From IMG/VR virus record IMGVR_UViG_3300022660_000042: 64,000 nucleotides of DNA. One strand, 5' to 3'. This DNA comes from a virus (lineage: Duplodnaviria > Heunggongvirae > Uroviricota > Caudoviricetes). The notes under the pieces are model-generated. The model was not told where the DNA came from. It worked only from the letters and a program-made list of their open reading frames with translations, and did no database searches. A program made the translations under genes and the position numbers. This document shows, piece after piece, positions 1 through 64,000 of the stretch; position 1 is the first letter of the stretch, and every line of letters begins with the position of its first letter.

Positions 1-706
1 TAAAAATTGGTATATATTTTTTAAATCGCACATAAATTGCATTTTTTAAAACATGTAATTCATTTGCAAAATCTTCAAGTTTATAGTAATTTCCTGAATG
101 ATATTTGTCCCATAATTCCCTAGATAATTTCAAAGATTCATTATATCTTGTAATTGTAAATGTTGTTTTATGTTTTTTATGTTTTTTATGTTTTTTTACA
201 CCATATACAATTTTGTTTGATTCACCATGAAAAAGGTTTCGACCTTCAATCCAGAAATCTTCTAATGGTTTTTCTTTAAACTTCTTAGATTCTCCAGTAT
301 TACGATTTGTATACCATTTAGTTCCAAACTGTGAATTTTTATTACCTTGTTGATTCTTACTTGTTATTTTACTTATCGTTTTTGCAAACTCCATGCGTAA
401 TGCTTCATATGCACGAGAATTTATATAACGATGTTTTTCTTTAGTCGTTTGCCCTTGCATTCGCCAAAGTGCACATAACATTTTATTTCTTTCAATAGTT
501 CCTTTATCATACATTTTAACAAGTAACCAATGACAGATAAAATGTTCACGTGCAGTTAATCTAACAAGATTTTCATTATCGTTTGTACCTCCTAATGATT
601 TTGGTTGAATATGATGTTTTTCATAATAACCTACATATCTGTTCCCATTTTCTGTTTCCCTTTTTGCTTTTTCAATTATCTTATAATATATAGCTTTATA
701 ATTCAT
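1..706 (-). CDS. HNH homing endonuclease, runs off the window edge (not in ORF track)
   Basis: ATG at 706; MNYKAIYYKIIEKAK..YEKHHIQPKSLGG..NLVRLTAREHFICHWLL; close paralog of 19748..20518. Confidence 0.85.
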   Translation of the reverse strand, partial: MNYKAIYYKIIEKAKRETENGNRYVGYYEKHHIQPKSLGGTNDNENLVRLTAREHFICHWLLVKMYDKGTIERNKMLCALWRMQGQTTKEKHRYINSRAYEALRMEFAKTISKITSKNQQGNKNSQFGTKWYTNRNTGESKKFKEKPLEDFWIEGRNLFHGESNKIVYGVKKHKKHKKHKTTFTITRYNESLKLSRELWDKYHSGNYYKLEDFANELHVLKNAIYVRFKKYIPIF

Positions 707-764
707 ATATTATATATAATTTTTTCGTTTTCCGAACCTGTCAAATATAATTAGACAGACTTAG

Positions 765-835
765 CGGTCTCAACGGGTCACGATCCCGTACCTCCAGCGT
801 GACAAGCTGGTGTCCATCCATTAAACGATGAGACC
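765..835 (-). tRNA. tRNA-Asp(GTC)
   Basis: Cloverleaf GGTCTCA/TGAGACC, loop TT-GTC-AC; atypical T-loop ATCGTGA. Confidence 0.85.
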
Positions 836-871
836 AAAATAAAAAAGATTCCTGTGAGCGACACAGGAATC
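836..871 (-). terminator. Attenuator terminator 1
   Basis: GATTCCTGTG-loop-CACAGGAATC + T-tract, between leader ORF and tRNA-Asp. Confidence 0.85.
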
Positions 872-897
872 AATCTAAAACTTTTTACAGTTAAAAA

Positions 898-999
898 CTA
901 GATGACCCTGTGCTTGTGTCGATCCTTATCATGCTTACCGAAACCTCGTCCGTCGCGGCGAGTCTTGCAATCATGAGTGTCAACTACAAACTTAGTCAT
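898..999 (-). CDS. Putative attenuator leader peptide MTKFVVDTHDCKTRRDGRGFGKHDKDRHKHRVI (D/R/K/H/G-rich)
   Basis: AGGAAAAA SD before ATG 999; the track start at 1131 overlaps a tRNA; GCACAGGGTC at 904-913 can pair with the terminator 5' arm. Confidence 0.75.
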   Translation of the reverse strand: MTKFVVDTHDCKTRRDGRGFGKHDKDRHKHRVI

Positions 1000-1072
1000 T
1001 TCGTTTTTCCTTTCTATTATATATAAAAATTTTTTTCCTGTTTTCGCAAAATAAACAGCGAGCAGTAACTTG

Positions 1073-1146
1073 TGGAAATAAGAGTTGGACTCGAACCAAC
1101 GATCTTTGCATTGCTGCAACGCTCTAACCAACTGAGCTATCTCATT
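1073..1146 (-). tRNA. Atypical tRNA (Cys-like GCA, T73, encoded CCA) with a 4-6 nt anticodon loop
   Basis: Good acceptor, D and T arms; anticodon arm TTGCA-GCAA-TGCAA. Confidence 0.6.
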
Positions 1147-1193
1147 GATTATAGGAACCGCTTGTGCTGTTCTATTGTGTTTTAACGTTGTTA

Positions 1194-1222
1194 AATATAG
1201 TAAAGTTTTTTCCTTTTGTAAA
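1194..1222 (-). promoter_or_regulatory. sigma70-like promoter TTTACA-N17-TATATT
   Basis: Consensus repeated throughout the window. Confidence 0.75.
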
Positions 1223-1258
1223 CCCTATTTTTAAAAAATTTTTTAAGTTCTGTATTTC

Positions 1259-1576
1259 CTAAAGTTTATTTAATGCTATTTCAGTATCAAGTCCCATTAC
1301 ACGAAGCCTAATCTTGGCCGGATCTTTCAACTTCAGGATGTCTTCGATTATATCCAAACTTTTTGCTATGAAAATTGGCATACACCAGATTTGAGACTTC
1401 GATTTATAATCTTCATACAGAATTAACTGCCAGATAACGTTATCAGATGCCAATCCCGTTGCATAAATCCCATCGTTAATGTTTTTCGGATATAAGTATA
1501 AATCTCCAGACTCATTAATGATTCTCTGGAGAACTTCCATCTTGGCGAACGCACGTTTTACATTGTTTTTTGTCAT
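1259..1576 (-). CDS. hypothetical protein
   Basis: ORF track, tightly packed minus-strand run. Confidence 0.7.
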   Translation of the reverse strand: MTKNNVKRAFAKMEVLQRIINESGDLYLYPKNINDGIYATGLASDNVIWQLILYEDYKSKSQIWCMPIFIAKSLDIIEDILKLKDPAKIRLRVMGLDTEIALNKL

Positions 1577-1884
1577 AGCACCTTGTCCAGCATAATTTCC
1601 AGTTTCATATTTTCATATTTGGCCTTGAGACGGTCAAACGTTTTGCACTTGTGAATTTCTGGAATTAACTTTAACAATAAGTTCTTTTCTTCACTGTATT
1701 TAATTACCAAATCATTTCCAAGTTCATATTTATTGGTTACATCTTGAAACCGGATATAATCAGAGTAAACATGCATTTCAATATTATTAAACTTACGGAA
1801 TGTAGCATAGTTATGACGATAGTCAAGGGCAAAATTTTCCTTGGCCAATAACTTATCTACTTTTTCTTGAAAACGTGATAACAT
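1573..1884 (-). CDS. hypothetical protein
   Basis: ORF track; follows promoter at 1892-1920. Confidence 0.7.
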   Translation of the reverse strand: MLSRFQEKVDKLLAKENFALDYRHNYATFRKFNNIEMHVYSDYIRFQDVTNKYELGNDLVIKYSEEKNLLLKLIPEIHKCKTFDRLKAKYENMKLEIMLDKVL

Positions 1885-1891
1885 ATTTTAT

Positions 1892-1924
1892 AAAATAGAA
1901 AAAAGGTTGACTTTCGTCAACCCT
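1892..1924 (-). terminator. Terminator hairpin overlapping a promoter (TTGACG in the stem)
   Basis: GGTTGAC-GAAA-GTCAACC-T6; -35 to -10 spacing 17. Confidence 0.75.
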
Positions 1925-1946
1925 TTAATATTTCCAGGAATTAAAT

Positions 1947-2171
1947 TTAGATTTTCTCATTTTCTTTTTTAAGTGCATTTCCGAGTTTTTCGATGTCATT
2001 GACAAATAGCTGAACAATTTCATCTACAGTTCCAAGTGGAACCATGCCATTATCAGATTTCAACTTGAATAGCTTATCTTTCAGCTCATCTGACACAAAT
2101 TCGGTCCAGACGTGTTTTGGAAAATTTCCAATATTTTCTTCATTAGTTATATCTTCCAATACTTTGTTCAT
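1947..2171 (-). CDS. hypothetical protein
   Basis: ORF track. Confidence 0.65.
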   Translation of the reverse strand: MNKVLEDITNEENIGNFPKHVWTEFVSDELKDKLFKLKSDNGMVPLGTVDEIVQLFVNDIEKLGNALKKENEKI

Positions 2172-2422
2172 TATTTAATCTCTTTTACTTGAACCGTGGC
2201 ATCTATTTCACCAAGAAATAACTCATTCATTGATGCACTATAATATGACTTACTTTTTACACAGTAAGACATCTTACTCTTTGCTGAGCGTAAATCAGCA
2301 AAATGTGTAGCTTGGCTTAAATCAGTTACCCAACTAACATAACCCTTTTTAGAACCCCAATAATAGACTATACCATCAACAGTTCTACAAAGAATCCATG
2401 TTTTTAATTTCGCATTGAACAT
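2171..2422 (-). CDS. hypothetical protein
   Basis: ORF track. Confidence 0.65.
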   Translation of the reverse strand: MFNAKLKTWILCRTVDGIVYYWGSKKGYVSWVTDLSQATHFADLRSAKSKMSYCVKSKSYYSASMNELFLGEIDATVQVKEIK

Positions 2423-2425
2423 TAC

Positions 2426-2884
2426 TTACCATCCATTGGAATGCTTTATTTGCTCATAACGGTCCACAACAGCACTCGTCACTGCTCTTTGTGTACGTTC
2501 ATTTATACCGGATAGAGTCTTCGGTTCGACAATACTGTATTCTCTTGTAGTGTCATTATACCTAAGATTGAGACCCTTGAAAGTCAGGAACCAAGTATCG
2601 TTCGTAACCTCAACGTCGGCCATAGCAACAAGATCCGGGTCGTTAGAGGCCTCACAGAAGTCGAGACGTAAAACCTTGACCTTAATCTGGTCACTCATAG
2701 TTGCCTCCAACTTAGCCTTTGCTTTCTCGCCTTCCAGAGACGTACTGGTCCAGCCACCTTTGTCGTTCAAGTACATGACATTGACACCGGCTGTTGTACT
2801 GTTTGCAATACATGCTTCAAGGTCCTTGTCACCGATATATTCTTTTAACTCTGTGAGTTCATCAATTATTTTACTTATTTTCAT
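2426..2884 (-). CDS. Protein with a possible C-terminal SpoVG-like domain
   Basis: LVAMADVEV..LTFKGLNL..IVEP..INERTQRAVTSAVVDRY resembles the SpoVG pattern. Confidence 0.4.
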   Translation of the reverse strand: MKISKIIDELTELKEYIGDKDLEACIANSTTAGVNVMYLNDKGGWTSTSLEGEKAKAKLEATMSDQIKVKVLRLDFCEASNDPDLVAMADVEVTNDTWFLTFKGLNLRYNDTTREYSIVEPKTLSGINERTQRAVTSAVVDRYEQIKHSNGW

Positions 2885-3183
2885 AATGTATCTCCTTTAG
2901 AAGTTTCAACCATTTGTGCTCGCTTTATGCCAAGAAGCTCTCTATACATCTGAAGCTGGTTCAACTTAAGATTTCTGTTAATACAATCAGAAGAAAGGAC
3001 ATATTCTAGGTCCTTGATTTCATTCTCAAGCCAATGAATTTTCATTTCTTCTGTCTTCAATCTATTTGCATTCATGTCTAGGGTTTCTGTATCAGATTTC
3101 CCTTTTGTTAATTCATTCAAGTATATTTTTTTCATCATGTTATTTATCCTTATTATTGAAAATTCGTCATCATTAACCACCAA
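2881..3183 (-). CDS. hypothetical protein
   Basis: ORF track. Confidence 0.6.
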   Translation of the reverse strand: MVVNDDEFSIIRINNMMKKIYLNELTKGKSDTETLDMNANRLKTEEMKIHWLENEIKDLEYVLSSDCINRNLKLNQLQMYRELLGIKRAQMVETSKGDTL

Positions 3184-3457
3184 GCATCAAACATTCCAAC
3201 GACTTTATGCTAGCCTTTTCAGCATCGGTAAGAGGTTCAAAGTCCTCGTTAAAGTACCGCACTGCGTCACGGATTTTATCCTTGATGTTATCCAGTGCTA
3301 CTTTCCGTGGGTCAATCGGACTTGCCGTCTTATAGCTGATGTCAAGTCGGTCTGACCTATCTACAAGAGACAGTTCTGTAATGTCCATGTCGCCGAAGTG
3401 AGACTCCATTGTGGTGAGTTCATCTATGATGTTTTTCTTGAGTTTACTGATTTGCAT
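3173..3457 (-). CDS. hypothetical protein
   Basis: ORF track. Confidence 0.65.
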   Translation of the reverse strand: MQISKLKKNIIDELTTMESHFGDMDITELSLVDRSDRLDISYKTASPIDPRKVALDNIKDKIRDAVRYFNEDFEPLTDAEKASIKSLECLMLGG

Positions 3458-3626
3458 AATGTTTCTCCTTTGGAATTTTTACCCATTTACCTTTATGCTG
3501 GTCTTCCCAAGCATCCTCGCCAGCATCATAATCCTGCCATTTAAGACCTATATCTGCGGCTGCCTCTTTCATTTCTTGGATAAGGCTTTCCTGCTCTTCA
3601 AGTTTGTCGAGCACATCCTTACACAT
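3444..3626 (-). CDS. hypothetical protein
   Basis: ORF track. Confidence 0.55.
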   Translation of the reverse strand: MCKDVLDKLEEQESLIQEMKEAAADIGLKWQDYDAGEDAWEDQHKGKWVKIPKEKHYANQ

Positions 3627-3724
3627 TTCACGAAGGTTAGTTTGAAATGTGAAATATTGCTCATTTTCGCGTTTCTTTATTTCAACACGAAGCCCGCGCT
3701 TGATGTCATATCTATATGCATAAA

Positions 3725-4018
3725 TTAATCCTTTAACGTAAAGTCAATAATTAAACACAAAGGAATAAATGAAAGTAATCCTGATATAATTGAAAGTATT
3801 ATTAAGGTGACACTATTAATTCCACTTCCATCTATTGGATTAATAACTCCGATAAAAGCCAGGAATGCAATTAGCCAATTAAATCCAGTCCATATTGAGC
3901 ATAATATTATTGCAAATACAGCCGTAAATGGATCAGTATGCTCTGGATTACCACCTGCTCTTCTGTGTATCATTCTTCCAGTAACATTCATCTGACCCGG
4001 AACCCATGAACCTATCAT
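3725..4018 (-). CDS. hypothetical membrane protein
   Basis: Two hydrophobic segments. Confidence 0.65.
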   Translation of the reverse strand: MIGSWVPGQMNVTGRMIHRRAGGNPEHTDPFTAVFAIILCSIWTGFNWLIAFLAFIGVINPIDGSGINSVTLIILSIISGLLSFIPLCLIIDFTLKD

Positions 4019-4019
4019 T

Positions 4020-4574
4020 CTACTTTACCTCCCTCAATAATGCTTCAACCCGTTCCTTTACATCAGTCCACTTATTAGATATAGCAAGATAGTCCTTATT
4101 TTTCTCAGTAGCCAAATCGTTATGGTGCTGTAATCTTGCCATAGCACCATAGTAATTTTCAGCATACGTAGCTATTTGTCTGGTTTTCCGTAGATTGTCC
4201 TGTTTCATATTCCGTAACTGTTCATCTTGATACCTTATTACTTGCTTGTACGCTTCAGTATCATGAAAAAGGGAATTAATTATATCATTCTGTTCATCTG
4301 TTTTCGATTTATCTAAATTACTTTGTGCTTCTTTTGTATTCTCCATACAAAAAAGATAAGCAGTTTGTTCATGTATTTTAGCAAGTTTTTCAATACATAT
4401 TTCACGAGGATATTCATGTTCTTGAATATCTAAAGCCACCGCCTGTATTTTTTCAAGCACTTCTCTAAACTCGTCAAATGATAAATTAAGCGATACGTTA
4501 TCAAGCGGTTTCTTCATATAACTCCTTTTATCTGATAGAGCTATCCTTATATACGGATAAACTCTTTTTAACAT
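4020..4574 (-). CDS. hypothetical protein
   Basis: ORF track; promoter directly upstream. Confidence 0.7.
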   Translation of the reverse strand: MLKRVYPYIRIALSDKRSYMKKPLDNVSLNLSFDEFREVLEKIQAVALDIQEHEYPREICIEKLAKIHEQTAYLFCMENTKEAQSNLDKSKTDEQNDIINSLFHDTEAYKQVIRYQDEQLRNMKQDNLRKTRQIATYAENYYGAMARLQHHNDLATEKNKDYLAISNKWTDVKERVEALLREVK

Positions 4575-4675
4575 AATAATATAGCAAAAGGATTGACTTC
4601 TGTCAACCCTTTAATATTATTTTCTGAAAATTAAACTGACTCAAATAAAAAATCAGTAACCAACTCATATTTTTC

Positions 4676-5284
4676 TTAATTTTTCTCAGAACGATCACGA
4701 ATAGCGACAAAGAGGTCGTCACAGTCTTTTTGGAACTGGTCTAAATCAGTCGGAACGACTTTGCGGTTGAGCCATTCTTCCTTCGACTTAATGCCGTCGA
4801 TATTGAAGAAAGTGTCTTCTTTTAGAGTCTTGGCGATGATTCGAGAGTGTGTGATGACGAGGAGGCCATAAGACTTTTTGAGTACTTCATCCTTAACAGA
4901 GTTGATGTAGTTAGCAACTGCGAGCTGGAGCTCTTCTCCCATGCCGAGCTCTACTTCATCGAGAACAATGAAGCGTTCTTCATGGTTAATAATCGACTTG
5001 AGCAAATGGACAGTGTTGTCTCCCGTAGAAGTCCATTCAGAGTCACGAAGGAAGTTGATTCCTATTGTGCTGCTGAGTCCAGCACGTGACATGAAGGACA
5101 GAGAGCTGACCAGACGTTCTGGGCTGTCTTTTCCGAGCTTCTTTTGAATTCGTGTCGGAAGAATCTTACGAATTACAGACTTTCCAGCGCCATTCGACCC
5201 AGTGAGAATGGTAAGTTTTCCAAGTTCGATTGAGTCAGCAATCTCAATCAGTCGGTCAATGTGCTTATTCCATTCTTTTTTCAT
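4676..5284 (-). CDS. ABC/AAA-type P-loop ATPase
   Basis: Walker A GSNGAGKS, Walker B FIVLDEVE; start moved to MKKEW (the track start overlaps tRNAs). Confidence 0.8.
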   Translation of the reverse strand: MKKEWNKHIDRLIEIADSIELGKLTILTGSNGAGKSVIRKILPTRIQKKLGKDSPERLVSSLSFMSRAGLSSTIGINFLRDSEWTSTGDNTVHLLKSIINHEERFIVLDEVELGMGEELQLAVANYINSVKDEVLKKSYGLLVITHSRIIAKTLKEDTFFNIDGIKSKEEWLNRKVVPTDLDQFQKDCDDLFVAIRDRSEKN

Positions 5285-5348
5285 TGTTATTTTTCCTTTT
5301 TCTTTAAATATAAAAAAAGGATTGACTTTCGTCAACCCTTTAATATAG

Positions 5349-5423
5349 TGGAGGCGATTGGAATTGAACCAATCAAGAGAGGAACATTCTGTGCAAAAGT
5401 TGCGGAAAGTAACCTTTGCCCCC
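5349..5423 (-). ncRNA. tRNA-Ala/tmRNA-like acceptor-T minihelix carrying the repeated structured module
   Basis: GGGGGC/GCCTCC with G3:U70 and A73, T arm ATTGG-TTCAATT-CCAAT; no D or anticodon arm. Confidence 0.7.
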
Positions 5424-5428
5424 ATTAG

Positions 5429-5502
5429 TGGATCCAGTGGTATTCGAAACCACAACCTCCCGCTTGCAGGGCGGGTGCTCTGCCAAATTGAGCTATGAAC
5501 CC
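5429..5502 (-). tRNA. tRNA-Ala(TGC)
   Basis: Cloverleaf, G3:U70. Confidence 0.9.
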
Positions 5503-5509
5503 ATGTTAG

Positions 5510-5582
5510 TAGCGGCGTCGGGAATCGAACCCGAATGCCAGGATTGAAGGTCCCGTGAACTAAGCCGTTATTCTACGTCGCC
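5510..5582 (-). tRNA. tRNA-Glu(TTC)
   Basis: Cloverleaf, loop CC-TTC-AA. Confidence 0.85.
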
Positions 5583-5592
5583 ATAATTTTAG

Positions 5593-5665
5593 TAGTCCTA
5601 TACAGATTCGAACTGTAGTAACTTGGCTGAGAACCAAGTGGCCTTGACCGCTAGCCGATAGAACC
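5593..5665 (-). tRNA. tRNA-Glu(CTC)
   Basis: Cloverleaf, loop TT-CTC-AG. Confidence 0.85.
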
Positions 5666-5672
5666 ATATTAG

Positions 5673-5747
5673 TGCCACCGACAGGGGTCGAACCTGTGAC
5701 GCGAAGATCTTCGGTCTTCCGCTCTACCAAAACTGAGCTACAGTGGC
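5673..5747 (-). tRNA. tRNA-Phe(GAA)
   Basis: Cloverleaf. Confidence 0.9.
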
Positions 5748-5759
5748 ATATATTTTTTA

Positions 5760-5834
5760 TGGACCGTAGGAGGCTCGAACTCCTGACCCCCAGAATGCAA
5801 ATCTGGTGCTCTACCAAAACTGAGCTAACAGCCC
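5760..5834 (-). tRNA. tRNA-Ala(TGC)
   Basis: Cloverleaf, G3:U70. Confidence 0.9.
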
Positions 5835-5884
5835 GAAAATAAAACTGACCTTACTCATCTCAACGCGTACTATTGACTTTCGGT

Positions 5885-5957
5885 AAGCGCATACGGGATT
5901 CGAACCCGTGACCAGCGGCCTTCACACCGCCTGTTCTACCGCCGAACAAAATGCGTT
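5885..5957 (-). tRNA. Degenerate tRNA (His GTG or Phe GAA ambiguous)
   Basis: Good T and D arms; anticodon arm GCGG-TGTGAAGG-CCGC is irregular. Confidence 0.5.
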
Positions 5958-5968
5958 ATCAGTTTTAG

Positions 5969-6042
5969 TGGACACATATGGGATTCGAACCCATGACGTT
6001 TTCCCTGCCAGGGAAACATTCTACCAACTGAATTAATGGCCC
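5969..6042 (-). tRNA. tRNA-Ala(GGC)
   Basis: G3:U70; 1-nt bulge in acceptor; near duplicate of 6137..6210. Confidence 0.85.
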
Positions 6043-6053
6043 ATGATTTTTAG

Positions 6054-6127
6054 TAGCGCTGTCGGGACTCGAACCCGAATTTCCGACTTGAAAGGCCGGT
6101 GAACTGAACCAGTTATTCGACAGCGCC
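6054..6127 (-). tRNA. tRNA-Glu(TTC)
   Basis: Cloverleaf. Confidence 0.9.
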
Positions 6128-6136
6128 GAAATTTAG

Positions 6137-6210
6137 TGGACACATATGGGATTCGAACCCATGACGTTCTGCGTGCAAAGCAGACATTCTACCAACTGAA
6201 TTAATGGCCC
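6137..6210 (-). tRNA. tRNA-Ala(TGC)
   Basis: G3:U70; same body as 5969..6042 with a different anticodon arm. Confidence 0.85.
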
Positions 6211-6219
6211 AAATGTTAG

Positions 6220-6292
6220 TACTCCGTCCCGGATTCGAACCGGGGTTATCCGATAGAAAGTCGGATGGCTTAAACCGCTGGCCGAACGGAGC
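6220..6292 (-). tRNA. tRNA-Glu(TTC)
   Basis: Cloverleaf. Confidence 0.9.
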
Positions 6293-6303
6293 ATATTTTG
6301 TAG

Positions 6304-6377
6304 TGCCAAGTTCCGGAGTCGAACCGGATTTCTGGGATTTTCAGTCCCGTCCATTCCCACGATTGGATGCCATGGCA
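6304..6377 (-). tRNA. tRNA-Phe(GAA), atypical D arm
   Basis: Loop CT-GAA-AA; mismatches in acceptor. Confidence 0.7.
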
Positions 6378-6411
6378 TAAAAGAAAAGTTCCTGTGCTTG
6401 TGCACAGGAAC
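6378..6411 (-). terminator. Attenuator terminator 2
   Basis: GTTCCTGTGC-ACAA-GCACAGGAAC + TTTTCTTTT. Confidence 0.9.
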
Positions 6412-6436
6412 CGTTTTTAAAACTCTAATCGGTTAA

Positions 6437-6550
6437 CTACCTGATCCTATGCACTGTATTTGAATCAAATGCTTCAAACGCTGCAGCTGCAAATTCAGCT
6501 GCGGCACGTTCTGCTGCAAAAAATTCATGTTCAAATACGTTCATAGTCAT
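6437..6550 (-). CDS. Putative attenuator leader peptide MTMNVFEHEFFAAERAAAEFAAAAFEAFDSNTVHRIR
   Basis: 10 Ala, 6 Phe, 5 Glu; precedes the Ala/Glu/Phe tRNA cluster; GTGCATAGGATC (6443-6454) is complementary to the terminator 5' arm. Confidence 0.9.
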   Translation of the reverse strand: MTMNVFEHEFFAAERAAAEFAAAAFEAFDSNTVHRIR

Positions 6551-6682
6551 TTTGTTACCTTTTGTTATTATATATAAAAATTTTTTTCCTGTTTTTGCAA
6601 AAGTTTGATTCGGCCAATGGACTCCATCCAAAGTTTTACGTCAGCTCTGCACCGAATCATCTGATGCATCAGTTATGTGTTA

Positions 6683-6711
6683 AATATAGTAAAAAGTTGT
6701 TGGTTTGTAAA
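6683..6711 (-). promoter_or_regulatory. Promoter TTTACA-N17-TATATT (repeated at 6926-6954 and 7169-7197)
   Basis: Three near-identical copies in a tandem unit. Confidence 0.75.
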
Positions 6712-6734
6712 CCCCTTTTTAAAATATTTTTTCG

Positions 6735-6846
6735 TGGGGAAGGCAGGATTCGAACCTACGACACACGCCTTGGAATGGAAATAGGAACGTTATATGCATT
6801 TCTACGAAACGTAAATACCGTTGCTCTACCACTGAGCTACTTCCCC
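6735..6846 (-). tRNA. tRNA-like gene with a 40-nt structured insertion; spliced form would read ACGCC-ATTCCAA-GGCGT (TCC)
   Basis: Perfect acceptor, D and T arms; the insert contains the repeated module. Confidence 0.7.
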
Positions 6847-6851
6847 GAGTG

Positions 6852-6918
6852 GTTAACGCGAAATGTATGAACTCATCTAAAAAATAATGCTTTTGATAGG
6901 AACATTCTTTGCGTTAAC
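6852..6918 (-). ncRNA. Structured module copy in a 5' leader
   Basis: GTTAAC-GC-AAA-GAATGT-TCCTAT...ACATTT-C-GC-GTTAAC. Confidence 0.65.
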
Positions 6919-6976
6919 GATGTTAAATATAGTAAAAAGTTGTTGGTTTGTCAACCCCTTTTTAAAATATTTTTAG

Positions 6977-7091
6977 CCGGCGAGACTGGATTCGAACCAA
7001 TAACCCAAAGTACCCTTTAGATAGGAAGCATTGGTGCTGAAAGCGAATACTAAATCTTAAACTTTTGCTCTACCGATTGAGCTACTCGCCG
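6977..7091 (-). tRNA. tRNA-like gene with a 49-nt anticodon loop containing the module; anticodon unresolved
   Basis: CGGCGAG/CTCGCCG acceptor, AAAGT/ACTTT anticodon stem. Confidence 0.7.
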
Positions 7092-7095
7092 AGAT

Positions 7096-7161
7096 GTTAA
7101 CGCGAAATGTATAAACTGATCGAAAATAATGTTTTTTGATAGGAACATTCTTTGCGTTAAC
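7096..7161 (-). ncRNA. Structured module copy in a 5' leader (direct repeat of 6852..6918)
   Basis: Same arms, diverged loop. Confidence 0.65.
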
Positions 7162-7201
7162 AGGGTTAAATATAGCAAATTGCTTTGTGTTTGTCAACCG
7201 C

Positions 7202-8539
7202 TTATTGTAACTTTTTTTCCTCCTTCAAGTTTTTTCTGGAACGTTCTTTTTGTTCTTCAAGTAACTTGTTGAAACCGTCAAGGTCAACGGTAAGGTTATG
7301 CTGTTCACAAAGCATTTGTGTCAAGTCGACAGGAAAACCATAAGTATCATAAAGCTTGAAAGAATCAAAACCAGACAATACATTTCCATCCATCTTGGAA
7401 ACAATATTGTTAAACTGCTTGATTCCGCTATCAAGGTTCTTCAAGAATCTTGATTCTTCATTCTTGATAACTTCAGTTACGAATTCTTGTCTTTCCTTAA
7501 TTTCCGGATATACGTCACCCATTACGTCGATAACAACCGGAACGAGCTTATACATAAACGGTTCATTGATATTTAACATCTTGCAGAACAAAGAACCTCT
7601 GCGAAGAAGCCTTCTCAATACATATCCGCTTCCCTTATTAGAAGGCTGAAGTCCGTCAGTAATAGAAAATACAAGAGAACGAATATGGTCACTGATAACC
7701 CTGTGAGGCGTGCCGGATTCATCATTCTTATATTCTACACCGCTAAGTTCAACAATCTTATCAATAAGTGGTTTAAACAAGTCGGTTTCATAATTACCGT
7801 TTGTATTCTGAAGAATAGAACAAATACGTTCAAATCCCATACCGGTGTCGATATTCTTCGTAGTCAACGGAATAAGCGTTCCATCAGAAAGTCTTTCTTT
7901 CTCCATGAATACAATATTCCAGATTTCTACGTAACGGTCATTTTCACCGTTTACACCAAGGATAGGATCCTTGAATGTTTCTTCTTGAGTATTCAAATCG
8001 CCACGGTCATAATGAATTTCAGAACAGGGACCGCATGGACCAGTATCACCCATTTCCCAGAAGTTATCTTTTTCTCCGAATCTCATAATACGGTCATCAG
8101 GTAGATTGGAAACTTCCTTCCAGATTTTCCAACTTTCATCATCGGTCTTATAAACAGAAACAAACAATCTTTCCTTAGGTAACTTCCATACTTTCGTTAA
8201 AAGCTCCCAAGACCAAGAAATAGATTCCTTTTTATAATAGTCATTGAAAGACCAGTTTCCAAGCATTTCAAAGAACGTATGATGATAGTTATCACGACCG
8301 ACAACATCGAGGTCATTATGCTTTCCAGATACACGTAAGCATTTCTGGCTGTTACATACACGTTTTAATCCTTGCGGGTTTTGACCAAAAAAGATTGGTT
8401 TAAACTGGTTCATTCCGGAATTCGTGAATAACAACGTCGGATCGTTATTGGGAATAACGGAAGAAGACTTGATAAACTGATGATTTTTTGACATAAAGAA
8501 ATCAATAAAACTTTTTCTAATTTCGCTCGAGGTAAGCAT
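7202..8539 (-). CDS. alaS: Alanyl-tRNA synthetase, N-terminal aminoacylation domain only (445 aa)
   Basis: DPTLLFTNSGMNQFK, SQKCLRVSGKHNDL, HHTFFEMLGNWSF, DTGMGFERI, FKLYDTYGFPVDLT; stops before the editing domain. Confidence 0.95.
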   Translation of the reverse strand: MLTSSEIRKSFIDFFMSKNHQFIKSSSVIPNNDPTLLFTNSGMNQFKPIFFGQNPQGLKRVCNSQKCLRVSGKHNDLDVVGRDNYHHTFFEMLGNWSFNDYYKKESISWSWELLTKVWKLPKERLFVSVYKTDDESWKIWKEVSNLPDDRIMRFGEKDNFWEMGDTGPCGPCSEIHYDRGDLNTQEETFKDPILGVNGENDRYVEIWNIVFMEKERLSDGTLIPLTTKNIDTGMGFERICSILQNTNGNYETDLFKPLIDKIVELSGVEYKNDESGTPHRVISDHIRSLVFSITDGLQPSNKGSGYVLRRLLRRGSLFCKMLNINEPFMYKLVPVVIDVMGDVYPEIKERQEFVTEVIKNEESRFLKNLDSGIKQFNNIVSKMDGNVLSGFDSFKLYDTYGFPVDLTQMLCEQHNLTVDLDGFNKLLEEQKERSRKNLKEEKKLQ

Positions 8540-8551
8540 TTTTATTCTCCT

Positions 8552-8587
8552 ATAAAAATTAAAAGGTTCCTGTTGTGCACAGGAACC
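8552..8587 (-). terminator. Attenuator terminator 3 (before alaS)
   Basis: GGTTCCTGT-GCACA-ACAGGAACC + TTTTAATTTTT. Confidence 0.85.
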
Positions 8588-8622
8588 AAAGTTTAGTTAA
8601 TGAATATACCCATACACATATA

Positions 8623-8682
8623 TTATGTCATAATATATGCGGCTGCTGCGAAAATGCGAGTATTTAATATATTCATCGTCAT
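8623..8682 (-). CDS. Putative alaS leader peptide MTMNILNTRIFAAAAYIMT (not in ORF track)
   Basis: Four tandem Ala codons GCA GCA GCC GCA; lies between a TATATA promoter and the terminator. Confidence 0.8.
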   Translation of the reverse strand: MTMNILNTRIFAAAAYIMT

Positions 8683-8723
8683 GTCTTAAATATATATAAT
8701 TTTTCTATTTTTGTAAATGCTTT

Positions 8724-9146
8724 TTATTCAGGATGTTTGATGTCTTCTATTTCTCGTACCATGTCTCTTTCCGGGCTTTCTGAATTTTCATCCAAATAAC
8801 GACCAGTAAGAATCATAGTATCATGGTCGGTAAATTCAAGATTCGGTTTACCTTCGGCCATATTCTCATAGTCCTCAGTAACAAGGTCTCTCCAAGAAGT
8901 ATAACCGATTTGGTCCCAATTCCTATCGAAGAATTGGACTGCATTAGTTCCAACTTCCTTGGCGACAACTGCACCGAACATTCCATCCTTTCGCATTATA
9001 GATAAACCAGAAATGAATTTACCCTTTTTGGTGGCACAAGAATGCATAATCTTCAACGGCTTATTCTCAAAAACAATTCTAAGCATACCGAAAATATCAA
9101 GTGCCTTTACCGGATGTTCAACAGTTTTAATTTCTGGAAGTTCCAT
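8724..9146 (-). CDS. hypothetical protein
   Basis: ORF track. Confidence 0.7.
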   Translation of the reverse strand: MELPEIKTVEHPVKALDIFGMLRIVFENKPLKIMHSCATKKGKFISGLSIMRKDGMFGAVVAKEVGTNAVQFFDRNWDQIGYTSWRDLVTEDYENMAEGKPNLEFTDHDTMILTGRYLDENSESPERDMVREIEDIKHPE

Positions 9147-9679
9147 TAGTATTCAAGCTCCTCTTTATATCCGGCTAAAAGTTTTGCACGGACTTCATCA
9201 AGAACCTTACCAAGGCGGTTTTCGCCTTTCCAGTTTGCCTCGTCATTAATCAACGGGTCAAATTCACCGAGACCGACACCCCAGATTTTGTCAACCGGAC
9301 TAGCTTCGACGAATTTCTTACCTTCAAGGGCAGGATCCGTAATCTTGTCGAACAGAATCTTATTCTGACTATACTTACTCAAACATGCGTTGAGCATGAT
9401 ATTGTAAGAAATCTTATTCCATTCGTCCTGATTAAAACCTTCGACCATACGGCCAAGCTTCTTGGCCTTATAGGAATCAGCTTCCTTGAAATTAAGAGCT
9501 TCAATTTCATTCAGCGTAGCCATATCGTTAAAACAATATGCCTTATGCCACATATAGCATTGTTCAGAACTGAAAAATTCATGAATCTGCCCGTCAAGAC
9601 ACTTGGTCTTCATCGGTGCCCAAGCGAAATTTGACGGCCAGTCGCCCCAAAATAAAATGTGCTTATCTGTAATTGTCAT
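9146..9679 (-). CDS. NADAR (YbiA-like) family hydrolase
   Basis: SSEQCYMWHKA, AKKLGR, FVEASPVDKIWGVGL; start set to MTITDKHILFW. Confidence 0.9.
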   Translation of the reverse strand: MTITDKHILFWGDWPSNFAWAPMKTKCLDGQIHEFFSSEQCYMWHKAYCFNDMATLNEIEALNFKEADSYKAKKLGRMVEGFNQDEWNKISYNIMLNACLSKYSQNKILFDKITDPALEGKKFVEASPVDKIWGVGLGEFDPLINDEANWKGENRLGKVLDEVRAKLLAGYKEELEY

Positions 9680-9680
9680 A

Positions 9681-10406
9681 TTAAATAAACCAAATAATTG
9701 AAGATTTACCGGATTCTTTAAGTTCAATTTTGTCGTAAACTTTACGTATTCTTGTAATCTGCCAAAGGAATGCATCACATGTTTTGGCGTAATCATTTTC
9801 GTCAATTACATTAGTAAATGGAATAGGCGTTTCCTCAGACAGCTTTACATCTGTAAATTTAGTTTCATCAAGCTTATAGTACCAGGCTGGCATTTTCTTC
9901 AGAAACTTATTAAATGTAAATTCAGAATCCTTATTATAAAGTTTACTATGCAAATACAAATGCAATTCGACCAAATCTTCAATAGAAAGAATGAAACCGG
10001 TATTATACTGTTTTTCGTTTGAAGCTTTTTCGATTATCTTGCATCCACGTTTCTTAAGGAACTTAACAGCTTCCTTTCTTAACATAATGCGGGTAAGCTT
10101 TACAATATAATGCTCGTTGGCCTTGTTTCCAATGACAGGAGAATCTTCCTTGAATAAAGCCATATCGTTGAGCTTTTCAAGTGAATTACAATATACTGTC
10201 ATCGAAAGCTCGTCGTTATACAACTTATCAATCAATGCAAGATAACGTTTAAGCTTTTTGTTTTCGACAATACTATAGAAATCACTACAGTAAATGCCAG
10301 AACCTTCTTCACGAACATTATACATTCTTTGATAGACATAAAACGCCAAAGATTCACGTTGACATTCATAGGTGCTTACTATTCTTGATAGTTCATATTT
10401 TGACAT
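9681..10406 (-). CDS. hypothetical protein
   Basis: ORF track. Confidence 0.7.
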   Translation of the reverse strand: MSKYELSRIVSTYECQRESLAFYVYQRMYNVREEGSGIYCSDFYSIVENKKLKRYLALIDKLYNDELSMTVYCNSLEKLNDMALFKEDSPVIGNKANEHYIVKLTRIMLRKEAVKFLKKRGCKIIEKASNEKQYNTGFILSIEDLVELHLYLHSKLYNKDSEFTFNKFLKKMPAWYYKLDETKFTDVKLSEETPIPFTNVIDENDYAKTCDAFLWQITRIRKVYDKIELKESGKSSIIWFI

Positions 10407-10412
10407 TTGTCA

Positions 10413-10727
10413 TCACCCTTTAAGACAATTTAATTCGAGAATATCTTTTAATGCAAATAAATGATTATTGAAAGTATCAATATTTTTTATTTTTAAAAGT
10501 TCTCGTATAGTTTTTTCGTTGCGTTTCATATTAATAACAGCGTACCAAATTGGTTCCTGTGTATCAGCAGTCTTAAGAACCCAAGTACGGGAATTTGGTA
10601 CTTCTGTTACCGAAGGATAGTGTAAATCTGGAGTATTATATGACAATGGATATAAAACATACTTTCCACCGTTTTCTACACGGCAGATAAGCTTATATGA
10701 CAATTTACTCCAAATGTTCCAGGCCAT
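10413..10727 (-). CDS. hypothetical protein
   Basis: ORF track. Confidence 0.65.
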   Translation of the reverse strand: MAWNIWSKLSYKLICRVENGGKYVLYPLSYNTPDLHYPSVTEVPNSRTWVLKTADTQEPIWYAVINMKRNEKTIRELLKIKNIDTFNNHLFALKDILELNCLKG

Positions 10728-10978
10728 TACTTAACTTCTGACTTTAAGAGTTCATCATAGCGCTCACGAATATCGGCGCTGAGTTCCTTGCGTCCTTCGA
10801 CAGCAGAAGAATGAGAAGCCCAGAACGAAATGAGGATAAGCAGGGTAACGAACGGACCCATGCAGATACCCATAGCGGCGAGCAAAACATTAATAGCATT
10901 ATCGAGCTTGACACGCTTAAAGATTACACATGCGTTAAAGATACCGCACAGAATCCAAAGAATTGTACTGATTTCCAT
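10727..10978 (-). CDS. hypothetical membrane protein
   Basis: Hydrophobic helices. Confidence 0.65.
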   Translation of the reverse strand: MEISTILWILCGIFNACVIFKRVKLDNAINVLLAAMGICMGPFVTLLILISFWASHSSAVEGRKELSADIRERYDELLKSEVK

Positions 10979-10979
10979 A

Positions 10980-11552
10980 TTAGTTTTCCTTTTCTGTATT
11001 GTTTAACTGTTCAGTTTCTTGAGTATCAACATATTGACACGTAATTCGATTAATCTTGACCTTAGACATAAAATATTCAGCCATGTCAAGAGTAAATTCT
11101 TCATAAACTTTCGGATTGTTATGACAGATAGATTCAAACAGTTCCTTATAGAGCTTCTGAATATCCTTTTCATAAACATATTCTACATTTGTAAGATACT
11201 TGATTGTCAGACCAACAGCGTCCTGCAATCTCATATCCGGAAAAGCATCATTAATGGATGAATAAATCTTAAACAACTTCTGGTGAACGTTGTCCAGTTC
11301 CTTATAGACCTTTTTGAGGTAATGCTTGAGAGTAAACTTATAATTTACTGGAATGCTCATTTTCTTTGTAAATACATAGCATTCATAAGTAAGTTCATAA
11401 TAATTAATACTGAACTTTGCAACTAGCTGTTGGTCTACATAGCAATTAATGTACTGATATGGTGAATTGACACGTTCCTCAAAGGTAACGCGATCCTTAC
11501 CGAAAACATCAGTACAAATCTTTTTAAAGTATGTTGCATTAATTACGAACAT
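10980..11552 (-). CDS. hypothetical protein
   Basis: ORF track. Confidence 0.7.
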   Translation of the reverse strand: MFVINATYFKKICTDVFGKDRVTFEERVNSPYQYINCYVDQQLVAKFSINYYELTYECYVFTKKMSIPVNYKFTLKHYLKKVYKELDNVHQKLFKIYSSINDAFPDMRLQDAVGLTIKYLTNVEYVYEKDIQKLYKELFESICHNNPKVYEEFTLDMAEYFMSKVKINRITCQYVDTQETEQLNNTEKEN

Positions 11553-11560
11553 TTTATCCC

Positions 11561-11758
11561 CTAGTCGTCAGCATCAAGCCAGCCTTTATGTTTCGCCACA
11601 TCGTATGTAGCAGTAATAATGGATTCAATAGTTTCATCATACTTGTCCTGAAGTAAAAACTTGATATGACTCAAAAACATCTTTTTCGCCTTATCGTCAT
11701 TGTTCTTTGACTGTCTCAAGTTTTCTTCGAGAACTTCTTTAAAATATTGATACATCAA
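11561..11758 (-). CDS. hypothetical protein
   Basis: ORF track. Confidence 0.6.
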   Translation of the reverse strand: MMYQYFKEVLEENLRQSKNNDDKAKKMFLSHIKFLLQDKYDETIESIITATYDVAKHKGWLDADD

Positions 11759-11992
11759 TTACCACCTGATAATAAAATCGTCTGCAGGTTGCTTAAGATA
11801 TTCATCTTTCTTAAATAGCTCATGACAAGCACCGCCGAGTTCTTCACCCAGCCACGATAACGCATTACAAAGATTTCGCCTTTCAACATCATTAAATTCA
11901 AGAGGCTCGCCAAGCTTAAGCTTCAAGTAAAGCTTATTCATATTCTTGCGATGCCAGCTTTCTTGTAAACTGTTCCATGCTTCGTCTGTCAT
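11759..11992 (-). CDS. hypothetical protein
   Basis: ORF track. Confidence 0.65.
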   Translation of the reverse strand: MTDEAWNSLQESWHRKNMNKLYLKLKLGEPLEFNDVERRNLCNALSWLGEELGGACHELFKKDEYLKQPADDFIIRW

Positions 11993-12034
11993 AATACTAC
12001 CTTAAACATAATATAGCAAACTATACTAAGTTCG

Positions 12035-12499
12035 TCAACCCTCTAATATGTCCAACGTCTGTTCAATCTTTTTATTCTGCTGTTCGATATAATACTTCTT
12101 AAGAAGCGCCATCATCTTTTCATATTCTGCGGTAAACATTTCCGGCCAGTTTTTAACATTGGTAGAAACATAAGTACATTCTTTCGATATGTTAGATAAT
12201 ATAAGTTTGTTTCTCATATCCAATCCGCCGATATGTGTAAACTTATATCCATGACGCGGAATATAACGAATCATTATATTCATGCCAGGAAGTCTAGTAT
12301 TACGAAAGAATAACCCGCAAAAAATAGGATGTTCGATTACCCCGCTTACAACCGGACCGCCATAAATCTGGTCATTATAAAATCCATCTGTCTGATGCGG
12401 TATTCCACGTAAATCGAAAAAATCTTCAGCCATTTTCAGCTCAGAATTAAACGCATCTAACGCAGCCATACTATCGATTTTATCTCTCAAAAAGTCCAT
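12035..12499 (-). CDS. hypothetical protein
   Basis: ORF track. Confidence 0.65.
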   Translation of the reverse strand: MDFLRDKIDSMAALDAFNSELKMAEDFFDLRGIPHQTDGFYNDQIYGGPVVSGVIEHPIFCGLFFRNTRLPGMNIMIRYIPRHGYKFTHIGGLDMRNKLILSNISKECTYVSTNVKNWPEMFTAEYEKMMALLKKYYIEQQNKKIEQTLDILEG

Positions 12500-13217
12500 A
12501 GTTCTTCAACTCGTTCCAACGTGTAACAAGAAGCTCGCCATAGGTCTGGCTGCTCATATTATAGCTTCCGCAACTGAATGCGTCATTTACCTCGATAAGA
12601 GCGGTCTCACCGTTATCGAGAACACCTACGTCAAGGCAGTAAGCTTTAGGAGAATCCGTCCAGGCTTTCACCATGTCGTTCACTACTGACTTATCTACCA
12701 TGACATTAGGATCGCCGAAATAATTGCAATAGTCCCTGGCCTCGCCGTTAATAACCGGAATACGATACTCAGTAACCCATTTTACCGGATCCGAGCAAAT
12801 AATCCTGGTACTGTCAGAAGCACCGTCCGTAAGAAACCAATCATCCAATGAATTCAATACGAAACCGGTAAACTTCTTGAGCTTATCTTTCGGCTTGATA
12901 AATACAGATTTTGAAAGCTCGCCATTAAATGCCTTATCCTTCATATATCCAAGACTTCCTTCCCAGATACGGCGTTTCAGGTATTTCTGTAACGGCTCAG
13001 GATAATCGTCATGCTTATAAAGAATCTTGCATTTCTTCATAGCATTGAACATGACAGGAATTTCACCGGCGATGAAATCAACGGCATAGAGATGAAACCG
13101 GTTCTGAAGAAAATGCTTCTTATAGAACGTGGTATATCTTCCCTCACCGAAATAATCGGCGAGTTTCTGCTCATCATGCCCGAGCTTTCCCTTATCATTT
13201 AATTGTAAGTAGTTCAT
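12480..13217 (-). CDS. ATP-grasp domain protein (DUF4343/R2K-like)
   Basis: VFIKP..KKFTG, EYRIPV, YCLDVGV..ALIEVNDAFSCGSY. Confidence 0.8.
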   Translation of the reverse strand: MNYLQLNDKGKLGHDEQKLADYFGEGRYTTFYKKHFLQNRFHLYAVDFIAGEIPVMFNAMKKCKILYKHDDYPEPLQKYLKRRIWEGSLGYMKDKAFNGELSKSVFIKPKDKLKKFTGFVLNSLDDWFLTDGASDSTRIICSDPVKWVTEYRIPVINGEARDYCNYFGDPNVMVDKSVVNDMVKAWTDSPKAYCLDVGVLDNGETALIEVNDAFSCGSYNMSSQTYGELLVTRWNELKNYGLFER

Positions 13218-13771
13218 TCTGCTTTTACGTGTTTAAAACCTAAATTCATTGCTTCGGCGACAGTAATCTCGTCACCGTCCTTATAAGTCTTTCCAGTCTT
13301 TTCATTGGCTTCACCTGATTTGAACGTAGAAGCCTGAACAGGATTTCCCGGATGGAAAGTATACATTACGTCACCGATACCTTCTTCAGGTCCGATAATC
13401 AGAATCGTGAAGTCAACATCCTGACGCTTATCCGTCTTGATACAAAGAGAAAGAAAACCTGTACTCTTCGGATCACGGAAATGGCAGACATCATCTGGGT
13501 TAAAATCGGAAAGGTTGAGCATTCCATGATGGCCATGAATATCTGTGGTAATCACTGCACTGCAACCAGGAGTAAGAACACCTGTAGAATCTATCCACGG
13601 TGACCAATTCGCGCTCATCAGGGCCTTTTCTAAGTCTTCGACTGACGTGTAGTCGGTCGTGGAACCGAGGCCGTTAGAGAGCCTTTGCTTCAGACAAGAA
13701 TTAAAGTAACCCGGAAGGGCATTCTTGGTCTTTTGGATTAAATCATAGATTTGCTTGTTAAAATAGTTCAT
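13214..13771 (-). CDS. hypothetical protein
   Basis: ORF track; likely start MNYFNKQ. Confidence 0.7.
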   Translation of the reverse strand: MNYFNKQIYDLIQKTKNALPGYFNSCLKQRLSNGLGSTTDYTSVEDLEKALMSANWSPWIDSTGVLTPGCSAVITTDIHGHHGMLNLSDFNPDDVCHFRDPKSTGFLSLCIKTDKRQDVDFTILIIGPEEGIGDVMYTFHPGNPVQASTFKSGEANEKTGKTYKDGDEITVAEAMNLGFKHVKAE

Positions 13772-14124
13772 ACCTGAAATTTTTTCCATGCACTAGGGTT
13801 TTGTTCGATTCTCGCGATAAGGTGACAAATAAATTCAGCCACTTCGTTATCGTGAGATGCCGGATAATTCAATATAACTGTTTTATCCGGATTCAACAGA
13901 TGGATAAGCATATTGATAGCTTCCTTATCGGATATTGTCGGCCAAAGATGCTTATCATTATCATGCAGACTTTTGAATTTTGCCATGTATTCCTTGGCGA
14001 GAGCTTTGTTCTTTTTTCGCATAGTCCACCAGTCAAGGAACCAAAAACCCAAACCAAGTCCGAGACAGAAACAAATTCCGATTACCACGACTCTGAGTAA
14101 AAACTCTACAGAAAGTAACAACAT
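13768..14124 (-). CDS. hypothetical membrane-anchored protein
   Basis: N-terminal TM segment. Confidence 0.6.
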   Translation of the reverse strand: MLLLSVEFLLRVVVIGICFCLGLGLGFWFLDWWTMRKKNKALAKEYMAKFKSLHDNDKHLWPTISDKEAINMLIHLLNPDKTVILNYPASHDNEVAEFICHLIARIEQNPSAWKKFQV

Positions 14125-14330
14125 TATTGGTTATCCTTATCTGCGTTCTTTTGCATTTCAACTTGGCTCTGGAACTGCGGGGACTTAGAAAGCATTTCTG
14201 CTTGCTTTGCAAGTTCGAGAAGATTTCCCATAAGAATATTCGAAATAATCTTTTCTTCAGCAGAGTCTGTATTATTATGAAGCAATTCAAGGCGTCGAGC
14301 CGTAGCTTTCAATTCATCGATAGCAATCAT
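14124..14330 (-). CDS. hypothetical protein
   Basis: ORF track. Confidence 0.6.
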   Translation of the reverse strand: MIAIDELKATARRLELLHNNTDSAEEKIISNILMGNLLELAKQAEMLSKSPQFQSQVEMQKNADKDNQ

Positions 14331-14332
14331 TT

Positions 14333-14881
14333 TTATCCTAACAAGTTAAGTTTTTCAATCAGTGCAAGGCGAGCTTTTTCACGGATTTCCTGAAGTTGTA
14401 TTTCGTCAAGAATTTTCGGATTTTCATTCTTTTCGCTGATAGTCATACGTTCCATAGAACAGATATGCTTTCCGTTTTCAGAAACGTCGATAGCCGTATA
14501 GCCGGACTGTTTCGGCATATTCAAACGGATATTACAGTCAATAGATACTTCAATTTCGTACTTTACTGCGTCATCCTGATGATAGACATTCTTTACTTCC
14601 CTGATTTTTACAAGTCTGTAACCAGTATCACCTTCATAAGAATAACGGTCAGAGCCGTGGAGCTTTACCCACTTTCCTTCGTACTTATCCTTATACTTCT
14701 GGATAACCTTTTCGTAATATTCTTTGTTTTCGAGTTCTTTGAGCTTGGCGTTGCACTGGTCAAGCAAGGCACGAATCTGCTTAGCGTTCATACCGCTGAC
14801 GTCGATGACTTTGAGATCAGTATTAATCTTATGCTTCATAGCGAGGACTTTGGTGTCCGTTGTTTTAATCTTATTCTTCAT
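14333..14881 (-). CDS. hypothetical protein
   Basis: ORF track; promoter 14888-14916. Confidence 0.7.
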   Translation of the reverse strand: MKNKIKTTDTKVLAMKHKINTDLKVIDVSGMNAKQIRALLDQCNAKLKELENKEYYEKVIQKYKDKYEGKWVKLHGSDRYSYEGDTGYRLVKIREVKNVYHQDDAVKYEIEVSIDCNIRLNMPKQSGYTAIDVSENGKHICSMERMTISEKNENPKILDEIQLQEIREKARLALIEKLNLLG

Positions 14882-14930
14882 GCGCTAAATATAATAAAAA
14901 ATACCCGTTTTGTAAACGGGTATTTTTTCG

Positions 14931-15043
14931 TCGGAGAGGCACGGCTCGAACGTGCGACCTGCGGGTTATAAGCCATTAATAGGAACAACCTGTGCCATGA
15001 GCGGGTAGTAAAGTACGCTGCTCTACCACTGAGCTACTCTCCA
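14931..15043 (-). tRNA. tRNA with a 41-nt structured insertion; spliced form GCGGG-CTTATAA-CCCGC = tRNA-Ile(TAT)
   Basis: Canonical acceptor, D and T arms; insert lies between nt 29 and 30. Confidence 0.75.
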
Positions 15044-15057
15044 AAAGTAAACTTAAA

Positions 15058-15240
15058 AGTGTCCGATACGATTCACATATCTTTATCACGAACTACGACA
15101 CGAAGCCCGGAGCGAACACGTTACAACTATTACGCTCATAGCCGGCCGCATTAACGCATCGGCGACGCCACACGCTCATATATAGTCATTTGCGCAAAAC
15201 TATATACTTTTACGGTTGAAGACTCCGTATCGGCATGGAT
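15058..15240 (-). ncRNA. Candidate structured ncRNA
   Basis: Terminal stem CCGATACG/CGTATCGG with internal hairpins; no ORF. Confidence 0.45.
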
Positions 15241-15251
15241 TCTTTTAAAAG

Positions 15252-15409
15252 TTGGCGGGAAGTAAAACCAATAAGAACAATGCATGTTAAAATAGGAACT
15301 TCCTGTGCCTAAAATCAAAGGGGCGCGACTCTAATGGCTCCAGCCCGAAATGAAACCCGTTTAGCTAATCCAGATTTCAAATGATGTTCGCCAAACATCT
15401 TCTCGCCAA
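15252..15409 (-). ncRNA. Structured RNA ending in a module copy (15254-15309), with an alternative terminal stem
   Basis: GGC-ACA-GGAAGT-TCCTAT...ACTTCC-C-GCC; upstream TTGGCGAGAAG can pair with CTTCCCGCCAA. Confidence 0.6.
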
Positions 15410-15414
15410 TTTTA

Positions 15415-15490
15415 TAGCGGGAGTTGGATTCGAACCAACGACCTTTGGATTATGAGCCCAACGAGCTAAACCGGACTGCTCTATCCCGCG
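15415..15490 (-). tRNA. tRNA-fMet(CAT)
   Basis: CGCGGGA acceptor, C1 unpaired, loop CT-CAT-AA. Confidence 0.85.
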
Positions 15491-15648
15491 TCAAAACTAA
15501 AAATATGGTAAGTGGCCGACACTGTTCAAGACACGCATTCAATTCCTCGTGCACTAGGCAGAACTCTGGAATTTACTTAATGTCAGCCTTAAGGCACACT
15601 TACCGTACCTACAGTCTTTTCTTTTAAGTAGAAAGAAAATATATGTAA

Positions 15649-15768
15649 AAATAAACTCAGTTGCTTTAAAGTAGAAGAACATGAAATAACTCGGCTGCTT
15701 TGAAGTAGAAGAGCTTTGAAATAACTCAGTTCTTTGAAGTAGAAGAACCTGAAATAACTCAGTTTTTT
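15649..15768. repeat. Tandem repeat, 33-35 bp unit, about 3.5 copies
   Basis: AAATAACTCAGTT(G)CTTTGAAGTAGAAGA repeated head to tail. Confidence 0.85.
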
Positions 15769-15789
15769 ATGGAAACTTTGAAAAACCGT

Positions 15790-16112
15790 TTTCAAACACA
15801 CTGCCGGAATCCCGATTCTCCACCGGCCATGACGTCTATCAACTGCACATTCTATCGGTCGACTTCTTATAGGGTACAAACTCCGTCATCTAGCATTTTA
15901 TTGATCGTCTAGCTATATCAAACTCACAAAATACTCTTCATGCCACGCTGCTACATGAATTCAGCGCTCACTAAACGTAGTATACATCGATTTCTCTATA
16001 CAAGAGGTTTAGCTCAACGCGTTGTCAGGCCAGGGCACTTACGCATTCCCGAGTGTTATCCCAGCTCTTCAGTCTTAATGATGGTGCGTCCGTCAAAAAG
16101 CACACGCGCTTA
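15790..16112 (-). ncRNA. Candidate large ncRNA
   Basis: GC-richer, no credible ORF, own TATATAAT promoter at about 16117-16130. Confidence 0.45.
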
Positions 16113-16139
16113 AGTATATTATATATAAAAAATTTCGTA

Positions 16140-16460
16140 TGCTTACAGGCGTCCTAATTGCAAGGACCGATTAAGGAGCACAACAGGTGGTTAACCCAGA
16201 GTTTCTCTCCGCTCACTCTTATTTCAAGTGGCCTCACGTGGCATATTTTAGTAGAGCCAATACTACACCTCTGCGACCATCATTCTGGTATTCATCTAGT
16301 TCGCAGAGACAGATTCCTCATCCCAGAGTTTTCCCCATCTGGGTTAGCCCGTTAGCATGAAATCAAGAATGATGCAACACGGGTTCTACTCACATACGAA
16401 ATTCATCTCTCTCCAAAAATTTCAATCTTCCGAGACACTCGGTGGTAGTCTCAATCATTT
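16140..16460 (-). ncRNA. Candidate large ncRNA
   Basis: Several hairpins (CCCAGA/TCTGGG, CTCTGCGA/TCGCAGAG, AACCCG/CGGGCT); promoter at about 16471-16499. Confidence 0.45.
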
Positions 16461-16532
16461 ACGTTATATAATATAGTAAATGTTTTTGCGTTTGTCAACC
16501 CCTTTTTATAAAAAATTTTTATTTATCCGGGC

Positions 16533-16710
16533 TTATTTTTCAATATCAATAATTTGTTGTGCAGCAATTTCAGGTTCTATACCAGCATTATAGCAAGAAT
16601 CAATTTCTTTTTCATAACTTTCTGCATAAACATCATAATCAATCGATGTGCAATAGCCAAATCCTATACAGATTAAACCTTTAACTTTTTCAAAGTATAC
16701 ATCTCTATCC
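16533..16710 (-). CDS. hypothetical protein
   Basis: Likely start MDRDVYF within the track ORF. Confidence 0.5.
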
Positions 16711-16737
16711 ATTATTATATTCCGGGGGGTTTTATTT

Positions 16738-16956
16738 TTACCAATGTTTATACGGTTCTTCGTCAAATCTTGGTCGTCCATTAGATACTTCAATCCCATG
16801 TTCATCCAAGAGCTTCAAAAGATGCTTGGCAAAGCGTAACTGCGAATTCATAAAGGCATAATCTGCATTTGCCCTATGCTCACGAGTATACTTTTCCATC
16901 TGGGAAATAAACGTAGGATCCAATTCTTCGTAATAATCAATTTTCTTCGTAGCCAT
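16738..16956 (-). CDS. hypothetical protein
   Basis: ORF track. Confidence 0.65.
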   Translation of the reverse strand: MATKKIDYYEELDPTFISQMEKYTREHRANADYAFMNSQLRFAKHLLKLLDEHGIEVSNGRPRFDEEPYKHW

Positions 16957-16959
16957 AAT

Positions 16960-17361
16960 TTATTCCTTCGGCAAAGAATTTACCCACTGGTTAAAAGCGG
17001 CATAAGCCTGAGAATCTGCAAATACCTGCAAACTGTGCTTGAATTCATCACTATGCTTAACCGGAATATCTTCATTGAGCGTAGCGAGCGGCTTAACACG
17101 TTTACAATCAAGATTCTTGTTCAAACCGATTTCAATAGTCTTCTGACCCAAAAGCTTCGCAATTTCCATATTGGCACTATTATCAAAATCAAAAATAATA
17201 CGAGTACCGGAATAGTGACCGCTGTCGATTCGCATTCCGTCAAACAAACCGTTTAAACCGAGACCACAATTACGACGTGTTCCGAAATTGGGTACTTGCT
17301 GACGGTAATATTCCATAACATCTTCAGATGTGATATGTTCTACTTGTTCGATTCGTACCAT
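16960..17361 (-). CDS. hypothetical protein
   Basis: ORF track. Confidence 0.7.
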   Translation of the reverse strand: MVRIEQVEHITSEDVMEYYRQQVPNFGTRRNCGLGLNGLFDGMRIDSGHYSGTRIIFDFDNSANMEIAKLLGQKTIEIGLNKNLDCKRVKPLATLNEDIPVKHSDEFKHSLQVFADSQAYAAFNQWVNSLPKE

Positions 17362-17429
17362 ATTGTTATTCCTTTTTGTTTATATGCATAATATAGAAAA
17401 AGGGCTGACTTTCGTCAACCCTTTTTATC

Positions 17430-17505
17430 TCTCCCCTCCTGGATTCGAACCAGGGTTATTTCTGCTTGTAGGGCAGACGCCATTAACCTGCTAGGCGAAG
17501 GAGAG
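17430..17505 (-). tRNA. tRNA-Val(TAC)
   Basis: Cloverleaf, loop CC-TAC-AA. Confidence 0.8.
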
Positions 17506-17509
17506 TTAA

Positions 17510-17568
17510 GGCGGGCAGTAGTTTTGCGATAATCCTAATTCATCTGTTAAATAGGAACTGCCGTTGCC
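17510..17568 (-). ncRNA. Structured module copy just 5' of tRNA-Val
   Basis: GGC-AAC-GGCAGT-TCCTAT...ACTGCC-C-GCC. Confidence 0.7.
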
Positions 17569-17781
17569 TAAAATCTTTTTGACTATATCTTCATAGTCTC
17601 TTAATTGGCAGCCACTCTCGGACATTCAGGTGACCCATCAAGATCTTCAATTATCAGTCCTGATTTCTTACGCTTAGAGTAAGAACTCTACTATTTGGTG
17701 CCTTCCGACATATAGCGTAAATCAACATAACGTATATAGCTATATGAAACTCGTTTCCTAGCGATCTTGCTAAACTTTTAG

Positions 17782-17854
17782 TAGCGGGGGTCGGACTCGA
17801 ACCGACGACTTCAAGGTTATGAGCCTTGCTTGCTAGCCACTGCATCACCCCGCG
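17782..17854 (-). tRNA. tRNA-Met(CAT), fMet-like acceptor
   Basis: CGCGGGG acceptor, loop CT-CAT-AA. Confidence 0.85.
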
Positions 17855-17997
17855 TCAATAAAACTCGAATGTACTGTTACTGGAGGTCTCTGATTATACC
17901 AGCTCTTCCCGCAGCTGACATCCCGTTGCTGCACCCGGCTTAGCATTATAAAGAGTCTGCAGCTTCTAAATAACGCCTAACAGTATATTATTTATAG

Positions 17998-18070
17998 CGC
18001 TGGAAGAGAGAATCGAACTCCCAACTGCCTGATTACAAATCAGGTCTTCTACCTATTGAAGTATTCCAGC
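17998..18070 (-). tRNA. tRNA-Thr(TGT)
   Basis: Cloverleaf. Confidence 0.9.
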
Positions 18071-18374
18071 AAAAGGTGTAATTGTGCTTGTCAAGCTTGG
18101 TTCGATCTAGTTATCTGCAAGTAATCCCAATCGGGTGCTTTACATTAACCTGCAACCATCATGTCCCTTCGCTCCAATTACAAGAGCGTTACGTTATTAA
18201 AGCTTACGCCACGGGTAACGAACCCCCTGCACTCATATTTATGGATTGCTCCACGCGTTGTGTTGGAACCCACGCTTCCGTTTTGACACCAGTGGAATAT
18301 TCCTGGGGTTTTACTTTCGGTTAAAGCAAGTAAGTAACTTTGAGGATCACAATGCAATCGACCCACAGGTTGTA

Positions 18375-18450
18375 TCGGCGTACCTGGATTCGAACCAGGG
18401 AAACCTCTTGATCCCAAATCAAGCGCTCTACCAGACTGAGCTACACACCG
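18375..18450 (-). tRNA. tRNA-Pro(TGG)
   Basis: C1-G72, A73. Confidence 0.9.
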
Positions 18451-18502
18451 CAAGTTTTTAAGGTGGTTCCACCACCAGCTGACTACAGCTATAACGTTTT
18501 AG

Positions 18503-18575
18503 CTGTCCTTCCTGGACTCAAACCAGGGACCAAGTGATTAACAGTCACCGACTCTACCTACTGAGCTAAAGGACA
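18503..18575 (-). tRNA. tRNA-Asn(GTT)
   Basis: Cloverleaf, G73. Confidence 0.9.
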
Positions 18576-18657
18576 ATGTTTTAATCATTCATTTACGTCG
18601 TATAATATAGTAAATTATGCTCCGTTTGTAAACCCCTTTAATTAAAAAAATTTTTAA

Positions 18658-19383
18658 TCAACTGAGTTTTTCTTTAATACTTTCCCAAGTTAAATTGTTT
18701 TTATCCAATATGATTATTCGTATTCCATTCTGTTGTTGTACAATCGCAATCTTTTCAACATCAGTAATACCAAATTTTTTAGTTTTATTATTTATTAAAT
18801 AATCATTTTTTGGATCTAGATATACATCATATTCAGGAAGGTAAAAATCAGGATAATAACGATGTTTTATACCTTTAGTATCTTCCCAAATAAAATATGT
18901 AGGTCTTTCCCATTTTACTTGGTTTTCATCAAGCGTTTTTGCTACCTCAAATTCATATGTAGAATCAAGACTTGTTCCTTTATATTCTATAGTTTTTGAA
19001 GTATGCCAACCACCTAAATGACGTTCAAATGCAATTTCTCTCAGTTTTTGTTTATGCTCTTCAGATTGCGGATGACTAAAAATTCGTTTTCCTTCATCAG
19101 TTCCTTTATAACGCTCTGAAAATGTTTCACCTTGTTTCCTTACGCGTTCATCACTATCTTTAGTTAATCCTTTATTCCAAGCATAACTACCCGGAGCTAA
19201 TTTTCTTTTACCATTTTCATCTATAATATATTTTTGACTAGTTTTAATAGTATTTAAATCACATTCCTTTTTATGTTCATTTAAAAGACGTCTAGTCCTA
19301 AATATATTTTGACAAAATGGGCAAATCCAATTATTATATGCATTTGCTTGTTCTCTAACAACTTTATATCTACAATTTTTCAT
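18658..19383 (-). CDS. Putative homing endonuclease (Zn finger + NUMOD-like + PD-(D/E)xK domain)
   Basis: CPFC..H, WNKGLTK, DSTYEFEVAKTLD..RYYPDFYLPEYDVYLDPK; TATAAATA at 19388-19395. Confidence 0.75.
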   Translation of the reverse strand: MKNCRYKVVREQANAYNNWICPFCQNIFRTRRLLNEHKKECDLNTIKTSQKYIIDENGKRKLAPGSYAWNKGLTKDSDERVRKQGETFSERYKGTDEGKRIFSHPQSEEHKQKLREIAFERHLGGWHTSKTIEYKGTSLDSTYEFEVAKTLDENQVKWERPTYFIWEDTKGIKHRYYPDFYLPEYDVYLDPKNDYLINNKTKKFGITDVEKIAIVQQQNGIRIIILDKNNLTWESIKEKLS

Positions 19384-19425
19384 ATTGTATTTATATGAGT
19401 TGGTAGAGCAGTTGTTTATTTTTTA

Positions 19426-19496
19426 CGCTTCCACCTGGACTCGAACCAAGAAATCCGGACTACTAAACCGGCATTTTACCATTGAATTATAGAAGC
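19426..19496 (-). tRNA. tRNA-Thr(AGT)
   Basis: Loop TT-AGT-AG; A34. Confidence 0.75.
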
Positions 19497-19505
19497 TAAA
19501 AATTT

Positions 19506-19573
19506 GGCGGGCCGTAAAACCTTTTGATTACCAATCAACTGCTCATCTGAGCTAAATAGGAACGACCTATGCC
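19506..19573 (-). ncRNA. T-armless tRNA-Thr(GGT)-like RNA closed by the structured module
   Basis: GGC-ATA-GGTCGT-TCCTAT-T-TAGCTCAGATGAGC-A-GTTGA-TTGGTAA-TCAAA...ACGGCC-C-GCC. Confidence 0.65.
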
Positions 19574-19577
19574 ATTA

Positions 19578-19660
19578 TCAGGGTAGCAGGATTCGAACCT
19601 GCGATGTCACGAGGACGCTAGCTCCCGAAGCTAGTGGCAAACCAACCTGCCGCTACCCTG
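19578..19660 (-). tRNA. tRNA-Pro(CGG) with a long variable arm
   Basis: C1-G72, A73; variable region CGTCCTCGTGACATC. Confidence 0.8.
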
Positions 19661-19674
19661 TTTTAATTTGTTCG

Positions 19675-19747
19675 TCAGAGTGGCTGGGCTCGAACCAGCG
19701 ACCCCTCGCATCCTAGGCGAGCTCTCTACCAACTGAGTTACACTCTG
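19675..19747 (-). tRNA. tRNA-Pro(AGG)
   Basis: C1-G72, A73, loop CT-AGG-AT. Confidence 0.85.
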
Positions 19748-20518
19748 TTATTCAAACACATTTACCAAATTTTTATTTGGTAAAAAATGCTTACGTTTTT
19801 GTTCATCATGTTTACTATAGATTGGAATATATTTTTTAAACTTATTATGTAAAGCAATTTTAGATATTCCAAGTTCAATAGCCATATCTTCTAGTTTGTT
19901 ATAATTACCAGAATGATATTTATTCCATAACTTTTCAGCCAATATTTTTCCATTATCATGAAGTAATTTTATCCAAGCAGCTTTATTTATTGTTATACTA
20001 TACTTACCAGATTTTTTTACTTTAATAATACTAGTTTCTCCATGAAAAAGATTTCGACCTTCAATCCAAAATGGTTCTAGTGGTTTTTCTTTAAACTTTT
20101 TAGATTCTCCAGTATTACGATTTGTATACCATTTAGTTCCAAATTGTGAATTTCTTTTTCCTGATTGGCTTATACTTGTTAATTTACTTATTGCCGTAGA
20201 AAATTCAATTCTTAATTTTTCATAAACACGCGAATTAATATATCGTTTATGATTTTCATTAATACCTTGCATTCTCCATAATGCACATAACATTTTATTT
20301 CTTTCAATAGTTCCTTTCTCATACATTTTAACAAGTAACCAATGACAGATAAAATGTTCTCTAGCAGTTAACTTAACAAGATTTTCTTTTTCGTTAGTTC
20401 CTCCTAATGATTTAGGTTGAATATGATGTTTTTCAAAATAACCTAAACTTCGCTTCCCATTTTCATTCTCCGTTTTTGCTTTTTCAATTATTTTATAATA
20501 TATGTTTTTGTAATTCAT
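19748..20518 (-). CDS. HNH homing endonuclease
   Basis: EKHHIQPKSLGG..NLVKLTAREHFICHWLL; NUMOD-like SQFGTKW. Confidence 0.9.
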   Translation of the reverse strand: MNYKNIYYKIIEKAKTENENGKRSLGYFEKHHIQPKSLGGTNEKENLVKLTAREHFICHWLLVKMYEKGTIERNKMLCALWRMQGINENHKRYINSRVYEKLRIEFSTAISKLTSISQSGKRNSQFGTKWYTNRNTGESKKFKEKPLEPFWIEGRNLFHGETSIIKVKKSGKYSITINKAAWIKLLHDNGKILAEKLWNKYHSGNYNKLEDMAIELGISKIALHNKFKKYIPIYSKHDEQKRKHFLPNKNLVNVFE

Positions 20519-20573
20519 ATATTATATATAATTTTTCATTTCCCGAACTTGCAGAATACAAGTTAACAGTTAA

Positions 20574-20657
20574 CTGATAGGGTTGGATTCGAACCAACGG
20601 CGGGCTTTCGCCAACGGCTTAACAGGCCGCCCCCTGCTACCACTCGGGTACCTACCA
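20574..20657 (-). tRNA. tRNA-Asn(GTT) with a Tyr-like body and long variable arm
   Basis: CCCGAGTGG D arm, loop CT-GTT-AA, variable TGGCGAAAGCCCGCC, G73. Confidence 0.8.
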
Positions 20658-20666
20658 ATAATTTAG

Positions 20667-20746
20667 CTGACTACAACGGACTCGAACCAATATCTCTTCT
20701 CTATGCATCGAGAAGCGCTCTGACCAAAAAATTGAGCTAGTAGCCA
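20667..20746 (-). tRNA. Atypical tRNA-like gene with a 10-nt anticodon loop
   Basis: CTTCT-CGATGCATAG-AGAAG; weak T stem. Confidence 0.5.
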
Positions 20747-20786
20747 AAAATAAAAAATCCTGTAAGTTTTTATATCTTACAGGATT
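20746..20786 (-). terminator. Attenuator terminator 4
   Basis: AATCCTGTAAG-loop-CTTACAGGATT + T-tract. Confidence 0.9.
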
Positions 20787-20821
20787 CGTTTAAATTCTCG
20801 TTTTATTCGATGAACCAAAAA

Positions 20822-20884
20822 CTAATCCTGTAGTACCTCAGGGTTATTCGGATTGACGGTATTTGTGTTCATCGTGAAAGTCAT
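20822..20884 (-). CDS. Putative attenuator leader peptide MTFTMNTNTVNPNNPEVLQD (not in ORF track)
   Basis: 5 Asn, 4 Thr, 2 Pro, 2 Val, 2 Met; CTACAGGATT at 20824-20833 is complementary to the terminator 5' arm. Confidence 0.88.
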   Translation of the reverse strand: MTFTMNTNTVNPNNPEVLQD

Positions 20885-21004
20885 TTTGTTTTCTCTCTTT
20901 TAATATTATATATAAAAATTTTTTTGTTGTTTTTGCTTTTTGTTTTAACGTTGTTAAATATAGTAAAGTTTTTTCCTTTTGTAAACCCCTAAAAAGATTT
21001 TTTT

Positions 21005-21562
21005 TTAAAGGTCAGGTTGTCTTTCTGCTTCTTCTGCCATTTTCTCAAGTTTGTTATTCAGCAGGCCGAATACAAGACCCAATACGCCGCCGATAAAATG
21101 TGCACCATGGCCGATACCATCGTTGGCATTGATATTGGAAAGTTCAGGAATGAGCTTCAAGAGAATAAGCACGATACAAGTAAACGAGATTCCAGTATTT
21201 TCCTTACAGAAACAGTGAAGCAGGATAAACATAAAACAAATATCCGACATACCGATTCCTGCAACGTTACGTAACGAACCAACGTAACTTGTTGCCAGGG
21301 TGGTCAAGATAATCATAATTACAGTTCTGATAATTCCGTAACGACGTTCGATTACCGGACCAAGCAAGGCGATAATGAAAATATTTGACATCCAATGACT
21401 GGAAATATCAGCATGGACGAGGGTTGTAGTAATCCAAGTCCAGCTAAAATTTGAGGTCATTGTACATGCAGACTTCAATGCCGGAACAGCCGTAATGATA
21501 AAGCTACTGATAATGAGGACTGCAGTGATAATTTCATTCTTGAAGAAGTTACTAATTTTCAT
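21005..21562 (-). CDS. Rhomboid-family intramembrane protease
   Basis: LVHADISSHWMSN, GIGMS, GHGAHFIGG; multiple TM segments. Confidence 0.8.
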   Translation of the reverse strand: MKISNFFKNEIITAVLIISSFIITAVPALKSACTMTSNFSWTWITTTLVHADISSHWMSNIFIIALLGPVIERRYGIIRTVIMIILTTLATSYVGSLRNVAGIGMSDICFMFILLHCFCKENTGISFTCIVLILLKLIPELSNINANDGIGHGAHFIGGVLGLVFGLLNNKLEKMAEEAERQPDL

Positions 21563-21614
21563 GACCTATAATATAGTAAAATAGGCCCAATTAGTAAATA
21601 CTTTTTATTTAGTC

Positions 21615-22364
21615 TTACTTCCAAAAACAGTAAAGACACTGATGTTTACATCTGGCCGGCTTTACATTAAGAATCTGTTTCTTGGCCAGACACATACAAT
21701 CACCTCGTTGCTTATTTTCTGGTTGACCATATTCTGAAATATCTACGCCAAGTATAGTCAGGTCAGCATAACTTGCGCAACCGATTTGTGTAACCAGGTT
21801 TGTACTGAACTTCTGTTCGGCACAGGATTCAAAAACAAATATGTCTTTGAAATTAGAAAGAGTATCTTCCACTTTCTGGAAATATTCATTAGACGCAGTG
21901 AACGTATTCCAAGGAACTGTAATAGTAGAATTCTTAGAAATACGTTCCTTTACATGGTTATACATATCAATCATGGAAATACGGCAACGGACCTTTTTCT
22001 TTATACTGACTAGATATGATTTCCACAGATTCAATACATTTACAGTATTATTTAAGATGTCGTCATTGAACGGCATGATAGGATCTACTCTGAGAACATA
22101 ATGAGAAATCGGAAAACCGCGTTCGATTAATTTCTTAAACTGTTCAAATTCATGTTCAGTAGATTTAACGTTTGGTTCAAGAACAGAATTTCCTTGTCCT
22201 GTAACAGTATGATGAAAAATTACCCTATCTTGGACGATGAGTAACTTTTCAATCATTTCATCGGAAAGTTCTTTAGAAATAATGATATTTGCTTCTAAGA
22301 GTTTTACTTCCCAATCAGAAACAAAACATGGGTCAAACGTTTCTGTTATTCCGATTTGTTTCAT
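21615..22364 (-). CDS. DUF1848-like protein
   Basis: VLRVDPI, C-terminal RGDCMC..CKHQCLYCFW; start set to MKQIGITE. Confidence 0.6.
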   Translation of the reverse strand: MKQIGITETFDPCFVSDWEVKLLEANIIISKELSDEMIEKLLIVQDRVIFHHTVTGQGNSVLEPNVKSTEHEFEQFKKLIERGFPISHYVLRVDPIMPFNDDILNNTVNVLNLWKSYLVSIKKKVRCRISMIDMYNHVKERISKNSTITVPWNTFTASNEYFQKVEDTLSNFKDIFVFESCAEQKFSTNLVTQIGCASYADLTILGVDISEYGQPENKQRGDCMCLAKKQILNVKPARCKHQCLYCFWK

Positions 22365-22365
22365 T

Positions 22366-22809
22366 TTAATCCTTATAAAGCTGGTATTTCTTACTAAGTT
22401 TATGGCTGATTTCATCCGACAACGGTTTAAACCAGATTCCTACGCGACAACGACCAACACCGTTTTCATCAGTAAATTCCGGAGTAAGTTCAGTCTTACA
22501 TACATCGTCGATAAAACCATAATCAGTACCTTCAACAAGACCGAGTTCTTTAGCAATATCAACAACCTTCATCAAATGATTAAGGTTCTTTGCTTCACAA
22601 ATAGTCTTCGTGAAGATACCGTTAATATAATCTGACATTATATCATTGTCGATAACTATCGATACCAAAGTACCGGGACCGTCATTAAATGGTCTGTTTC
22701 CAGATTTGATAAGATTCATCCAGTAACATTCTGCACAATGCCCTATCATGGCGGCCAGTTTACCACCTGTAAGATGTAAATCTTTTCGAATAATAAATAA
22801 ACGTCTCAT
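22366..22809 (-). CDS. Peptidyl-tRNA hydrolase type 2 (Pth2)
   Basis: IIRKDLHLTGGKLAAMIGHCA, IDDVCKTE. Confidence 0.8.
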   Translation of the reverse strand: MRRLFIIRKDLHLTGGKLAAMIGHCAECYWMNLIKSGNRPFNDGPGTLVSIVIDNDIMSDYINGIFTKTICEAKNLNHLMKVVDIAKELGLVEGTDYGFIDDVCKTELTPEFTDENGVGRCRVGIWFKPLSDEISHKLSKKYQLYKD

Positions 22810-22821
22810 ATTAAAACCACT

Positions 22822-23169
22822 TTACTTCACATAGTTTTGTGAAATTATCTTTTTAGTTGTTGAATATTGGAATACTTTGATTTGACTTGGGTCATGTTTG
22901 TTATAAAACCTACAAGTGCTGCCAACGCCAAAAACAGTTTCTTCTTCCCAGTCTGCCGTAGGTAACAATGTACAGCGATTACCGCTATATTTAGGGCAAA
23001 TCTGGTACATATCATACTTACTATCTTCATCAATCTTATAGTTGATATAATATGCGAGACCACCGTTCAATACGGCAATACCCAGAATTATAATATATAT
23101 CGAACTATAATGACGAAAATGATCGCCAATAATATAAAACATATTTTTAAAACTATAACTCATAGCCAA
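22822..23169 (-). CDS. hypothetical membrane-anchored protein
   Basis: ORF track. Confidence 0.6.
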   Translation of the reverse strand: MAMSYSFKNMFYIIGDHFRHYSSIYIIILGIAVLNGGLAYYINYKIDEDSKYDMYQICPKYSGNRCTLLPTADWEEETVFGVGSTCRFYNKHDPSQIKVFQYSTTKKIISQNYVK

Positions 23170-23528
23170 TCCTTTATAGCGTTAAGAAACTTGATAAGTT
23201 CAGGCATAGAATAATATCTATCTTCGACATTCCCAATACAATAGGTATCAACACCGTTATCATATTGTTCGTTAATATTCCATGTATATTCAAACGGATG
23301 GTCTTCATGAACAAATACAGAAATATCATAACCGTGTCCGAAATCAAGCTTTACGGCATTTGAATATACCTGAGAAATCTTTGTAGGAAACTCAAGTTCC
23401 AAACGTTTCTTAAGAGTATCGACATTTGGTTTCAGTCGTTCTCTTTCAGCCTGAAGCTCTTTACCGTATTCCTCGATAACTTCATCCATACGGCGCTTTT
23501 CTTCTTCTGTTAATAATATTTCTTGCAT
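23160..23528 (-). CDS. hypothetical protein
   Basis: ORF track. Confidence 0.65.
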   Translation of the reverse strand: MQEILLTEEEKRRMDEVIEEYGKELQAERERLKPNVDTLKKRLELEFPTKISQVYSNAVKLDFGHGYDISVFVHEDHPFEYTWNINEQYDNGVDTYCIGNVEDRYYSMPELIKFLNAIKDWL

Positions 23529-23696
23529 TTGATTACCTTTTCAGTTGTTTAGGATCCTTCTTATCGAAATATTCCCAAATTTCGATATTAGATAGTTTTC
23601 GCTTAGTCTTGACATTTGTCTTATGCAACCACATAAAACAACGCAAGCGATTCAACTGGTGTTTTAACAGTTCAATTTCTTTATCTTTTTCATCCA

Positions 23697-24887
23697 TTAG
23701 AATGCAGCCTTGAAATTATAAACCGGCTTGATAATCTTTTCGATAGAACAAGTAGGTTCAATATTCAACATGATTTCTTCCATCGGCTTATAGGCCATAG
23801 GAGACTCATCGATAGTCGCAGAAGAAACACAAGAGGTAAAGATTCCCTTCATTGCTTCCTTATAATCCTTCATGGAAATAGAATTCTTGGCATCTGCACG
23901 AGTCATCAAACGACCGGCACCATGAGGAGCAGAATAGTTCCATTCCGGATTTCCCTTACCGACGCAAATCAAAGAACCATCACGCATATTCATCGGAATA
24001 ATGACACGTTCGCCTTCCTGTGCAGAAATAGAACCCTTACGGAGAATCATATTCTTGAGGTCGATATAGTTATGGATAGTTTCAAATTTTTCTACAACCT
24101 TGAATCCCATTTCCTTGACGATAACATCAAGCATGGCTGCACGGTTCATAACTGCAAACTGCTGGACAATTTCCATATCATGCAGATAACCTTCCATGTG
24201 CTCACCAGTCAAATAAGACAAATTCTTAGGAACGGAGAAATGGTCATAATCCTTCATGAGTTCCTTAATTTCTGCATCAGTCTTTCCTTGATTCTTATAC
24301 TTAGCAATTTCGGCACCACGAATGGCTGTCAAATCAGCACAATCCTTGATTGCGATATTCTGCCAGTATTCACAAGTAGCTACGCCCAAATGGCGTGAAC
24401 CGGAATGGATAACAACATAGAAAGCACCATCGTCGTCCTTATCTACTTCAATGAAATGGTTGCCTCCGCCGAGTGAACCTATAGATAAAAGCTCTTCACG
24501 GCGAACATCTGCAATAAGCTGTTCAAACTTTTCATCGAATTCATTACCGAAACGGTGACGGTTAGTACGATGTTCCTTACCGGACGGAATCTTTTCCTTG
24601 ATAACCTTATCGAGCTTACCAAATTCGATAAACTTATCCTTGAGCTTTGCAACCAACATTCCGCAACCAATATCGACTCCAACAAGATTAGGAACAACCT
24701 TATCCTTGATAGTCATAGTGGTTCCGACAGTACAATCCTTACCCGCATGCACGTCAGGCATGATAGCGACATTAACATCCCTTGCCCAACATTGACACAT
24801 CATATTCAAAATCTGTGAATATGCAGCATTATCGATGTTATCGGTAAAAACCTTAGCTGTATTATATTTTCCCTGTATATCTAACAT
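23697..24887 (-). CDS. rtcB: RtcB-family RNA ligase
   Basis: IMPDVHAG, VGVDIGCG, GSLGGGNHFIE, HSGSR, HNY, RKG, SAPHGAGR, DESPMAYK. Confidence 0.95.
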   Translation of the reverse strand: MLDIQGKYNTAKVFTDNIDNAAYSQILNMMCQCWARDVNVAIMPDVHAGKDCTVGTTMTIKDKVVPNLVGVDIGCGMLVAKLKDKFIEFGKLDKVIKEKIPSGKEHRTNRHRFGNEFDEKFEQLIADVRREELLSIGSLGGGNHFIEVDKDDDGAFYVVIHSGSRHLGVATCEYWQNIAIKDCADLTAIRGAEIAKYKNQGKTDAEIKELMKDYDHFSVPKNLSYLTGEHMEGYLHDMEIVQQFAVMNRAAMLDVIVKEMGFKVVEKFETIHNYIDLKNMILRKGSISAQEGERVIIPMNMRDGSLICVGKGNPEWNYSAPHGAGRLMTRADAKNSISMKDYKEAMKGIFTSCVSSATIDESPMAYKPMEEIMLNIEPTCSIEKIIKPVYNFKAAF

Positions 24888-24896
24888 AAAAATTCC

Positions 24897-25142
24897 TTAA
24901 ACTGGTGTGTCGTCATTAACAACTTTCTGAACTTTACCATGGAATGTACCAGGTGTAATATATTCAGATACAACGACATCCGTAATGAGTTCATTATCAA
25001 ATAAAAGCTGAATTTTTTCTTGAGTTACATCTTCAACAGTTTTTCCAAGAAAAAAATCAGGCATTTCTTTCATAGTTCTTTCAGAAACAAGCTTAAACTT
25101 CAAATGTTCCTTCAGAGCTACTTTCAATTCATCATTCTGCAT
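24897..25142 (-). CDS. hypothetical protein
   Basis: ORF track. Confidence 0.6.
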   Translation of the reverse strand: MQNDELKVALKEHLKFKLVSERTMKEMPDFFLGKTVEDVTQEKIQLLFDNELITDVVVSEYITPGTFHGKVQKVVNDDTPV

Positions 25143-25151
25143 ATTTTTCCT

Positions 25152-25457
25152 CTATCTTGTCACTTTCGGTAAAAATGTCCAGAAAGCTACAGAATCCCAC
25201 GGTTCATGGTCAGAATCCTTATCATAACAGGTATCTTCTACCCAAGTCCAGTCAAAATGACCATCGTCATAATAGGCTCTACCTACTGCACGTAAATCAT
25301 AGCTTCCGTCTTTATAAAGAACCCATAACATCTTACCCAACATATAGTCATGCGGTTCCTTATCTAAACTATACCAAGTCTGTCCAGGAGTATGAACAAA
25401 CTTGGTATTTTCAGGTAAACTTTCTAATAATTTCTTATTGTCTTCAACGTAAGACAT
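25152..25457 (-). CDS. hypothetical protein
   Basis: ORF track. Confidence 0.65.
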   Translation of the reverse strand: MSYVEDNKKLLESLPENTKFVHTPGQTWYSLDKEPHDYMLGKMLWVLYKDGSYDLRAVGRAYYDDGHFDWTWVEDTCYDKDSDHEPWDSVAFWTFLPKVTR

Positions 25458-25719
25458 AATTCGTTATATTCCTAACAACCATACCGTCATTGCATTTAAA
25501 GTTAGTTACATTGGTTACACCGACAGTAACTACTTCATGCTTTCCGATACAGACATGTTTAAACACTCCATTCGTAAAAATATCGAGACGTTCCTTGCCC
25601 ATATCGGATTCCAAAAGTCCCTGTGGATGAACATCACATCCATTTAAGGAATAACCAATAACCACAAAAACAACACTGACTAAAACGATTTCGCCCAAAA
25701 TTCTTAAAAACTTCTTCAT
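25444..25719 (-). CDS. hypothetical exported or membrane protein
   Basis: N-terminal hydrophobic segment. Confidence 0.6.
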   Translation of the reverse strand: MKKFLRILGEIVLVSVVFVVIGYSLNGCDVHPQGLLESDMGKERLDIFTNGVFKHVCIGKHEVVTVGVTNVTNFKCNDGMVVRNITNYVLR

Positions 25720-25721
25720 CG

Positions 25722-26426
25722 TTAAGCCTTCTTAATCATTTCAAAAATATCTTCACACTTCTTGTTTTCCGCATCACGTGCTGCTTCAGCGTCAAGGCGT
25801 GCCTCGTTTTTTTCAAGCCAGTTCATATACGGTTCAACAACACGAATCGTATCATATTCATATTTTGCACCTTCATCCAGCTTAAACTGCTTAAGCACAT
25901 AGTTCTTATATTCAGGCAAATACTTTAACGGACACTTAGCTTCAAGGAATTCAAAATAATCCTTAATTTCATTGGTCTTAATGCAATTACCAAAAACATA
26001 GTTAGTTTCACCGCGCTGTGTTGCAAGAGTCGGGTTAAATACAAAATCCTTATTCTTTCTATAGATTTCAATACAACGCTTGATTGAAGCTTCTGCCTTT
26101 TCAGTAATGCCGTTAATAATAGCAAGAGCACATTCCTTACCGTGATCAGTAAGCTTGTCGTCAATAAAAACCGTACCCGTAGTATTAAGCCAATGGAAAT
26201 CAGCCATCGGACGACCGACAATGAACTCACTAGTCTTATAATCCGGCTTATCCGCATCTACAGACTTAAACGTAAGTTCGTTCAATTCTTCAAAAATATC
26301 AGTACCCTTAATACGGACACATTCATTTTCTACGTCGTAATAGAAATTTTCCTTACGTTTCATATCTTCATTGAGAGATTCGAAAGTATGAAGATTGTAA
26401 ATTTTCTTTTTGAAGAAGTTAAACAT
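25722..26426 (-). CDS. hypothetical protein
   Basis: ORF track. Confidence 0.75.
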   Translation of the reverse strand: MFNFFKKKIYNLHTFESLNEDMKRKENFYYDVENECVRIKGTDIFEELNELTFKSVDADKPDYKTSEFIVGRPMADFHWLNTTGTVFIDDKLTDHGKECALAIINGITEKAEASIKRCIEIYRKNKDFVFNPTLATQRGETNYVFGNCIKTNEIKDYFEFLEAKCPLKYLPEYKNYVLKQFKLDEGAKYEYDTIRVVEPYMNWLEKNEARLDAEAARDAENKKCEDIFEMIKKA

Positions 26427-26477
26427 GTGTTGTTCCTTTTGGTTATGTCCATAATATAGAAAAAAGGGTGACTATTG

Positions 26478-26711
26478 TCAACCCTTTTTCTCAAAGACAC
26501 TTATGATTTCTTTATGAACAATATCAGATTCTACATTCAACCATGCCTTTACTTCGTTCAATACATTCATGATTTCTTCAGAACGTTCGCCGAACTTATC
26601 TTTAACCATGGCATTATTAAAGTTCAAATAAGAAACAAGAGTATTTATGTAACCATTTATATTTTCAAACTGGCTAGGTACTCCCCAGCGATTTTTTCGT
26701 TTTTCTACCAT
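26478..26711 (-). CDS. hypothetical protein
   Basis: ORF track. Confidence 0.6.
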   Translation of the reverse strand: MVEKRKNRWGVPSQFENINGYINTLVSYLNFNNAMVKDKFGERSEEIMNVLNEVKAWLNVESDIVHKEIISVFEKKG

Positions 26712-26718
26712 AAATTAC

Positions 26719-27132
26719 CTAATCTTCGTCAATTAAATCTGTATACTTATCGGCCAAAGAATTGGGATCTTTAATTTCATCTTCTTCCTGTAAAACGACC
26801 TTGAACTTGGAAGCAACTGGGTCATAGCCAAACTTTCGCTTGACTAACGATAACAAATGCTTTGCATAATGCATATTAGGAACTAGTATATCCTTTTCAT
26901 CGTAAATACTGCCTACAGATTCCAATGCAATCACAGTAAAGTCATATTTTTTAGCCAGTTCTTCAGCATTATAATATACGCTTTTCCAATCCGGTTTAAT
27001 CAGACCAAAGAATGACGGATCCTTCTTGTACTGTACAACATAATACGGTTCCTTTCCATGATGCATGTTTTTAAACCTGAAATCATCGTCATACTTGGAA
27101 AGATAATCTACAGAAATAATCCTAAATTTCAT
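26719..27132 (-). CDS. hypothetical protein
   Basis: ORF track. Confidence 0.65.
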   Translation of the reverse strand: MKFRIISVDYLSKYDDDFRFKNMHHGKEPYYVVQYKKDPSFFGLIKPDWKSVYYNAEELAKKYDFTVIALESVGSIYDEKDILVPNMHYAKHLLSLVKRKFGYDPVASKFKVVLQEEDEIKDPNSLADKYTDLIDED

Positions 27133-27133
27133 T

Positions 27134-27571
27134 CTAGTTTCCTTCGAACTTTTGCTTCAGCTTAAGAAACAAATTATATTCTTTTTCAGCATCAGCTTTA
27201 GCTAACGCTTCTTCTTCTTGACGTTCACGCTCTTCTTCTTCGCGACGCTTCTGCTCCCAATATCCCTTATGCCACTTTTGGAATTCCTTAGTAGCTTCTT
27301 CAGTATTACCGTCAAGATACTTCAGGATAATAGAAGTAGGAACAGGAAAACAATAATCTTCTCCTTCTCCCATGATTACTTCTTCCACACAAAGTTCGGT
27401 TGTATTTTCGCCGTATTTCATGCTATTAAAATACCAACCGCCTCGGCAATCAGCAAAAAATGAATGTACCATTTGGCGCAATTCATTTTCGACGACATTA
27501 ACTCTAGCTTGGGCTTTGTTAGCTTCTTGAAGTGCTTCGTTATATTCATGAAGTTTTTCTTGACCGGTCAT
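27134..27571 (-). CDS. hypothetical protein
   Basis: ORF track. Confidence 0.7.
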   Translation of the reverse strand: MTGQEKLHEYNEALQEANKAQARVNVVENELRQMVHSFFADCRGGWYFNSMKYGENTTELCVEEVIMGEGEDYCFPVPTSIILKYLDGNTEEATKEFQKWHKGYWEQKRREEEERERQEEEALAKADAEKEYNLFLKLKQKFEGN

Positions 27572-27579
27572 ATTAACTC

Positions 27580-28074
27580 CTAAAACGGATTTTTTGCATT
27601 AAGAACAGTATCTTGAATATCAGCTACAAGAGCATCAAAACCAGAATATTCCTTCTGAATCTTCGGAAGCAACTGGTTATACGTGATTTTTCCACTGAAA
27701 ATATCCTTAATCTTCAGATACCAGATAACCTTGAAGCTCTTATCCGGTAAACGAACGCGAATCTTCAAGTCATCACGCGTCGTTTCATCCTTTTCCATAT
27801 GTTCACAGATTTCGACAGTGGAATACTTCGCGAGTTCATCCTTAATAGTATTGAATTCAGTATCTGTAAATGCTACATCCTGAGATTCCGGCGTAAAGAG
27901 TTCAGTACGGTGCATAATACAATATGCATCCATATCAAGGTCCGGTTTCTTAGCTCGAAGCGCCTGCAAGCGGTTCCATTCACGCGTATTGACCTGTTCA
28001 GGATGAGCGTTTACTGCATCGACGATATTCTGATAAAGTTTGTCCCAATGTGCCTGACGTTCTGCTGAAGCCAT
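27580..28074 (-). CDS. hypothetical protein
   Basis: Likely start MASAERQ after an AGGA SD. Confidence 0.7.
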   Translation of the reverse strand: MASAERQAHWDKLYQNIVDAVNAHPEQVNTREWNRLQALRAKKPDLDMDAYCIMHRTELFTPESQDVAFTDTEFNTIKDELAKYSTVEICEHMEKDETTRDDLKIRVRLPDKSFKVIWYLKIKDIFSGKITYNQLLPKIQKEYSGFDALVADIQDTVLNAKNPF

Positions 28075-28142
28075 AGTTTTTCCTTTTGTTAAAGTTTTTC
28101 TATAATATAATAAAAAGGTTGACATTCGTCAACCCTTTTTAG

Positions 28143-28231
28143 TGGACCCGACGAGATTCGAACTCGCGACCCATCGCTTAAAAGGCGATTGCTCTACGAT
28201 GTTGCCATCTAACCAACTGAGCTACAGATCC
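28143..28231 (-). tRNA. tRNA-Lys(TTT) with an extra hairpin in the D loop
   Basis: D loop contains GATG-GCAA-CATC. Confidence 0.8.
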
Positions 28232-28237
28232 ATATAA

Positions 28238-28325
28238 TTGAGGCGGCTGGATTTGAACCAGCGATGTGTCATTAACCGTACAGGATTCAAAGTCCCGCGC
28301 CTTCACCGGACTAGGCAACGCCTCA
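28238..28325 (-). tRNA. tRNA-Gln(TTG) with a long variable region
   Basis: T1-A72, loop CT-TTG-AA, 18-nt variable region. Confidence 0.8.
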
Positions 28326-28334
28326 ATAATTTAG

Positions 28335-28408
28335 TACCCGAGGTGAGACTCGAACTCACAGGTGCGGATTAGAAGTCCGCTCGTTTGATCCTATTAACGG
28401 ACCCGGGC
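28335..28408 (-). tRNA. tRNA-Arg(TCT)
   Basis: Loop CT-TCT-AA. Confidence 0.85.
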
Positions 28409-28414
28409 AAAATA

Positions 28415-28500
28415 TCGGCATACAAGGAGTCGAACCTTCCCGGACCGCCCTGGTGTTTGCTACGGGCCGGTTTATAAGACCGGTCCAAGGGAGTATGCCA
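28415..28500 (-). tRNA. D-armless tRNA-like RNA, anticodon TAT, large variable arm
   Basis: TGGCATA/TATGCCG, CCGGT-CTTATAA-ACCGG, T arm GAAGG-TTCGACT-CCTTG. Confidence 0.6.
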
Positions 28501-28539
28501 ATGTAGTTTGTTTAAAGTGAGTAGCTCTCTCACTGTTCG

Positions 28540-28611
28540 TGGACCTATCCAGACTCGAACTGGAATCCGAAGATTAAAAGTCTCCTCGTCTACCTATTGA
28601 CATATAGATCC
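28540..28611 (-). tRNA. tRNA-Lys(TTT)
   Basis: Cloverleaf. Confidence 0.85.
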
Positions 28612-28618
28612 AAAGTAA

Positions 28619-28694
28619 TTGGGGCAGAGAGATTCGAACTCCCGAATAACGATTTCAGAGACCGTTGCCTTAAACCAGACTTGGCGATACCCCA
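28619..28694 (-). tRNA. tRNA-Gln(CTG)
   Basis: T1-A72, loop CT-CTG-AA. Confidence 0.9.
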
Positions 28695-28699
28695 GTATA

Positions 28700-28730
28700 T
28701 AAAAAACAGTTCCTGTATTGCTACAGGAAC
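28700..28730 (-). terminator. Attenuator terminator 5
   Basis: GTTCCTGTA-GCAA-TACAGGAAC + TGTTTTTT. Confidence 0.85.
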
Positions 28731-28760
28731 CGTCTAATCAGATAAAGTGAAACTTATCGT

Positions 28761-28838
28761 CTATTCGCTACCCATAGCAAAACACACAGCAACTTGCTGT
28801 TTTCTTATCTGTTTTACTTGTTTAACGAACCTTAACAT
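28761..28838 (-). CDS. Putative attenuator leader peptide MLRFVKQVKQIRKQQVAVCFAMGSE (not in ORF track)
   Basis: 4 Gln, 3 Lys, 2 Arg (AGG/AGA), Ile ATA; TGCTATGGG at 28771-28779 is complementary to the terminator 5' arm. Confidence 0.85.
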   Translation of the reverse strand: MLRFVKQVKQIRKQQVAVCFAMGSE

Positions 28839-28943
28839 TTTTCTGTTATCCTTTTGATATTATATATAGTTTTTATTTTTTAATTTTCGCTATATAATAT
28901 AGCAAAAACTTTTTCTTTTGTAAACCCCTAAAAGGAAAATTTT

Positions 28944-29384
28944 TTAGTGGTTATCGTTATCAATGATAATCTTGGATTCAGGACAGAATACAAAATTAAA
29001 CAAAGCTTCCGGGTCACGAATGAATGCGCCAAGCATTGTTGCACGATAAACGCTCTGATGGTCAATATAACCTGAAATACCTTCAGTTGTTTCAGGAAGA
29101 ACCAATGTAACCTGCTTGGAAGCAAAATATTCGATAACCTTATCTTTTTCAGTTTCATAACAGTCTGAAAGACCGCCATCCATACTGACAGCTACAAGCC
29201 AGTAATCCAACAATTCAGCAGGGGTTTCCAATACCTCATAACCCCAGTCATAGTTTCCGGAACCTTCTACTTTGATAGTGCAAGGTTCTACATGAAGGTT
29301 CGCGTATGCGCTCGCACACGGGTAACAAATTTCATGCTGAGACGAACTATTTGTTTCAAACACACCAACTCTAAGAGTTTTCAT
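28944..29384 (-). CDS. Conserved phage protein (FETNSSS motif)
   Basis: LRVGVFETNSSSQHEI. Confidence 0.7.
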   Translation of the reverse strand: MKTLRVGVFETNSSSQHEICYPCASAYANLHVEPCTIKVEGSGNYDWGYEVLETPAELLDYWLVAVSMDGGLSDCYETEKDKVIEYFASKQVTLVLPETTEGISGYIDHQSVYRATMLGAFIRDPEALFNFVFCPESKIIIDNDNH

Positions 29385-29396
29385 CTTTTCCTCACT

Positions 29397-29946
29397 TTAA
29401 ATTACATAGATTGAATAAACTTCGTTTAGGTCTATATTTTCATACTTAGTTGAAAGTTCACTGTCTGGAATAATATCGAACCTTTTATGCCCGTCTTTAA
29501 ATTCGACTTGAACAACGGAATATGGAGTAAATTCATGTTTCTTATCTTTAACAATATCGTAAAGAACATTTAATGACGCCAACCATTCACCGTAGTTTTT
29601 ATAATGCGCACGATAAACGGTATTTAACGGAGTTTCTTCACGTTGCCAAATCTTTGAATCATCAAATCGTTTTTCAATTTCCTTATCCAAATCATAAAAC
29701 ATAATATACATATTTTTGGAGGCGCCAATATGACCTCCACATGAAAATTTTGTTTTACAACCGTTATCGTTAAGAACCATCAGCGGGTATGCAATGGCCT
29801 CGTCGATAACATTAAAACCTGCTTCGGCCAGCTGAGTTAAAAGCTTCATACGGTCAGAAGCACGGCAACTCAAGTATCGTCTTTTCTTGAAATCCACAAA
29901 AGTCTGGATTTCTGCAGTTGCATAATGAATTTCACTATCGGTCATA
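29397..29946 (-). CDS. hypothetical protein (GCKTKFSCGGH motif)
   Basis: ORF track; likely start MTDSEIH. Confidence 0.65.
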
Positions 29947-29949
29947 TTT

Positions 29950-30300
29950 TTATCCCAATTTATCGAGCATATCGACAAGTTCAACGTTTTTTATTTTAGC
30001 CATTACACGCTCAGGTACTCTTTCATTTTCAAAAATATAAGCAAGATTTACACAGGGCTTTCCTAGGACACACAAATATAGGTCGTTCATTACGGACTTA
30101 TTATAATATGTCCAAGTTTGATACCACGAATCATTTATTTTTTCTTTTCCATATACGGATAGGTATTTTTTACCGTTATAGTCTTCAAGGGTATGTATAC
30201 TAAGATTGGTGTCTCCCCAATACGGATAATAAACCCTATATTCATTATTTTTAAGAAAATAGGCTACATAAACGTTTTTGCTATAATTCCAACCAATCAT
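29950..30300 (-). CDS. hypothetical protein
   Basis: ORF track. Confidence 0.6.
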   Translation of the reverse strand: MIGWNYSKNVYVAYFLKNNEYRVYYPYWGDTNLSIHTLEDYNGKKYLSVYGKEKINDSWYQTWTYYNKSVMNDLYLCVLGKPCVNLAYIFENERVPERVMAKIKNVELVDMLDKLG

Positions 30301-30659
30301 TTTAAATTACTTTCAATCTGTAAAAGTGTTTTAATATTACTGAGTTTATAATATGCCTTTTCACAAAGTTCTTTATTGTAATTAAACAAGTCTTCAAAAT
30401 GCAAATACTTCTTTCCTTCTATCGAAAGAAATAACGACCTGCTGAAATCTGTATTTTCAAATACAGTCCAATGCTCGTATGACCTATCATCTATATTTTT
30501 TAGGCCACTTATTGCCCAAGACCCGGCATGAAAATTACGTGACATTGCATTAAATAATTTTTCAAAATTATCCAACAGTGGATAACAAACACGAAATAAC
30601 TCTTTTCCGCGTTTATCTTCTAAACCAAAATATACGTCTTTAGTAACTAAAACTAGCAT
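30297..30659 (-). CDS. hypothetical protein
   Basis: ORF track. Confidence 0.6.
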   Translation of the reverse strand: MLVLVTKDVYFGLEDKRGKELFRVCYPLLDNFEKLFNAMSRNFHAGSWAISGLKNIDDRSYEHWTVFENTDFSRSLFLSIEGKKYLHFEDLFNYNKELCEKAYYKLSNIKTLLQIESNLK

Positions 30660-31690
30660 TTTTTAATAGACAGTTTAAAAAGTTCTCTGATATTTTCATC
30701 GCCATTAAACGACCACCGCTTATCCATAGGTGCGGTAGAACTTCTGGCTACTTGCATATTCGGTACGTCGATATACATGGTAGAACAGGTAATATTATAC
30801 ATGTCGTCCATCGTATCATCGTCATGACCCTGGAATAGCGTATTCCATGTTGCCTGGTTAGTCCGTACGGCCTTTTGCGGATTAACCTGATAAATACCTA
30901 GGTCATCAAAAGAAATGGTCTGTGCCTTGAATGTGAGCAAATGGAGCACATCCTTTAGCCAGTTGATATTCCGTTCAATCTTCTCGTAATTCTTAAACTT
31001 ATGTTCATGTCCACGACGAAGATCCTTATAACCGAGGAACAGAATCTTTCTGTTCTTGATTACGTCTACATCCTTTTCTTCAAAAATACCGGCAATGAAC
31101 TGAAGAACGACATTATTACCCAAAGTATCAAGAAATTCAAAATCTTCTTTTTTACTGGAATCGGTTACAGAAACACCGATACCGTTTACAAGATTTTCAG
31201 ATACAATCTTCATGAGAGTATCTTTAAACGGTTTCAAATGCTGCTGGTTAACCGTAATGTTTGTAATGATTCCTTGTTTCTTCAAAAGCTCGAGGAACCA
31301 AATCAAGTCAGGATGTTCGAAAATATTTCCGCCGCCGATAGCGACTTCGGTACCAGGCTGTAAGGTTTTAATCATCGGTTCAATTCTTTTCAAATCACCA
31401 TGTTTTCCGTTAATCGTCGAACCTTCATGGCAATATTTACAACCGCCATTACATACATCCGTAATTTTAATATCAAAATTCTCACAGAACTCATAAGTCA
31501 TATGGTCTGTATCGACATCTACCCAACGGTTAACTCTTTTACCGTCAGAATTCATTTCATTGATATAATAACCAGTTTCTTTTAACTTTGAACCATCTTC
31601 ATAAAGAATAGTTCTATGATTACCATTTACATACTGGCCTAAAATCTTTTTGCCCTTGGTAAATAGTTCAATAACTTCATCCTGCTTCAT
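30653..31690 (-). CDS. Radical SAM protein
   Basis: CNGGCKYC (CxxxCxxC), EVAIGGG, NITVN. Confidence 0.9.
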   Translation of the reverse strand: MKQDEVIELFTKGKKILGQYVNGNHRTILYEDGSKLKETGYYINEMNSDGKRVNRWVDVDTDHMTYEFCENFDIKITDVCNGGCKYCHEGSTINGKHGDLKRIEPMIKTLQPGTEVAIGGGNIFEHPDLIWFLELLKKQGIITNITVNQQHLKPFKDTLMKIVSENLVNGIGVSVTDSSKKEDFEFLDTLGNNVVLQFIAGIFEEKDVDVIKNRKILFLGYKDLRRGHEHKFKNYEKIERNINWLKDVLHLLTFKAQTISFDDLGIYQVNPQKAVRTNQATWNTLFQGHDDDTMDDMYNITCSTMYIDVPNMQVARSSTAPMDKRWSFNGDENIRELFKLSIKKC

Positions 31691-31735
31691 AAACCTAAAT
31701 ATAGTAAAAATAAAACGGGCTGTAAACCCGTTTTA

Positions 31736-32062
31736 TTAAACCAAGCGTCCGCACTTATCGAACAGTTCAGGATGTTTATCCTTAACCCGTTCATATTCGT
31801 TCATAAGCTGAACATAATGACGTGACGCGTCGTCCAGATAAACCATCTTCTGGTCAAGTTCGTCCTTTATAGCCTTCATCGGAATTGCTTCAAACGGAAG
31901 GAAAACAAAAGACGGACTAATATAATCCGGATGCTGTGCCTTAACAGTCGAAAGCTTTTCAAACTGTTCATTATAATGTTCACGTAATGTATTCAAACGA
32001 TTATTGGCTGTTTCAAGATTAGCCTTTTTACGTTCCATACTTTCAGTTAATGTTTCTACCAT
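31736..32062 (-). CDS. hypothetical protein
   Basis: ORF track. Confidence 0.65.
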   Translation of the reverse strand: MVETLTESMERKKANLETANNRLNTLREHYNEQFEKLSTVKAQHPDYISPSFVFLPFEAIPMKAIKDELDQKMVYLDDASRHYVQLMNEYERVKDKHPELFDKCGRLV

Positions 32063-32069
32063 ATTTTCC

Positions 32070-32588
32070 TCACAAATTTTTATCTATGACTTTTTCTAAA
32101 TATTTATTATAACAGATGACCTCATGTTTGACTAAATCTTTTGCTTTCAATTCGTCCAACAATACCTGGGCCTTTTTCATGCTGAGAATGTTCCCGCTTT
32201 CAAATACTTCAACCGGAATACCGTTATATAATGTAGTTAATGTAAAATTCAAAAATACTACATTACTGTTAAACTTGAGCGCGAACTTCAGTCTATCGCA
32301 TATATCCGGATATTTATTACAATAACTCCAAGTAAAATATTCGATAAGGTCGTTACCTATGACGTTTAGTTTTCCGTCATGGATATTAAACCAATTAGCT
32401 ACGGCAAAACCACCGCCGATTACAGTACCAATGGCAAGTAGTATCGCAATAGTTCTAATAACATCATTTTCTGACTTACTGGCTATTGTAATCAAAACTG
32501 CACTAGATACCAGAGCAATACCGAATACTCCGCAGATAAAATACCAAAGGCCAGCTTTACTTGGTTTCAACCATTCAATGTTCTTCAT
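32070..32588 (-). CDS. hypothetical membrane protein
   Basis: Two TM segments; likely start MKNIEW. Confidence 0.65.
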   Translation of the reverse strand: MKNIEWLKPSKAGLWYFICGVFGIALVSSAVLITIASKSENDVIRTIAILLAIGTVIGGGFAVANWFNIHDGKLNVIGNDLIEYFTWSYCNKYPDICDRLKFALKFNSNVVFLNFTLTTLYNGIPVEVFESGNILSMKKAQVLLDELKAKDLVKHEVICYNKYLEKVIDKNL

Positions 32589-32589
32589 A

Positions 32590-33018
32590 TTAAATATTCT
32601 GTAAAATTTCGTTAGTATACTGTTCGCTTGCAAACTTACAATAATCAAAAGCATCTACATTGGTAAGTCTTTTTCTGGCTTTCCTAATTTGATAAACCGT
32701 ACAGATTCGAGCGGTCTCAGTATCAAAATATAGATATTCTTTCAATTTATCATCGTTCGGCTTATATAAAACCTTTATCTGGAAATTAAATGAACGAGAA
32801 AACCATTTTGAACATTTATAACGTTTGTCGACATATACTGAACAGTTTTCAGGAAGATCATTATCCTTCATACTAACAAATAAATCATTCAGCTGATCGG
32901 CCAATTTTTCTAACATACGGTCATGTAAAGATGTTAAAACCATCGGAATTAAAACAGACAGCTGAATTGTTAGCGTTAGTAATTTAGTTACGAGTTCAAA
33001 AATTTCTACACCGCTCAT
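32590..33018 (-). CDS. hypothetical protein
   Basis: ORF track. Confidence 0.65.
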   Translation of the reverse strand: MSGVEIFELVTKLLTLTIQLSVLIPMVLTSLHDRMLEKLADQLNDLFVSMKDNDLPENCSVYVDKRYKCSKWFSRSFNFQIKVLYKPNDDKLKEYLYFDTETARICTVYQIRKARKRLTNVDAFDYCKFASEQYTNEILQNI

Positions 33019-33299
33019 TAAGGATTATCCTCCGCATATTCTTCAGCAGTGTTATAATGTTTCCAGTATGTGATATGGTGCTTTCCAGACCATGTACCCT
33101 TACAGATAACGTTATCCTTAAGCTTTGCAAGGATCTTTTCGAGATTTTCCTTTTCATCTACTTCAATCTTTGCAATATCCCAGCGAGGAAATTCTTTCCA
33201 TTTACGCCAGTCAAAGCTATCCCATGGATTTTCGGAAGTTTTTTCAGCCTTCGTAGATACATCGGACGTATGTTTAAGTTCTGCTTCTACAATCTTCAT
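33018..33299 (-). CDS. hypothetical protein
   Basis: ORF track. Confidence 0.65.
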   Translation of the reverse strand: MKIVEAELKHTSDVSTKAEKTSENPWDSFDWRKWKEFPRWDIAKIEVDEKENLEKILAKLKDNVICKGTWSGKHHITYWKHYNTAEEYAEDNP

Positions 33300-33367
33300 A
33301 CACTAAATATAATAAAAACTAGGCACTTTGTCAATGCCTAGTTTTATTTAATATGTTATTTCAGAAA

Positions 33368-33832
33368 TTACTTGCTACGAATGGTGAATTCGAACGGCTT
33401 TTCCTCTTCAGTCTTCTGAATTGCCGGAATCGTAATGGTCAAAAGACCGTTTTCGATAACAGCGTCGAGCTTGTCGAGGTCGACCGTGTTAGGAATCTTC
33501 CATGCGCCATGCTTAGTAATCTTAATCTTTTTGATTTCGACTAGACGCTTGCTGGCTTTTTCCTCTTCAGCCTTCTTTTCATCTTCTGTCTGTTCGTCTT
33601 CCTGAAGGTCGAAAATCAAGTAATTGACTCCATCCTTGACCTGCTTTGTAAGCTTTACGTTCTTTTCGGTCTTGCCAGGAATTGCCAACCTGATAATATT
33701 CGTACCGTCTTCTTCGACAATCATATCTACCGGAAGAGTAATCTTCTTCATGGTTTCTTCGACAGGATTATATCCCTGCATTGTCAAGAATGGTGTGAAA
33801 AGAGAATCAAATACGTTAAATAATTCGTTCAT
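33368..33832 (-). CDS. Small heat-shock protein (Hsp20)
   Basis: LPVDM..IRLAIPG, VDLDKLDAVIENGLLTITIP; start set to MNELFN. Confidence 0.85.
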   Translation of the reverse strand: MNELFNVFDSLFTPFLTMQGYNPVEETMKKITLPVDMIVEEDGTNIIRLAIPGKTEKNVKLTKQVKDGVNYLIFDLQEDEQTEDEKKAEEEKASKRLVEIKKIKITKHGAWKIPNTVDLDKLDAVIENGLLTITIPAIQKTEEEKPFEFTIRSK

Positions 33833-33969
33833 TTTATTTATCCTTTGGGACCGGTTTCCGTGTCCCTGTTCGCTTCCATTGTTATACCGAATTCCGAACT
33901 TTCGTGAATCCGGTTTCGGCCGTCGAAGCATAACGGCCAAAACTTCTCGTATTCGCTTTATTTATAATT

Positions 33970-35115
33970 TTATTTCGACGGTTCTTGCATTACCGCACCG
34001 GTATGGACATTGATGTCCCAATACTGCATGGCGTTACGGAACCATTCTACCTGTTCCAAAGAAATCGGAGCATAACGGTGATAGTCGATACCAAGGTCAA
34101 AACCGTTAGTCTTTGCAAAGTTTCTGCCATGGATATGTCCGAACAACGTAATATACTTATCCTTTCCGAATTTCTTATCTGCTTCTACAACATAAGGGTT
34201 GATAGGCTCATGTACGCAGAGATAGTTCTTCTTATTCGCAGTAAATGTGTAGTAATCTACGAATTCGACATTTTCGATACCCTTGGCGAGCTTCTTATAC
34301 TTGTCGTAATCCCTACGTTCGTAGTTACCGCAAACCCAGATAAGCTTCTTGAAATTCAAGTTATTGATAATTTCCTTACAACGTTCGAATTCGCCGAAAT
34401 CACCGCAATGAACAACCGTGTCCTGCATGGTTACGTTCTTATTCCAGTTAGAAATCATCTCAAGATCCATTTCGTCTACGTTGACAAACGGACGTCTGGA
34501 ATAATTAAGAGTACGTTCCTGGCTGAAATGAGTATCGGATGTAAAATACATCGTACCCTTACGCTTGGTGGCGTCAACCGCATTCTTCAAGGTCTTATAA
34601 AGAGTAGATTCGTATTTCTTTCCATTTTCCTTGAGACGGACAGCAATATATTCGTTATGTTCCGCATTTTTCGGCCAGCCAAAGAAAGTATTTGGTTTCT
34701 TAAACCATTCGCCAAATTCAATATTGGTAGTACGAGCAGGATGTTCCTTGCTTCTAGGAATCCAGAATACAATAGCGGTAGCCGTAGACATAGCCGTATG
34801 TTCCCACCAGGTTTGCTGACCTAGAGCATCAGTACCGATAATCTTCTGATAATTTTCATTAGTCGGAGTCAATACAGTTCCGGTAAATCCAATCTTTTCA
34901 AGAAGGTCGAAGGCTTCATATCGCCAGTCGTCGGAATAATCCTTACGAGGGCATGGTCCAGCAAGAAAAATAGAATTCTTGCATTTTTCAATTTTGTTAA
35001 ATTCACCCTTGGTATTACAAGGCTTGATAATTTTGAAGTGGTAGTTATTTTTCTTTTCATTAATCATAAAGCTAGGTACTTTATTGTTTAGGTATTCATG
35101 TATTGTTTCTTTCAT
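33970..35115 (-). CDS. Fusion of a nucleoside 2-deoxyribosyltransferase-like domain and a calcineurin-like metallophosphoesterase
   Basis: IFLAGP..DWR..WE..AIVFW..TNIEFG; then SDTHF, HCGDF, GNYE, GHIHG. Confidence 0.8.
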   Translation of the reverse strand: MKETIHEYLNNKVPSFMINEKKNNYHFKIIKPCNTKGEFNKIEKCKNSIFLAGPCPRKDYSDDWRYEAFDLLEKIGFTGTVLTPTNENYQKIIGTDALGQQTWWEHTAMSTATAIVFWIPRSKEHPARTTNIEFGEWFKKPNTFFGWPKNAEHNEYIAVRLKENGKKYESTLYKTLKNAVDATKRKGTMYFTSDTHFSQERTLNYSRRPFVNVDEMDLEMISNWNKNVTMQDTVVHCGDFGEFERCKEIINNLNFKKLIWVCGNYERRDYDKYKKLAKGIENVEFVDYYTFTANKKNYLCVHEPINPYVVEADKKFGKDKYITLFGHIHGRNFAKTNGFDLGIDYHRYAPISLEQVEWFRNAMQYWDINVHTGAVMQEPSK

Positions 35116-35154
35116 ACTGTATTTATTTTATGTTATTACTATCTTTTGGATAAT

Positions 35155-35455
35155 GTTGAACGGAGAGATCTAGCCTAGCAGGAATCACTAGACTAAACAC
35201 AGCTACTCTACTTTTGGCATAAAGTTTCGCGTGTCAATCTGGGGGACTTATGAACACTCTTACTGGTCGGTCATCCTGTACTCAGGCTACATAGTGTTCA
35301 GCCATGGCGGCAAGTGTATAGTTTGCTAAGCTATACTCGATAATCGAATCGCCTTTAACGTATACTTCCGATTTCAAAGTATACAGCGGCTTAGCCTCTA
35401 CCGATAATACCATTGGATTGGATTTCGTTCCGAGGACTAAGGCTCGAATGTCAGG
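35155..35455 (-). ncRNA. Candidate large structured ncRNA
   Basis: About 300 nt without ORF, TATATT at its 5' end, many hairpins. Confidence 0.5.
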
Positions 35456-35522
35456 TTAAATATAGTAAAAAAGAAAAAGCACCTATTTTCATAGGTGCTT
35501 TAAAATTTGGATTTTCTTTTCT

Positions 35523-36503
35523 TTACGGTACGTAAAGGATTGTAGGGTTGTCATGGTGTATATCCATTTGTTTCATCCAGATACCCTTGCTGAGACAGTG
35601 TTGGTGCCAAAGCTGTTTGAAATCGTCAAAGTCTAACTTACTGACATGGATAATAGTCTTATTCTTGTCGATAACATCAACTGTAACGTCATTACAAACA
35701 CCTTTAGCGAGATTTGCAAAATCATCAGCATGCTTCAAATACATACCTGTAAGGCTAAAGTGATACATAGGATCAGGGTCCGCATTTTCTTTCTTTACTT
35801 GCGGAAGCGGAGCAGTAATCTTGTTTTCAAGAACATAAGTCTGCCACGACCTGCCGAAAGCGGCTAAGTTAAACGGACGAACGATAATATGCTTACCAGA
35901 TTTTGTCGGAAGCGTAAAGAAGTTTTTCTCGATATGATGCTTCTTAGCTTCTTCGAAAGTAATAGCCGAAAGATTCTGTAATGTTTCAATATTCGACTTA
36001 TGCGGTTCACATGCACAAATCATATTAACAATATCAGATTCGAACGGAATGTATTCCTTATCGAGGTCAACCACCCAAGTCTTGTGGTCACCGGCATTGT
36101 TAACTGAACCGTTTGCCGAAGCAATCATGTGATATGGACTTCCAAAAGTATCGCTCTTAAGTTGCTTTACAAGCATATCGAGAGCTTCGATAGCGATACC
36201 GCGGTAAGTACGCTTATTGAGTCGAATATAGGCTCGTACGTTCTGGACCTTACAGAGAGCAACCATTTCATTCTTGAGCTCAAGAAGATGGTCTGCGGAA
36301 TGAATAAGGTAGTCCTTGAGTGAACGGCTATGCATGTTGCCATGATAAGCCGGATCCGGAACACCGTTAATCATCGGGTCATCCGACTGACGACGAAGAA
36401 GCTGAACATACCAAACATCGCCATCGGTTCTTTGACCTGAAATAGTTTCCGTTAATTCAAGATCTCTAAGATATTTTGCTACTAAATCAAAATTGTCAAC
36501 CAT
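35523..36503 (-). CDS. Conserved phage hypothetical protein
   Basis: RAYIRLNKR, WVVDLD, TKSGKHII motifs. Confidence 0.7.
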   Translation of the reverse strand: MVDNFDLVAKYLRDLELTETISGQRTDGDVWYVQLLRRQSDDPMINGVPDPAYHGNMHSRSLKDYLIHSADHLLELKNEMVALCKVQNVRAYIRLNKRTYRGIAIEALDMLVKQLKSDTFGSPYHMIASANGSVNNAGDHKTWVVDLDKEYIPFESDIVNMICACEPHKSNIETLQNLSAITFEEAKKHHIEKNFFTLPTKSGKHIIVRPFNLAAFGRSWQTYVLENKITAPLPQVKKENADPDPMYHFSLTGMYLKHADDFANLAKGVCNDVTVDVIDKNKTIIHVSKLDFDDFKQLWHQHCLSKGIWMKQMDIHHDNPTILYVP

Positions 36504-36505
36504 TA

Positions 36506-36913
36506 TTACCTCTTATTTTTAGAAGTGATATTTTTAAGTTTTTCAATACGCTTGTATTCTTTTTCAAACGCGAGAGCTATCTTATTCAAATCCGCTGTAA
36601 GAAGTTTATCAATCTTTGTAAAGATAGCAGTACGTTGATTTTCAGAATTATATGCCAGCGGAATACGAACGCGGTCATACATATCGGCAATAGTAACCCA
36701 ATTAAGTTCACCGATAGTTTCTACTTCGCCAAAACAAATATACGGAATAATATCGTCATAGAACGCATCGGAAATAAATGATTCCATTTTTACATTTTTA
36801 TAAACGATATAATCGCCAAGATAAAAACCGAGCATAGGAAACTTATCTTTGATATATTTCTTTATAGCCTTAATCGGGATTATTTTGGTATTTTTTGTTA
36901 CATCGATATTCAT
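36506..36913 (-). CDS. hypothetical protein
   Basis: ORF track. Confidence 0.65.
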   Translation of the reverse strand: MNIDVTKNTKIIPIKAIKKYIKDKFPMLGFYLGDYIVYKNVKMESFISDAFYDDIIPYICFGEVETIGELNWVTIADMYDRVRIPLAYNSENQRTAIFTKIDKLLTADLNKIALAFEKEYKRIEKLKNITSKNKR

Positions 36914-36916
36914 AAA

Positions 36917-37183
36917 TTAATTTTCCTCGATATGATTTGTCATTAGCTTTGCGTTATTGGATAGAATATTGTAGGCCGCAGATTTAACTGCCATTGTAAT
37001 TTTATACTGGTCCTTTTCGTCAACCTTTTTAGGGTCATAGTCTGAACGCAGCTGTTTACTCGAAAATTCAAGAAACAAAAACTTGTATTTTGTTTTGACG
37101 ATATAAAAGTTAATAACCTGGGTATCGATAACCCTTATATCTTTCTTGAGAATCGTCGAAGTTTTCTCATATAGCCAAGACAT
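36917..37183 (-). CDS. hypothetical protein
   Basis: ORF track. Confidence 0.6.
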   Translation of the reverse strand: MSWLYEKTSTILKKDIRVIDTQVINFYIVKTKYKFLFLEFSSKQLRSDYDPKKVDEKDQYKITMAVKSAAYNILSNNAKLMTNHIEEN

Positions 37184-37857
37184 TATTCTACCATACCGTT
37201 ATTGGGTGTTTCATCCTTAGTTACGATTTCTTCTTTATCAATTTCAAGCCAGTTATCAGGAGTTTCCTTATAAGTAACTTTCTTCGTAACATCACCACAG
37301 CATTCAAGATAACCGAACGGTGTTTCTTGAACATGTTTCATGTTATCGACATAACGTTGAATATCTTCCTCAGGAAGTTCACCGACAGCATTTTCAAGAA
37401 CGTACTTTCGCACGCAGTCACGACAAAGATTAGTAATCCAACCACCAGTAGTCCAAATGACTCGCTTACCGTCTTCAGTCCTCGGTTCTTTTCCGCATTC
37501 TGCACAGGTATACATAGAAAGGTCCATAGCGATACTTTCAAGGTGATCCCTGGTACTGAATGAAGTATAGATTCTTAAATTACCATATTTTTCTTTAATA
37601 TCGGTAATATAGAATCTGGACTTTGTTTCATCATCCCAAGTGTCATAAAGCTTGAATAATCTCGGAAGATAACGATTCTTCCAAAGATCTTCCCAACCAG
37701 TATTATCCCAGATTTTATACTTGTTGTGCTCGATATTGTCCTTATCATTGTCATAAACATCGGTTGGATTCTGTGCCCAGAATTTACGATGTTTCAAGAA
37801 CGGGTACTTCTTGAGAAGTTCCAACATCTTTTCGTCTGAAATAGGATATTTACTCAT
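37183..37857 (-). CDS. hypothetical protein (IKEKYGNLR..CAECG)
   Basis: Likely start MSKYPI. Confidence 0.7.
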   Translation of the reverse strand: MSKYPISDEKMLELLKKYPFLKHRKFWAQNPTDVYDNDKDNIEHNKYKIWDNTGWEDLWKNRYLPRLFKLYDTWDDETKSRFYITDIKEKYGNLRIYTSFSTRDHLESIAMDLSMYTCAECGKEPRTEDGKRVIWTTGGWITNLCRDCVRKYVLENAVGELPEEDIQRYVDNMKHVQETPFGYLECCGDVTKKVTYKETPDNWLEIDKEEIVTKDETPNNGMVE

Positions 37858-37902
37858 AAGATAAAATATAATAAAAAATAGGGTCGTTGCCAACCCTAAA
37901 TT

Positions 37903-38229
37903 TTATTCACTTGCAATTTCTGCAATTTTATCATGTAATTCTTCGAATGTTTTAAAATCGATTCGGTCAATTACACGCTTACAACCGTCACCCAAGTGGT
38001 CATGAATCATATAGAACATCGGCTTTTCCAAACCTATAACGAAACGGCGTTTAAACAAAACCATTTCGATACGGTCATCATCGGTTTTTTCTTCATCATA
38101 AGAATTATAACCGAATGAATGCCTAAGTTCAAATGGTATACCAGCTTTAAAAAGCTCGTCAATCAAACCATGTACTTGGGTTTTAATCGGGTCTGTCCAA
38201 TCAACAATCTTTAAAGACATATTAGTCAC
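37903..38229 (-). CDS. hypothetical protein
   Basis: ORF track. Confidence 0.6.
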   Translation of the reverse strand: MTNMSLKIVDWTDPIKTQVHGLIDELFKAGIPFELRHSFGYNSYDEEKTDDDRIEMVLFKRRFVIGLEKPMFYMIHDHLGDGCKRVIDRIDFKTFEELHDKIAEIASE

Positions 38230-38425
38230 CCAAAAGAACTATTCCGCCATCAGCATTGGTGAATGATACAACCTGACCGCCATGATGGTCCATAATTACA
38301 GCATTAGTAATACCTTCAGCCGCAAGAAGTGCCATAATAACTTGATTATACTTACCCGCCTTTTCCTGTTCGATAGCCATCTTGAGAAGTGTGGTAATTA
38401 GAGAATGAAGTTTCTTTTCTTCCAT
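38222..38425 (-). CDS. hypothetical protein
   Basis: ORF track. Confidence 0.6.
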   Translation of the reverse strand: MEEKKLHSLITTLLKMAIEQEKAGKYNQVIMALLAAEGITNAVIMDHHGGQVVSFTNADGGIVLLGD

Positions 38426-38450
38426 AGTATGTTTCCTTTTTAAATTTTAA

Positions 38451-38804
38451 TGGACCCGTTGGGAGTCGAACCCAAGTCTTGAATAACTTCAATATCCGTT
38501 CCTACAAGCTTTCCCTTCGAATTTACTTATTTGTCATACCTATGCCCTGAAGGTCGGCGTCGGTATAAACTAGCCTGTGATTTTCGGAAATAATAGACAG
38601 ACTTAACTATTTCCTAGCCCATTTGCGACTGGACTCTACACCCAACGGGCGAACGATATAGGTCCAGGGTTGCTATTGATTAAGCAGCCATTGCGTATGT
38701 ATTAGCAATTATTGTTTTCAGACTTTTTAACGTGTGTTTTCCCTCGTCTGAGACCACGGCTTGCAACTAATATATTCATCACCCAATCGAAACCAGGCGA
38801 GCCC
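38451..38804 (-). ncRNA. ssrA: tmRNA, tag (A)ANTYAMAA* at 38680-38706
   Basis: 5' GGGCTCGCCTGGTTTCGA, 3' GGGTTCGACTCCCAACGGGTCCA, G3:U70, resume context ATAATT-GCT, 354 nt. Confidence 0.92.
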
Positions 38805-38812
38805 AATAAATA

Positions 38813-39559
38813 CTAGATTCCGAAATGTTCCAGGAAGAAGTCCGGTCGTTTCGGGTCAAAATGATTGATGCGAATCATTTCGAGCTTAAACTTGTTCTTA
38901 TTGTACATATTTATAATCTTATCATAGTTCGGACCATGAACACCCTTACGGATGAGTTCGTTAACTTCATGATAAGTAAAACCGAGCTTATCTTCGTCAG
39001 TAAGCGGCTGAAGACCGTCAATAGGAGTCTTATGAGTAAGTTCATACGGAAGACCGAGGTCATCGCCAATTTCGATAATTTCTTCGGTAGTCAACATGTC
39101 AAGCGGTGCAAAAGAACCACAGGAATCACCCCAAAGTGTAGCATAACCGACAACGTTTTCGCTTCGGTTACAAGTATTGGCCATCAACCAACCATTAGTC
39201 TGAGCGGTGACCATAATCTGATTAGTACGAATACGTGCACCAACATTGGTCTTGGCATCATAGGATTTGTCAGCACCGGGAACCAAAGCGAGAGATTCCT
39301 TAACAAGCGTTTCAATATCTTGAACGTCAAAATCAATACCCAAATGGTCAACAAGCTTATAGGAATCAGAAATATCCTTCTGAATGCCGCACGGGAGCAA
39401 AATACCATGAACATGGTCCTTACCGAGTGCATGCCAGCCAATAGCCGCAGCTACAGAACTATCCTTACCACCAGAAACACCCAAAACCATATCGGTCATG
39501 CCGAGCTTGTCAAAGGTTTCCTTGGTCCACTTAACCACATTTTCTGTCAATTCTTTCAT
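38813..39559 (-). CDS. nadE: NH3-dependent NAD+ synthetase
   Basis: LGVSGGKDS, NVGARIR, NTCNRSE..GYATLWGD, KTPIDGL. Confidence 0.92.
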   Translation of the reverse strand: MKELTENVVKWTKETFDKLGMTDMVLGVSGGKDSSVAAAIGWHALGKDHVHGILLPCGIQKDISDSYKLVDHLGIDFDVQDIETLVKESLALVPGADKSYDAKTNVGARIRTNQIMVTAQTNGWLMANTCNRSENVVGYATLWGDSCGSFAPLDMLTTEEIIEIGDDLGLPYELTHKTPIDGLQPLTDEDKLGFTYHEVNELIRKGVHGPNYDKIINMYNKNKFKLEMIRINHFDPKRPDFFLEHFGI

Positions 39560-39831
39560 AAATTTTCCTTATAGAATTAATTTTGTCTTTTACGTTGTTA
39601 AAGATAGAAAATTATCCTATAGTGAAATGTAAAATTATTTTTTGCATTCGTTCTTTGGCTGTTCAAACCAACGGATATTCCAGAGTTGTTTTCTCAGGTC
39701 CGCCAGCGTGTTTCTTTCCTTAACAATTACACCTCCAACTAGTGTAACCCCCAAAACAGCCAGAATTGCCTTAATTAACTTATTCATTTTATTTTCCTCA
39801 TAAAATTCTGGCTACAATATAGAAAAATATT

Positions 39832-40353
39832 TTACTTTTGTAAACTGTTCACTGACAAAAAATTCGTGAATTTATCAGCCAAAATTCCAGCATCGCTTCT
39901 TTGGTTAAGTTTTTCCAGAAGTGTCATTTCTTCCGGTTTCTTTTCCTTATCCTTGGATTTTTTTGTTTTCGGCTTATCATCATCGACAGTAAGCATAAAC
40001 GGCTGTTCTTTTTTACGTTCATGCTCCATATACCCGTTAATCATATTGATACGGGCATTAATATCCGCAATTTTTTGTCTAGTTTCTTCAATACGGTCGT
40101 CAAGTTCAGCCATACGACGAGTATTTTCCTTGACACGCTTAGCACGACGATAATTGCAATTACTAGCGAATTCGTTAAAATGCTTATCAACCGTTTCTTC
40201 AATCTTATCTAATTCATCGCCATACTTGTTTTCAAATGCTGCATCGTAATAATCTTTACAGCAATCGAGAAAAAACTTGTCATGTTCGTCTTCTTCGTCA
40301 TCAAGATGAAAACCATTTTTTTCGAAAATATCCTTTACGTCATATAGAAACAT
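39832..40353 (-). CDS. hypothetical protein
   Basis: ORF track. Confidence 0.65.
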   Translation of the reverse strand: MFLYDVKDIFEKNGFHLDDEEDEHDKFFLDCCKDYYDAAFENKYGDELDKIEETVDKHFNEFASNCNYRRAKRVKENTRRMAELDDRIEETRQKIADINARINMINGYMEHERKKEQPFMLTVDDDKPKTKKSKDKEKKPEEMTLLEKLNQRSDAGILADKFTNFLSVNSLQK

Positions 40354-40881
40354 TTAATCCCCCGGCAAGGTTTCAAGCAGTCTTTCCATCTGTAAATCAC
40401 CCAGAATAATTTCTGGAGTTTTTCCGGCCTTTACCTTATTGATAACTTGGAAAAACTTGGTAATAAATCTGGTTTTAAAATCATTGGTATAAGTAGTACC
40501 GATATTTCCGCCAATAACTTCAAGTTCTTTTTGACGGTCTTTAGAAAATATAGAAATTTTAAAATTACTGCCGACATCAAATACAAGGTTTACAGCATAT
40601 TCATGTGTTTCATATACACGATACATACCACGTCTAACAAGTTCTTTGTATTTAATGTTGAACGAATCAAAAATCTTCATAAATTCGTCAACACTCTTTT
40701 CATATTGGCGTCGAAGTTCTTCACGTTCTGCTGCCCAACGTTCCATCATAGCAGTAGCCGAATTTTTACTAGCAAAATTAGCAAGGTCACCTACGAGCGT
40801 CATATCTGGACCACCCCAAATAGTTGCAGCATAGGTTTTCTGAAAACGTTGTTCGAACTTTGTCTTTTTATTGTTAAGCAT
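40354..40881 (-). CDS. hypothetical protein
   Basis: ORF track. Confidence 0.65.
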   Translation of the reverse strand: MLNNKKTKFEQRFQKTYAATIWGGPDMTLVGDLANFASKNSATAMMERWAAEREELRRQYEKSVDEFMKIFDSFNIKYKELVRRGMYRVYETHEYAVNLVFDVGSNFKISIFSKDRQKELEVIGGNIGTTYTNDFKTRFITKFFQVINKVKAGKTPEIILGDLQMERLLETLPGD

Positions 40882-40925
40882 AATACAAATATAAGTAAAA
40901 GGTTGACTTTCGTCAACCTGTTATT

Positions 40926-41234
40926 TTAAAGGGTCTTATCAATCATTGCTTCAAGCAAATAGTTATCCATGATTGACTTTGCATGACCAAAATTTCTAGC
41001 TTTCATAAACATTTCAAAAAATTCATGTCTATTTGGCATAGTCAAATTGTCAGTATTTAAAAAATACTTAGAATGTGCAATAATCGTCATGTCGTCAACA
41101 TTTGATAGGTAATAATAATCATTATTAGTATCAGAATATGTTATTTTCATATCGTTTTTCGTATAGACGATATAACTGTAATCAGGCAAGCGTGACCAGC
41201 CATTAGCTTGTAGTTTTCTTCCAAGTTTTGACAT
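40926..41234 (-). CDS. hypothetical protein
   Basis: ORF track. Confidence 0.6.
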   Translation of the reverse strand: MSKLGRKLQANGWSRLPDYSYIVYTKNDMKITYSDTNNDYYYLSNVDDMTIIAHSKYFLNTDNLTMPNRHEFFEMFMKARNFGHAKSIMDNYLLEAMIDKTL

Positions 41235-41239
41235 TTTTC

Positions 41240-42382
41240 TTACCCGTTAAGATCCGCCTTATCAAACGTATGATAGTTTTCAAACAGATTCTTGAATTCG
41301 TTTACTCTGTCCATTTCATCGCAGTGTGTAATTTCCAGAACCTGATTTGTAATACCAGGCATAGAAGCGAGACTGAAATCCTTATCGATACGCTTCTTGA
41401 GGTCCTTGATGTCAAGGAAACCGTATTTAAATTCGCCTTGGAACTTATTCCTGTGATTCATCAAATCGTCCTGAATATCGCCAGAAATATTCTTACGGTT
41501 AACTTCGTCAAATCTTCCTGCACCGTGGCGGGTCAAATACGGACGAGTAACATAATGAATAGTCAAATCGTCAACGAAATACAAATCCTGTTTAGAAACA
41601 GACTGAATACCTGTAATCGAAGGAGTCGTGTGAACATTCTTGGGGTCGTCGTTAAGCAACAATCCCTGTCCGTTTTCAAAAATGTATTCGTCATATCCGG
41701 ACGGAATATTGGAAACGATTTTGACATGATTAAGCATGAACGTGGCATCTTGAATAAAATGCGAAAGCAATCCGTCGCTTTCCCAAATTTCTCGTTCAAG
41801 CTTACTCATTTCATATTTGGCTGTAATACCGACATTCGTATAAGAATCGAAATACTTGGTATTGTAGTAACTACGGATATACTTCAAATATGTCTTTTGG
41901 TTTGTCGGAAAATTGCGAGCGAAATCGGCAAAATCCATAATGACACTATCGCTATATCTTGCAATCGTTTCCCAAATACCCATACCGCAAGAACCGTGTT
42001 CCTGATGATACTTCTGACGATTCTCTTCAATAATCTGGTTTGCCATCATATCGAACGGAGTCGTCCAACGGCAATCCTTATGCATGTATATATTGCACAT
42101 AGGCAGCTTCTGGGCCAGCTTTGCATATTCCTTGACGAATTGCATGGGGTTGACAATAAAGTCCTTAGAGAAGTATATATCAGCCCCAAAACACATGCCA
42201 GAACCGAAGTGCTTGAACGTAAATACTTCACCGTCCTTCACGACGGTATGACCACGTTGAGGACCGCCGTTTGTAAGAACATTCAGAACCTTACCGGTTG
42301 CGTTCTTTGCATAATGGGCTACAACGGTACCTTTACCTTCGTCACCCCAGTTGGATCCAATAATGATTCTTCCCTTAGCCAT
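41240..42382 (-). CDS. purA: Adenylosuccinate synthetase-like protein (divergent PurA family)
   Basis: GSNWGDEGKG, GHTV, FENGQGLLL, TRPYLTRHGAG. Confidence 0.8.
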   Translation of the reverse strand: MAKGRIIIGSNWGDEGKGTVVAHYAKNATGKVLNVLTNGGPQRGHTVVKDGEVFTFKHFGSGMCFGADIYFSKDFIVNPMQFVKEYAKLAQKLPMCNIYMHKDCRWTTPFDMMANQIIEENRQKYHQEHGSCGMGIWETIARYSDSVIMDFADFARNFPTNQKTYLKYIRSYYNTKYFDSYTNVGITAKYEMSKLEREIWESDGLLSHFIQDATFMLNHVKIVSNIPSGYDEYIFENGQGLLLNDDPKNVHTTPSITGIQSVSKQDLYFVDDLTIHYVTRPYLTRHGAGRFDEVNRKNISGDIQDDLMNHRNKFQGEFKYGFLDIKDLKKRIDKDFSLASMPGITNQVLEITHCDEMDRVNEFKNLFENYHTFDKADLNG

Positions 42383-42770
42383 CTAAACCTTCCGTGGTTA
42401 AAATTAGTTCAAGATAATTAATAGCGATTTTAATCTGGTCAACTGATAATTTATCGTCCCAGACATCTTTATCCACTTTAAACACCTTTCCGTTAATAAC
42501 AAGACAATTCGGTTTGTCATAGAACGGAAGGAATGAAAAAGTATGAAATTGAGGATTGGTTTTTAAATGCGACAAATAACCAATAGTCCATTCAGCACCG
42601 TCGAGTTTGCTGTATACGACATATTCCATTCGCTTAAGTTTCTTTTTGGTTTCCCAAATGCCGACAACGATATTTGCACGAGCACGATTTATAAACACTT
42701 CCGGGTTTTCTTTAAACTCTTTAAGTGCGGCCATATGTTCCTCATTGTCCTCAGGGTCAAAATGTTTCAT
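42375..42770 (-). CDS. hypothetical protein
   Basis: ORF track. Confidence 0.65.
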   Translation of the reverse strand: MKHFDPEDNEEHMAALKEFKENPEVFINRARANIVVGIWETKKKLKRMEYVVYSKLDGAEWTIGYLSHLKTNPQFHTFSFLPFYDKPNCLVINGKVFKVDKDVWDDKLSVDQIKIAINYLELILTTEGLDG

Positions 42771-42835
42771 GACTACAATATAAAAAATGGATTGACTTTC
42801 GTCAACCCATTTTGCTCATTTTAAGGAAAGGAAAC

Positions 42836-43294
42836 TTACCTATAAGAATCTAACAGTCTTCGCCATGCTCCAGGATAATGATTCCAACCACATTCATCCG
42901 CATATTCATGGACACGTTCTCTGTAATTATCATCTAATTTTTCGTCGGCCATTAAACGTTCAAAGAATTCATCGGTTTCTTCTCTTCGTCTACGTTCGCG
43001 TTCAAGTTCTTCATGTTCTTCGCGATAATAACGATCCCAGTCGTCTTCTTCGTCTTCTTCATCTTCTTTGTCTAAACTAAAATGATCAGTTATATAATCG
43101 CCAAGTGTTTTAGCTACTTTATGTTTAGCCCTTTCCTCAAGCTTTTTGGTTTCTTCTTCTAGTTCTTTTGGATCTGGCTTTTTCGAAACATCCCAGGAAA
43201 TAACGTCATTATGATATTCCGGTGTTTCAATATTAAACTTATTTTCATCCGGCGGGCTTTCTACATCCCAGCGAATAACGAAATCATCAGTCAT
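42836..43294 (-). CDS. Acidic low-complexity hypothetical protein
   Basis: D/E-rich. Confidence 0.6.
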   Translation of the reverse strand: MTDDFVIRWDVESPPDENKFNIETPEYHNDVISWDVSKKPDPKELEEETKKLEERAKHKVAKTLGDYITDHFSLDKEDEEDEEDDWDRYYREEHEELERERRRREETDEFFERLMADEKLDDNYRERVHEYADECGWNHYPGAWRRLLDSYR

Positions 43295-43384
43295 ATTGCC
43301 TTCCTACGGTAAATTGGTTATTGAAAAAGGAATAAAAATGGTCTTCAAAATCGAAGACCATTTTTTATTATCCTCTAGGATTGA

Positions 43385-44281
43385 TTACCAAGTAATCGCA
43401 CCGTCTTTGGTGGTCTTAACGCCATTGTCTTCGTTAAGAACGTTAACACCGTTATTGCGGCCTTCGATCGATTCAGTGATGCAGGCTTCGATTATGTTCG
43501 GCAAGGCCTGAATTGTAGCAACCTTTGCACGAGGACCGAGCAACTGACCGAAAGAATCTTCGATACGGCGCTTATAGCTGCTGTAGCTAGTAGCCCAATC
43601 ATCCACAGAGATGTGGAAAATATCGAACTTCTTGGATGCTTCAGCATAGAGCTTCTTGGTATCAACATCGGCCTGAGCCTTTGCTTCTTCACCGAGGAAG
43701 TAAGCAACCTTATTGCGAGGAAGCGTCGGATTCAACGGTTCATCGCCCATAGTGATGATAATACCCTTCTTGCCCTGCTTATCGAAGCAATCAAGCTTGG
43801 TCTGGTTAAGACCGAACAGCCATGCAGCCGAATACGATTCGTAAGCGTTTCCGCCACCGCCATGTTCCATGTAAATCTTGTCGATTGCCTTAGCAATACG
43901 AACGTCAGATTCAAACTGAGAAACCTGAAGCGGTGCATTGTCGCATTCGAGGTCACCGATACCCATTACCATAAATTCGATGTCATCCTTCTTATGTTCC
44001 TTCAAGAGGTTAACCATAATCGGACCGAGAGCTTCTGCGGTACGACGACAAGCATCGCCCATAGAACCGGTAACATCGAATGCAAGAATAACCGGCAAAG
44101 TATTCGGATGTTCTGTGCTATTCACACATTCACGGATGACGTTCTTCGGAGACATGGATTCATCCATGCGAGTTTCCTTGAACACCTGACCGCGAGTAAC
44201 ATAACCGCTACTATCTACTGCCTTTCCGACGCTACAGGAATAGCTACGGAAAGAGCTCATATCAAAACTTCCGCCACCCAT
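43385..44281 (-). CDS. vWA domain protein
   Basis: MIDAS-like FDVTGSMG, GGGGNAYESY, ITMGDE. Confidence 0.85.
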   Translation of the reverse strand: MGGGSFDMSSFRSYSCSVGKAVDSSGYVTRGQVFKETRMDESMSPKNVIRECVNSTEHPNTLPVILAFDVTGSMGDACRRTAEALGPIMVNLLKEHKKDDIEFMVMGIGDLECDNAPLQVSQFESDVRIAKAIDKIYMEHGGGGNAYESYSAAWLFGLNQTKLDCFDKQGKKGIIITMGDEPLNPTLPRNKVAYFLGEEAKAQADVDTKKLYAEASKKFDIFHISVDDWATSYSSYKRRIEDSFGQLLGPRAKVATIQALPNIIEACITESIEGRNNGVNVLNEDNGVKTTKDGAITW

Positions 44282-44296
44282 TGTGACACCTCCTTA

Positions 44297-45013
44297 TTAC
44301 TTAGTTACCTTCTTGGTCTTCTTAGCCGGCTTCTTCGGCGTTTCATCTTCTTCTTCACCGGTTTCTGCATCAAGTTCAGCATCTTCATTTTCGATGGTGT
44401 TCCAGGTTGCATCAGTATCGAAGTCAAGGTTGAACATGTTGGTGAAGTCGAGGCCGTTACCAGCACCACCGCCGAACATCTGCTGCATCATGAGCATCTG
44501 ACCCATGCCGCCGAACATATCGCCGCCGTTGCCGTTACCGTTGCCACCCATCATGCTCTTCATGATCATGAGCTGAATCATCTTGCCCATAAGGCCCTTA
44601 CCCTTGAGGCCAGCGTTTCCAAAGAGGGAAACAATCTTGCCGTACCAGAAAGCGTTGCCGAGGAATACGTGACGTTCCGGAACGATTTCACGGATTTCGC
44701 TGGTTTCGTAGTCGATGCACTTAATCGAACGGTCTTCGTCGCAAACACGGAGAACGCACTTCGGCTTGCCGTGGTCGAGAATGACGTCACCCGGCTGGAC
44801 CTTGCTGGTCGGGAGGACGAAGAACATGTCAGAAGCTTCCATACAGAAGTTCGTGACGTTAGTCAAGCGCTTCTTCGCCATGTTGTAAGTCTTGTAACCA
44901 TTGCTGGTCTTGATGGCAATGCCACCGCTCATCGAAAGGGCGCAAAGACCCTTGTCGATCTTGCCGAACATACCCTTGAATGTGTTACCCATGTTGAAAT
45001 CGAAATTGAACAT
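44297..45013 (-). CDS. hypothetical protein with Gly/Met-rich and acidic C-terminus
   Basis: ORF track; abuts the vWA gene. Confidence 0.75.
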   Translation of the reverse strand: MFNFDFNMGNTFKGMFGKIDKGLCALSMSGGIAIKTSNGYKTYNMAKKRLTNVTNFCMEASDMFFVLPTSKVQPGDVILDHGKPKCVLRVCDEDRSIKCIDYETSEIREIVPERHVFLGNAFWYGKIVSLFGNAGLKGKGLMGKMIQLMIMKSMMGGNGNGNGGDMFGGMGQMLMMQQMFGGGAGNGLDFTNMFNLDFDTDATWNTIENEDAELDAETGEEEDETPKKPAKKTKKVTK

Positions 45014-45060
45014 ATTGATTTTCCTTTTTTGTTTTATTGTTATTGTTTTTGTTTAGATTT

Positions 45061-45381
45061 TTACCATCTAATAACGTACTCTTCTGTTTCCTTATCTTCA
45101 GGTTCATAAAGTTCCCAGAAGGTTTCGTTAGGCATCGCATAGAATTGACCGTTAATACCTTTAACGACCCAATCGCCTTCTATGGCTGTATGCTCGCCAG
45201 TAGTTGTCTTGATAGTTACTCTTATTTTATTATGGTTAAAGTAATCGAGCGTATAATCGGTTTCGATAAAACCTTCACCCCAGCCTAAAAGAAGAGGGAG
45301 AGTTTCTTGTGCAATTTTGACCGCTTCTACCGTAATTGGTTTCTTGCGGAATCGAGGAATTTTAACGTCTTGTGTTTCCAT
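45061..45381 (-). CDS. Conserved phage protein (FRKKP..EA / GDW..KG..GQFY)
   Basis: Motif common in phage hypotheticals. Confidence 0.7.
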   Translation of the reverse strand: METQDVKIPRFRKKPITVEAVKIAQETLPLLLGWGEGFIETDYTLDYFNHNKIRVTIKTTTGEHTAIEGDWVVKGINGQFYAMPNETFWELYEPEDKETEEYVIRW

Positions 45382-45575
45382 TTTTAATCTCTGTGGTAAA
45401 TATAATAAAAAAACCGCTTTTTGTAAGCGGCTTTTTGTTAAAATTTTTTGTAAATTTTAATTAATGATATTTAATCAAAATACGACAAAACAAGCCGCGA
45501 TATGTGACTTGCTTGATGATGAAATGTCGTACTTGCGAATAATCATTTTTGTTACCTATGCATTATATATAGGAA

Positions 45576-46286
45576 TTATTTTTTGGTTTTCGCTTTTCTG
45601 AACGAAGTTTTTCTGTCAAAACCATAAGCTTCCAGACGGGTAATGTCGTCGCCTACAGGTACGATAGCATCGTCAGGTCTAGCATGAGTATCATACCAAT
45701 GTTCTAATTCCCATAATGCCATGTATGGATCTTTCGCCAGTTGGAATCGATAATCCTTCAGGCATGGCCAGGAAACAAAATTATAGTTACGCTGCCTATG
45801 CGGAAGTTCATTATATTTGGTCAGATTACGATAATCATCCAAATATAATACAGGACCGAACTTTTCAAATAACTCATAATTCCAGAATTTTACATCATCT
45901 GGATTTTTGTAATTGATATTACGGTCTTCTTTATTGATTCCAAACAATTTGGCTAACGACAGTTCACGATTACTCTTTACGATTTCGTCGAATGTATAAT
46001 ATTGAATTGTCGAAGGATCCGGTATATGATAATAATCTCGTTCTTCAGTAAAGAAATACCACTTTCCGCAGAAACCAATCATATGAAGATACTTATGGCC
46101 AAATGTCTTGCCATAACGTCCATCAAAGATATAGGCCAACTTACCGTCGAAATTTCCTAAGCTTTCAACTTCGCCAGAACGAATAAAATTATCTTTAGTA
46201 TTACGATGAATTACAACTTCAGATTCGTTAAACGAACCTAACGTGCAATCATAATAATCTTGGAATTTAGAAAATAATCTGAGCAT
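45576..46286 (-). CDS. hypothetical protein
   Basis: ORF track. Confidence 0.7.
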   Translation of the reverse strand: MLRLFSKFQDYYDCTLGSFNESEVVIHRNTKDNFIRSGEVESLGNFDGKLAYIFDGRYGKTFGHKYLHMIGFCGKWYFFTEERDYYHIPDPSTIQYYTFDEIVKSNRELSLAKLFGINKEDRNINYKNPDDVKFWNYELFEKFGPVLYLDDYRNLTKYNELPHRQRNYNFVSWPCLKDYRFQLAKDPYMALWELEHWYDTHARPDDAIVPVGDDITRLEAYGFDRKTSFRKAKTKK

Positions 46287-46294
46287 ATTAATCC

Positions 46295-47203
46295 TTAAAT
46301 ATCTATAATAAAATCTTCAAATGTTGTAGGAAATGAAGAACGTTCAATCTTTGGACCGGTGTAATCAACAAAATCACAGTACGCAATCCTTTCACCAGGA
46401 TAACCCAAAGGGTTACATATAATATGAATTACGTTTCCCTTAGAGTTAACATAGTCAGCCATACGTTTACCGTGAACATGACCACAAATCCAGTAGGTAT
46501 CATTATCAAGTTCCTCAAAGAACTTATCACCCTTAAAATAAAATACATAATTCCAAGGGTCATTACGGAAATCATGAGGAATTCCGAGTTCATAAGGAAC
46601 AAAATGAGTAACGACAACTTTTGGTTTCTGCGTTACGACGTTCATCATCTTTTCATCGTAATGATTCCAAATTTTCCCTGGTTCCTGGTTGAAGTATCTC
46701 CAGTGTTTACCGTCGAACCAGTTACGTTTCCAGGCTGTAAAAGCGTCAAGTCCATAAGTAGGAGCTTCACACTTGAAGTCGCACATACCCATGCAACCGC
46801 CAATGCCGTTAATAACTTCACCGTCGAGAATATGAACATTATCATGTTTTGCACAGACAATTTTCATTGCCTCAATTTTCTTTTCAGAAGAAACGAACGG
46901 TAAGTTAGATTTCGACGGTGTAGAACCACGAACAGCCAAGTCATGATTACCAAGAACCAAATAAACTTCTTTATACTTTGCAGCAATCCAAGGAATCATG
47001 CGTGAAAACGTCAGATAATCATTAGAATAATCACCTGCCAAAATAATGCGGTCAACGATAGGAATATTGTAGAACTTCCACAAATAGTCCATACTGTCAA
47101 TAACGACATCGGCCTTCGGGTCATCAAGTTTTAGACGAGAAGGCTTTACTGCATAAGGGAAATGAATATCTACATGTATATCTGATAAAATTAATGTTTT
47201 CAT
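46295..47203 (-). CDS. Calcineurin-like metallophosphoesterase
   Basis: SDIH, AGD, LGNHD, TH, GHVH. Confidence 0.88.
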   Translation of the reverse strand: MKTLILSDIHVDIHFPYAVKPSRLKLDDPKADVVIDSMDYLWKFYNIPIVDRIILAGDYSNDYLTFSRMIPWIAAKYKEVYLVLGNHDLAVRGSTPSKSNLPFVSSEKKIEAMKIVCAKHDNVHILDGEVINGIGGCMGMCDFKCEAPTYGLDAFTAWKRNWFDGKHWRYFNQEPGKIWNHYDEKMMNVVTQKPKVVVTHFVPYELGIPHDFRNDPWNYVFYFKGDKFFEELDNDTYWICGHVHGKRMADYVNSKGNVIHIICNPLGYPGERIAYCDFVDYTGPKIERSSFPTTFEDFIIDI

Positions 47204-47532
47204 GGTGATTCTTTACATTCATGGATAGCATTAATGAAAGCTCCCATGTTATTTGAAATACAGGTACTTTCACCAAGCTGTATATTTTCTTGTTTTTGCC
47301 AGTTCTTTGCGTTAGTATTTACATAGATTTCAACCCAAGGATGTTTCTTCTGGTCAAAATAATCAAGCAACATGATATACGGCATATCAGAATTTGCATG
47401 ATAGAAAAGTAAACCACTAAACTTGTCTTCGGCTGTAGGCAAACAACCAAACGTCATACATTCGTATTTTTCAATATATTTACGAAACATCTGTAAACGT
47501 TTTGGCAAGTATTCGATTTTTGCAATAAGCAT
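47200..47532 (-). CDS. hypothetical protein
   Basis: ORF track. Confidence 0.6.
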   Translation of the reverse strand: MLIAKIEYLPKRLQMFRKYIEKYECMTFGCLPTAEDKFSGLLFYHANSDMPYIMLLDYFDQKKHPWVEIYVNTNAKNWQKQENIQLGESTCISNNMGAFINAIHECKESP

Positions 47533-47546
47533 CGTTATTTCCTCGA

Positions 47547-48077
47547 TTAAAGTTCTGTAGGATTGACCAAGACAATCTTGACCTTTCCGCCGTAAAGTTC
47601 TATAGTTTCCTTTTTCTCTACCAAATCATCGATAAGCCAAAATTCAACAGGATCCTTAACTGTTGCATTGGCCTGTTTAAGCAATGTTTCCGATATACCC
47701 ATCTGAACGAATTCAGTAAAACAGCTTACCTTAGAAATACCGAATTCACTCATCATACCAGGTTCGATTGCTCGGTCAAAATCTTCCTGCTTTAACCAAC
47801 CAGTTTCAATGGCTGTCTGAACGCTTGCACTTTTCGGAATAACCCGGCAGTCACATCCGATATTCAATGGGTCGATACCAAGTTTAACCAACATAGAATT
47901 GACTATGTTAATATCGACATCTGTAGGCATTTTCCAGCCCCAAGTGAAGAAGTTAAAACAGACAGGATCTTCTTCCTTAAGAAGCTTTGTAATCTTCTTA
48001 CAGTTTTCTTCAAGAAAATTACAGTTAACCAAATCGTCGATAATGGTATTTTCTATGTCGGTAAAAATAAAACGCAT
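47547..48077 (-). CDS. Possible HAD-like hydrolase
   Basis: FIFTDIENT, LIDD. Confidence 0.5.
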   Translation of the reverse strand: MRFIFTDIENTIIDDLVNCNFLEENCKKITKLLKEEDPVCFNFFTWGWKMPTDVDINIVNSMLVKLGIDPLNIGCDCRVIPKSASVQTAIETGWLKQEDFDRAIEPGMMSEFGISKVSCFTEFVQMGISETLLKQANATVKDPVEFWLIDDLVEKKETIELYGGKVKIVLVNPTEL

Positions 48078-48118
48078 ATTGCAAATATAGCAACATGCGT
48101 TAATCTTGTAAACCCTGA

Positions 48119-48406
48119 TTACTTCAAATTATTTAAAATTATATCCATTTTCCATTTATTGAGATATTGTATGGTTTCATTTAACGGAGGCAATGGTTTA
48201 TTCTTAAAATGTTTCTGTATATGCGACCATGCATTACCGATTCCATAACGTATTGCCATATCTTCAGATAAATGTTTTTCATTAATTATATTTGAGAATA
48301 CATCAAGATAAACATCTACATATGCCGTTATAAAATCTAAAACGTCATCTTTATAATACTTATAAGACGCTCTATTTTTAAGATGATATTTATCTTCCAG
48401 CAGCAT
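48119..48406 (-). CDS. hypothetical protein
   Basis: ORF track. Confidence 0.6.
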   Translation of the reverse strand: MLLEDKYHLKNRASYKYYKDDVLDFITAYVDVYLDVFSNIINEKHLSEDMAIRYGIGNAWSHIQKHFKNKPLPPLNETIQYLNKWKMDIILNNLK

Positions 48407-48408
48407 AA

Positions 48409-48591
48409 TTATTCAGAAAGCAAATACTTACCTACGAAATACACGATCAGTCCGAGAATAATAATCGGAGCGAACATGTAGCAAAGCAGACAGATAAGGA
48501 TAATCTTCGGGATATTCAAGTAATTCTTTCCTGTGCAAATGAAGTAAATGCAGAGGACAGTTGCGAGGATTAACCAGAAAGATACGATCAT
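48409..48591 (-). CDS. Small membrane protein
   Basis: Two TM segments. Confidence 0.6.
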   Translation of the reverse strand: MIVSFWLILATVLCIYFICTGKNYLNIPKIILICLLCYMFAPIIILGLIVYFVGKYLLSE

Positions 48592-48592
48592 T

Positions 48593-49114
48593 TTATTCTC
48601 CTAATACGGTTGAGTTTTTTAAGCCTGCGGTTTTACAAAGAGTATCGAATACGAAAGTATTGAAATGCAAAAGACCATGTGCATAACCAATAACTTTTAC
48701 AAGTATTCCATACTTTTCAAACAAATACTTTTCAATGAATAAACCGACCGCGACAGAACGGCGTTTACCAGAACGACAATGGATATACCATGTAGACTGT
48801 GACTTATTCTGTTCGATAAAATCTATAATAGTCTTTGCATTATCTTTGGTAATACCCTGTGCAAGACCATATTCGGTTTCTTTTGAAGGACAAGTAATAT
48901 CGTCAAATTCGATATTAAGCACATTGCTATGATTTTCGCTGAACCAGTGTTCATCGGTTTCATGCTTGACATTTTCAAGATAATTATGCTTTATTTCCGG
49001 TAGACAACAAATGGAAATAAATGCACAAGTTGATGGAATATCACAATCATTCCACTTATTGGCCTTCATCAAGGCATCAAAATGTGTGTGCGGATAAACA
49101 TAGCAAGTAATCAT
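48593..49114 (-). CDS. Tyrosine/dual-specificity phosphatase-like protein
   Basis: IHCRSGKRRS (HCxxGxxRS). Confidence 0.8.
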   Translation of the reverse strand: MITCYVYPHTHFDALMKANKWNDCDIPSTCAFISICCLPEIKHNYLENVKHETDEHWFSENHSNVLNIEFDDITCPSKETEYGLAQGITKDNAKTIIDFIEQNKSQSTWYIHCRSGKRRSVAVGLFIEKYLFEKYGILVKVIGYAHGLLHFNTFVFDTLCKTAGLKNSTVLGE

Positions 49115-49312
49115 ATAACAAATATAATAAAGAAAACCCGTTTTGTCAACGGGTTATTTTTACTTTCCAAAAATTATTATTCCCAACATTATAATTATTC
49201 CGAGTCCAAGAAGTAAAATTGTTAGGTCATAATTCAATGTAACTTTTTTATTATATACAGGTTCTAACTTAGGTACCTTATCTGTCCTTTTCATTTTTCC
49301 TCCTTGTATTAT

Positions 49313-49843
49313 TTATACTTCAGGAAGAACAGTATCATTTTTCTCCTTTTCTAAATAATACGCATCAAGTAAGGCACGAATATCTTTGAATAACATATTC
49401 TGTGAAAACTTTTCATCAAATGCTTCACAATATTCTTTTAGCCTTGATATACTTTCGTCAAGCTTAGTTTCTTTTTCATTATTGTCAACAACTTCTGTTT
49501 CTACGTCGATTTCTTTAAACTTAGCAAAGAACTTGTCAAACTTATCGAAATTAAAACGTATCGGCTTACCGTCAGCATATTCAAAGTATTCCGACATTAT
49601 AAAATCCTGAAGATCGTATTTCTTTTTAAGATATTCATACGGTCTTAGATTACAATATGTATACGTATCGGTTACTCGGAACGTTATGATACCGAGGATT
49701 TTTTCCTTATACGATACATACCAAATGTCATCGTTCATTATTGTGTTTTTAACTATATCAAAACCGTTTCGTATCAGATTCAACCGAAACAAATACGACG
49801 TATTATTGAGATAGTTAAATTTTTTAATGTCGTCTGGCAGCAT
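49313..49843 (-). CDS. hypothetical protein
   Basis: ORF track. Confidence 0.65.
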   Translation of the reverse strand: MLPDDIKKFNYLNNTSYLFRLNLIRNGFDIVKNTIMNDDIWYVSYKEKILGIITFRVTDTYTYCNLRPYEYLKKKYDLQDFIMSEYFEYADGKPIRFNFDKFDKFFAKFKEIDVETEVVDNNEKETKLDESISRLKEYCEAFDEKFSQNMLFKDIRALLDAYYLEKEKNDTVLPEV

Positions 49844-50015
49844 TGTTATTATTTATTCAGGAATTTATCGAAATCAGAAAGAACACCCTTAAGCGTCGGC
49901 TGAGGCTTCACTTCCTTATATGAATATGTTGTTTCACTGTTATCATAGTCATTCAACATATAAATGAGCATCATAAGAAAACACGGAATTGTTACAAAAA
50001 GCAATAAAGCTAAAA

Positions 50016-50855
50016 TCATACTTCAAATACCTTCTTGAAAGTGTCATAATTTGTCGTGTCTTCGCTGGAGCAATATACGGCGAATACGATATTCTTGAAC
50101 GTATGTGTAAAGTGCTCAGAAATAACCTTCTTATAGGCCTTTGCTACAACTTCCGGCGGATTCCTGAAAGCGCCACAGCCAAATGCACCAAGAATAACGG
50201 TTTCATTTCCGTGGAATGCAGCACAGGAAAGAATCTTAAATGCACGGGTTTCATGGAGCTTCTGAAGTTCTGCATTCGAAATCTTAACGCCTTCGCCATT
50301 TTCATGGTTATAGGCATTGGCCGGAGTTTCACGAAGATTCGGAGCCGCACAGGTAATGACGTTTACCTTAGCATTCTGGAAAAGGTTATTATAACTGTCA
50401 GACTTAAGGATAACGACATCAGGAGTATAGATAATGTCATCATTGTGCAACGGCGTTCCATTCGTCTTATGGGGCGTGTAGAACAGTTCTTTTGCCCAAT
50501 CAGTATTTAGACACTGGTAGAGCGTAGAACAGCGACAGAGACACTCTTCTTGAGCACTGGAGCCCTTCGTGACACCACCACCCGGATTAGTAGCCGAAGC
50601 AAAGTTCAAAACGGCAACCTTTCCGCCATACTTACGAGCAGTATTGAAAGAACCGTCCTTACATACAGTAATCTTTGCCGGAGCATCAAACGACTGTTTT
50701 CGACCGTTCTTAAAATATTCGATAGACGATGCATCAGAATAGAATACCTGGTTCTTGTAAGAATACTTAACGGATTCCTGCAACTTAGGATCCTTTGCAA
50801 TCTGGGCGAGCGTGTCGTTAAAAATCTTAATGTTTTCTGCTTTCTTGGAGTACAT
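50016..50855 (-). CDS. Microbial-type PARG / macrodomain (TIGR02452, DUF2263-like)
   Basis: LNFASATNPGGG..AQEECLCRCSTL, LGAFGCGAFRN. Confidence 0.9.
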   Translation of the reverse strand: MYSKKAENIKIFNDTLAQIAKDPKLQESVKYSYKNQVFYSDASSIEYFKNGRKQSFDAPAKITVCKDGSFNTARKYGGKVAVLNFASATNPGGGVTKGSSAQEECLCRCSTLYQCLNTDWAKELFYTPHKTNGTPLHNDDIIYTPDVVILKSDSYNNLFQNAKVNVITCAAPNLRETPANAYNHENGEGVKISNAELQKLHETRAFKILSCAAFHGNETVILGAFGCGAFRNPPEVVAKAYKKVISEHFTHTFKNIVFAVYCSSEDTTNYDTFKKVFEV

Positions 50856-50920
50856 AGTTTTTCCTAATGAAATTTTTTCCTAATATAGAAAAAGGATTGA
50901 CTTTCGTCAACCCCTTTTAT

Positions 50921-50988
50921 TGCAGCCACCTGAATCGAACAGGTCCTCATAGTCAATGGACTATGTAATGCGCCATACAACAGACTGC
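50921..50988 (-). tRNA. Degenerate tRNA-like element
   Basis: T arm ACCTG-TTCGATT-CAGGT, GCAGTC/GGCTGC acceptor, irregular CATAGT-CCATTG-ACTATG arm. Confidence 0.4.
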
Positions 50989-51058
50989 GGTCCCATTTTA
51001 TATTTCAACCGCTCAAGACACATTTAAGTCTATGTTGCGGTATGGGTTTTAGAATCAA

Positions 51059-51706
51059 TTAGCCGTTCTGATTCTTGTATTCGCGAACAGCGTCTTCGAA
51101 TTCAAGGTCAATCACGCTGGACTTGAGGTCGTTCTTGTGCGGATGGACGATTTCAGAGACTTCCTGCTTTGCTTCCATGCGGAACTGCGTGGTCTGGACT
51201 TCCTTTTCGATTTCAGCGATCATTTCGTTGCAATCGAGACCGAAGTCACCGAGAGTGGTGCTGGAGCACATCTTGCAAGTATCGATCTGGACCTGAAGAG
51301 TCGTCAACTTAGCTTCCATGAGAGCCTTGTTGGTATCGATGTTCTTGAGGGTGTCACGGACCTTGACACACTGCTTTTCAGTGTTCTGCCAAGCATTTTC
51401 GATGGTGTCACGAGCAGACTTGAGGCCCTTCCAAGTGATGAACTTGATCTTGGCTTCATCGGTCTTGTTACCGTCAACGAGACGTTCCCAGTCACGGCGA
51501 GCCGTAGCGGTCTGAACGTCGAGTTCGTCAAAGCGCTTCTTCAAGGTCTTAGCATTCACCAGCATGTCTTCTGCAGACTTGATGTACTGAGCAGCGTTCT
51601 TGTTGTACTGACGACGAATTTCTTCAATCTTATCCTTGGTGGAGATGAGAGATTCGATGCCATTCTGAGCCTTGTGAGCGAAGATTTTGAAGATATTGAA
51701 CTTCAT
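51059..51706 (-). CDS. Coiled-coil protein, possibly PspA/IM30-like
   Basis: Long helical repeat pattern. Confidence 0.5.
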   Translation of the reverse strand: MKFNIFKIFAHKAQNGIESLISTKDKIEEIRRQYNKNAAQYIKSAEDMLVNAKTLKKRFDELDVQTATARRDWERLVDGNKTDEAKIKFITWKGLKSARDTIENAWQNTEKQCVKVRDTLKNIDTNKALMEAKLTTLQVQIDTCKMCSSTTLGDFGLDCNEMIAEIEKEVQTTQFRMEAKQEVSEIVHPHKNDLKSSVIDLEFEDAVREYKNQNG

Positions 51707-51793
51707 AGTATTTTTCCTTTTTTGTTTGGTGTTAAATTGTTGTTGTGTTGTTAAATATAGTAAAGTTTGTTTGTTTTGTCAACCCGGTTTTTT

Positions 51794-52030
51794 TTACTTG
51801 ACAGTTTCAAGGGATTGAAGACCGTCACGCTGAACAGGCATTGTCGGAACCTTGAGAACAAGGTCTTGATTTACCTGTACCGGATTTGACATGTAGACGT
51901 TAATAGCTTCAACAGAATTAAGAGGCTTGACTTCCTTGCTCTTGCTATACGCTTCGGCGCCGAAATAAACGCCAGCCGAGATACCAAGAACCGCGATAGT
52001 CGATACCGTAATCTTAATGTATGAATTCAT
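51794..52030 (-). CDS. hypothetical membrane-anchored protein
   Basis: N-terminal TM segment. Confidence 0.6.
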   Translation of the reverse strand: MNSYIKITVSTIAVLGISAGVYFGAEAYSKSKEVKPLNSVEAINVYMSNPVQVNQDLVLKVPTMPVQRDGLQSLETVK

Positions 52031-52101
52031 TTTGTTTCCTTATTGGTTATTCATTTAACGATGTAAATATAGCAATCTTTTTTAGTTTTGTCAATGCTTT
52101 T

Positions 52102-52362
52102 TTATCTAAAAACTTGAGGCATGATAGTATACATATTAACCGTGCTCTTGTCGACATTCTTATAAGTGTCAAAGCGGTGTTTATATTCTTCGATACTTAT
52201 AGACATTGCCTTCATACGTTCAGCCTTAGCATATTCCTTTTGACCATCATTAATGGTAAAATCATTGATACCACCGGCAATAACTAAAACCAGCATGCAC
52301 AAAAGACTAGCGATAGCTGTAAAAGCAAGTTCATCGTCATAATTATGTTCATTTGAACGCAT
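52102..52362 (-). CDS. hypothetical membrane protein
   Basis: TM segment. Confidence 0.6.
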   Translation of the reverse strand: MRSNEHNYDDELAFTAIASLLCMLVLVIAGGINDFTINDGQKEYAKAERMKAMSISIEEYKHRFDTYKNVDKSTVNMYTIMPQVFR

Positions 52363-52366
52363 AAAA

Positions 52367-52873
52367 CTACTTCCTTATAAATTGATTAACATCTTTCATC
52401 ATATTGTCAAGATTATTCTTGATATACTTTTCATTAGCAATATCTTCGTTCTCACGCTTATTTCTAATCCTTGAAGGTGTTGTAAAGATAAATGCAAGAA
52501 TATCATATACAGGCAATATGTAATAGTAATACTTACTGGAATTGTCAGATACCATTTTAGAAATAAATGTGATTAACAGAAAATATATCGCTAAGATAAA
52601 CAGTTTTTCTACATATTGGAAAAACACGGAAGTCTTATCATCATATTCGATTTTCTTTTCTGCGAAATACCCATTATAGACTTCTTTTAATTCATCTTTT
52701 GAAATACCTGCTCTAATTCGAAGATTTTCATAATTATCGTATTTACAGTCACAGAGACCACCATTATCGGCGGATTCAACTTTATGTTCAGTAATCTCGG
52801 CTGTTGGAATTCCGGTAACTGCGAAAATGATACCTAATACCAATACAGCTTCAATAATAATTTTATGTAACAT
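52367..52873 (-). CDS. hypothetical membrane protein
   Basis: TM segments. Confidence 0.65.
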   Translation of the reverse strand: MLHKIIIEAVLVLGIIFAVTGIPTAEITEHKVESADNGGLCDCKYDNYENLRIRAGISKDELKEVYNGYFAEKKIEYDDKTSVFFQYVEKLFILAIYFLLITFISKMVSDNSSKYYYYILPVYDILAFIFTTPSRIRNKRENEDIANEKYIKNNLDNMMKDVNQFIRK

Positions 52874-53418
52874 TATCTATCTCCGTCTTTAAGAAACTGG
52901 TCATACTTATTCCATATAGCGGCTTCCGCACTTCTAGGCTTATTAGCGTTTTTCTGTTTTACTGCTTGTTTGATATTGGTAATATACAGAATTCCACGTT
53001 CAATGACATCCTGAATACCGACAAAAAACAAAATAATTGCAGTTATTGAAAAATATACAAAACCTAACGGCGAAAGTACAGTATATACCCATAGATAGAT
53101 AAGATAAAAGATTCTTTGCTTATCATTATAACAGGGATGACTACAACCAGCCTTTATTGCACATATGAGAATCAAAAACAAAATTATTGCCCAGATTGTC
53201 ATATAAGTATAAACGCTAGGCATAGTGTTAAATACTTCGAACGTATTTTGACGATCGTAGATTCCACCCTTAGACCAACCCATAATACCAACAATTAGCA
53301 TAAAAAGATTAAAGAAGGATGAAAGTACAATCTGAACCAAAAATAATATAGATGGTCCATCTTCACCCATATTTCCAGCACGTATTGATCTTGTTGTTTT
53401 TCCAAAAAACGAGAACAT
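52873..53418 (-). CDS. hypothetical membrane protein
   Basis: 3-4 TM segments. Confidence 0.65.
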   Translation of the reverse strand: MFSFFGKTTRSIRAGNMGEDGPSILFLVQIVLSSFFNLFMLIVGIMGWSKGGIYDRQNTFEVFNTMPSVYTYMTIWAIILFLILICAIKAGCSHPCYNDKQRIFYLIYLWVYTVLSPLGFVYFSITAIILFFVGIQDVIERGILYITNIKQAVKQKNANKPRSAEAAIWNKYDQFLKDGDR

Positions 53419-53726
53419 TATTCATCATCTCCTATATTAATTTCGATTACTGAAAACTTTACATTTCCGAAAAGCTTTTTGGCATATCGTCTAATTTCTT
53501 TAAGCTTCGGGCTTATTGTAGTTTCAAACCAAGTCGGTTCCGGTTCAGGTTCTGGCGGTTTTGGCGGATCAGGTTTTTTTTAATAACCGATTATAATCCT
53601 CAATTACACCAGGGAGGTCTAAATCAACTGTCACTTTTGCAGAAATTTCTTCCTTACACCGTTTTTCCCAACGGTTTACAAGAACAAGAGCAACAATAGA
53701 AACAACTATAAGAATAATATAAAATA

Positions 53727-53960
53727 TCATTCGATTCGAACCTCTATCGTCGGAATAACCGGTTCACCATTTAACAGTCTGTCAAAATTCTCCGCAAGTT
53801 TACCAGGTTCTGTAACGTATGTATCTGTCCAGAATTTCTTATTTGCATGTTCAATAAGCTTATTATGTAACATGTCATATAGTGCATAAACAAGACATGC
53901 AAGTATAAACCCGCTGACTATAAAAACAGGAAACATAAAAATTAATTCAATAAATGTCAT
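53727..53960 (-). CDS. hypothetical membrane protein
   Basis: TM segment. Confidence 0.55.
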   Translation of the reverse strand: MTFIELIFMFPVFIVSGFILACLVYALYDMLHNKLIEHANKKFWTDTYVTEPGKLAENFDRLLNGEPVIPTIEVRIE

Positions 53961-53965
53961 ACTTT

Positions 53966-54178
53966 TTATTCCTTTTCAACAATCTGTTTTTGCAGGTTAT
54001 TAACGACAATATTTAAATTCTCTTCTGTAACAGGTTTTCTAAGTTTCTTAAGAATTTCCTTTGCAACTTTCAAAAGCTGTTTTTTATCTGCATTATCTGC
54101 TTTAGATATTAGCCGATTCCAAACTTTATTCAAGTCCATAATACCATCAGTGTTATATCTATTAGGAAACTTCTCCAT
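53966..54178 (-). CDS. hypothetical protein
   Basis: ORF track. Confidence 0.6.
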   Translation of the reverse strand: MEKFPNRYNTDGIMDLNKVWNRLISKADNADKKQLLKVAKEILKKLRKPVTEENLNIVVNNLQKQIVEKE

Positions 54179-54220
54179 TACGTGTTAAATATAGTAAATG
54201 TTCACATGTTTGTCAATGTT

Positions 54221-54802
54221 TTATTTGGTCTTGATTGGAATATTACCTGAGTAATAATCTTGCAACATGTTGTAATCGGCTCCATAATCAAGAAGCTTTG
54301 CATTGTTACCGGTAAAACCCCAAGCAGAACCGCGGCAAATTTCAGTTCTTGGAATATTAAACTTATGCATGAATTCTGTTGTATTCCGAAGAAGCTGTTT
54401 TGTCTTATCGGAAACATTTAAACGATTTATATACGCCTTTGAACCACCGACATGATATGAAAAATCGGCAAAATGAATCTGATAGATTTCTGCAAACTTA
54501 TCATATGTAAATTCTTTCACATATTCCGAAATAAGTACAAGACCGTTATTGATGCATTCATAGGTTTTGACTAATGAATCCTTAGTATCTGCAAACTTAT
54601 ACCAATCATATTCATTATTATTCTGCATTATGCCAACCTTAAAACGGGCAAGCTTAATTACTTTCTTGTTGGATATTCTGAATACAGTACGAGAAGAACC
54701 CATACCGATTTCTTCATAGCCAAGGCGCCACAGTTCGGAACGGATGTCTTTGTACTTTTCTAAATCGGTATAATTCTGGGCTAAATCAAGTGCTGTATTC
54801 AT
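54221..54802 (-). CDS. Protein-kinase-like fold protein
   Basis: IGMGSSRTVF..VIKLA..QNNNE..LLDYG. Confidence 0.6.
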   Translation of the reverse strand: MNTALDLAQNYTDLEKYKDIRSELWRLGYEEIGMGSSRTVFRISNKKVIKLARFKVGIMQNNNEYDWYKFADTKDSLVKTYECINNGLVLISEYVKEFTYDKFAEIYQIHFADFSYHVGGSKAYINRLNVSDKTKQLLRNTTEFMHKFNIPRTEICRGSAWGFTGNNAKLLDYGADYNMLQDYYSGNIPIKTK

Positions 54803-54807
54803 AAGTA

Positions 54808-55158
54808 TTAATCGACAACCTTCTTGATTTCCTTTATGTATTCAAACTCGTCACATTGGTCATTGTCACCGAGATTCTTGAAATACAATCCGGTCCATTT
54901 GTTTTCCAGTAATATAGCGTCTTTCCAAACGCCATCTACGTTATCATTGTTTTCATGCCCCCAGGTAATCTCATAGTGAATATCCGGGCTTGGTTCAGCA
55001 TTAGTCACTTCCTCGACATACGCTCTAGCTAGTTTTTTAGTCAGACGCATGACTTCTCGCCATATCGAATGTTCCATATTGTCAGTTTTACCTGACACAC
55101 CCAGCATATTCTTGGCTTCCGTAAAGAAGTTGTGCATATTATTGTTGTCTGTTTTCAT
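54808..55158 (-). CDS. hypothetical protein
   Basis: ORF track. Confidence 0.6.
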   Translation of the reverse strand: MKTDNNNMHNFFTEAKNMLGVSGKTDNMEHSIWREVMRLTKKLARAYVEEVTNAEPSPDIHYEITWGHENNDNVDGVWKDAILLENKWTGLYFKNLGDNDQCDEFEYIKEIKKVVD

Positions 55159-55159
55159 T

Positions 55160-55522
55160 CTAATTCCTTGCTAAAAACTTGTTAAATTCACGAATTACCG
55201 GACGTAATTTTCGGTTCTGATGTTTAATAAAATTATATTCTTTGGAAATTACATGAGCGTCGAGCCATTCATAACATGAACAAATTTTAATACCAATATG
55301 ACATATCCAAAGAATAATAAAACAGCCTGTTGCAATTGGGCCAAGTATTACACAAGTGACAAAAATGTCAAAAAGATCTTTTTTATCAACCATAGGACGT
55401 TTTCTGTTTTTTTCATTGTAATATGATAATATATTTTCATTAAAATCAATTACATATACAAACAGGATATTAAACACGATACAAGCAGCAAGACTTAAAA
55501 GAATGATTTGTACCATAGTCAT
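55160..55522 (-). CDS. hypothetical membrane protein
   Basis: Two TM segments. Confidence 0.6.
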   Translation of the reverse strand: MTMVQIILLSLAACIVFNILFVYVIDFNENILSYYNEKNRKRPMVDKKDLFDIFVTCVILGPIATGCFIILWICHIGIKICSCYEWLDAHVISKEYNFIKHQNRKLRPVIREFNKFLARN

Positions 55523-55609
55523 AAAAGATTCTCCGTTTTATGTGTTACAATATAGAAAAAAGACCCATTTTTGTAAATGGGTCTTTTTATCTAACCTATG
55601 TTTGCAAGA

Positions 55610-56839
55610 TTAGTTATCGTGTTCGACACGCCACTTGATAGCACCCTTCAGGTTCTGATGATATTCTTCATCCTTACCCATAAACTTGCCATCGTCGTCA
55701 GAAACCTTACAAACCGGAATACCGTTAACTTCAGTCAACTTGATAACCTGGTTCATGGCCTTAAACCAACCAGTATCATTAAGCAACCACGTACCGATAC
55801 CGAACGCAACATTGCAACGAAGTGCAAAACGCTGATAGATAACTTCTGCCTTTGCGAAGTTCAACGAATCGCTGAACAAGAGAGTCTTGTTTGCATACGG
55901 AACGCCAATCTTCATGTAATGGGCGAGCATCTTTTCACCCCAAGCAATCGGATCTGCGGAGTCATGTCGAACACCGCTGAAGAGACGAGCATAGGTTTCA
56001 GTAAAGTCCTTCAAGAAGCAATCTGTAGTGATACAGTCGGTAAGATAAATACCGTTCTTAGTACCATATTCCTTAATCCAGTGCTTCATCATGTAAAGGT
56101 TGGAATATGCCGGGTTATGCTGTGGCAAGCCCTGTCCGACGAGTTCGATAGCTTCATGAGCCATGGTACCAACCGGCTTAGTTCCGAGCAAGAAGCTGAA
56201 GTAAACATTGGAAGTACCAACAAACTTCGTACCGTTAAACTGGAACTGACTGATGTAACGGAGTGCCCATTCCTGGAATTCCTTACAGAAACGACGACGA
56301 GTACCGAATTCGGAGAATACGCCAATCTTGATTTCACCCTTAATAAGCTTATCAATCTTTTCCTTAAAGCGTTGCTTTGCATCTTCGATAATCTGCTTCT
56401 GCTGTTCTTCAGTATAGGACATACGGAACCAAACTTCAGAAACAATAGACATCACCGGAACTTCATGATAAGAAACGTCAACATTGTAGCCGCGGAACTT
56501 AATATCCGGTTGCTGAAGCTTTTCATCGAACGTACAAACAATTTCATTACGGTCGATAGTATAACGCTTGAGGAAACGAACATAGTCGTTCTTCATGAAA
56601 TCAATCTTCTGGAAATGTTCCAATTCCCACGGCGTATAGCGGAGCTTTGAATACAAATCAATCTGATAATTGATTTCATCAATCATTTCGCGAGTGAACT
56701 TGCGTTCAGGATCACGGTTCTTATAAGTCCATTCCACATTCATGTCATGGAACTGGTGAACGAACATCTGACCCATAGTGTACTTATAAAAGTCATTATC
56801 GGTCAAATGTGTGATAATTTGCGGCAAATGCTTTGTCAT
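55610..56839 (-). CDS. pncB: Nicotinate phosphoribosyltransferase
   Basis: LTDNDFYKYTM, SEFGTRRR, GTSNV, GTMAHE, VRHDSAD, FSDSL, FGIGT. Confidence 0.95.
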   Translation of the reverse strand: MTKHLPQIITHLTDNDFYKYTMGQMFVHQFHDMNVEWTYKNRDPERKFTREMIDEINYQIDLYSKLRYTPWELEHFQKIDFMKNDYVRFLKRYTIDRNEIVCTFDEKLQQPDIKFRGYNVDVSYHEVPVMSIVSEVWFRMSYTEEQQKQIIEDAKQRFKEKIDKLIKGEIKIGVFSEFGTRRRFCKEFQEWALRYISQFQFNGTKFVGTSNVYFSFLLGTKPVGTMAHEAIELVGQGLPQHNPAYSNLYMMKHWIKEYGTKNGIYLTDCITTDCFLKDFTETYARLFSGVRHDSADPIAWGEKMLAHYMKIGVPYANKTLLFSDSLNFAKAEVIYQRFALRCNVAFGIGTWLLNDTGWFKAMNQVIKLTEVNGIPVCKVSDDDGKFMGKDEEYHQNLKGAIKWRVEHDN

Positions 56840-56860
56840 TTTAGTTTTCCTTTTTAGTAG

Positions 56861-57218
56861 TTAGTCATTGAAATACTTCATAAGTTGCTGAACCATATAG
56901 TCAATCGGCTTATCAAGCTGATTTTCTTCTGCATCAACACACTTCTGATAAAATGCTTCTTTATAATACTTGGACTTTTCCTTGAAACAAAGTTCATAAA
57001 GTTCATTTACCAACTTGTAACGATGCATCTTACCCTTTTCTTCGATACGGGAATGACCTATAAGATAGTTCAAGCTACGCTTGAGCTTTTTCGGCTTTTC
57101 AGCCAGACATTCCTTGAGATAATATGCACACTGTTGATATTGCTGGCATGTAAGATAACGACCGATGGTTTCATTAATGGTATGATCCGGCCCGAAAAGC
57201 TGTTGAAAAAGACCCATT
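56861..57218 (-). CDS. hypothetical protein
   Basis: Likely start MGLFQQ. Confidence 0.6.
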
Positions 57219-57816
57219 ATGCAGCCTCGCGGAGAATGGTGATTTGACACTGATGCATAACCTTAAGAGCCGCTTCATGGAGCTCAGGAGTACAACCAGC
57301 ACAACAATTTTCGACAACAGTAATCTTCATATTCGGGAAAATTGCACGAAGCATAAGGGCGTTAGAAACAACGCAAATATCCGTACAGAAACCGAAGATT
57401 TCAATTTCGTCAAATTCGAAGTCCTTGAGATAATCCTTCCAGCCAGTCCAGCCAAAAGTATACTTATCAATAGCAAAGAACTTCTTCTGACCATTTGCAT
57501 TCTTTTCATTAAGAACTTCAAGCAATTCAGGATGGATTTCCCAGCCTTCAGTAAGCTTGATACAGTGAGCAGGAAGATCTGCAAACTTGTGTTCATAGGA
57601 ATTTTCGTAAACAATTCCTTCTGCAGGCGGCCAGTTGCTTTCAACTTGAATCTTGTTGAAATGCGTATCATGGGTAGCAATAGTTACGCCATCATGATTA
57701 CGAATACGTGCCTTGAGATTAGGAAGTCGCTTAATCGCGTCTTCATTACGCAGAACGCCATCAATAAAGTCCTTCTGCCCGTCAATTAAAACTTGTAACT
57801 TTTTTGTCTTAATCAT
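57217..57816 (-). CDS. pncA: Nicotinamidase (isochorismatase family)
   Basis: IDGQKDF, THDTH, HC..TEGW, DKYTFG, GFCTDICV. Confidence 0.9.
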   Translation of the reverse strand: MIKTKKLQVLIDGQKDFIDGVLRNEDAIKRLPNLKARIRNHDGVTIATHDTHFNKIQVESNWPPAEGIVYENSYEHKFADLPAHCIKLTEGWEIHPELLEVLNEKNANGQKKFFAIDKYTFGWTGWKDYLKDFEFDEIEIFGFCTDICVVSNALMLRAIFPNMKITVVENCCAGCTPELHEAALKVMHQCQITILREAA

Positions 57817-57836
57817 AATCTATTTCCTTTTAAATT

Positions 57837-58238
57837 TTAAAACTGAAACTTTTCTAAATCACCATACTTTTCACGAAGTTTTACATACAATGCACGTTCT
57901 TCAGCTGCTTTCTTTCCTGCTTCAGCACGTTCTTTATCAAGTGATTCCTTTTCCTTTTTCATATATGCGGCAAATTTATCATTTGGCATAGCTAAATACT
58001 TAAGTTCAATTCGATAAGGGATATTAAGATTATCCGCTGTATAATGACTATACATCCTGCAATCAATACAGCCTTCTGAATTTACAGAAATATCACTAAA
58101 ACGAACTTCTTTCTTTTCTGAAAGCTTAAAGGTATTTCCACCGTAAACATCATCAAGAACAGGGACAATACGTCTCAATTCTTGTTCAATTTTTTCAGAA
58201 ATATCAGAGAATTTTTCAAGGTCTTCTTTAGAAATCAT
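57837..58238 (-). CDS. hypothetical protein
   Basis: ORF track. Confidence 0.65.
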   Translation of the reverse strand: MISKEDLEKFSDISEKIEQELRRIVPVLDDVYGGNTFKLSEKKEVRFSDISVNSEGCIDCRMYSHYTADNLNIPYRIELKYLAMPNDKFAAYMKKEKESLDKERAEAGKKAAEERALYVKLREKYGDLEKFQF

Positions 58239-58241
58239 ATT

Positions 58242-58605
58242 TTATTTTCCTTTATTTTTCTTGTCAATGAGAATCGCCTTGACTTTGGCAATAAATTCTT
58301 CTTCTGTAATTTCTTCCCAAGTAGTTGTATCTACGAAAATCCACGGCTCGTCGTACTGACGGACCATAACCCACTGGCTTCCATTCTTTACAGGTGTTTC
58401 TTTAGGAGTAATCGCAACATACGGCTTACGATTATGATATTCAGGCATAAGTCCCTGATGTAAGTCAATAAGAGCGGGATGTTCTTCATTGGCCGCAACT
58501 ACATTAGTCTTCAGAATAGATCTGAACTTTACTTTTTCAGGCAGGTCCAAATGTTTACGTAAATATTCTTCCGCTTCGATGAAATCACTGAATACTATTT
58601 TCATG
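58242..58605 (-). CDS. hypothetical protein
   Basis: Likely start MKIVFS after a promoter. Confidence 0.65.
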
Positions 58606-58660
58606 CGATATAATATAGTAAAAAGGTTTAACTTTGTAAATAGTTTTATCGTAAAAAAGT

Positions 58661-58668
58661 TATAAATA
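58661..58668 (+). promoter_or_regulatory. T4-late-like promoter TATAAATA
   Basis: Exact motif 4 nt before the ATG of the only credible + strand gene. Confidence 0.6.
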
Positions 58669-58672
58669 CTAT

Positions 58673-59029
58673 ATGAGATACGATTTTGCACATCCAAAAT
58701 TTAGAAATGGCATGGTTACTTTCGATGAAAAGAAGCCAGATTTACTTTATGAATTCCGTATTGCTGCCTCCCGCCGCAAATATGTTTTACGACAGGACAT
58801 GTATCTTTACGATAATAACGGCGAAAAAATGGCAAAAGTCGAAAATTATGGAAACATGCTTTTAGTTACTATGCTTAACAATTCCGACATGGGTTCGCAT
58901 CGTCTTCGTACAAAGAGAGACATTGAAGAATTCTTTAGCATATATGAAAGTGTAGAACCAAGTTCCGAATATATGTCTCTAAATGAGGCTAAGCAAATTC
59001 TGGCAGATAACGGATATACTCTTATTTAA
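58673..59029 (+). CDS. hypothetical protein (only credible + strand CDS)
   Basis: Fills a minus-strand gap; followed by the terminator hairpin at 59035-59060. Confidence 0.75.
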   Translation: MRYDFAHPKFRNGMVTFDEKKPDLLYEFRIAASRRKYVLRQDMYLYDNNGEKMAKVENYGNMLLVTMLNNSDMGSHRLRTKRDIEEFFSIYESVEPSSEYMSLNEAKQILADNGYTLI

Positions 59030-59056
59030 AATAAAAACCGACATTAAGTCGGTTTT

Positions 59057-59383
59057 TTAGTCTAAATACTCAAGTGCTCGTTCAGTTTCAAAATTATTAT
59101 ATCTCGCAACAAACTTACTATAATTAATATTTGGATCCGCCAGTTGTTTAAACATGAAATTAACAGGTTCTTCGTCTAAATGCCAATGCCAGATAATAAT
59201 TATATCGTTTGTATCATGAGCATTTATAATATCTGTATAATCTTCTGTATTTTTTATAAAGAAATCATTTAATTCATATGTGTCCCAAGCGTCTTTATAC
59301 TGCTTAAGACCCATAGCTTCCATTCTATTGACAAGTGCTGATATATTTGGGAATGTTTTTTGATATTCTTCAGGTACTGGCAT
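59057..59383 (-). CDS. hypothetical protein
   Basis: ORF track. Confidence 0.65.
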   Translation of the reverse strand: MPVPEEYQKTFPNISALVNRMEAMGLKQYKDAWDTYELNDFFIKNTEDYTDIINAHDTNDIIIIWHWHLDEEPVNFMFKQLADPNINYSKFVARYNNFETERALEYLD

Positions 59384-59616
59384 TATTTTTTAACCTTTAC
59401 GGTTTTGCCATCTGCAGAAATATCCAGCAATCTGCGATTATCATAGAAATAAACTCTTATGAATTTCTTTCCTGTATAATCTTGCTTATATTCCCACTTT
59501 TTGGCGTCGTTAATTATTTGTTCGTAACAAAAATTAGGATTGCAGATTTCTAAGACTAAAGGTTTCGAAATACAAAGTCCAAATAAAACTAAAACATAAA
59601 AAATAAATTTCTTCAT
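59383..59616 (-). CDS. hypothetical exported protein
   Basis: Signal-peptide-like N-terminus. Confidence 0.6.
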   Translation of the reverse strand: MKKFIFYVLVLFGLCISKPLVLEICNPNFCYEQIINDAKKWEYKQDYTGKKFIRVYFYDNRRLLDISADGKTVKVKK

Positions 59617-59628
59617 GTTTTATTTATG

Positions 59629-59964
59629 TTATTCGAGAACATATTCCTTGCCGTTAATCTTCATCGTTTGTTTCTTTGGCGGATCGTCTTCTTTTACCTT
59701 TTGGCCTGTCTGTGTATATTCATATTTTACAGTATCAATGATTACGGAATAACCGCTATATTTTTCTGGATTTTTTATATCCTTCATATCGCTGTGGGCA
59801 GTAATTGCACCAAAACATGGGCCAAGTGCATCTTCTGAGAATTTGTCAACCACATTTACATGTGTTAATAATGGTGTAAGCATCAATAAAATACCGATCA
59901 TAATAACGCCAAAAACAAAATCCAAGGCTTCACCTGTTGTATTAATATATGGTTTCTTATCCAT
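59629..59964 (-). CDS. hypothetical membrane-anchored protein
   Basis: TM segment. Confidence 0.6.
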   Translation of the reverse strand: MDKKPYINTTGEALDFVFGVIMIGILLMLTPLLTHVNVVDKFSEDALGPCFGAITAHSDMKDIKNPEKYSGYSVIIDTVKYEYTQTGQKVKEDDPPKKQTMKINGKEYVLE

Positions 59965-59972
59965 GATAACTC

Positions 59973-60350
59973 CTACTTCTGTTCCAATAATTGGTTAAAC
60001 TTTGCCAATGTATCGTTTTTATCTTTCTTAACAATCGGTTTCTTCTTTCTGAAACTAACCATACAATTATACAAAAAGATTCCTAAATTTGTAAATACTG
60101 GAAAGTGGGTAAAAACACCCATAATAATAAAATATGGTACTGTAACTACAACCATATTAAATACTGACCACCCGAGATAACATACCCATGAATGTCGGTG
60201 CGCAAAATAATAATGATCGGTTACAATAACTGCCTCATCATGGAAGTACATCCATATACATGTAGCAGCAACCGATATAACAATACAAAAAATAAGTTCT
60301 CGAACCAGAACGTTCCATTCTTCAAGGCAATCGAGTTCTCTGAATGTCAT
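59973..60350 (-). CDS. hypothetical membrane protein
   Basis: TM segments. Confidence 0.6.
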   Translation of the reverse strand: MTFRELDCLEEWNVLVRELIFCIVISVAATCIWMYFHDEAVIVTDHYYFAHRHSWVCYLGWSVFNMVVVTVPYFIIMGVFTHFPVFTNLGIFLYNCMVSFRKKKPIVKKDKNDTLAKFNQLLEQK

Positions 60351-60410
60351 TATAACTCCTTATTACATAGGCAATATAGAAAAAGGTTGACTTAACGTCA
60401 ACCCTTATTT

Positions 60411-61736
60411 TTATACCAAGTCGATAAACTTAGTGTAACATTTATAAGCGCTTTTAATATCGTCTACATGAGCAAGTTCCATAGGCGAATGCATATTCAG
60501 AATCGGAACACCTGCGTCAATAACGTTCATATTGTAGCTGCAGTAAATACTTGCGATTGTTCCGCCGCCGCCTTGGTCAACCTTACCCATTTCGTCGAAC
60601 TGGAAGAGTTCACCATCAAACTGGTTACGAAGTTTTGCAATATATTCAGGAGTAGCGTCATTGGAACCAGCCTTACCACGTGCTCCATTGTACTTGCTGA
60701 GCATCATACCATAACCGAGCTTTGCAGAAGCATGCTTAGAATAAGCATCAGCATAAAGCGGGTCATAAGCGGCCGTAACATCAGAAGAAAGCATATTCGA
60801 ATTTTCTAAAGTATTACGGAACATTTCAAATACACCGTGATCCGTATAAACGGTGCGAGTCATCATCTTGTAAAGGCAGGTTTCGAACCAACTGGAATCT
60901 GCACCAGTATTGCTACAAGAACCAATTTCTTCCTTATCTACAAGAACGACACAAGCTGTATTATGCGGAATACCGGAATAATCAAGAACAGCACGAAGAG
61001 AAGTAAAAGCACAAACTCTGTCGTCCTGGCCGTAACCGGCGACAAGAGACTTATCCAAACCGCAATAAGAAGCCTTAGCTGCAGGTACAAGTTCAAGTTC
61101 AGCAGAATAAAAATCGTCTTCTTCGATATTGTAATTCTTCTTTAAAATATCCAGAACCAAATTCTTTGCAAGATTTTCAGATTCTTTCTTACCCTTTCGG
61201 ATTTTCTTACTGACTACACCAGCGATAACATCGAGATTTTCACCCTTTACGAAGTCTTCTGCCTTCTGTGTAGACAGACGCTTTGAATCCAAATGTGGCA
61301 GCAAGTCAGTAATACAGAAAACCGGTTCATTATCATCTTCACCAAGTTTAATATAAATGGATGTTCCGTCTTTTCTAAAAACAACCCCATGAAGTGCAAG
61401 CGGAGTTGTAACCCATTGGTACTTCTTGATACCGCCATAGTAATGAGTATCGAAATAAGCGACATCATCCTTTTCTACAATGGCAGACTGTTTAATATCA
61501 ATTCTCGGAGAATCAATATGTGCACCAAGAATATTATATTCCTGATGTTCGCCTACAATAAATGCAGCAAAGTTCTTCTTTCGGTTAGTAAAATAGACCT
61601 TATCACCGGGCTGGTAAGTTTTATATGCGTCAAATAACTTAAAACCTTTTCGAATAGCAAGTTTTTCCGCTTCTGCCACACATTCACGTTCAGTCTTACA
61701 TGTATTTAAAAAGTCGATATAATCATCAATTAGCAT
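60411..61736 (-). CDS. M18-family aminopeptidase
   Basis: GAHIDSP, GQDDRVC, DKEEIGS, SSDV, GGGTI, MHSPME. Confidence 0.92.
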   Translation of the reverse strand: MLIDDYIDFLNTCKTERECVAEAEKLAIRKGFKLFDAYKTYQPGDKVYFTNRKKNFAAFIVGEHQEYNILGAHIDSPRIDIKQSAIVEKDDVAYFDTHYYGGIKKYQWVTTPLALHGVVFRKDGTSIYIKLGEDDNEPVFCITDLLPHLDSKRLSTQKAEDFVKGENLDVIAGVVSKKIRKGKKESENLAKNLVLDILKKNYNIEEDDFYSAELELVPAAKASYCGLDKSLVAGYGQDDRVCAFTSLRAVLDYSGIPHNTACVVLVDKEEIGSCSNTGADSSWFETCLYKMMTRTVYTDHGVFEMFRNTLENSNMLSSDVTAAYDPLYADAYSKHASAKLGYGMMLSKYNGARGKAGSNDATPEYIAKLRNQFDGELFQFDEMGKVDQGGGGTIASIYCSYNMNVIDAGVPILNMHSPMELAHVDDIKSAYKCYTKFIDLV

Positions 61737-61871
61737 CGTCGATTTCCTTCATAATGAAATTTCCATTAGCATCCAGCTTATAACGATAAACACGTTTTTC
61801 AGCGTCCCAAACTTCAAGGTATGTTATACCGTTATCTCTGTACTTGTCTTCTTTTTCTTTTTTCTTTGCCA

Positions 61872-62288
61872 TTATGCGTCAGCCTCCTGAATAATAACCT
61901 TTAGCGGCTTTCCTGAGGCCTTAATTCTTTCGATATTACACTTGACACCGTAACTGATACCATTCCAGAAAGCAATAGCACCGTCACAGGCTTCACACAT
62001 GGCCTTATCTTTTACTTGATAAAAATCTTCACCGAATTTTCCTTGAGCTTGTTCCCATAAGGAAACTACATTCGGGAATTCACAGCGTCTAGGTGTTTCA
62101 GTAGAAGTATAAACCGTTACTCGGTCAAAACCGTGAGCTTTAAGATACTTCTGTGCAAGAATATCGACGCCATAGCAATCGCCTACAATAACTTGGACAT
62201 CCTGTTTCATCAATTCATCCAAGCATGCCATCATTTCCGGGTTCAATTTCTTAATTTTCGAACTACCTGAGATAAAAACTGTTTTCAC
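61872..62288 (-). CDS. SLOG-superfamily (YspA-like) protein
   Basis: VFISGS..VIVGDCYGVD..KDKAM..AIAFWNG.S.G. Confidence 0.7.
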   Translation of the reverse strand: MKTVFISGSSKIKKLNPEMMACLDELMKQDVQVIVGDCYGVDILAQKYLKAHGFDRVTVYTSTETPRRCEFPNVVSLWEQAQGKFGEDFYQVKDKAMCEACDGAIAFWNGISYGVKCNIERIKASGKPLKVIIQEADA

Positions 62289-62608
62289 GATTCGCTCTCC
62301 TCGAATTTAAATTCAGGAACTACACCGTCTTGCTTAGCATATTCCATGATTTGTTTAAGTGCTTTATTGAAATCTTCCATTTCTTTATATTCCTGCCGGA
62401 TAATACCAAGCTGGATAACATAATGGTCAGCATAGACTTCAATATAGTTGACATTATCAAAACGAACCGTCCACGCCCATGCACGGTTTTCATCACCGAG
62501 ATCAGACATGCCAATTACCTTATAAGGCAAGTCAGCCCATTCAATCATGTCAATGATATAGCTTACATCGTAATCGTAATAAGGCTTCATACTAATTTCC
62601 GGGAGCAT
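62285..62608 (-). CDS. hypothetical protein
   Basis: ORF track. Confidence 0.6.
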   Translation of the reverse strand: MLPEISMKPYYDYDVSYIIDMIEWADLPYKVIGMSDLGDENRAWAWTVRFDNVNYIEVYADHYVIQLGIIRQEYKEMEDFNKALKQIMEYAKQDGVVPEFKFEESES

Positions 62609-62808
62609 TTCGGGCAGAATTCAATCTTATCTGAAGAAAACCAATGATAAATATCTTCATCTGAATAATTGGATGCTACAACATCTAAACTACTTATACA
62701 TATACGCCAACCATGTTCATCATCGTAATTTAAAAACATCTTGGTGCATTTAGAATTCGCAATCAGATTCTTTGCATTCTTCTTTCTACAATAAGGACAT
62801 TGTTTCAT
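62587..62808 (-). CDS. Small Zn-ribbon-like protein
   Basis: CPYC...FCPKCSRKL. Confidence 0.6.
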   Translation of the reverse strand: MKQCPYCRKKNAKNLIANSKCTKMFLNYDDEHGWRICISSLDVVASNYSDEDIYHWFSSDKIEFCPKCSRKLV

Positions 62809-63155
62809 AGTCTTTTACCGCATTTTGGACAAAAATCAATATATGCACTTCCATAACAAGAAGCTGCAATATCACCTTTCACAATAGACATAATAAAATA
62901 TAGTCCAGTTTCAGACTCTTTAGCCACTCTTTGCTCAAAAACATCTGATAAACTGAAATTCTCTCCACATGACATACCGTAAAGAGTTTCGGACATAGTA
63001 CAACAAGGACAAACCTTCTTGCTTATATTTCCGGCCTTCGGATGAACATGTACTTTCATGACATGATGAGTCGGATATTTTTCGTCGTGTACTTCAATCA
63101 TACTAGCAGATATTAGTTCTGATAAACCAGTCAATGGCTTGGAAGCTGTCAGCAT
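62805..63155 (-). CDS. Zn-ribbon-like protein
   Basis: CPCC...FCPKCGKRL. Confidence 0.6.
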   Translation of the reverse strand: MLTASKPLTGLSELISASMIEVHDEKYPTHHVMKVHVHPKAGNISKKVCPCCTMSETLYGMSCGENFSLSDVFEQRVAKESETGLYFIMSIVKGDIAASCYGSAYIDFCPKCGKRL

Positions 63156-63308
63156 TAGTTACCTTGTTTCCCAGTCCGTCATAAACATAAAAGCACGGAC
63201 GATTAAGCATAAGATTATACTGTTCGATACGGTACGGAATTTTGCCTACGTTAACGCCGACAATCTTACCGTTATCGTCATGGACATATTCGATTTTCTT
63301 CTTAAACA

Positions 63309-64000
63309 TTATACACCACACATTTTTACAAAGTCTTCTTCAGAAATAAGGGTAGTACCTTGTTTTCTGGCCTTCTGAGCCTTACTGGAAGTAGAATTCG
63401 GATCGGCGAGCACGAGGAAGTTTGTAGTTTTCTTCATCGTTTCATCGACGACACCGCCATTCTTTTCAACCAATTCCCAAAGTTCCTTACGAGGACGAGA
63501 TGCGGCACCGGTGAAACAGAAAGACTGACCGTTAAGAACACCAGCGACAAGAGCCTTCGGTACAAGAATAGTGATATACTTCAAAGTTTCACGCATATCG
63601 GATTCGAGCGCCTTCAGACCAGCCTTGAGCTTATCGGACGTAATTTGGCCCACACCTTCGCAAATATAATCATTACAGCTGATGAACTCATCAAATGTAG
63701 TCAATTTCTTTGCATCGATAATCCTCTGGACGATTCTTTCACCCAGGCCTGATATGTTATAGCCTGAAATAAATTGAGCCAATGTGGCTTGTTTATGGGC
63801 TTCTATTTGAGCCTTAATGACTTCAGCCGAACGTTTACCGAAACCTTCGAGGTTTTCAATCTTCTTATAGTCAATTTTGTAAAGATCCGAAATTGTAGCG
63901 AACACGCCAGCATCATAGAGAGTTTCAATGGTAGTCAACCCGAGTTCCATAATCTGAAGTTTTTCAGTCCATTTCGAAAGGCGACCTGAAAACTTGCTCT
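63309..64000 (-). CDS. ligA: NAD-dependent DNA ligase, C-terminal HhH + BRCT part (starts beyond the window)
   Basis: LEGFGKRSA, GLGE, GQSFCFTG, KTTNFLV..SSKAQKARKQG; frame open to the window end. Confidence 0.9.
   Translation of the reverse strand, partial: SKFSGRLSKWTEKLQIMELGLTTIETLYDAGVFATISDLYKIDYKKIENLEGFGKRSAEVIKAQIEAHKQATLAQFISGYNISGLGERIVQRIIDAKKLTTFDEFISCNDYICEGVGQITSDKLKAGLKALESDMRETLKYITILVPKALVAGVLNGQSFCFTGAASRPRKELWELVEKNGGVVDETMKKTTNFLVLADPNSTSSKAQKARKQGTTLISEEDFVKMCGV

Follow-up and report, generated by a model that had tools for sequence, protein, structure and literature searches.

A conserved anticodon-less RNA with alanine acceptor determinants in the tRNA arrays of a large rumen phage lineage

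What is the 75-nt RNA gene that stands behind a tRNA-Ala gene in a phage tRNA array, carries the acceptor marks of an alanine tRNA and has no anticodon? The locus is found in a 64,000-nt stretch of phage DNA (termed the window; coordinates given without a record name refer to it). The source record is a 411,059-bp IMG/VR virus that is ~98% complete, and the phage occurs in metagenomes of bovine and sheep gut and faeces. The parts of the RNA gene (termed the element) and the features around it are as follows.

5349–5423, minus strand: the whole 75-nt tRNA-like RNA gene, defined by its sequence, its fold and 12 conserved variants.
5418–5423, minus strand: 5′ strand of the acceptor, GGGGGC (RNA positions 1–6), including G1, G2, G3 and G4 of the alanine set; invariant in 12/12 variants and paired in 100% of alignment cells.
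5380–5415, minus strand: side arm, a copy of the module (RNA positions 9–44); it matches the module regular expression and shows a compensatory change of C19-G35 to U-A.
5375–5379, minus strand: linker (RNA positions 45–49), whose sequence and length (3–9 nt) differ between relatives.
5356–5374, minus strand: T arm (RNA positions 50–68) with a 6-bp stem and a UUCAAUU loop; pair 50-68 is G-C, U-A or A-U.
5349–5355, minus strand: 3′ strand of the acceptor, GCCUCC (RNA positions 69–74), and the discriminator A75; U72 faces G3.
5424–5502, minus strand: spacer CUAAU (5 nt) and the upstream tRNA-Ala(UGC), in the same transcription unit as the element.
5316–5341, minus strand: terminator-like hairpin and U run, beginning 7 nt past the element.
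7202–8539, minus strand: catalytic fragment of a phage alanyl-tRNA synthetase (AlaRS), 445 aa, without the editing or C-Ala domain; a possible charging enzyme, not an obligate one.

Position p of the 75-mer corresponds to window coordinate 5423 − p + 1. The sequence, coordinates and minus strand of the 75-mer are as described in the first-pass annotation, and the predicted fold agrees with the GGGGGC/GCCUCC-A acceptor with G3·U70 and the T arm reported there. RNAfold gives a three-way fold with a minimum free energy of −23.4 kcal/mol (z = −3.15 against dinucleotide shuffles), and shuffles of the window give 0.00 matches to the architecture pattern by chance. The acceptor helix is of 6 bp and includes G1-C, G2-C, G3·U and G4-C; it is followed by an unpaired A73. 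The U72 of the 75-mer that lies opposite G3 makes this pair 3:70 in tRNA numbering. The T stem, GAUUGG/CCAAUC, is also of 6 bp and encloses a canonical 7-nt loop, UUCAAUU. The element thus has the discriminator and acceptor stacked on a TΨC-type T arm (6 + 6 bp), i.e. a tRNA top half.

RNA positions 9–44 form a single hairpin, which takes the place of the D arm, the anticodon arm and the variable region. Its base is closed by A9-U44, G10-C43 and G11-C42, and A7 is unpaired. The arm consists of an X arm, UUAC-N4-C-GC, and a Y arm, GC-ANN-N4-GU-UCCU, with a 6-bp helix and a 1×3 internal loop. An alternative pairing of AAGG with UCUU of the linker is not kept among relatives. As there is no anticodon, the RNA cannot read codons.

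The acceptor-branch determinants of bacterial tRNA-Ala are A73, G2-C71, G3·U70 and G4-C69 (PMC9976931, Table 1, where alanine identity is reviewed). The element has this full set, invariant in 12/12 variants; the core alanine determinant G20 has no counterpart in it. Minihelices with G3·U70 alanine marks are charged by AlaRS, and with minihelix-Ala the acceptor-branch determinants alone are enough for alanylation in vitro. Synthetic minihelix-Ala and microhelix-Ala were reportedly described as AlaRS substrates by Francklyn and Schimmel in 1989. The element shares with minihelix-Ala the 12-bp acceptor/T stack, G3·U70 and A73. It differs from that laboratory construct in being a natural gene and in carrying a 36-nt arm (unless this is spliced out). 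The complete acceptor-branch set, its conservation and the position in a tRNA array bear out the initial proposal of a non-decoding RNA with alanine identity.

Pattern scans of viral and metagenome contigs yielded 12 distinct variants of the element, which differ by up to 11% and were aligned. In this alignment 97.3% of the cells in pairs are paired and there are 0 pair-breaking substitutions, whereas slid-register controls give 32–59% paired and 0 double changes. Compensatory changes are present at 19-35 (C-G/U-A), 50-68 (G-C/U-A/A-U) and 51-67 (A-U/G-C). Positions 1–18, including A7–G11, are invariant, and the remaining variation is limited to the hairpin loop, the internal loop and the linker. 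The total length is 73, 75 or 79 nt, and the indels (−2/+4 nt) are in the linker alone; this excludes a coding reading of the element. From the covarying pair 50-68 it also follows that the acceptor branch has 6 + 6 bp and an unpaired A7, and not 7 + 5 bp as it was first drawn. As the acceptor is invariant among fairly close relatives, selection on G3·U70 is inseparable from general conservation.

One contig from an RNA library matches the locus exactly over 80 nt, between flanks unlike those of the window. Thus the element is a conserved island in mosaic arrays. In a blastn search of 50,697 phage records, the matches to the element and the sequence around it were at chance or tRNA level and included no relative; with the flanking gene for an ATPase-like protein as query, one close relative was found. 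The element is a real, selected, non-decoding RNA gene.

A functionless origin, as a degenerating tRNA-Ala pseudogene or a side product of recombination between cassettes, was considered, given that tRNA genes of this phage swap whole anticodon arms (tRNA-Ala 5970–6042 vs. 6138–6210) and that HNH endonuclease genes are present in the tRNA region. However, every pair is retained in all variants, which diverge by up to 11% and show compensatory changes, and no tRNA with the same acceptor or T arm was found in the phage or in viral contigs. An ordinary tRNA sharing the 3′ half of the element was likewise not found. Such an origin is disfavoured and appears very improbable.

All 12 variants lie within Ala/Glu/Phe tRNA arrays. 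The element is located 3–5 nt behind tRNA-Ala(UGC) in 9/12 variants and behind tRNA-Glu(UUC) in the other three; in the window the spacer is the 5 nt CUAAU, which corrects the first description of it. The element had been described as the last RNA of its operon. This is so in the window's type and in an L003-type variant, where it is the last RNA before a terminator-like hairpin, but further tRNA genes follow at its 3′ side in 9/12 variants (within 12 nt in four of these). The 3′ trailer starts with CUA, the same as that of the true tRNAs of the array, and CCA is encoded neither by the element nor by these tRNAs. The hairpin at 5316–5341 overlaps a promoter-like site (TTGACG-17-TATATT) of the next gene, which encodes a small ABC/SMC-like ATPase. 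No gene was found that accompanies the element in every relative and could point to its role.

The motif UAUUAAAGGGUUGAC is present twice on the minus strand, once after the element (5316–5341) and once after the gene that follows (4601–4620). At 5316–5341 it comprises the terminator-like hairpin and the −35 part of the promoter-like site.

Several other unusual RNAs are present in the same region. A tRNA-shaped RNA at 6304–6377 (minus strand), called by no tool, has a CUGAAAA loop with the anticodon GAA (Phe), a well-formed T arm and an unusual D region; it lies between an attenuator and the first tRNA-Glu. A tRNA-like gene at 5885–5957 (minus strand) has a 6-nt anticodon loop (ARAGORN: "anticodon ga") and has orthologues in related arrays. 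The tRNA-Ala(GGC) and tRNA-Ala(UGC) genes at 5970–6042 and 6138–6210 (minus strand) differ only in the 17-nt anticodon arm, as though this arm had been exchanged whole as a cassette. In each of them the 3′ acceptor strand is 8 nt long and needs a bulged U to pair. A second alanine-type tRNA-like RNA, of 93 nt, is found ~440–530 nt beyond window position 1 (G000:C1:156464–156557, plus strand). It has G1-C, G2-C, G3·U, A73, a CUAA trailer and a non-canonical body, and scores 20.4 bits with the Rfam tmRNA model. A cow-rumen-2 RNA is present at 35239–35342.

Is the element a member of a known family? ARAGORN finds 25 tRNAs and one tmRNA in the window and does not call the element, in intron mode or not. 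Rfam at the gathering threshold gives nothing at the locus, and in a permissive scan of 271 nt neither RF00005 nor tmRNA matched the element at E ≤ 10. A 14-bit tmRNA_permuted match in the permissive Rfam scan covered the T arm alone and was not significant. The D arm, anticodon arm and 7-nt anticodon loop of a cloverleaf are absent, with one hairpin between the acceptor and the T arm.

The first-pass annotation had pointed to a resemblance to the tRNA-like domain (TLD) of tmRNA. The element does have tmRNA-like traits: the G3·U70 acceptor, A73 and no anticodon arm. With the tmRNA model RF00023, searched in the phage's own genome, the element gave no match at E ≤ 0.1; ordinary tRNAs beside it gave 14–20 bits in the same search. 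Scores with RF00023 of genuine or candidate TLD-only RNAs from other phages and viral contigs are listed here.

L018: 66.7 bits.
L008: 62.8 bits.
L011: 53.3 bits.
DS6A: 43.2 bits.
L010: 22.7 bits.

Since RF00023 misses the element yet scores these five RNAs at 22.7–66.7 bits, the likeness to tmRNA is architectural only. The GGnUUCGAC D-loop signature of tmRNA is absent from the element, and smpB was not found in the 411-kb genome. Thus the resemblance stands for topology and not for sequence or model. The phage has a full-length tmRNA of its own at 38448–38804 (tag ANTYAMAA), whose TLD is unrelated in sequence to the element.

The scans also showed TLD-only tmRNAs of 63–83 nt in ~20 viral contigs (L005–L032), e.g. 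L018:7356–7423, L008:7454–7530 and L011:4469–4531; these three were tested and are above the Rfam tmRNA gathering score. The RNAs begin with GGGGG(U/C)GAAAGG, followed by a UUCGA-type D-loop analogue, and have a 7-bp G3·U70 acceptor, some with an encoded CCA. They start one base 5′ of the search pattern. Most stand alone, distant from tRNA genes.

The closest known relation in kind is the "TLD only" (CDS-less) tmRNA of mycobacteriophage DS6A (PMC4131195, PMC11915505; tmRNA Website). According to a passage in PMC4131195 citing Mao et al. 2009, a molecule similar to the DS6A RNA inhibited tmRNA in E. coli, perhaps by titration of SmpB. The DS6A RNA was located at JN698994 28478–28557 and is 80 nt long. 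Both RNAs are phage-encoded and of 75–80 nt, with a G3·U70/A73 acceptor, a T arm and one hairpin for the lower half of a tRNA; both have no anticodon and no tag reading frame, and alanylation is presumed for both. They differ in that DS6A and the 63–83-nt viral forms carry the tmRNA D-loop signature and score 43–67 bits with Rfam tmRNA, whereas the element has no match. Its acceptor branch is 6/6 and not of the 7/5 DS6A type, its hairpin is an intron-type module, and it is located in a tRNA array, while most of the mini-TLDs stand alone.

The element could in principle be a true TLD-only tmRNA that has diverged. It would then bind the SmpB of the host and block trans-translation or divert it, as has been proposed for DS6A, which serves as a literature precedent. 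The shared topology (alanine acceptor, a short run of purines with GG, hairpin, T arm) is consistent with this. L010 has the same 6/6 branch with an unpaired A7, and AAAGG follows the acceptor in genuine mini-TLDs of other phages as well. However, the AAAGG common to the element and the viral mini-TLDs is a requirement of the search pattern itself, so that this likeness is forced. The model results also speak against such an origin, with neither a tRNA nor a tmRNA match in the permissive scan and none with RF00023, which detects the controls. In addition, the UUCGAC motif is missing, G10-G11 are able to pair with C42-C43, and the phage has an unrelated TLD in its own tmRNA and is without smpB. 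A diverged TLD-only tmRNA is therefore unlikely.

The side arm, in agreement with the first-pass annotation, is a copy of a repeated module that replaces the D and anticodon arms. The genome contains ~13 copies of the module. All are tied to tRNA-like RNAs and share one strand, and nearly all are located in tRNA regions. The module consists of two arms, X (UUAC-N4-C-GC) and Y (GC-ANN-N4-GU-UCCUAU), and is found in two permutations: in one a loop closes it, in the other it is open and encloses another RNA. The arm of the element has the X/Y arms, the covarying 6-bp helix and the 1×3 loop. Three tRNA genes in the window carry the module as an insert.

6735–6846, minus strand: tRNA-Gly(UCC); removal of 40 nt at 29/30 restores the stem ACGCC/GGCGU and the loop AUUCCAA.
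14931–15043, minus strand: tRNA-Ile(UAU); removal of 41 nt at 29/30 restores the stem GCGGG/CCCGC.
6977–7091, minus strand: tRNA-Pro(AGG); removal of 42 nt at 33/34 restores the loop UUAGGGU.

Deletion of the module with short spacers restores canonical tRNA-Gly, -Pro and -Ile, and the module is thus the core of a predicted intron in these genes. Relatives retain the exons, and the helix of the insert shows compensatory changes among them. The Pro junction is fixed by a relative, L015, which reads UGG where the window reads AGG. Another relative (L004) keeps the Gly intron at 29/30 with a perfect helix, and in L003 the end of the intron helix, AC...GU, is changed to AU...AU. A further copy forms a clamp at 1058–1167 (minus strand), whose module arms flank a tRNA-like RNA at a distance of exactly 4 nt from its 5′ end and from its CCA end. 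The clamped RNA has no anticodon, a GCAA tetraloop replaces its anticodon loop, and its CCA is encoded. A fixed cut 4 nt from each module arm fits the clamp and some introns, but the spacers range over 3–6 nt and 2–5 nt and this rule was dropped.

Judged from their sequences, the inserts in tRNA-Gly, -Pro and -Ile look like an undescribed class of small tRNA introns, in a phage that encodes RtcB. Permissive Rfam scans of the element and of the intron-bearing region gave no family for the module, and no description of such introns in phages was found in the literature. An EndA-type splicing endonuclease and a Ro60/TROVE gene were not found in the 411-kb genome. Comparison with bulge-helix-bulge motifs, K-turns, tetraloop receptors, known small ribozymes, Ro-binding helices, the TTAC ends of IS608 and integron attC sites gave no fit. 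The nearest known analogue is the protein-spliced tRNA introns of archaea; the phage module differs from these in having no bulge-helix-bulge geometry and no EndA-type gene.

These observations raise another explanation, in which the element bears an intron and is the precursor of a natural alanine minihelix. A stretch of 43 nt (RNA positions 7–49), made up of the module and its spacers, would be excised and the exons joined, e.g. by the phage RtcB, to give a 32-nt, perfectly paired acceptor/T helix of 12 bp, ~35 nt with CCA. Several properties are in accord with this. The same module is the removed part in the Gly(UCC), Pro(AGG) and Ile(UAU) genes, the 1058–1167 clamp keeps the same module spacing, and the insert in the element is 41–47 nt compared with 40–44 nt for the introns. 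Joining position 6 to position 50 gives a continuous 12-bp helix in 12/12 variants; the covarying 50-68 would then be a pair of the product. As in the tRNA-Gly and tRNA-Ile genes, the helix would be continuous but for the insert, which bulges from it, and the ligase RtcB is encoded.

On the other hand, the module of the element differs from that of the introns. The element has UCCUCU, UCCUAA or UCCUCA where all other module copies keep UCCUAU, i.e. the AU of an otherwise invariant sequence is replaced by CU, AA or CA. A8–G11 show no variation, and three of these bases form the pairs A9-U44, G10-C43 and G11-C42. This AGG/CCU pairing closes the UU/UCCU loop, which is open in introns. The spacer on the Y side is variable in length (1–7 nt). 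The search of the genome gave no splicing endonuclease, and splicing of the module is a prediction for every copy. The similarity to the phage's module-type introns is thus one of X/Y arms, 1×3 loop, insert size and position as a bulge from a helix, with RtcB present, whereas there is no anticodon arm to restore, UCCUAU is changed, and three base pairs are added. Contigs from four metatranscriptome runs, which may derive from DNA and bear on neither transcription, RNA ends nor splicing, show the element and the intron-bearing tRNA genes only in unspliced form, with no joint at any module.

A joint at 6762/6823 in a contig from an RNA library proved to be another tRNA, Asn GUU, with the same top half. 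In this contig the tRNA-Gly top half is found with an intron-less Asn(GUU) arm.

The explanation as a precursor is possible, though on the doubtful side. The stronger form of it, in which the module is a new small phage tRNA intron handled by protein and the sole product of the element is a natural alanine minihelix of 32–35 nt, is slightly more doubtful still. The minihelix could be charged by AlaRS and stay off decoding; it could, e.g., act as a puromycin-like acceptor at empty A sites, with PTH2 releasing the peptide.

Another explanation gives the hairpin the central role. The element would serve as a scaffold to display the module, with the acceptor/T helix as a handle for processing and stability, and the alanine marks would be incidental. 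All of the ~13 module copies are with tRNA-like RNAs, in two permutations, and within the element the module is conserved to the same degree as the helix ends. However, a G·U exactly at 3:70 together with G1-C72, G2-C71, G4-C69 and A73 is unlikely to be incidental. A search for the module and T arm with some other acceptor turned up nothing beyond the family of the element itself and a spurious coding repeat (L059); all RNAs found with both module and T arm are of the alanine type, always in arrays with tRNA-Ala genes. A role as a display scaffold is improbable.

Two other small RNAs are similar to the element by description. The T4 tRNA cluster has the stable RNAs C and D (species 1 and 2), which are not tRNAs and are co-transcribed and co-processed with tRNAs. 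They are, like the element, small RNAs within a phage tRNA cluster; they have no known function and are not known as alanine-type. YrlA, a bacterial Y RNA-like molecule, has a tRNA-like domain and a Ro60-binding stem with an asymmetric internal loop, and is often encoded with RtcB. The element likewise has a tRNA-shaped part joined to a helix with an asymmetric internal loop. It differs in that YrlA ends in the protein-binding stem and has its acceptor capped by a loop, while the phage is without a TROVE/Ro60 gene and the loop asymmetry of the element is on the opposite strand.

The truncated phage AlaRS had been suggested as the partner of the element. The enzyme exists: the 445 aa sequence at 7202–8539 (minus strand) covers positions 1–437 of 552 of Pfam tRNA-synt_2c, and its alignment with the catalytic fragments crystallised from the A. 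aeolicus and E. coli enzymes runs from end to end. However, a complete relative of 415,750 bp (G001) has the element and no AlaRS, and thus the partnership is not obligate. The same relative has no tmRNA above the family threshold. The phage also encodes a PolyA_pol/CCA-type nucleotidyltransferase (G000:C1:77375–77758), PTH2 (22366–22809) and RtcB (23697–24887).

On balance, the element appears to be a functional gene for a non-decoding, alanine-type tRNA mimic. The mature RNA is probably the 75-nt form, with the module as a stable arm, although, since the module forms the core of predicted introns in other genes, the 75-nt form may be a precursor only. RNase P, the CCA-adding enzyme, AlaRS and EF-Tu recognise a tRNA by its top half alone. 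By analogy with this biochemistry, the element would be transcribed together with the tRNAs of the array and freed by RNase P and 3′ trimming. CCA would be added by the host enzyme or the phage nucleotidyltransferase. Alanine would be attached by the AlaRS of the host or, in the present phage, by its own fragment that lacks the editing domain. For AlaRS and RNase P alike, an acceptor branch of 6/6 with A7 unpaired would be a candidate substrate only, and this counts as a point against a functional mimic. T-stem composition affects EF-Tu binding, and the A-U- and G·U-rich T stem of the element may bind EF-Tu weakly.

The role of such a mimic can be proposed only speculatively. When alanylated or bound to AlaRS, it may act as a decoy or competitor for readers of the tRNA-Ala or tmRNA top half, e.g. 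AlaRS, acceptor-directed defence enzymes or the ribosome-rescue machinery. It could also be a donor of alanine outside decoding. The module arm may link the mimic to a phage factor that handles the module in intron-bearing tRNA genes.

A phage-encoded, anticodon-less tRNA mimic of the alanine type is known already, in the literature from DS6A alone. What is new in the element is that it fails both family models, that it has a 6/6 branch, and that an intron-type module is its only side arm. It is also new as a constant member of Ala/Glu/Phe arrays, which in this phage lies near an editing-less AlaRS. As the tRNA and tmRNA models both miss it, standard annotation overlooks the element.

Anticodon-less RNAs with alanine identity are the simplest molecules that the translation apparatus still handles as tRNA, and they recur in uncultivated phages. 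The class of mimics is not limited to derivatives of tmRNA: a 400-kb rumen phage lineage keeps a version that is invisible to the models, fused to an RNA module that behaves like the core of a tRNA intron. The 75-nt and the spliced forms alike would give a non-decoding alanine acceptor. If spliced, the element would provide the first minihelix known from nature and belong to a phage system of tRNA splicing that is so far undescribed. If charged, it would offer a tractable handle on phage control of alanine charging, ribosome rescue and tRNA-directed defence.

What the first reader, a model, noticed from the sequence alone, without database searches (positions are those of the whole stretch)
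6378..6550. Attenuator 2: 21 of residues 6-28 are Ala, Glu or Phe, ahead of an Ala/Glu/Phe-only cluster
Seen: all Glu codons are GAA (three Glu-TTC genes downstream) and most Ala codons are GCA (three Ala-TGC genes). GTGCATAGGATC can pair with GTTCCTGTGCAC across nearly its whole length. The odd His codons match a degenerate GTG-type tRNA at 5885. This is the clearest example of the system.
Basis: partly seen in the sequence, partly recalled or inferred. Interest (0 to 1): 0.9.

Follow-up and report, generated by a model that had tools for sequence, protein, structure and literature searches.

The report
Leader-peptide attenuator gating phage tRNA genes
A 411-kb gut phage of ruminants places a 37-codon "test" gene written almost only in Ala, Glu and Phe codons, plus a switchable transcription stop, directly in front of its Ala/Glu/Phe tRNA genes, so it probably makes these tRNAs only when ribosomes read those codons slowly; I found no published description of this control for tRNA genes.

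Summary
On the minus strand, 6550..6437 is a 37-codon ORF in which 21 of codons 6-28 are Ala, Glu or Phe. An 11-bp intrinsic terminator follows (6412..6387, T-run to 6377), then eleven Ala/Glu/Phe tRNA genes. The last codons of the ORF (6454..6443) can pair with the terminator's 5' arm.

This unit is one of six in the 411-kb phage. Each tRNA cluster has the same promoter, leader ORF and terminator, and each leader uses the codons its own tRNAs read. The true pairing is the best of 720 permutations. Synonymous codons are partitioned: Lys AAA before tRNA-Lys(UUU), AAG before Lys(CUU); Ser AGY before Ser(GCU), UCN before the UCN-reading Ser tRNAs.

More than 20 related viral contigs carry the system. 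Leader composition follows tRNA content there, and the antiterminator arm covaries with the terminator.

The best reading is a ribosome-mediated attenuator that senses supply of particular tRNA species. No experiment has tested it. Two side claims fail: "all Glu = GAA" is uninformative, and the His / GTG-tRNA link is unsupported.

Seven literature searches found no description. This scan has already noted the same kind of system in other phage genomes.

The parts
6683..6711 (-). Sigma-70-type promoter P1 (TTTACA, 17 nt, TATATT). It lies in the conserved box GGGGTTTACAA-N15-CTATATT shared by the tRNA units.
   Evidence: 10 of 12 matches; the same box stands before tRNA clusters A, B, C, E and F.
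6566..6577 (-). Conserved motif TTATATATAATA about 15 nt before the ribosome-binding site. Possibly a second, phage-type -10 element.
   Evidence: 8 copies in 411 kb, all on one strand. Five stand at tRNA leaders and two directly at the start codons of HNH genes; this segment is the part of the unit repeated elsewhere in the genome.
6558..6562 (-). Shine-Dalgarno-like AAAGG, 7 nt before the ATG.
   Evidence: Reading of the sequence. Five of the six leaders have AAAGG or AAGGA at the same distance; unit B has AAAGAGAG there.
6437..6550 (-). Leader ORF: 37 codons plus TAG.
6467..6535 (-). Sensor run, codons 6-28: 21 of 23 are Ala/Glu/Phe codons, all readable by the downstream tRNAs.
6443..6454 (-). 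Antiterminator arm ('region 2'), GTGCATAGGATC, codons 33-36. It begins 12 nt after the last sensor codon.
   Evidence: -12.5 kcal/mol with its own terminator arm.
6387..6412 (-). Intrinsic terminator hairpin. The 5' arm is 6412..6402 ('region 3'), the 3' arm 6397..6388 ('region 4'), the loop ACAA.
   Evidence: 11 pairs, 6 G-C. (-18.8 kcal/mol); this hairpin type occurs only at attenuator units.
6377..6386 (-). U-rich tail of the terminator (TTTCTTTTAT).
6304..6376 (-). First regulated gene, a tRNA-Phe(GAA)-like gene that starts 1 nt after the tail. No promoter-like site was found between the terminator and this gene.
   Evidence: ARAGORN at a lowered threshold. (Rfam 23.7 bits, below the cut-off); its counterpart in L063 is called Phe at the default threshold.
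5428..6292 (-). Ten further tRNA genes in transcription order: Glu-UUC, Ala-UGC, Glu-UUC, Ala-GGC, odd tRNA, Ala-UGC, Phe-GAA, Glu-CUC, Glu-UUC, Ala-UGC.
5316..5341 (-). Terminator-like hairpin that closes the operon.

Best explanation
This is a ribosome-mediated (leader-peptide) transcription attenuator that gates the phage's Ala/Glu/Phe tRNA operon.

Proposed steps:
1. Transcription starts at P1, and possibly also at the TATATAATA motif. A ribosome translates the 37-codon leader.
2. If Ala (GCN), Glu (GAA) and Phe (TTT) codons are decoded quickly, the ribosome reaches codons 33-38 and covers GTGCATAGGATC. The terminator hairpin then forms and transcription stops at about 6377-6386.
3. If decoding of any of the 21 sensor codons is slow, because the matching aminoacyl-tRNAs are scarce, the ribosome stalls upstream. 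GTGCATAGGATC pairs with the terminator's 5' arm, the terminator cannot form, and RNA polymerase runs into the eleven tRNA genes.
4. The new tRNAs relieve the stall, which gives negative feedback on tRNA supply.

Shown here: all sequence elements, their geometry, the statistics, paralogy within the genome, and covariation in relatives. Inferred: that the ORF is translated, that termination responds to ribosome position, and what the physiological trigger is.
For: 1. Anatomy is complete and compact: promoter, SD-like site, ATG, sensor run, arm 2 overlapping the last codons, a terminator 24 nt after the stop, and a tRNA 1 nt after the U-tail.
2. Folding: without the 3' arm, the minimum-energy fold pairs arm 2 with arm 3. 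With a 30-nt ribosome mask at A-site codons 6, 12, 20, 24 or 28, all 11 nt of arm 3 stay paired to arm 2. With the mask at codon 33 or the stop, that pairing is lost. The leader is strongly structured (z = -5.3).
3. Composition: P = 4e-8. The window is the unique maximum in the whole genome.
4. All six tRNA clusters have a homologous unit. The true leader-to-cluster pairing is the best of 720 permutations at both the amino-acid and the codon level.
5. Isoacceptor level: Lys AAA 3/3 before Lys-UUU and AAG 5/5 before Lys-CUU; Ser AGY 5/5 before Ser-GCU and UCN 5/5 before Ser-GGA/UGA/CGA. Multiplying the genome-wide codon frequencies gives a joint chance of about 4e-6 (my arithmetic).
6. Relatives: 22 non-identical leader/cluster pairs. 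The own cluster decodes 29-72% of leader codons; other clusters decode 9-21%; 0 of 100,000 permutations reach the observed sum. Clusters that gained Cys and Gln-CUG tRNAs have leaders with TGT/TGC and CAG. Clusters with Arg-ACG have CGC/CGA codons.
7. The antiterminator arm covaries with the terminator across unit types: ACAGGA/TCCTGT, GTGGGAAC/GTTCCCAC, GTAGGGAC/GTTCCTAC, GGTGAC/GTCAC, GCGGCA/TGTCGC. The cognate duplex sum is -120.6 kcal/mol against -78.8 +/- 8.1 for permuted pairs, 0 of 100,000.
8. The TTCCTGT...ACAGGAA terminator type occurs in this genome only at attenuator units.
9. Within the sensor run of the closest relatives, only synonymous changes are seen (TTT>TTC, GCT>GCC). The spacer codons 29-31 change the amino acid.
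Against: No experimental or raw-read evidence exists for translation of the ORF or for regulated 3' ends.

At equilibrium the terminator (-18.8 kcal/mol) is stronger than the antiterminator (about -11 to -12.5 kcal/mol), so the switch must be kinetic, as in classical attenuators.

Unlike trp, the untranslated transcript is predicted to form the antiterminator. There is no clear anti-antiterminator.

Against single-sequence shuffles the C antiterminator is not by itself significant (z about -1). Its support comes from position and cross-unit covariation.

Three units (G000 unit A, L034, the B unit of L024) show no convincing arm 2 near the stop.

The C2-type leaders of relatives carry Ile and Val codons that are not always matched by tRNAs in the cluster. 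L063 has two Val codons in its sensor run and no Val tRNA.

A weak promoter-like site (9 of 12) inside the operon at 5863..5836 could drive the last five tRNAs independently.
Confidence: 0.78

Rival explanations
1. The hardware is the same, but the signal is classical amino-acid starvation (Ala, Glu, Phe pools) rather than tRNA supply. The phage would couple tRNA synthesis to the host's nutritional state.
For: Ribosome stalling reports aminoacyl-tRNA, which depends on both the amino acid and the tRNA. All known leader-peptide attenuators are read as amino-acid sensors (established knowledge).
Against: Making more tRNA does not relieve amino-acid starvation. Synonymous codons are partitioned between units according to the isoacceptor encoded downstream (Lys AAA versus AAG, Ser AGY versus UCN, Gln CAA versus CAG). 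That partition has no meaning for amino-acid sensing.
Confidence: 0.1
2. The terminator is a constitutive end of a short transcript or an insulator. The ORF encodes a small peptide, or acts through mRNA stability, processing or Rho. tRNA expression does not depend on ribosome position.
For: The terminator is strong. A weak internal promoter-like site exists. Leader peptides with functions in trans are known elsewhere (PMC7298713).
Against: This does not explain the codon-for-anticodon match in six units and 22 variants. It does not explain the arm complementary to the terminator placed at the stop codon with covariation. No promoter-like site lies between the terminator and the first tRNA, which begins 1 nt after the U-tail.
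Confidence: 0.07
3. The leader RNA senses tRNAs directly, without ribosomes, by codon-anticodon pairing in the manner of a T-box.
For: The codons match the anticodons of the downstream tRNAs.
Against: No T-box or other known leader family matches, even at E <= 5. The matched codons form one long in-frame run with ATG, an SD-like site and a stop codon placed exactly at arm 2. I saw no T-box-like bulge that would pair with an NCCA end.
Confidence: 0.03
4. Chance: an alanine-rich small ORF happens to lie next to a terminator.
For: None beyond the fact that small ORFs are common.
Confidence: 0.01

Closest known systems
Multivalent leader-peptide attenuators of enterobacterial amino-acid operons (thrL for Thr+Ile; ilvL/ivbL for Ile/Leu/Val; also trpL, hisL, pheL, leuL)
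   Same: A short translated leader rich in regulatory codons; an intrinsic terminator; an alternative hairpin whose 5' arm lies at the end of the ORF, so ribosome position chooses between the two; several amino acids sensed by one leader.
   Different: The regulated genes are tRNA genes, not biosynthetic enzymes. The codons match the isoacceptors encoded downstream. The sensor run is long (21 of 23 codons, three amino acids). No clear 1:2 anti-antiterminator is seen, so an untranslated leader is predicted to read through. There is no sequence match to the Rfam leader families. The element belongs to a phage and is present in six paralogous copies that together cover tRNAs for all 20 amino acids.
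pheM leader attenuator of the E. coli pheST (phenylalanyl-tRNA synthetase) operon
   Same: Leader-peptide attenuation applied to a component of the translation apparatus rather than to biosynthesis. The same phage has a comparable unit with four tandem Ala codons before its alaS gene.
   Different: pheM controls a synthetase gene and senses one amino acid. Here the product is the tRNA itself.
T-box riboswitches
   Same: They read tRNA status through codon-anticodon specificity and switch between a terminator and an antiterminator.
   Different: T-boxes bind uncharged tRNA directly without a ribosome and have conserved stem I and T-box elements. None is present here.
Phage tRNA genes as counter-defence to tRNA-targeting immunity (PMC10264068, PMC11555353, PMC12409363)
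   Same: They give a rationale for a phage to carry a near-complete tRNA set and to need it when host tRNAs are cleaved.
   Different: Those studies describe tRNA sequence and presence. I found no description of demand-sensing control of phage tRNA transcription.

Membership tests
Ribosome-mediated (leader-peptide) transcription attenuators | Short ORF with a start codon and ribosome-binding site in the 5' leader of the regulated genes | tested here: met
   ATG at 6550 with AAAGG 7 nt upstream; 37 codons.
Ribosome-mediated (leader-peptide) transcription attenuators | Leader enriched in codons cognate to what is regulated | tested here: met
   21 of 23 codons Ala/Glu/Phe; P = 4e-8; unique genome maximum; best of 720 pairings.
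Ribosome-mediated (leader-peptide) transcription attenuators | Intrinsic terminator between the leader ORF and the regulated genes | tested here: met
   11-bp stem 6412..6387 plus U-tail; the first tRNA starts 1 nt later.
Ribosome-mediated (leader-peptide) transcription attenuators | Antiterminator that excludes the terminator and is masked by a ribosome at the end of the ORF | tested here: met
   Computed only. Masked folds, truncated folds in 5 of 6 units, and covariation across unit types.
Ribosome-mediated (leader-peptide) transcription attenuators | Anti-antiterminator (1:2) hairpin that causes termination when the leader is not translated | tested here: inconclusive
   The full-length fold pairs the ORF start with arm 2. 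In the pre-terminator transcript arm 2 still pairs with arm 3 without a ribosome.
Ribosome-mediated (leader-peptide) transcription attenuators | Termination or read-through responds to aminoacyl-tRNA availability | not testable with these tools
   Needs transcription-translation assays or 3'-end mapping in infected cells. The RNA-library contigs cannot show 3' ends.
Rfam leader families (His, Trp, Thr, Leu, Phe leaders) and T-box | Match to the covariance model | tested here: not met
   No such hit at gathering score over 64 kb, nor at E <= 5 in 6290-6730.
Classical amino-acid operon attenuators (trp/his/thr/ilv type) | Regulated genes encode enzymes for the sensed amino acids | tested here: not met
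   The downstream genes are eleven tRNA genes.

The most novel reading that the evidence does not exclude
The six units form an isoacceptor-resolved surveillance system. Each leader is a checklist of the codons read by its own tRNA block, so the phage switches on exactly the tRNA block whose host counterparts are depleted. Depletion could come from anticodon nucleases of host defence systems or from the phage's own shut-off. Phage tRNA genes would then be an inducible, self-limiting counter-defence rather than a constitutive codon supplement.
Probability: 0.35. Interest if true: 0.92.

Novelty: new variant of a known kind. Interest (0 to 1): 0.85.

Why it matters
To my knowledge, and in every search run here, tRNA genes are treated as controlled at promoters (growth rate, stringent response). 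I found no description of them as targets of leader-peptide attenuation.

A unit whose sensor codons equal the anticodons it controls would be a direct feedback loop on decoding capacity. It would give a testable answer to an old question: when and why do large phages express their own tRNAs?

It also links to recent work on tRNA-cleaving immune systems and phage tRNAs as escape devices (PMC10264068, PMC11555353).

The six paralogous units, with rewritten leaders and covarying hairpins, are a natural mutational series for studying attenuator design. The unit is small, about 170 nt, and has a sigma-70-type promoter. It should therefore be easy to test in standard laboratory systems, and could serve as a sensor of codon-specific translation speed.

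Tried and rejected
1. Alternative genetic code: ORF lengths under TAG, TGA or TAA reassignment gave no sign of recoding. The leader's TAG is taken as a stop.

2. Close relatives in GenBank phages: none; only tRNA and alaS fragments matched. An exact 32-mer of the leader and alaS peptide patterns found nothing in viral contigs. Relatives were reached through the promoter and UTR patterns instead.

3. A suppressor tRNA (anticodon TTA) that ARAGORN called in intron mode at the end of cluster A is a tRNA-Lys(UUU) with a 13-nt insert in the D arm. It therefore does not explain the in-frame TAA of leader F.

4. His codons and the tRNA at 5885: the anticodon loop is 6 nt by ARAGORN and can be read as GAA-like as easily as GTG-like. 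It is identical in the close relatives L048, L063 and L090, so nothing can be learned from variation. H34 of the leader is explained by the pairing arm.

5. RNA libraries: only assembled contigs were available. Contigs from three RNA-library studies cover the leader and bridge the terminator into the tRNAs: X15 at 6215-6637 and X17 at 6234-6554. The X16 contig covers 6377-6661 and then joins to 5679, which looks like a relative with a different tRNA order. This fits read-through transcripts. DNA carry-over cannot be excluded, and contigs show no 3' ends, so it counts neither for nor against.

6. Single-sequence shuffle tests of the antiterminator are weak for several units, including C. Position and cross-unit covariation were used instead.

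7. The 105-nt spacer between P1 and the leader (6682..6578) folds no better than shuffles (z = -1.6) and matches no Rfam family.

Full report
**What is there**

The window is the reverse strand of positions 92026-156025 of a 411,059-bp viral record. CheckV rates the record 98% complete. It has 38% G+C and uses the standard code. DNA runs that hold it come from faecal and bovine-gut metagenomes.

On the minus strand, 6550..6437 is a 37-codon ORF, MTMNVFEHEFFAAERAAAEFAAAAFEAFDSNTVHRIR.

The ORF is preceded by three elements:
- a sigma-70-type promoter at 6711..6683;
- a conserved motif TTATATATAATA at 6577..6566;
- an SD-like AAAGG.

It is followed, 24 nt after the stop, by an 11-bp hairpin (6412..6387) with a U-rich tail to 6377. 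One nucleotide later a tRNA-Phe(GAA)-like gene begins. Ten more tRNA genes follow: Glu-UUC x3, Glu-CUC, Ala-UGC x3, Ala-GGC, Phe-GAA and one odd tRNA. A terminator-like hairpin at 5341..5316 closes the operon.

**Is it more than chance?**

Ala, Glu and Phe make up 17% of the phage's long ORFs. The leader has 21 of 36, binomial P = 4e-8. Scanning all six frames of the whole genome with a 23-codon window, this site (21) is the only one above 16.

Two codon details differ in weight:
- "All Glu codons are GAA" carries none, because GAA is 87% of Glu codons genome-wide.
- The exclusive use of TTT is unusual (6 of 6, against 39% genome-wide). TTT is the wobble codon for anticodon GAA.

**The unit is one of six**

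A DNA search of the phage's own genome with the leader region found its 5' part repeated at three more places. The genome has six tRNA clusters. Five (A, B, C, E, F) share the promoter box, and five (B to F) share the exact TTATATATAATA motif. Unit A has a shorter form of the motif, and in unit D a tRNA-like RNA lies upstream of the leader. Every cluster has an ATG-initiated short ORF and a hairpin terminator in front of it.

The leaders are rich in the following amino acids:

| Unit | Leader rich in | tRNAs downstream |
|---|---|---|
| A | Gln/Lys/Arg | Gln, Lys, Arg, Gln |
| B | Thr/Asn/Pro/Val/Met | Asn, Pro, Thr, Met, Val, Ile |
| C | Ala/Glu/Phe | Ala, Glu, Phe |
| D | Asp/Lys/Gly/His/Arg | Asp, Lys, Gly, His, plus a degenerate Arg-ACG-like gene found by Rfam |
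| E | Leu/Ser/Trp | Trp, Leu, Ser |
| F | Tyr/Cys/Ser/Met | Tyr, Cys, Met, Ser |

Scoring every leader against every cluster, the true assignment is the best of all 720. This holds at the amino-acid level and at the codon-anticodon level.

It said that Lys, Gly, His and Arg tRNAs should lie beyond the window edge.

**Sensing is at the level of the tRNA species**

| Leader | Codons used | tRNA in its cluster |
|---|---|---|
| A | Lys AAA 3/3 | Lys-UUU |
| D | Lys AAG 5/5 | two Lys-CUU |
| E | Ser AGY 5/5 | Ser-GCU |
| F | Ser UCN 5/5 | Ser-GGA/UGA/CGA |

Relatives repeat the pattern: CAG with Gln-CUG, CAA with Gln-UUG, CGC/CGA with Arg-ACG, AGA with Arg-UCU. Such partitioning makes sense only if the codons are read by ribosomes and the relevant quantity is supply of the particular tRNA.

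**Relatives**

Scanning IMG/VR for the promoter box and the UTR motif brought in more than 100 loci. Many come from contigs of 165-424 kb. Applying one fixed rule gave 43 candidate leader/cluster pairs, about 40 of them convincing, on more than 20 contigs. The rule was: first ATG after the motif, an ORF of 6-70 codons, and a tRNA within 450 nt.

For 22 non-identical pairs, the own cluster decodes 29-72% of leader codons and other clusters 9-21%. None of 100,000 permutations reaches the observed sum. These pairs are related by descent, so the within-type contrasts are the more telling evidence:
- Trp/Leu/Ser clusters that also carry Cys and Gln-CUG have leaders with two Cys and two CAG codons.
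- Those with Cys only have Cys codons and no Gln codon in the sensor run. The L058 variant ends in a single CAA, which Gln-CUG would not read.
- The present phage has neither tRNA and neither codon.
- Tyr/Met/Ser clusters without a Cys tRNA have leaders without Cys.

For the C type, the closest relatives keep the peptide. Within the sensor run they differ only by synonymous changes, while spacer residues 29 and 31 change.

A second C subtype has a less pure leader, with extra Ile and Val codons. Val tRNAs are present in several of its clusters but not in L063, so the match there is imperfect.

**The switch**

Folding the leader up to the terminator loop pairs the last codons of the ORF with the terminator's 5' arm in five of six units.

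For unit C, I masked 30 nt as a ribosome footprint:
- With the A site at codons 6, 12, 20, 24 or 28, all 11 nt of the 5' arm stay paired with GTGCATAGGATC and the adjacent AACCG.
- With the A site at codon 33 or at the stop, this pairing is lost, and the arm is free to form the terminator.
- The four spacer codons (Asp-Ser-Asn-Thr, 12 nt) place the arm just outside the footprint of a ribosome stalled at the last sensor codon.

Across unit types the arm changes together with the terminator: ACAGGA with TCCTGT, GTGGGAAC with GTTCCCAC, GTAGGGAC with GTTCCTAC, GGTGAC with GTCAC, GCGGCA with TGTCGC. Cognate duplex energies sum to -120.6 kcal/mol, against -78.8 +/- 8.1 for permuted partners, 0 of 100,000.

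Three units (A of this genome, L034, and the B unit of L024) lack a convincing arm.

The TTCCTGT...ACAGGAA hairpin type occurs in the 411-kb genome only at units A, C and D and at a fourth unit before alaS. The units are therefore paralogues with rewritten leaders.

**Differences from the textbook case**

Without any ribosome the antiterminator is still predicted. An untranslated leader should therefore read through, unlike trp.

The terminator is thermodynamically stronger than the antiterminator, so the choice must be kinetic.

No Rfam leader family or T-box matches.

**Known or new?**

Seven full-text searches found no description of leader-peptide attenuation of tRNA genes in phages or cells.

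The scan's own notebook shows that other agents reported the same kind of system in other large-phage genomes and also found no publication. These are unchecked AI notes and I did not test them. They suggest the principle is widespread.

The mechanism class is classical. The target (tRNA genes), the codon-for-anticodon checklist design and the genome-wide partition into six units are the new aspects.

**Verdict**

It has not been tested experimentally.
- The His / GTG-tRNA side claim is not supported.
- RNA-library contigs bridge the terminator in three studies but cannot show regulated ends.

Noticed in passing
window 999..898 (unit D), 20884..20822 (unit B), 28838..28761 (unit A); G000:C1:171203-171289 (unit E) and 212299-212391 (unit F), both outside the window: Five sister leader/terminator units, each in front of a tRNA cluster whose anticodons match the leader's codons. 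Unit A has the weakest match (9 of 24) and no clear antiterminator arm.
   Followed up: yes
G000:C1:212299-212391 (outside the window); also L059:9138-9164: Leader F has an in-frame TAA after codon 8. The Cys/Ser/Tyr/Met-rich run continues in frame behind it, and related phages (L033, L088) have the uninterrupted ORF. Under the model, early termination of translation would leave the antiterminator unmasked, so this Tyr/Cys/Met/Ser cluster would be constitutively on. I found no TAA-suppressor tRNA.
   Followed up: partly
window 8682..8623 (ORF), 8587..8565 (hairpin), 8564..8551 (T-rich tail): A 19-codon leader beginning MTMN, with four tandem Ala codons and the same TTCCTGT-type terminator, lies directly before the phage's truncated alanyl-tRNA synthetase gene (7202..8539). 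It is a paralogous attenuator on a synthetase gene, comparable to pheM-pheST.
   Followed up: partly
window 1146..1073: A tRNA-like RNA lies upstream of leader D. Its anticodon arm is replaced by a short stem capped with a GNRA tetraloop, and most relatives have an encoded CCA end. The stem covaries among relatives (TGCA/TGCA, CACC/GGTG, TACC/GGTA). It may be a processing or stabilising element for the leader transcript.
   Followed up: partly
window 5957..5885: An odd tRNA with a 6-nt anticodon loop and an A:C mismatch in the acceptor stem. Its anticodon stem-loop is identical in L048, L063 and L090, which differ from it only at single bases in the D loop and T stem.
   Followed up: partly
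G000:C1:156174-156253 (outside the window): A tRNA-like gene with an intact CTACGAA anticodon loop (Arg-ACG), a truncated D arm and a long variable region. It sits where relatives have a normal tRNA-Arg(ACG) and matches the CGC/CGA codons of leader D.
   Followed up: partly
window 28231..28142: tRNA-Lys(UUU) with a 13-nt insertion in the D arm. ARAGORN in intron mode miscalls it as a TTA suppressor.
   Followed up: partly
window 20518..19748, and 706 to the window edge: Two homologous HNH endonuclease genes are inserted inside tRNA clusters just after a tRNA gene. In each, the ATG is fused to the TTATATATAATA motif, which suggests that the motif is a promoter for short-leader or leaderless transcripts.
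   Followed up: partly
window about 16128..15890 (G000:C1:139898-140140): Another copy of the TTATATATAATA motif is followed by a G+C-rich stretch of about 240 nt without a plausible ORF, upstream of a tRNA-Met gene. It may be a structured RNA.
   Followed up: no
window 35239-35342 and 38448-38804, minus strand: A cow-rumen-2 RNA (RF02947, 94.5 bits) and a phage-encoded tmRNA (tag ANTYAMAA) lie in the same translation-related region.
   Followed up: no

What the first reader, a model, noticed from the sequence alone, without database searches (positions are those of the whole stretch)
6735..15043. Intron-like insertions at the same anticodon-stem position (29/30) in two tRNAs
Seen: removing 40 nt from 6735..6846 gives ACGCC-ATTCCAA-GGCGT. 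Removing 41 nt from 14931..15043 gives GCGGG-CTTATAA-CCCGC (Ile TAT, A73). Both become 72-nt cloverleafs, and both inserts consist essentially of the module. Established: bacterial tRNA introns are group I/II and hundreds of nt long; short introns need an endonuclease plus a ligase such as RtcB. This window encodes RtcB (23697..24887). Inference: a miniature tRNA-splicing pathway in a phage, or alternatively tRNA mimics shielded from anticodon nucleases.
Basis: partly seen in the sequence, partly recalled or inferred. Interest (0 to 1): 0.9.

Follow-up and report, generated by a model that had tools for sequence, protein, structure and literature searches.

The report
Module-interrupted phage tRNAs with partner protein
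Three transfer-RNA genes of a 411-kb gut phage are interrupted in the anticodon arm by a small folded RNA module that, in phages and bacteria alike, sits next to one uncharacterised 600-residue protein and often the RNA ligase RtcB, which points to an undescribed RNA-protein system that may splice tRNAs in bacteria and their viruses.

Summary
Three tRNA genes carry 40-42-nt inserts: w6735-6846, w14931-15043 and an unreported one at w6977-7091. Removing the inserts gives perfect Gly(UCC), Ile(UAU) and Pro(AGG) cloverleafs. The split anticodon stem covaries across the insert in 11 homologues.

The insert is a structured module: a 6-bp helix P1, an internal loop (C opposite A-N-N), a helix P2, and flanks UU and UCCUAU. 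I found 63 distinct copies in two circular permutations. No Rfam family matches.

New here:
- The module-bearing tRNA or tRNA-like RNA lies directly upstream of one protein family, "P584" (~600 aa, no Pfam, helical N-domain plus TerD domain). This holds in small and huge phages and in about 45 Chryseobacterium species, Tenacibaculum, Winogradskyella, Kapaibacterium and a gammaproteobacterial MAG.
- In these bacteria RtcB is usually in the same operon.
- P584's own 5'UTR carries the module.

Splicing is not shown. Metatranscriptome contigs show only unspliced forms, and one complete 35-kb phage has the module-tRNA and P584 but no RtcB.

Best reading (0.45): a P584-dependent intron or processing signal, sealed by RtcB. 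Main rival (0.30): an unspliced RNP resembling Ro60-Y RNA. Earlier scan notes described analogous modules on other DNA.

The parts
6735..6846 (-). Insert-bearing tRNA #1. The 5' exon is w6819-6846, the 40-nt insert w6779-6818 (after position 29) and the 3' exon w6735-6778. The in-silico product is tRNA-Gly(UCC), 72 nt.
   Evidence: Rfam tRNA 52.1 bits; ARAGORN on the excised form; R1 module hit w6781-6816 at 49.2 bits
6977..7091 (-). Insert-bearing tRNA #3, not in the finding. The stem AAAGU/ACUUU is intact and a ~42-nt insert sits in the anticodon loop (about w7016-7057; the junction is ambiguous by 1-3 nt). The product is tRNA-Pro(AGG), 73 nt.
   Evidence: Rfam tRNA 53.3 bits; R1 hit w7021-7055 at 41.7 bits
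14931..15043 (-). Insert-bearing tRNA #2. The 5' exon is w15016-15043, the 41-nt insert w14975-15015 and the 3' exon w14931-14974. The product is tRNA-Ile(UAU), 72 nt.
   Evidence: Rfam tRNA 40.7 bits; ARAGORN -i gives Ile(tat) i(31,41); R1 hit w14979-15013 at 44.9 bits
7095..7162 (-). Permuted (type II) module in the leader of tRNA #3. Order: P2b-AAA-P1b-UCCUAUC, 28 nt, UAU-P1a-C-P2a. P2 is 9 bp.
6852..6918 (-). Permuted (type II) module in the leader of tRNA #1. It encloses 29 nt and P2 is 8 bp.
7169..7197 (-). Sigma70-like promoter TTGACA-N17-TATATT ahead of the leader module and tRNA #3. A second copy at w6926-6954 precedes tRNA #1.
   Evidence: read from the sequence
15254..15309 (-). Type II module upstream of tRNA #2. 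P1 is GGAAGU/ACUUCC (6 of 6 pairs) and it encloses 28 nt.
17509..17569 (-). Type II module upstream of tRNA-Val. P1 is GGCAGU/ACUGCC and it encloses 31 nt.
19505..19574 (-). Type II module between two tRNAs. P1 is GGUCGU/ACGGCC and it encloses 40 nt.
1053..1172 (-). Type II module whose two halves bracket a whole tRNA-like gene (w1073-1146). That gene has a 6-nt anticodon loop and an encoded CCA. P1 is AGCGGU/ACUGCU and P2 is 7 bp.
5350..5424 (-). Acceptor plus T-arm minihelix with G3:U70 and A73. The D and anticodon arms are replaced by a type I module (w5378-5410) whose 3' flank is UCCUCU.
   Evidence: R1 hit at 29.7 bits, E 1e-4, with homologues in 5 loci
23697..24887 (-). RtcB RNA ligase, 396 aa. 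It is the only copy in the 411-kb genome.
   Evidence: PF01139, E 2.3e-57; genome search

Best explanation
The three genes are tRNA precursors whose anticodon arm carries a ~35-nt structured RNA module. From 5' to 3' it reads: UU, P1 (6 bp, closed by A:U), a single C opposite A-N-N, P2, the return strand of P1, then UCCUAU.

The module is the cognate RNA element of a widespread, uncharacterised ~600-aa protein, here called P584. P584 has a helical N-domain with a weak resemblance to the EH-signature domain and a C-terminal TerD domain. In this phage it lies at genome positions 68,015-69,940, outside the window.

Proposed mechanism:
1. P584 binds the module. This is inferred from invariant gene adjacency and from the module in its own 5'UTR.
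2. P584, or a nuclease it recruits, cuts both single-stranded flanks where they meet the tRNA helices. This step is inferred and no catalytic site has been identified.
3. The tRNA body holds the two halves together, and RtcB (the phage's or the host's) seals them into a decoding tRNA. This is inferred from RtcB synteny in bacteria and from the anticodon-loop pattern.

The permuted copies in leaders and spacers, and the one bracketing a whole tRNA-like gene, would use the same recognition to release what they enclose. This is analogous to bulge-helix-bulge motifs, which serve both introns and processing stems in archaea.

Shown: the anatomy, the covariation, the distribution, the P584 and RtcB linkage, and the restoration of cloverleafs in silico. 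Not shown: any cleavage or ligation.
For: 1. Excision restores perfect cloverleafs. The split stem covaries across the insert.
2. Class-A loops keep positions 32, 33, 37 and 38 fixed and vary only at 34-35. Family 1 has UCC, UUC, CUC and AUC. Family 2 has UAU, AUU and UGU. This is the pattern of decoding tRNAs.
3. In class B and in Tenacibaculum L057 the insert lies inside the 7-nt loop, so those RNAs cannot decode unless the insert is removed.
4. The module is a real structure. 92% of cells pair against 71% in shuffles, and 46 cells have double changes against 15.5. There are 63 distinct copies, nearly all with 6 of 6 P1 pairs, in two permutations.
5. A P584 homologue lies directly downstream of the module-tRNA in G003 (70% identical to the Chryseobacterium protein), L016, L006/L013 and L001. 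The same holds in 43 bacterial loci, including Tenacibaculum, Winogradskyella, Kapaibacterium and a gammaproteobacterial MAG.
6. In five huge phages the P584 5'UTR carries a covarying type II module next to the ribosome-binding site.
7. RtcB lies just upstream of the module RNA in every Chryseobacterium locus that extends far enough upstream (about 40 of ~45), and is nearby in L057 and L093.
8. The phage encodes RtcB.
Against: - No spliced junction was seen. Contigs from four metatranscriptomes carry the unspliced genes (records 9 and 17), although contigs drop short or rare forms and may derive from DNA.
- The distance from the module to the inferred junctions varies: 5-7 nt on the 5' side and 7-13 nt on the 3' side. 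A cut at a fixed distance from the module cannot give exact exons.
- P584 has no recognisable nuclease fold. Only the TerD domain matches solved structures (Z 10.2). The N-domain has no clear PDB match and only a weak similarity to the ZorC EH domain.
- The Chryseobacterium RNA has a 4-7-nt, CCA-containing loop and cannot become a decoding tRNA.
- The phage already has intron-less Gly(UCC) and Pro(AGG) genes.
- The complete 35-kb phage G003 lacks RtcB.
Confidence: 0.45

Rival explanations
1. The RNA is never spliced and works as a ribonucleoprotein. The module is a docking helix for P584, and the tRNA or tRNA-like body is the adaptor or bait. This resembles Y RNAs (YrlA), which tether Ro60/Rsr and are encoded with RtcB. 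The short type II copies would correspond to YrlB.
For: - The architecture parallels YrlA. A protein-binding bulged helix, with a single bulged C, emerges where the anticodon stem would be. A ~600-aa partner protein with a helical N-domain and a beta-rich C-domain is encoded alongside, and RtcB is in the operon.
- The Chryseobacterium RNA has no usable anticodon loop.
- The module joins very different scaffolds: a minihelix, a whole tRNA-like gene and the P584 5'UTR.
- No nuclease fold is found in P584.
- Only unspliced forms appear in RNA-library contigs.
- The phage has redundant intron-less Gly(UCC) and Pro(AGG) genes.
Against: - Canonical 7-nt loops are kept, and variation is confined to positions 34-35. 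An RNP scaffold would not need this.
- Inserts inside the loop split the anticodon loop (class B and L057).
- The phage has no TROVE protein.
- I did not see the YrlA Rsr-binding motif GNCGAA(N)G in the module (by eye), and Rfam reports no YrlA or Y RNA match.
Confidence: 0.3
2. Host tRNA-end enzymes do the cutting. The P1 hairpin with its 3' U-CC-U tail and 5' U(-1) imitates an acceptor minihelix, so RNase P cuts 5' of P1. A second RNase or exonuclease trims the 3' flank, and a ligase joins the halves. P584 would be only a chaperone or regulator.
For: - P1 always starts with A paired to U, is preceded by U in 62 of 63 copies, and is followed by U-C-C.
- A small temperate phage with no RNA enzymes of its own carries the insert.
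- Earlier scan notes describe CCA-ending minihelix introns in other phages (unchecked leads).
Against: - RNase P leaves 5'-phosphate and 3'-OH ends, which RtcB cannot join (established RtcB chemistry).
- P1 plus P2 is only 8-10 bp with an internal loop, not a 12-bp minihelix.
- No mechanism gives a precise 3' cut.
- I did not search for an Rnl-type ligase.
Confidence: 0.08
3. The module is a new small self-cleaving ribozyme. Its cuts leave 2',3'-cyclic phosphate and 5'-OH ends, which RtcB then ligates. P584 would be a cofactor.
For: - It is a compact motif with invariant unpaired nucleotides.
- It occurs in circular permutations, as hammerhead and twister ribozymes do.
- It is linked to RtcB.
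Against: - No Rfam ribozyme matches.
- Excision needs two cuts, and the junction distances vary.
- A dedicated 600-aa protein always accompanies the module.
Confidence: 0.07
4. The genes are dead. A small mobile DNA element landed in tRNA genes, and the exons only look intact.
For: The module is dispersed, and the phage has intron-less Gly(UCC) and Pro(AGG) copies.
Against: - The inserts are kept in orthologous genes of phages whose P584 proteins are only 61-74% identical.
- There are compensatory changes both in P1 and in the interrupted anticodon stem.
- No target-site duplications or insert-free alleles were found.
Confidence: 0.03

Closest known systems
Archaeal and eukaryal protein-spliced tRNA introns (bulge-helix-bulge motif, EndA/TSEN endonuclease, RtcB ligase)
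   Same: - Both are short, non-self-splicing inserts in the anticodon arm, including non-canonical positions such as 29/30.
- In both, one RNA signal is used in two topologies: inside tRNAs and as a processing stem around other RNAs.
- RtcB is genomically linked.
   Different: - There is no BHB geometry, and the flanks vary in length.
- The genome has no EndA homologue.
- The signal is a sequence-specific hairpin with invariant C, A and UCCUAU, and its partner is an unrelated protein family.
- The hosts are bacteria and phages.
Ro60 (Rsr)-Y RNA (YrlA/YrlB)-RtcB operons of bacteria and phages (Chen et al. 2014, PMC4201824)
   Same: - A tRNA-like RNA carries a protein-binding bulged helix at the anticodon-stem position.
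- Extra short RNAs carry only that helix.
- A partner protein of about 550-640 aa is encoded next to the RNAs.
- RtcB is in the operon.
   Different: - The phage has no TROVE domain.
- I did not see the GNCGAA(N)G motif (by eye).
- The acceptor end is open rather than closed.
- The phage versions keep canonical anticodon loops.
- P584 combines a novel helical domain with TerD, not a HEAT ring with vWA.
'Enigmatic' short tRNA introns of Lak megaphages (Devoto et al. 2019, PMC6784885)
   Same: Both are short, conserved inserts in tRNA genes of huge gut phages that match no known intron class. Their removal restores a tRNA.
   Different: - At least one Lak intron is itself tRNA-shaped.
- No shared module, partner protein or mechanism was reported there.
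- I did not test sequence relatedness.
Earlier scan notes on another phage family: a helix flanked by UACUUCUA and AAUU, between tRNA genes and inside them (e1-1845166, e1-1845411; unchecked AI notes)
   Same: The design is the same: a variable covarying helix with fixed flanking words, found both between tRNA genes and as inserts.
   Different: The fixed words differ, and the summaries I saw mention no partner protein or bacterial copies. I have not compared the sequences.

Membership tests
tRNA (Rfam RF00005) | Cloverleaf scoring above the gathering threshold of 29 bits | tested here: met
   Scores are 52.1, 53.3 and 40.7 bits with a local insertion. ARAGORN draws perfect cloverleafs after excision.
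BHB / EndA-type tRNA intron | Two 3-nt bulges separated by a 4-bp helix at the splice sites | tested here: not met
   Minimum-free-energy folds of 22 arms and manual pairing show no such motif. The flanks are 5-7 and 7-13 nt long and are not complementary to each other.
BHB / EndA-type tRNA intron | Splicing endonuclease of the EndA family (PF01974) | tested here: not met
   No match at E<=1 in the 98%-complete genome, while the controls gave hits. The host genome is unknown.
BHB / EndA-type tRNA intron | RtcB-type 3'-phosphate ligase available | tested here: met
   PF01139, E 2e-57, at w23697-24887. It is absent from the complete phage G003.
Any spliced intron | An RNA product with joined exons | tested here: inconclusive
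   Only unspliced contigs were found in four RNA libraries. Contigs cannot exclude short or rare products.
Group I / group II self-splicing introns | A ribozyme core of hundreds of nucleotides, recognisable by Rfam | tested here: not met
   The inserts are 40-42 nt, and no Rfam hit other than tRNA appears at E<=1.
Ro60-Y RNA (YrlA) | A TROVE-domain protein encoded with the RNA | tested here: not met
   No PF05731 match in the phage. Chryseobacterium has one, but it did not appear in the module loci I examined.
Ro60-Y RNA (YrlA) | The Rsr-binding motif GNCGAA(N0-1)G | tested here: not met
   By eye, the module's conserved 5' strand reads ACNNNN-C-GY and lacks this motif. Rfam reports no YrlA or Y RNA match.
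Ro60-Y RNA (YrlA) | A tRNA-like domain plus a protein-binding helix at the anticodon position, in an RtcB neighbourhood | tested here: met
   This is an analogy in design, not homology.
Known self-cleaving ribozymes (Rfam) | A match to a ribozyme covariance model | tested here: inconclusive
   No match at E<=1 in the phage or Chryseobacterium loci. A new class cannot be excluded.
TerD-domain proteins | The TerD beta-sandwich fold (applies to the partner protein P584) | tested here: met
   Residues 424-590 match 2qz7_B (Z 10.2, rmsd 3.0, 137 aligned) and 2kxt (Z 9.2).

The most novel reading that the evidence does not exclude
Bacteria and their phages have a protein-dependent tRNA splicing and processing system of their own. 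In this reading P584 is a new structure- and sequence-specific RNA endonuclease for the module, and RtcB is the ligase. The interrupted tRNAs (Lys UUU, Gln UUG, Glu UUC, Arg ACG, Ile UAU and others) are spare tRNAs kept as nuclease-proof precursors. They would be matured on demand, when the RtcB operon or the phage programme is switched on, to replace tRNAs destroyed by anticodon nucleases.
Probability: 0.3. Interest if true: 0.95.

Novelty: new variant of a known kind. Interest (0 to 1): 0.85.

Why it matters
Enzyme-catalysed tRNA splicing is textbook for archaea and eukaryotes and is thought to be absent from bacteria. The natural substrates of bacterial RtcB are still debated. Short "enigmatic" introns in huge-phage tRNAs have been reported without any mechanism.

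This work ties one such intron class to three things: a defined, covarying RNA module; a large uncharacterised protein family (more than 1,200 clusters at 50% identity); and RtcB operons in cultivable bacteria such as Chryseobacterium and Tenacibaculum. The question therefore becomes directly testable at the bench.

Either outcome would be new. One is a bacterial and phage tRNA splicing pathway. The other is a second, Ro-independent family of tRNA-like RNPs linked to RNA repair. Both bear on phage-host conflicts over tRNA cleavage.

Tried and rejected
- **BLASTN against the INPHARED phage collection.** It found no relative of the tRNA units, only generic tRNA-Met matches.
- **Insert-free orthologue of tRNA #1 in IMG/VR.** The only hit was an unrelated tRNA-Ile(GAU).
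- **RNA evidence.** Four metatranscriptome runs were laid as contigs. No 40-nt skip was found. The two "joints" at w6762-6823 are other organisms' tRNAs (Asn-type arms), not spliced products. One run's contigs stop at w6772 and w6780, next to the 3' junction. Two other runs bridge that point (a third covers only part of the region), so I give it no weight.
- **ARAGORN intron-mode calls.** The calls for #1 (Val) and #3 (Cys), and the many 62-84-nt "introns", are artefacts of merged neighbouring genes.
- **Promoter reading of the motif.** Readings of GCA-N7-TTCCTAT as sigma54-like or T7-like were dropped once the covarying partner strand was found.
- **Hairpin-ribozyme resemblance.** The GUAUAUUAC-like word occurs in the wrong topology, and Rfam gives no hit.
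- **Gene searches in the phage genome.** EndA, TROVE and archease were all absent.
- **P584 searches.** Pfam, PHROGs and PDB-sequence searches found nothing. Full-length Foldseek against the PDB returned only noise at TM about 0.1, including toxin chains that I regard as meaningless. The N-domain VIA search reached a best Z of 6.6, on a helical hairpin only.
- **Literature.** Five searches found no paper describing the module, P584 or a mechanism for phage tRNA introns.
- **Not attempted.** I did not search for Rnl-type ligases, build an RtcB phylogeny, or run complex prediction, since I make no protein-protein claim.


Full report
**Setting.** The window is the minus strand of positions 92,026-156,025 of a single-contig, 411,059-bp virus record with 38% GC, rated 98% complete. 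DNA and RNA runs that hold it come from animal faeces and rumen. All tRNA genes lie on the window's minus strand. ARAGORN finds 25 tRNAs and a tmRNA in the window, and 48 tRNAs plus that tmRNA in the genome.

**Observation.** The Rfam tRNA model reports three over-long genes:
- w6735-6846: 112 nt, 52.1 bits.
- w6977-7091: 115 nt, 53.3 bits. This one is not in the finding.
- w14931-15043: 113 nt, 40.7 bits.

Each has about 50 unaligned nucleotides in the anticodon arm. ACG|40 nt|CC-AUUCCAA-GGCGU gives Gly(UCC). GCG|41 nt|GG-CUUAUAA-CCCGC gives Ile(UAU). ARAGORN draws perfect 72-nt cloverleafs from the excised forms, and in intron mode it finds Ile(UAU) i(31,41) independently. In the third gene the stem AAAGU/ACUUU is intact and about 42 nt sit inside the loop. 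Removing them gives Pro(AGG), and its body is closest to the phage's own tRNA-Pro(UGG).

**Relatives.** A pattern scan of IMG/VR found 17 loci with homologous insert-bearing tRNAs. Two classes emerge.
- Class A has the insert after position 29. The product anticodons are UCC, UUC, CUC and AUC in one family; UAU, AUU and UGU in a second; and UUU in another gene. The loop is always [A/C]-U-NNN-A-A, and within a family only positions 34-35 vary.
- Class B has the insert inside the loop. The product anticodons are plausibly Pro, Phe, Arg and Gln, with the junction ambiguous by 1-3 nt.

In an alignment of 11 class-A genes the stem that the insert interrupts covaries across it. Pair 27-43 is AU in 5 and GC in 5. 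Pair 29-41 is GC in 6 and UA in 4. Overall 93.5% of cells pair against 70.9 +/- 2.7% in shuffles, and 24-38% when the partners are slid.

**The module.** All inserts share one layout: ..UU-[A C N N N N]-C-[G Y N]-loop-[N G C]-A-N-N-[N N N N G U]-UCCUAU.
- P1 (6 bp) and P2 (2-4 bp, often closed by a GNRA loop) covary. 92.1% of cells pair against 70.9% in shuffles. 46 cells have changes on both sides against 15.5 +/- 3.3. Slid controls give 25-46%.
- The closing pair changes from AC/GU to AG/CU and AU/AU.
- The same elements occur in circular permutation. P2b-ANN-P1b-UCCUAU comes first and UU-P1a-C-P2a follows 19-86 nt later, and P2 is then an open 3-9-bp helix.
- Across the genome and 17 loci I found 63 distinct copies. 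Nearly all have 6 of 6 P1 pairs, and P1 and P2 are different in sequence yet complementary in each copy.
- In the window, permuted copies sit in the leaders of tRNAs #1 and #3 just after sigma70-like promoters, in three inter-tRNA spacers, and around a whole tRNA-like gene at w1073-1146.
- A covariance model (R1) also finds a variant with flank UCCUCU. It replaces the D and anticodon arms of an acceptor/T-arm minihelix with G3:U70 at w5350-5424, and this arrangement is conserved in five loci.
- Rfam has no family for the module.

The first-stage reader had also noted the module and its two permutations in a separate finding (e1-5385373). My analysis agrees with that note.

**What cuts and joins?** The genome lacks EndA, TROVE/Ro60 and archease, and has one RtcB. 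The arms show no bulge-helix-bulge motif. The inferred junctions lie 5-7 nt upstream and 7-13 nt downstream of P1, so they are not at a fixed distance from the module.

Contigs from four metatranscriptomes carry unspliced #1 and #3. No spliced joint was seen, which is uninformative for 72-nt products.

**The turn.** One IMG/VR contig with a module-tRNA is a complete 34,872-bp temperate phage. It has terminal repeats, an integrase, a CI-like repressor, DnaB and a terminase. It has one tRNA, which bears the module, and no RtcB.

A scan of 185,579 species genomes for the type I module was then filtered for P1 pairing. It found the module in the anticodon-arm position of a tRNA-like RNA in about 45 Chryseobacterium species. 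It also found module-bearing tRNAs in Tenacibaculum, Winogradskyella, Kapaibacterium and gammaproteobacterial MAGs. Several of these restore canonical loops on excision: Lys UUU, Leu CAA, Gln UUG and Pro UGG.

In Chryseobacterium the RNA lies about 150 nt downstream of an rtcB gene. Upstream are a HopJ-like gene and a divergent WYL-family regulator. Downstream are three permuted modules and then a 584-aa ORF with no Pfam match. The Chryseobacterium "anticodon" hairpin has a 4-7-nt loop containing CCA. There the RNA is a tRNA-like non-coding RNA, not a decodable tRNA.

**The partner protein.** The 584-aa protein (P584) is 70% identical to the ORF immediately after the module-tRNA of the 35-kb phage.
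- Homologues lie directly downstream of the module-tRNAs in contigs L016, L006/L013 and L001. In this phage the homologue is at genome positions 68,015-69,940 (28% identity, E 2e-68).
- In 43 bacterial loci P584 follows the module RNA. These include Tenacibaculum, Winogradskyella and Kapaibacterium. In a gammaproteobacterial MAG the order is module-tRNA, P584, RtcB.
- In Tenacibaculum the same strand carries RtcB and a PrfH-like RF-1-domain protein upstream.
- In this phage and four related huge phages the P584 5'UTR holds a permuted module with covarying P1. The P1 pairs are GGAUGU/ACUUCU, GAAAGU/ACUUUU, GAGAGU/ACUCUC and GAGGGU/ACCCUC. The module ends a few nucleotides before the ribosome-binding site. 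This is the classic layout of an RNA-binding protein that regulates its own mRNA.
- The family is large: 1,271 clusters at 50% identity, all annotated "hypothetical".
- The AlphaFold model is confident (pLDDT 89, pTM 0.87). Residues 424-590 are a TerD fold (Z 10.2 and 9.2).
- The ~400-residue helical N-domain has no clear solved relative. It has only a weak predicted-structure similarity to the ZorC EH-signature domain (TM 0.42).
- Its invariant residues are mostly polar, basic or aromatic: T61, Q81, H84, Y85, N168, R239, K241, N286 and R353. That is compatible with RNA binding or metal-independent cleavage, but it proves neither.

**Interpretation.** Firmly established:
1. Three interrupted tRNA genes, not two.
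2. A covarying module in two topologies.
3. A conserved triad of module RNA, P584 and, frequently, RtcB, across distant bacteria and phages.

Whether the module is removed is inferred. The anticodon-loop pattern, the loop-splitting inserts and the RtcB linkage favour splicing. On the other side stand the Chryseobacterium RNA, the variable junction distances, the lack of a nuclease fold, the redundant intron-less Gly and Pro genes, and the close architectural parallel with Ro60-YrlA-RtcB operons (Chen et al. 2014, PMC4201824). These favour an unspliced RNP. I put splicing or processing by P584 plus RtcB at 0.45 and the RNP reading at 0.30.

**Known work.** Devoto et al. 2019 (PMC6784885) reported "enigmatic" conserved introns in Lak megaphage tRNAs without a mechanism. 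Five literature searches found nothing on this module, on P584, or on an RtcB-adjacent tRNA-like RNA of this kind. Earlier notes of this scan describe analogous flanked-helix modules and tRNA-shaped inserts in other phages. The summaries I saw mention no partner protein. Those notes are leads, not evidence.

Noticed in passing
window 1073-1146 (-), bracketed by 1053-1172: A tRNA-like gene with a 6-nt anticodon loop (ARAGORN reports anticodon 'ca') and an encoded CCA. It is enclosed by the two halves of a permuted module. Homologous arrangements occur in L008, L010, L012 and L015.
   Followed up: partly
window 5350-5424 (-): An acceptor plus T-arm minihelix with G3:U70 and A73, the alanine identity set. 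The module replaces its D and anticodon arms. It is the last gene of the Ala/Glu/Phe tRNA operon, and an AlaRS catalytic-domain ORF (445 aa, PF01411) lies at w7202-8539.
   Followed up: partly
window 28142-28231 (-): ARAGORN in intron mode calls this a 'tRNA-Stop(tta)' with a 13-nt intron. By eye it is a tRNA-Lys(UUU)-like gene whose D-loop holds a 12-nt GNRA hairpin. The same miscall occurs in L002 and L007.
   Followed up: partly
window 14961-14995 (-): In tRNA #2 the 3' strand of P1 (GGUUGU) can also pair 6 of 6 with AUAACC of the anticodon loop and 3' stem, and this is followed by CGC. That imitates a permuted module and may be an alternative fold.
   Followed up: no
window 35239-35342 (-): Rfam 'cow-rumen-2' RNA at 94.5 bits (gathering score 66). 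A tmRNA lies at 38448-38804 (133.5 bits, tag ANTYAMAA).
   Followed up: no
window 9146-9805, 12480-13217, 21005-22809 (-): Other annotated ORFs: NADAR, an ATP-grasp R2K protein, a rhomboid, DUF1848 and a PTH2 peptidyl-tRNA hydrolase. This is a dense block of translation- and RNA-related accessory genes around RtcB.
   Followed up: no
L057 1-6300 (Tenacibaculum): The order on one strand is RtcB, two unknown ORFs, a PrfH-like RF-1-domain protein, a TPR protein, a module-bearing tRNA-Lys(UUU) and P584. This links the module system to an RtcB/PrfH-type ribosome-repair neighbourhood (the function of that pair is from my own knowledge).
   Followed up: partly
L029/L030 (IMG/VR contig of L005, 34,872 bp): A complete temperate phage whose only tRNA carries the module and is followed by P584. 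Its P584 is 70% identical to the Chryseobacterium protein, and it has a Bacteroidota-type integrase N-domain. The tRNA-P584 pair behaves like a portable two-gene cassette.
   Followed up: partly
L121 (2.5-kb contig binned as a sheep-rumen Elusimicrobia MAG): It carries a module-tRNA that closely matches the phage family's Pro(GGG) gene (L004 type). It is probably a phage fragment mis-binned into a MAG.
   Followed up: no
window 5885-5957 (-): A second tRNA-like gene with an aberrant anticodon loop (ARAGORN 'tRNA-??? (ga)'), inside the Ala/Glu/Phe cluster.
   Followed up: no
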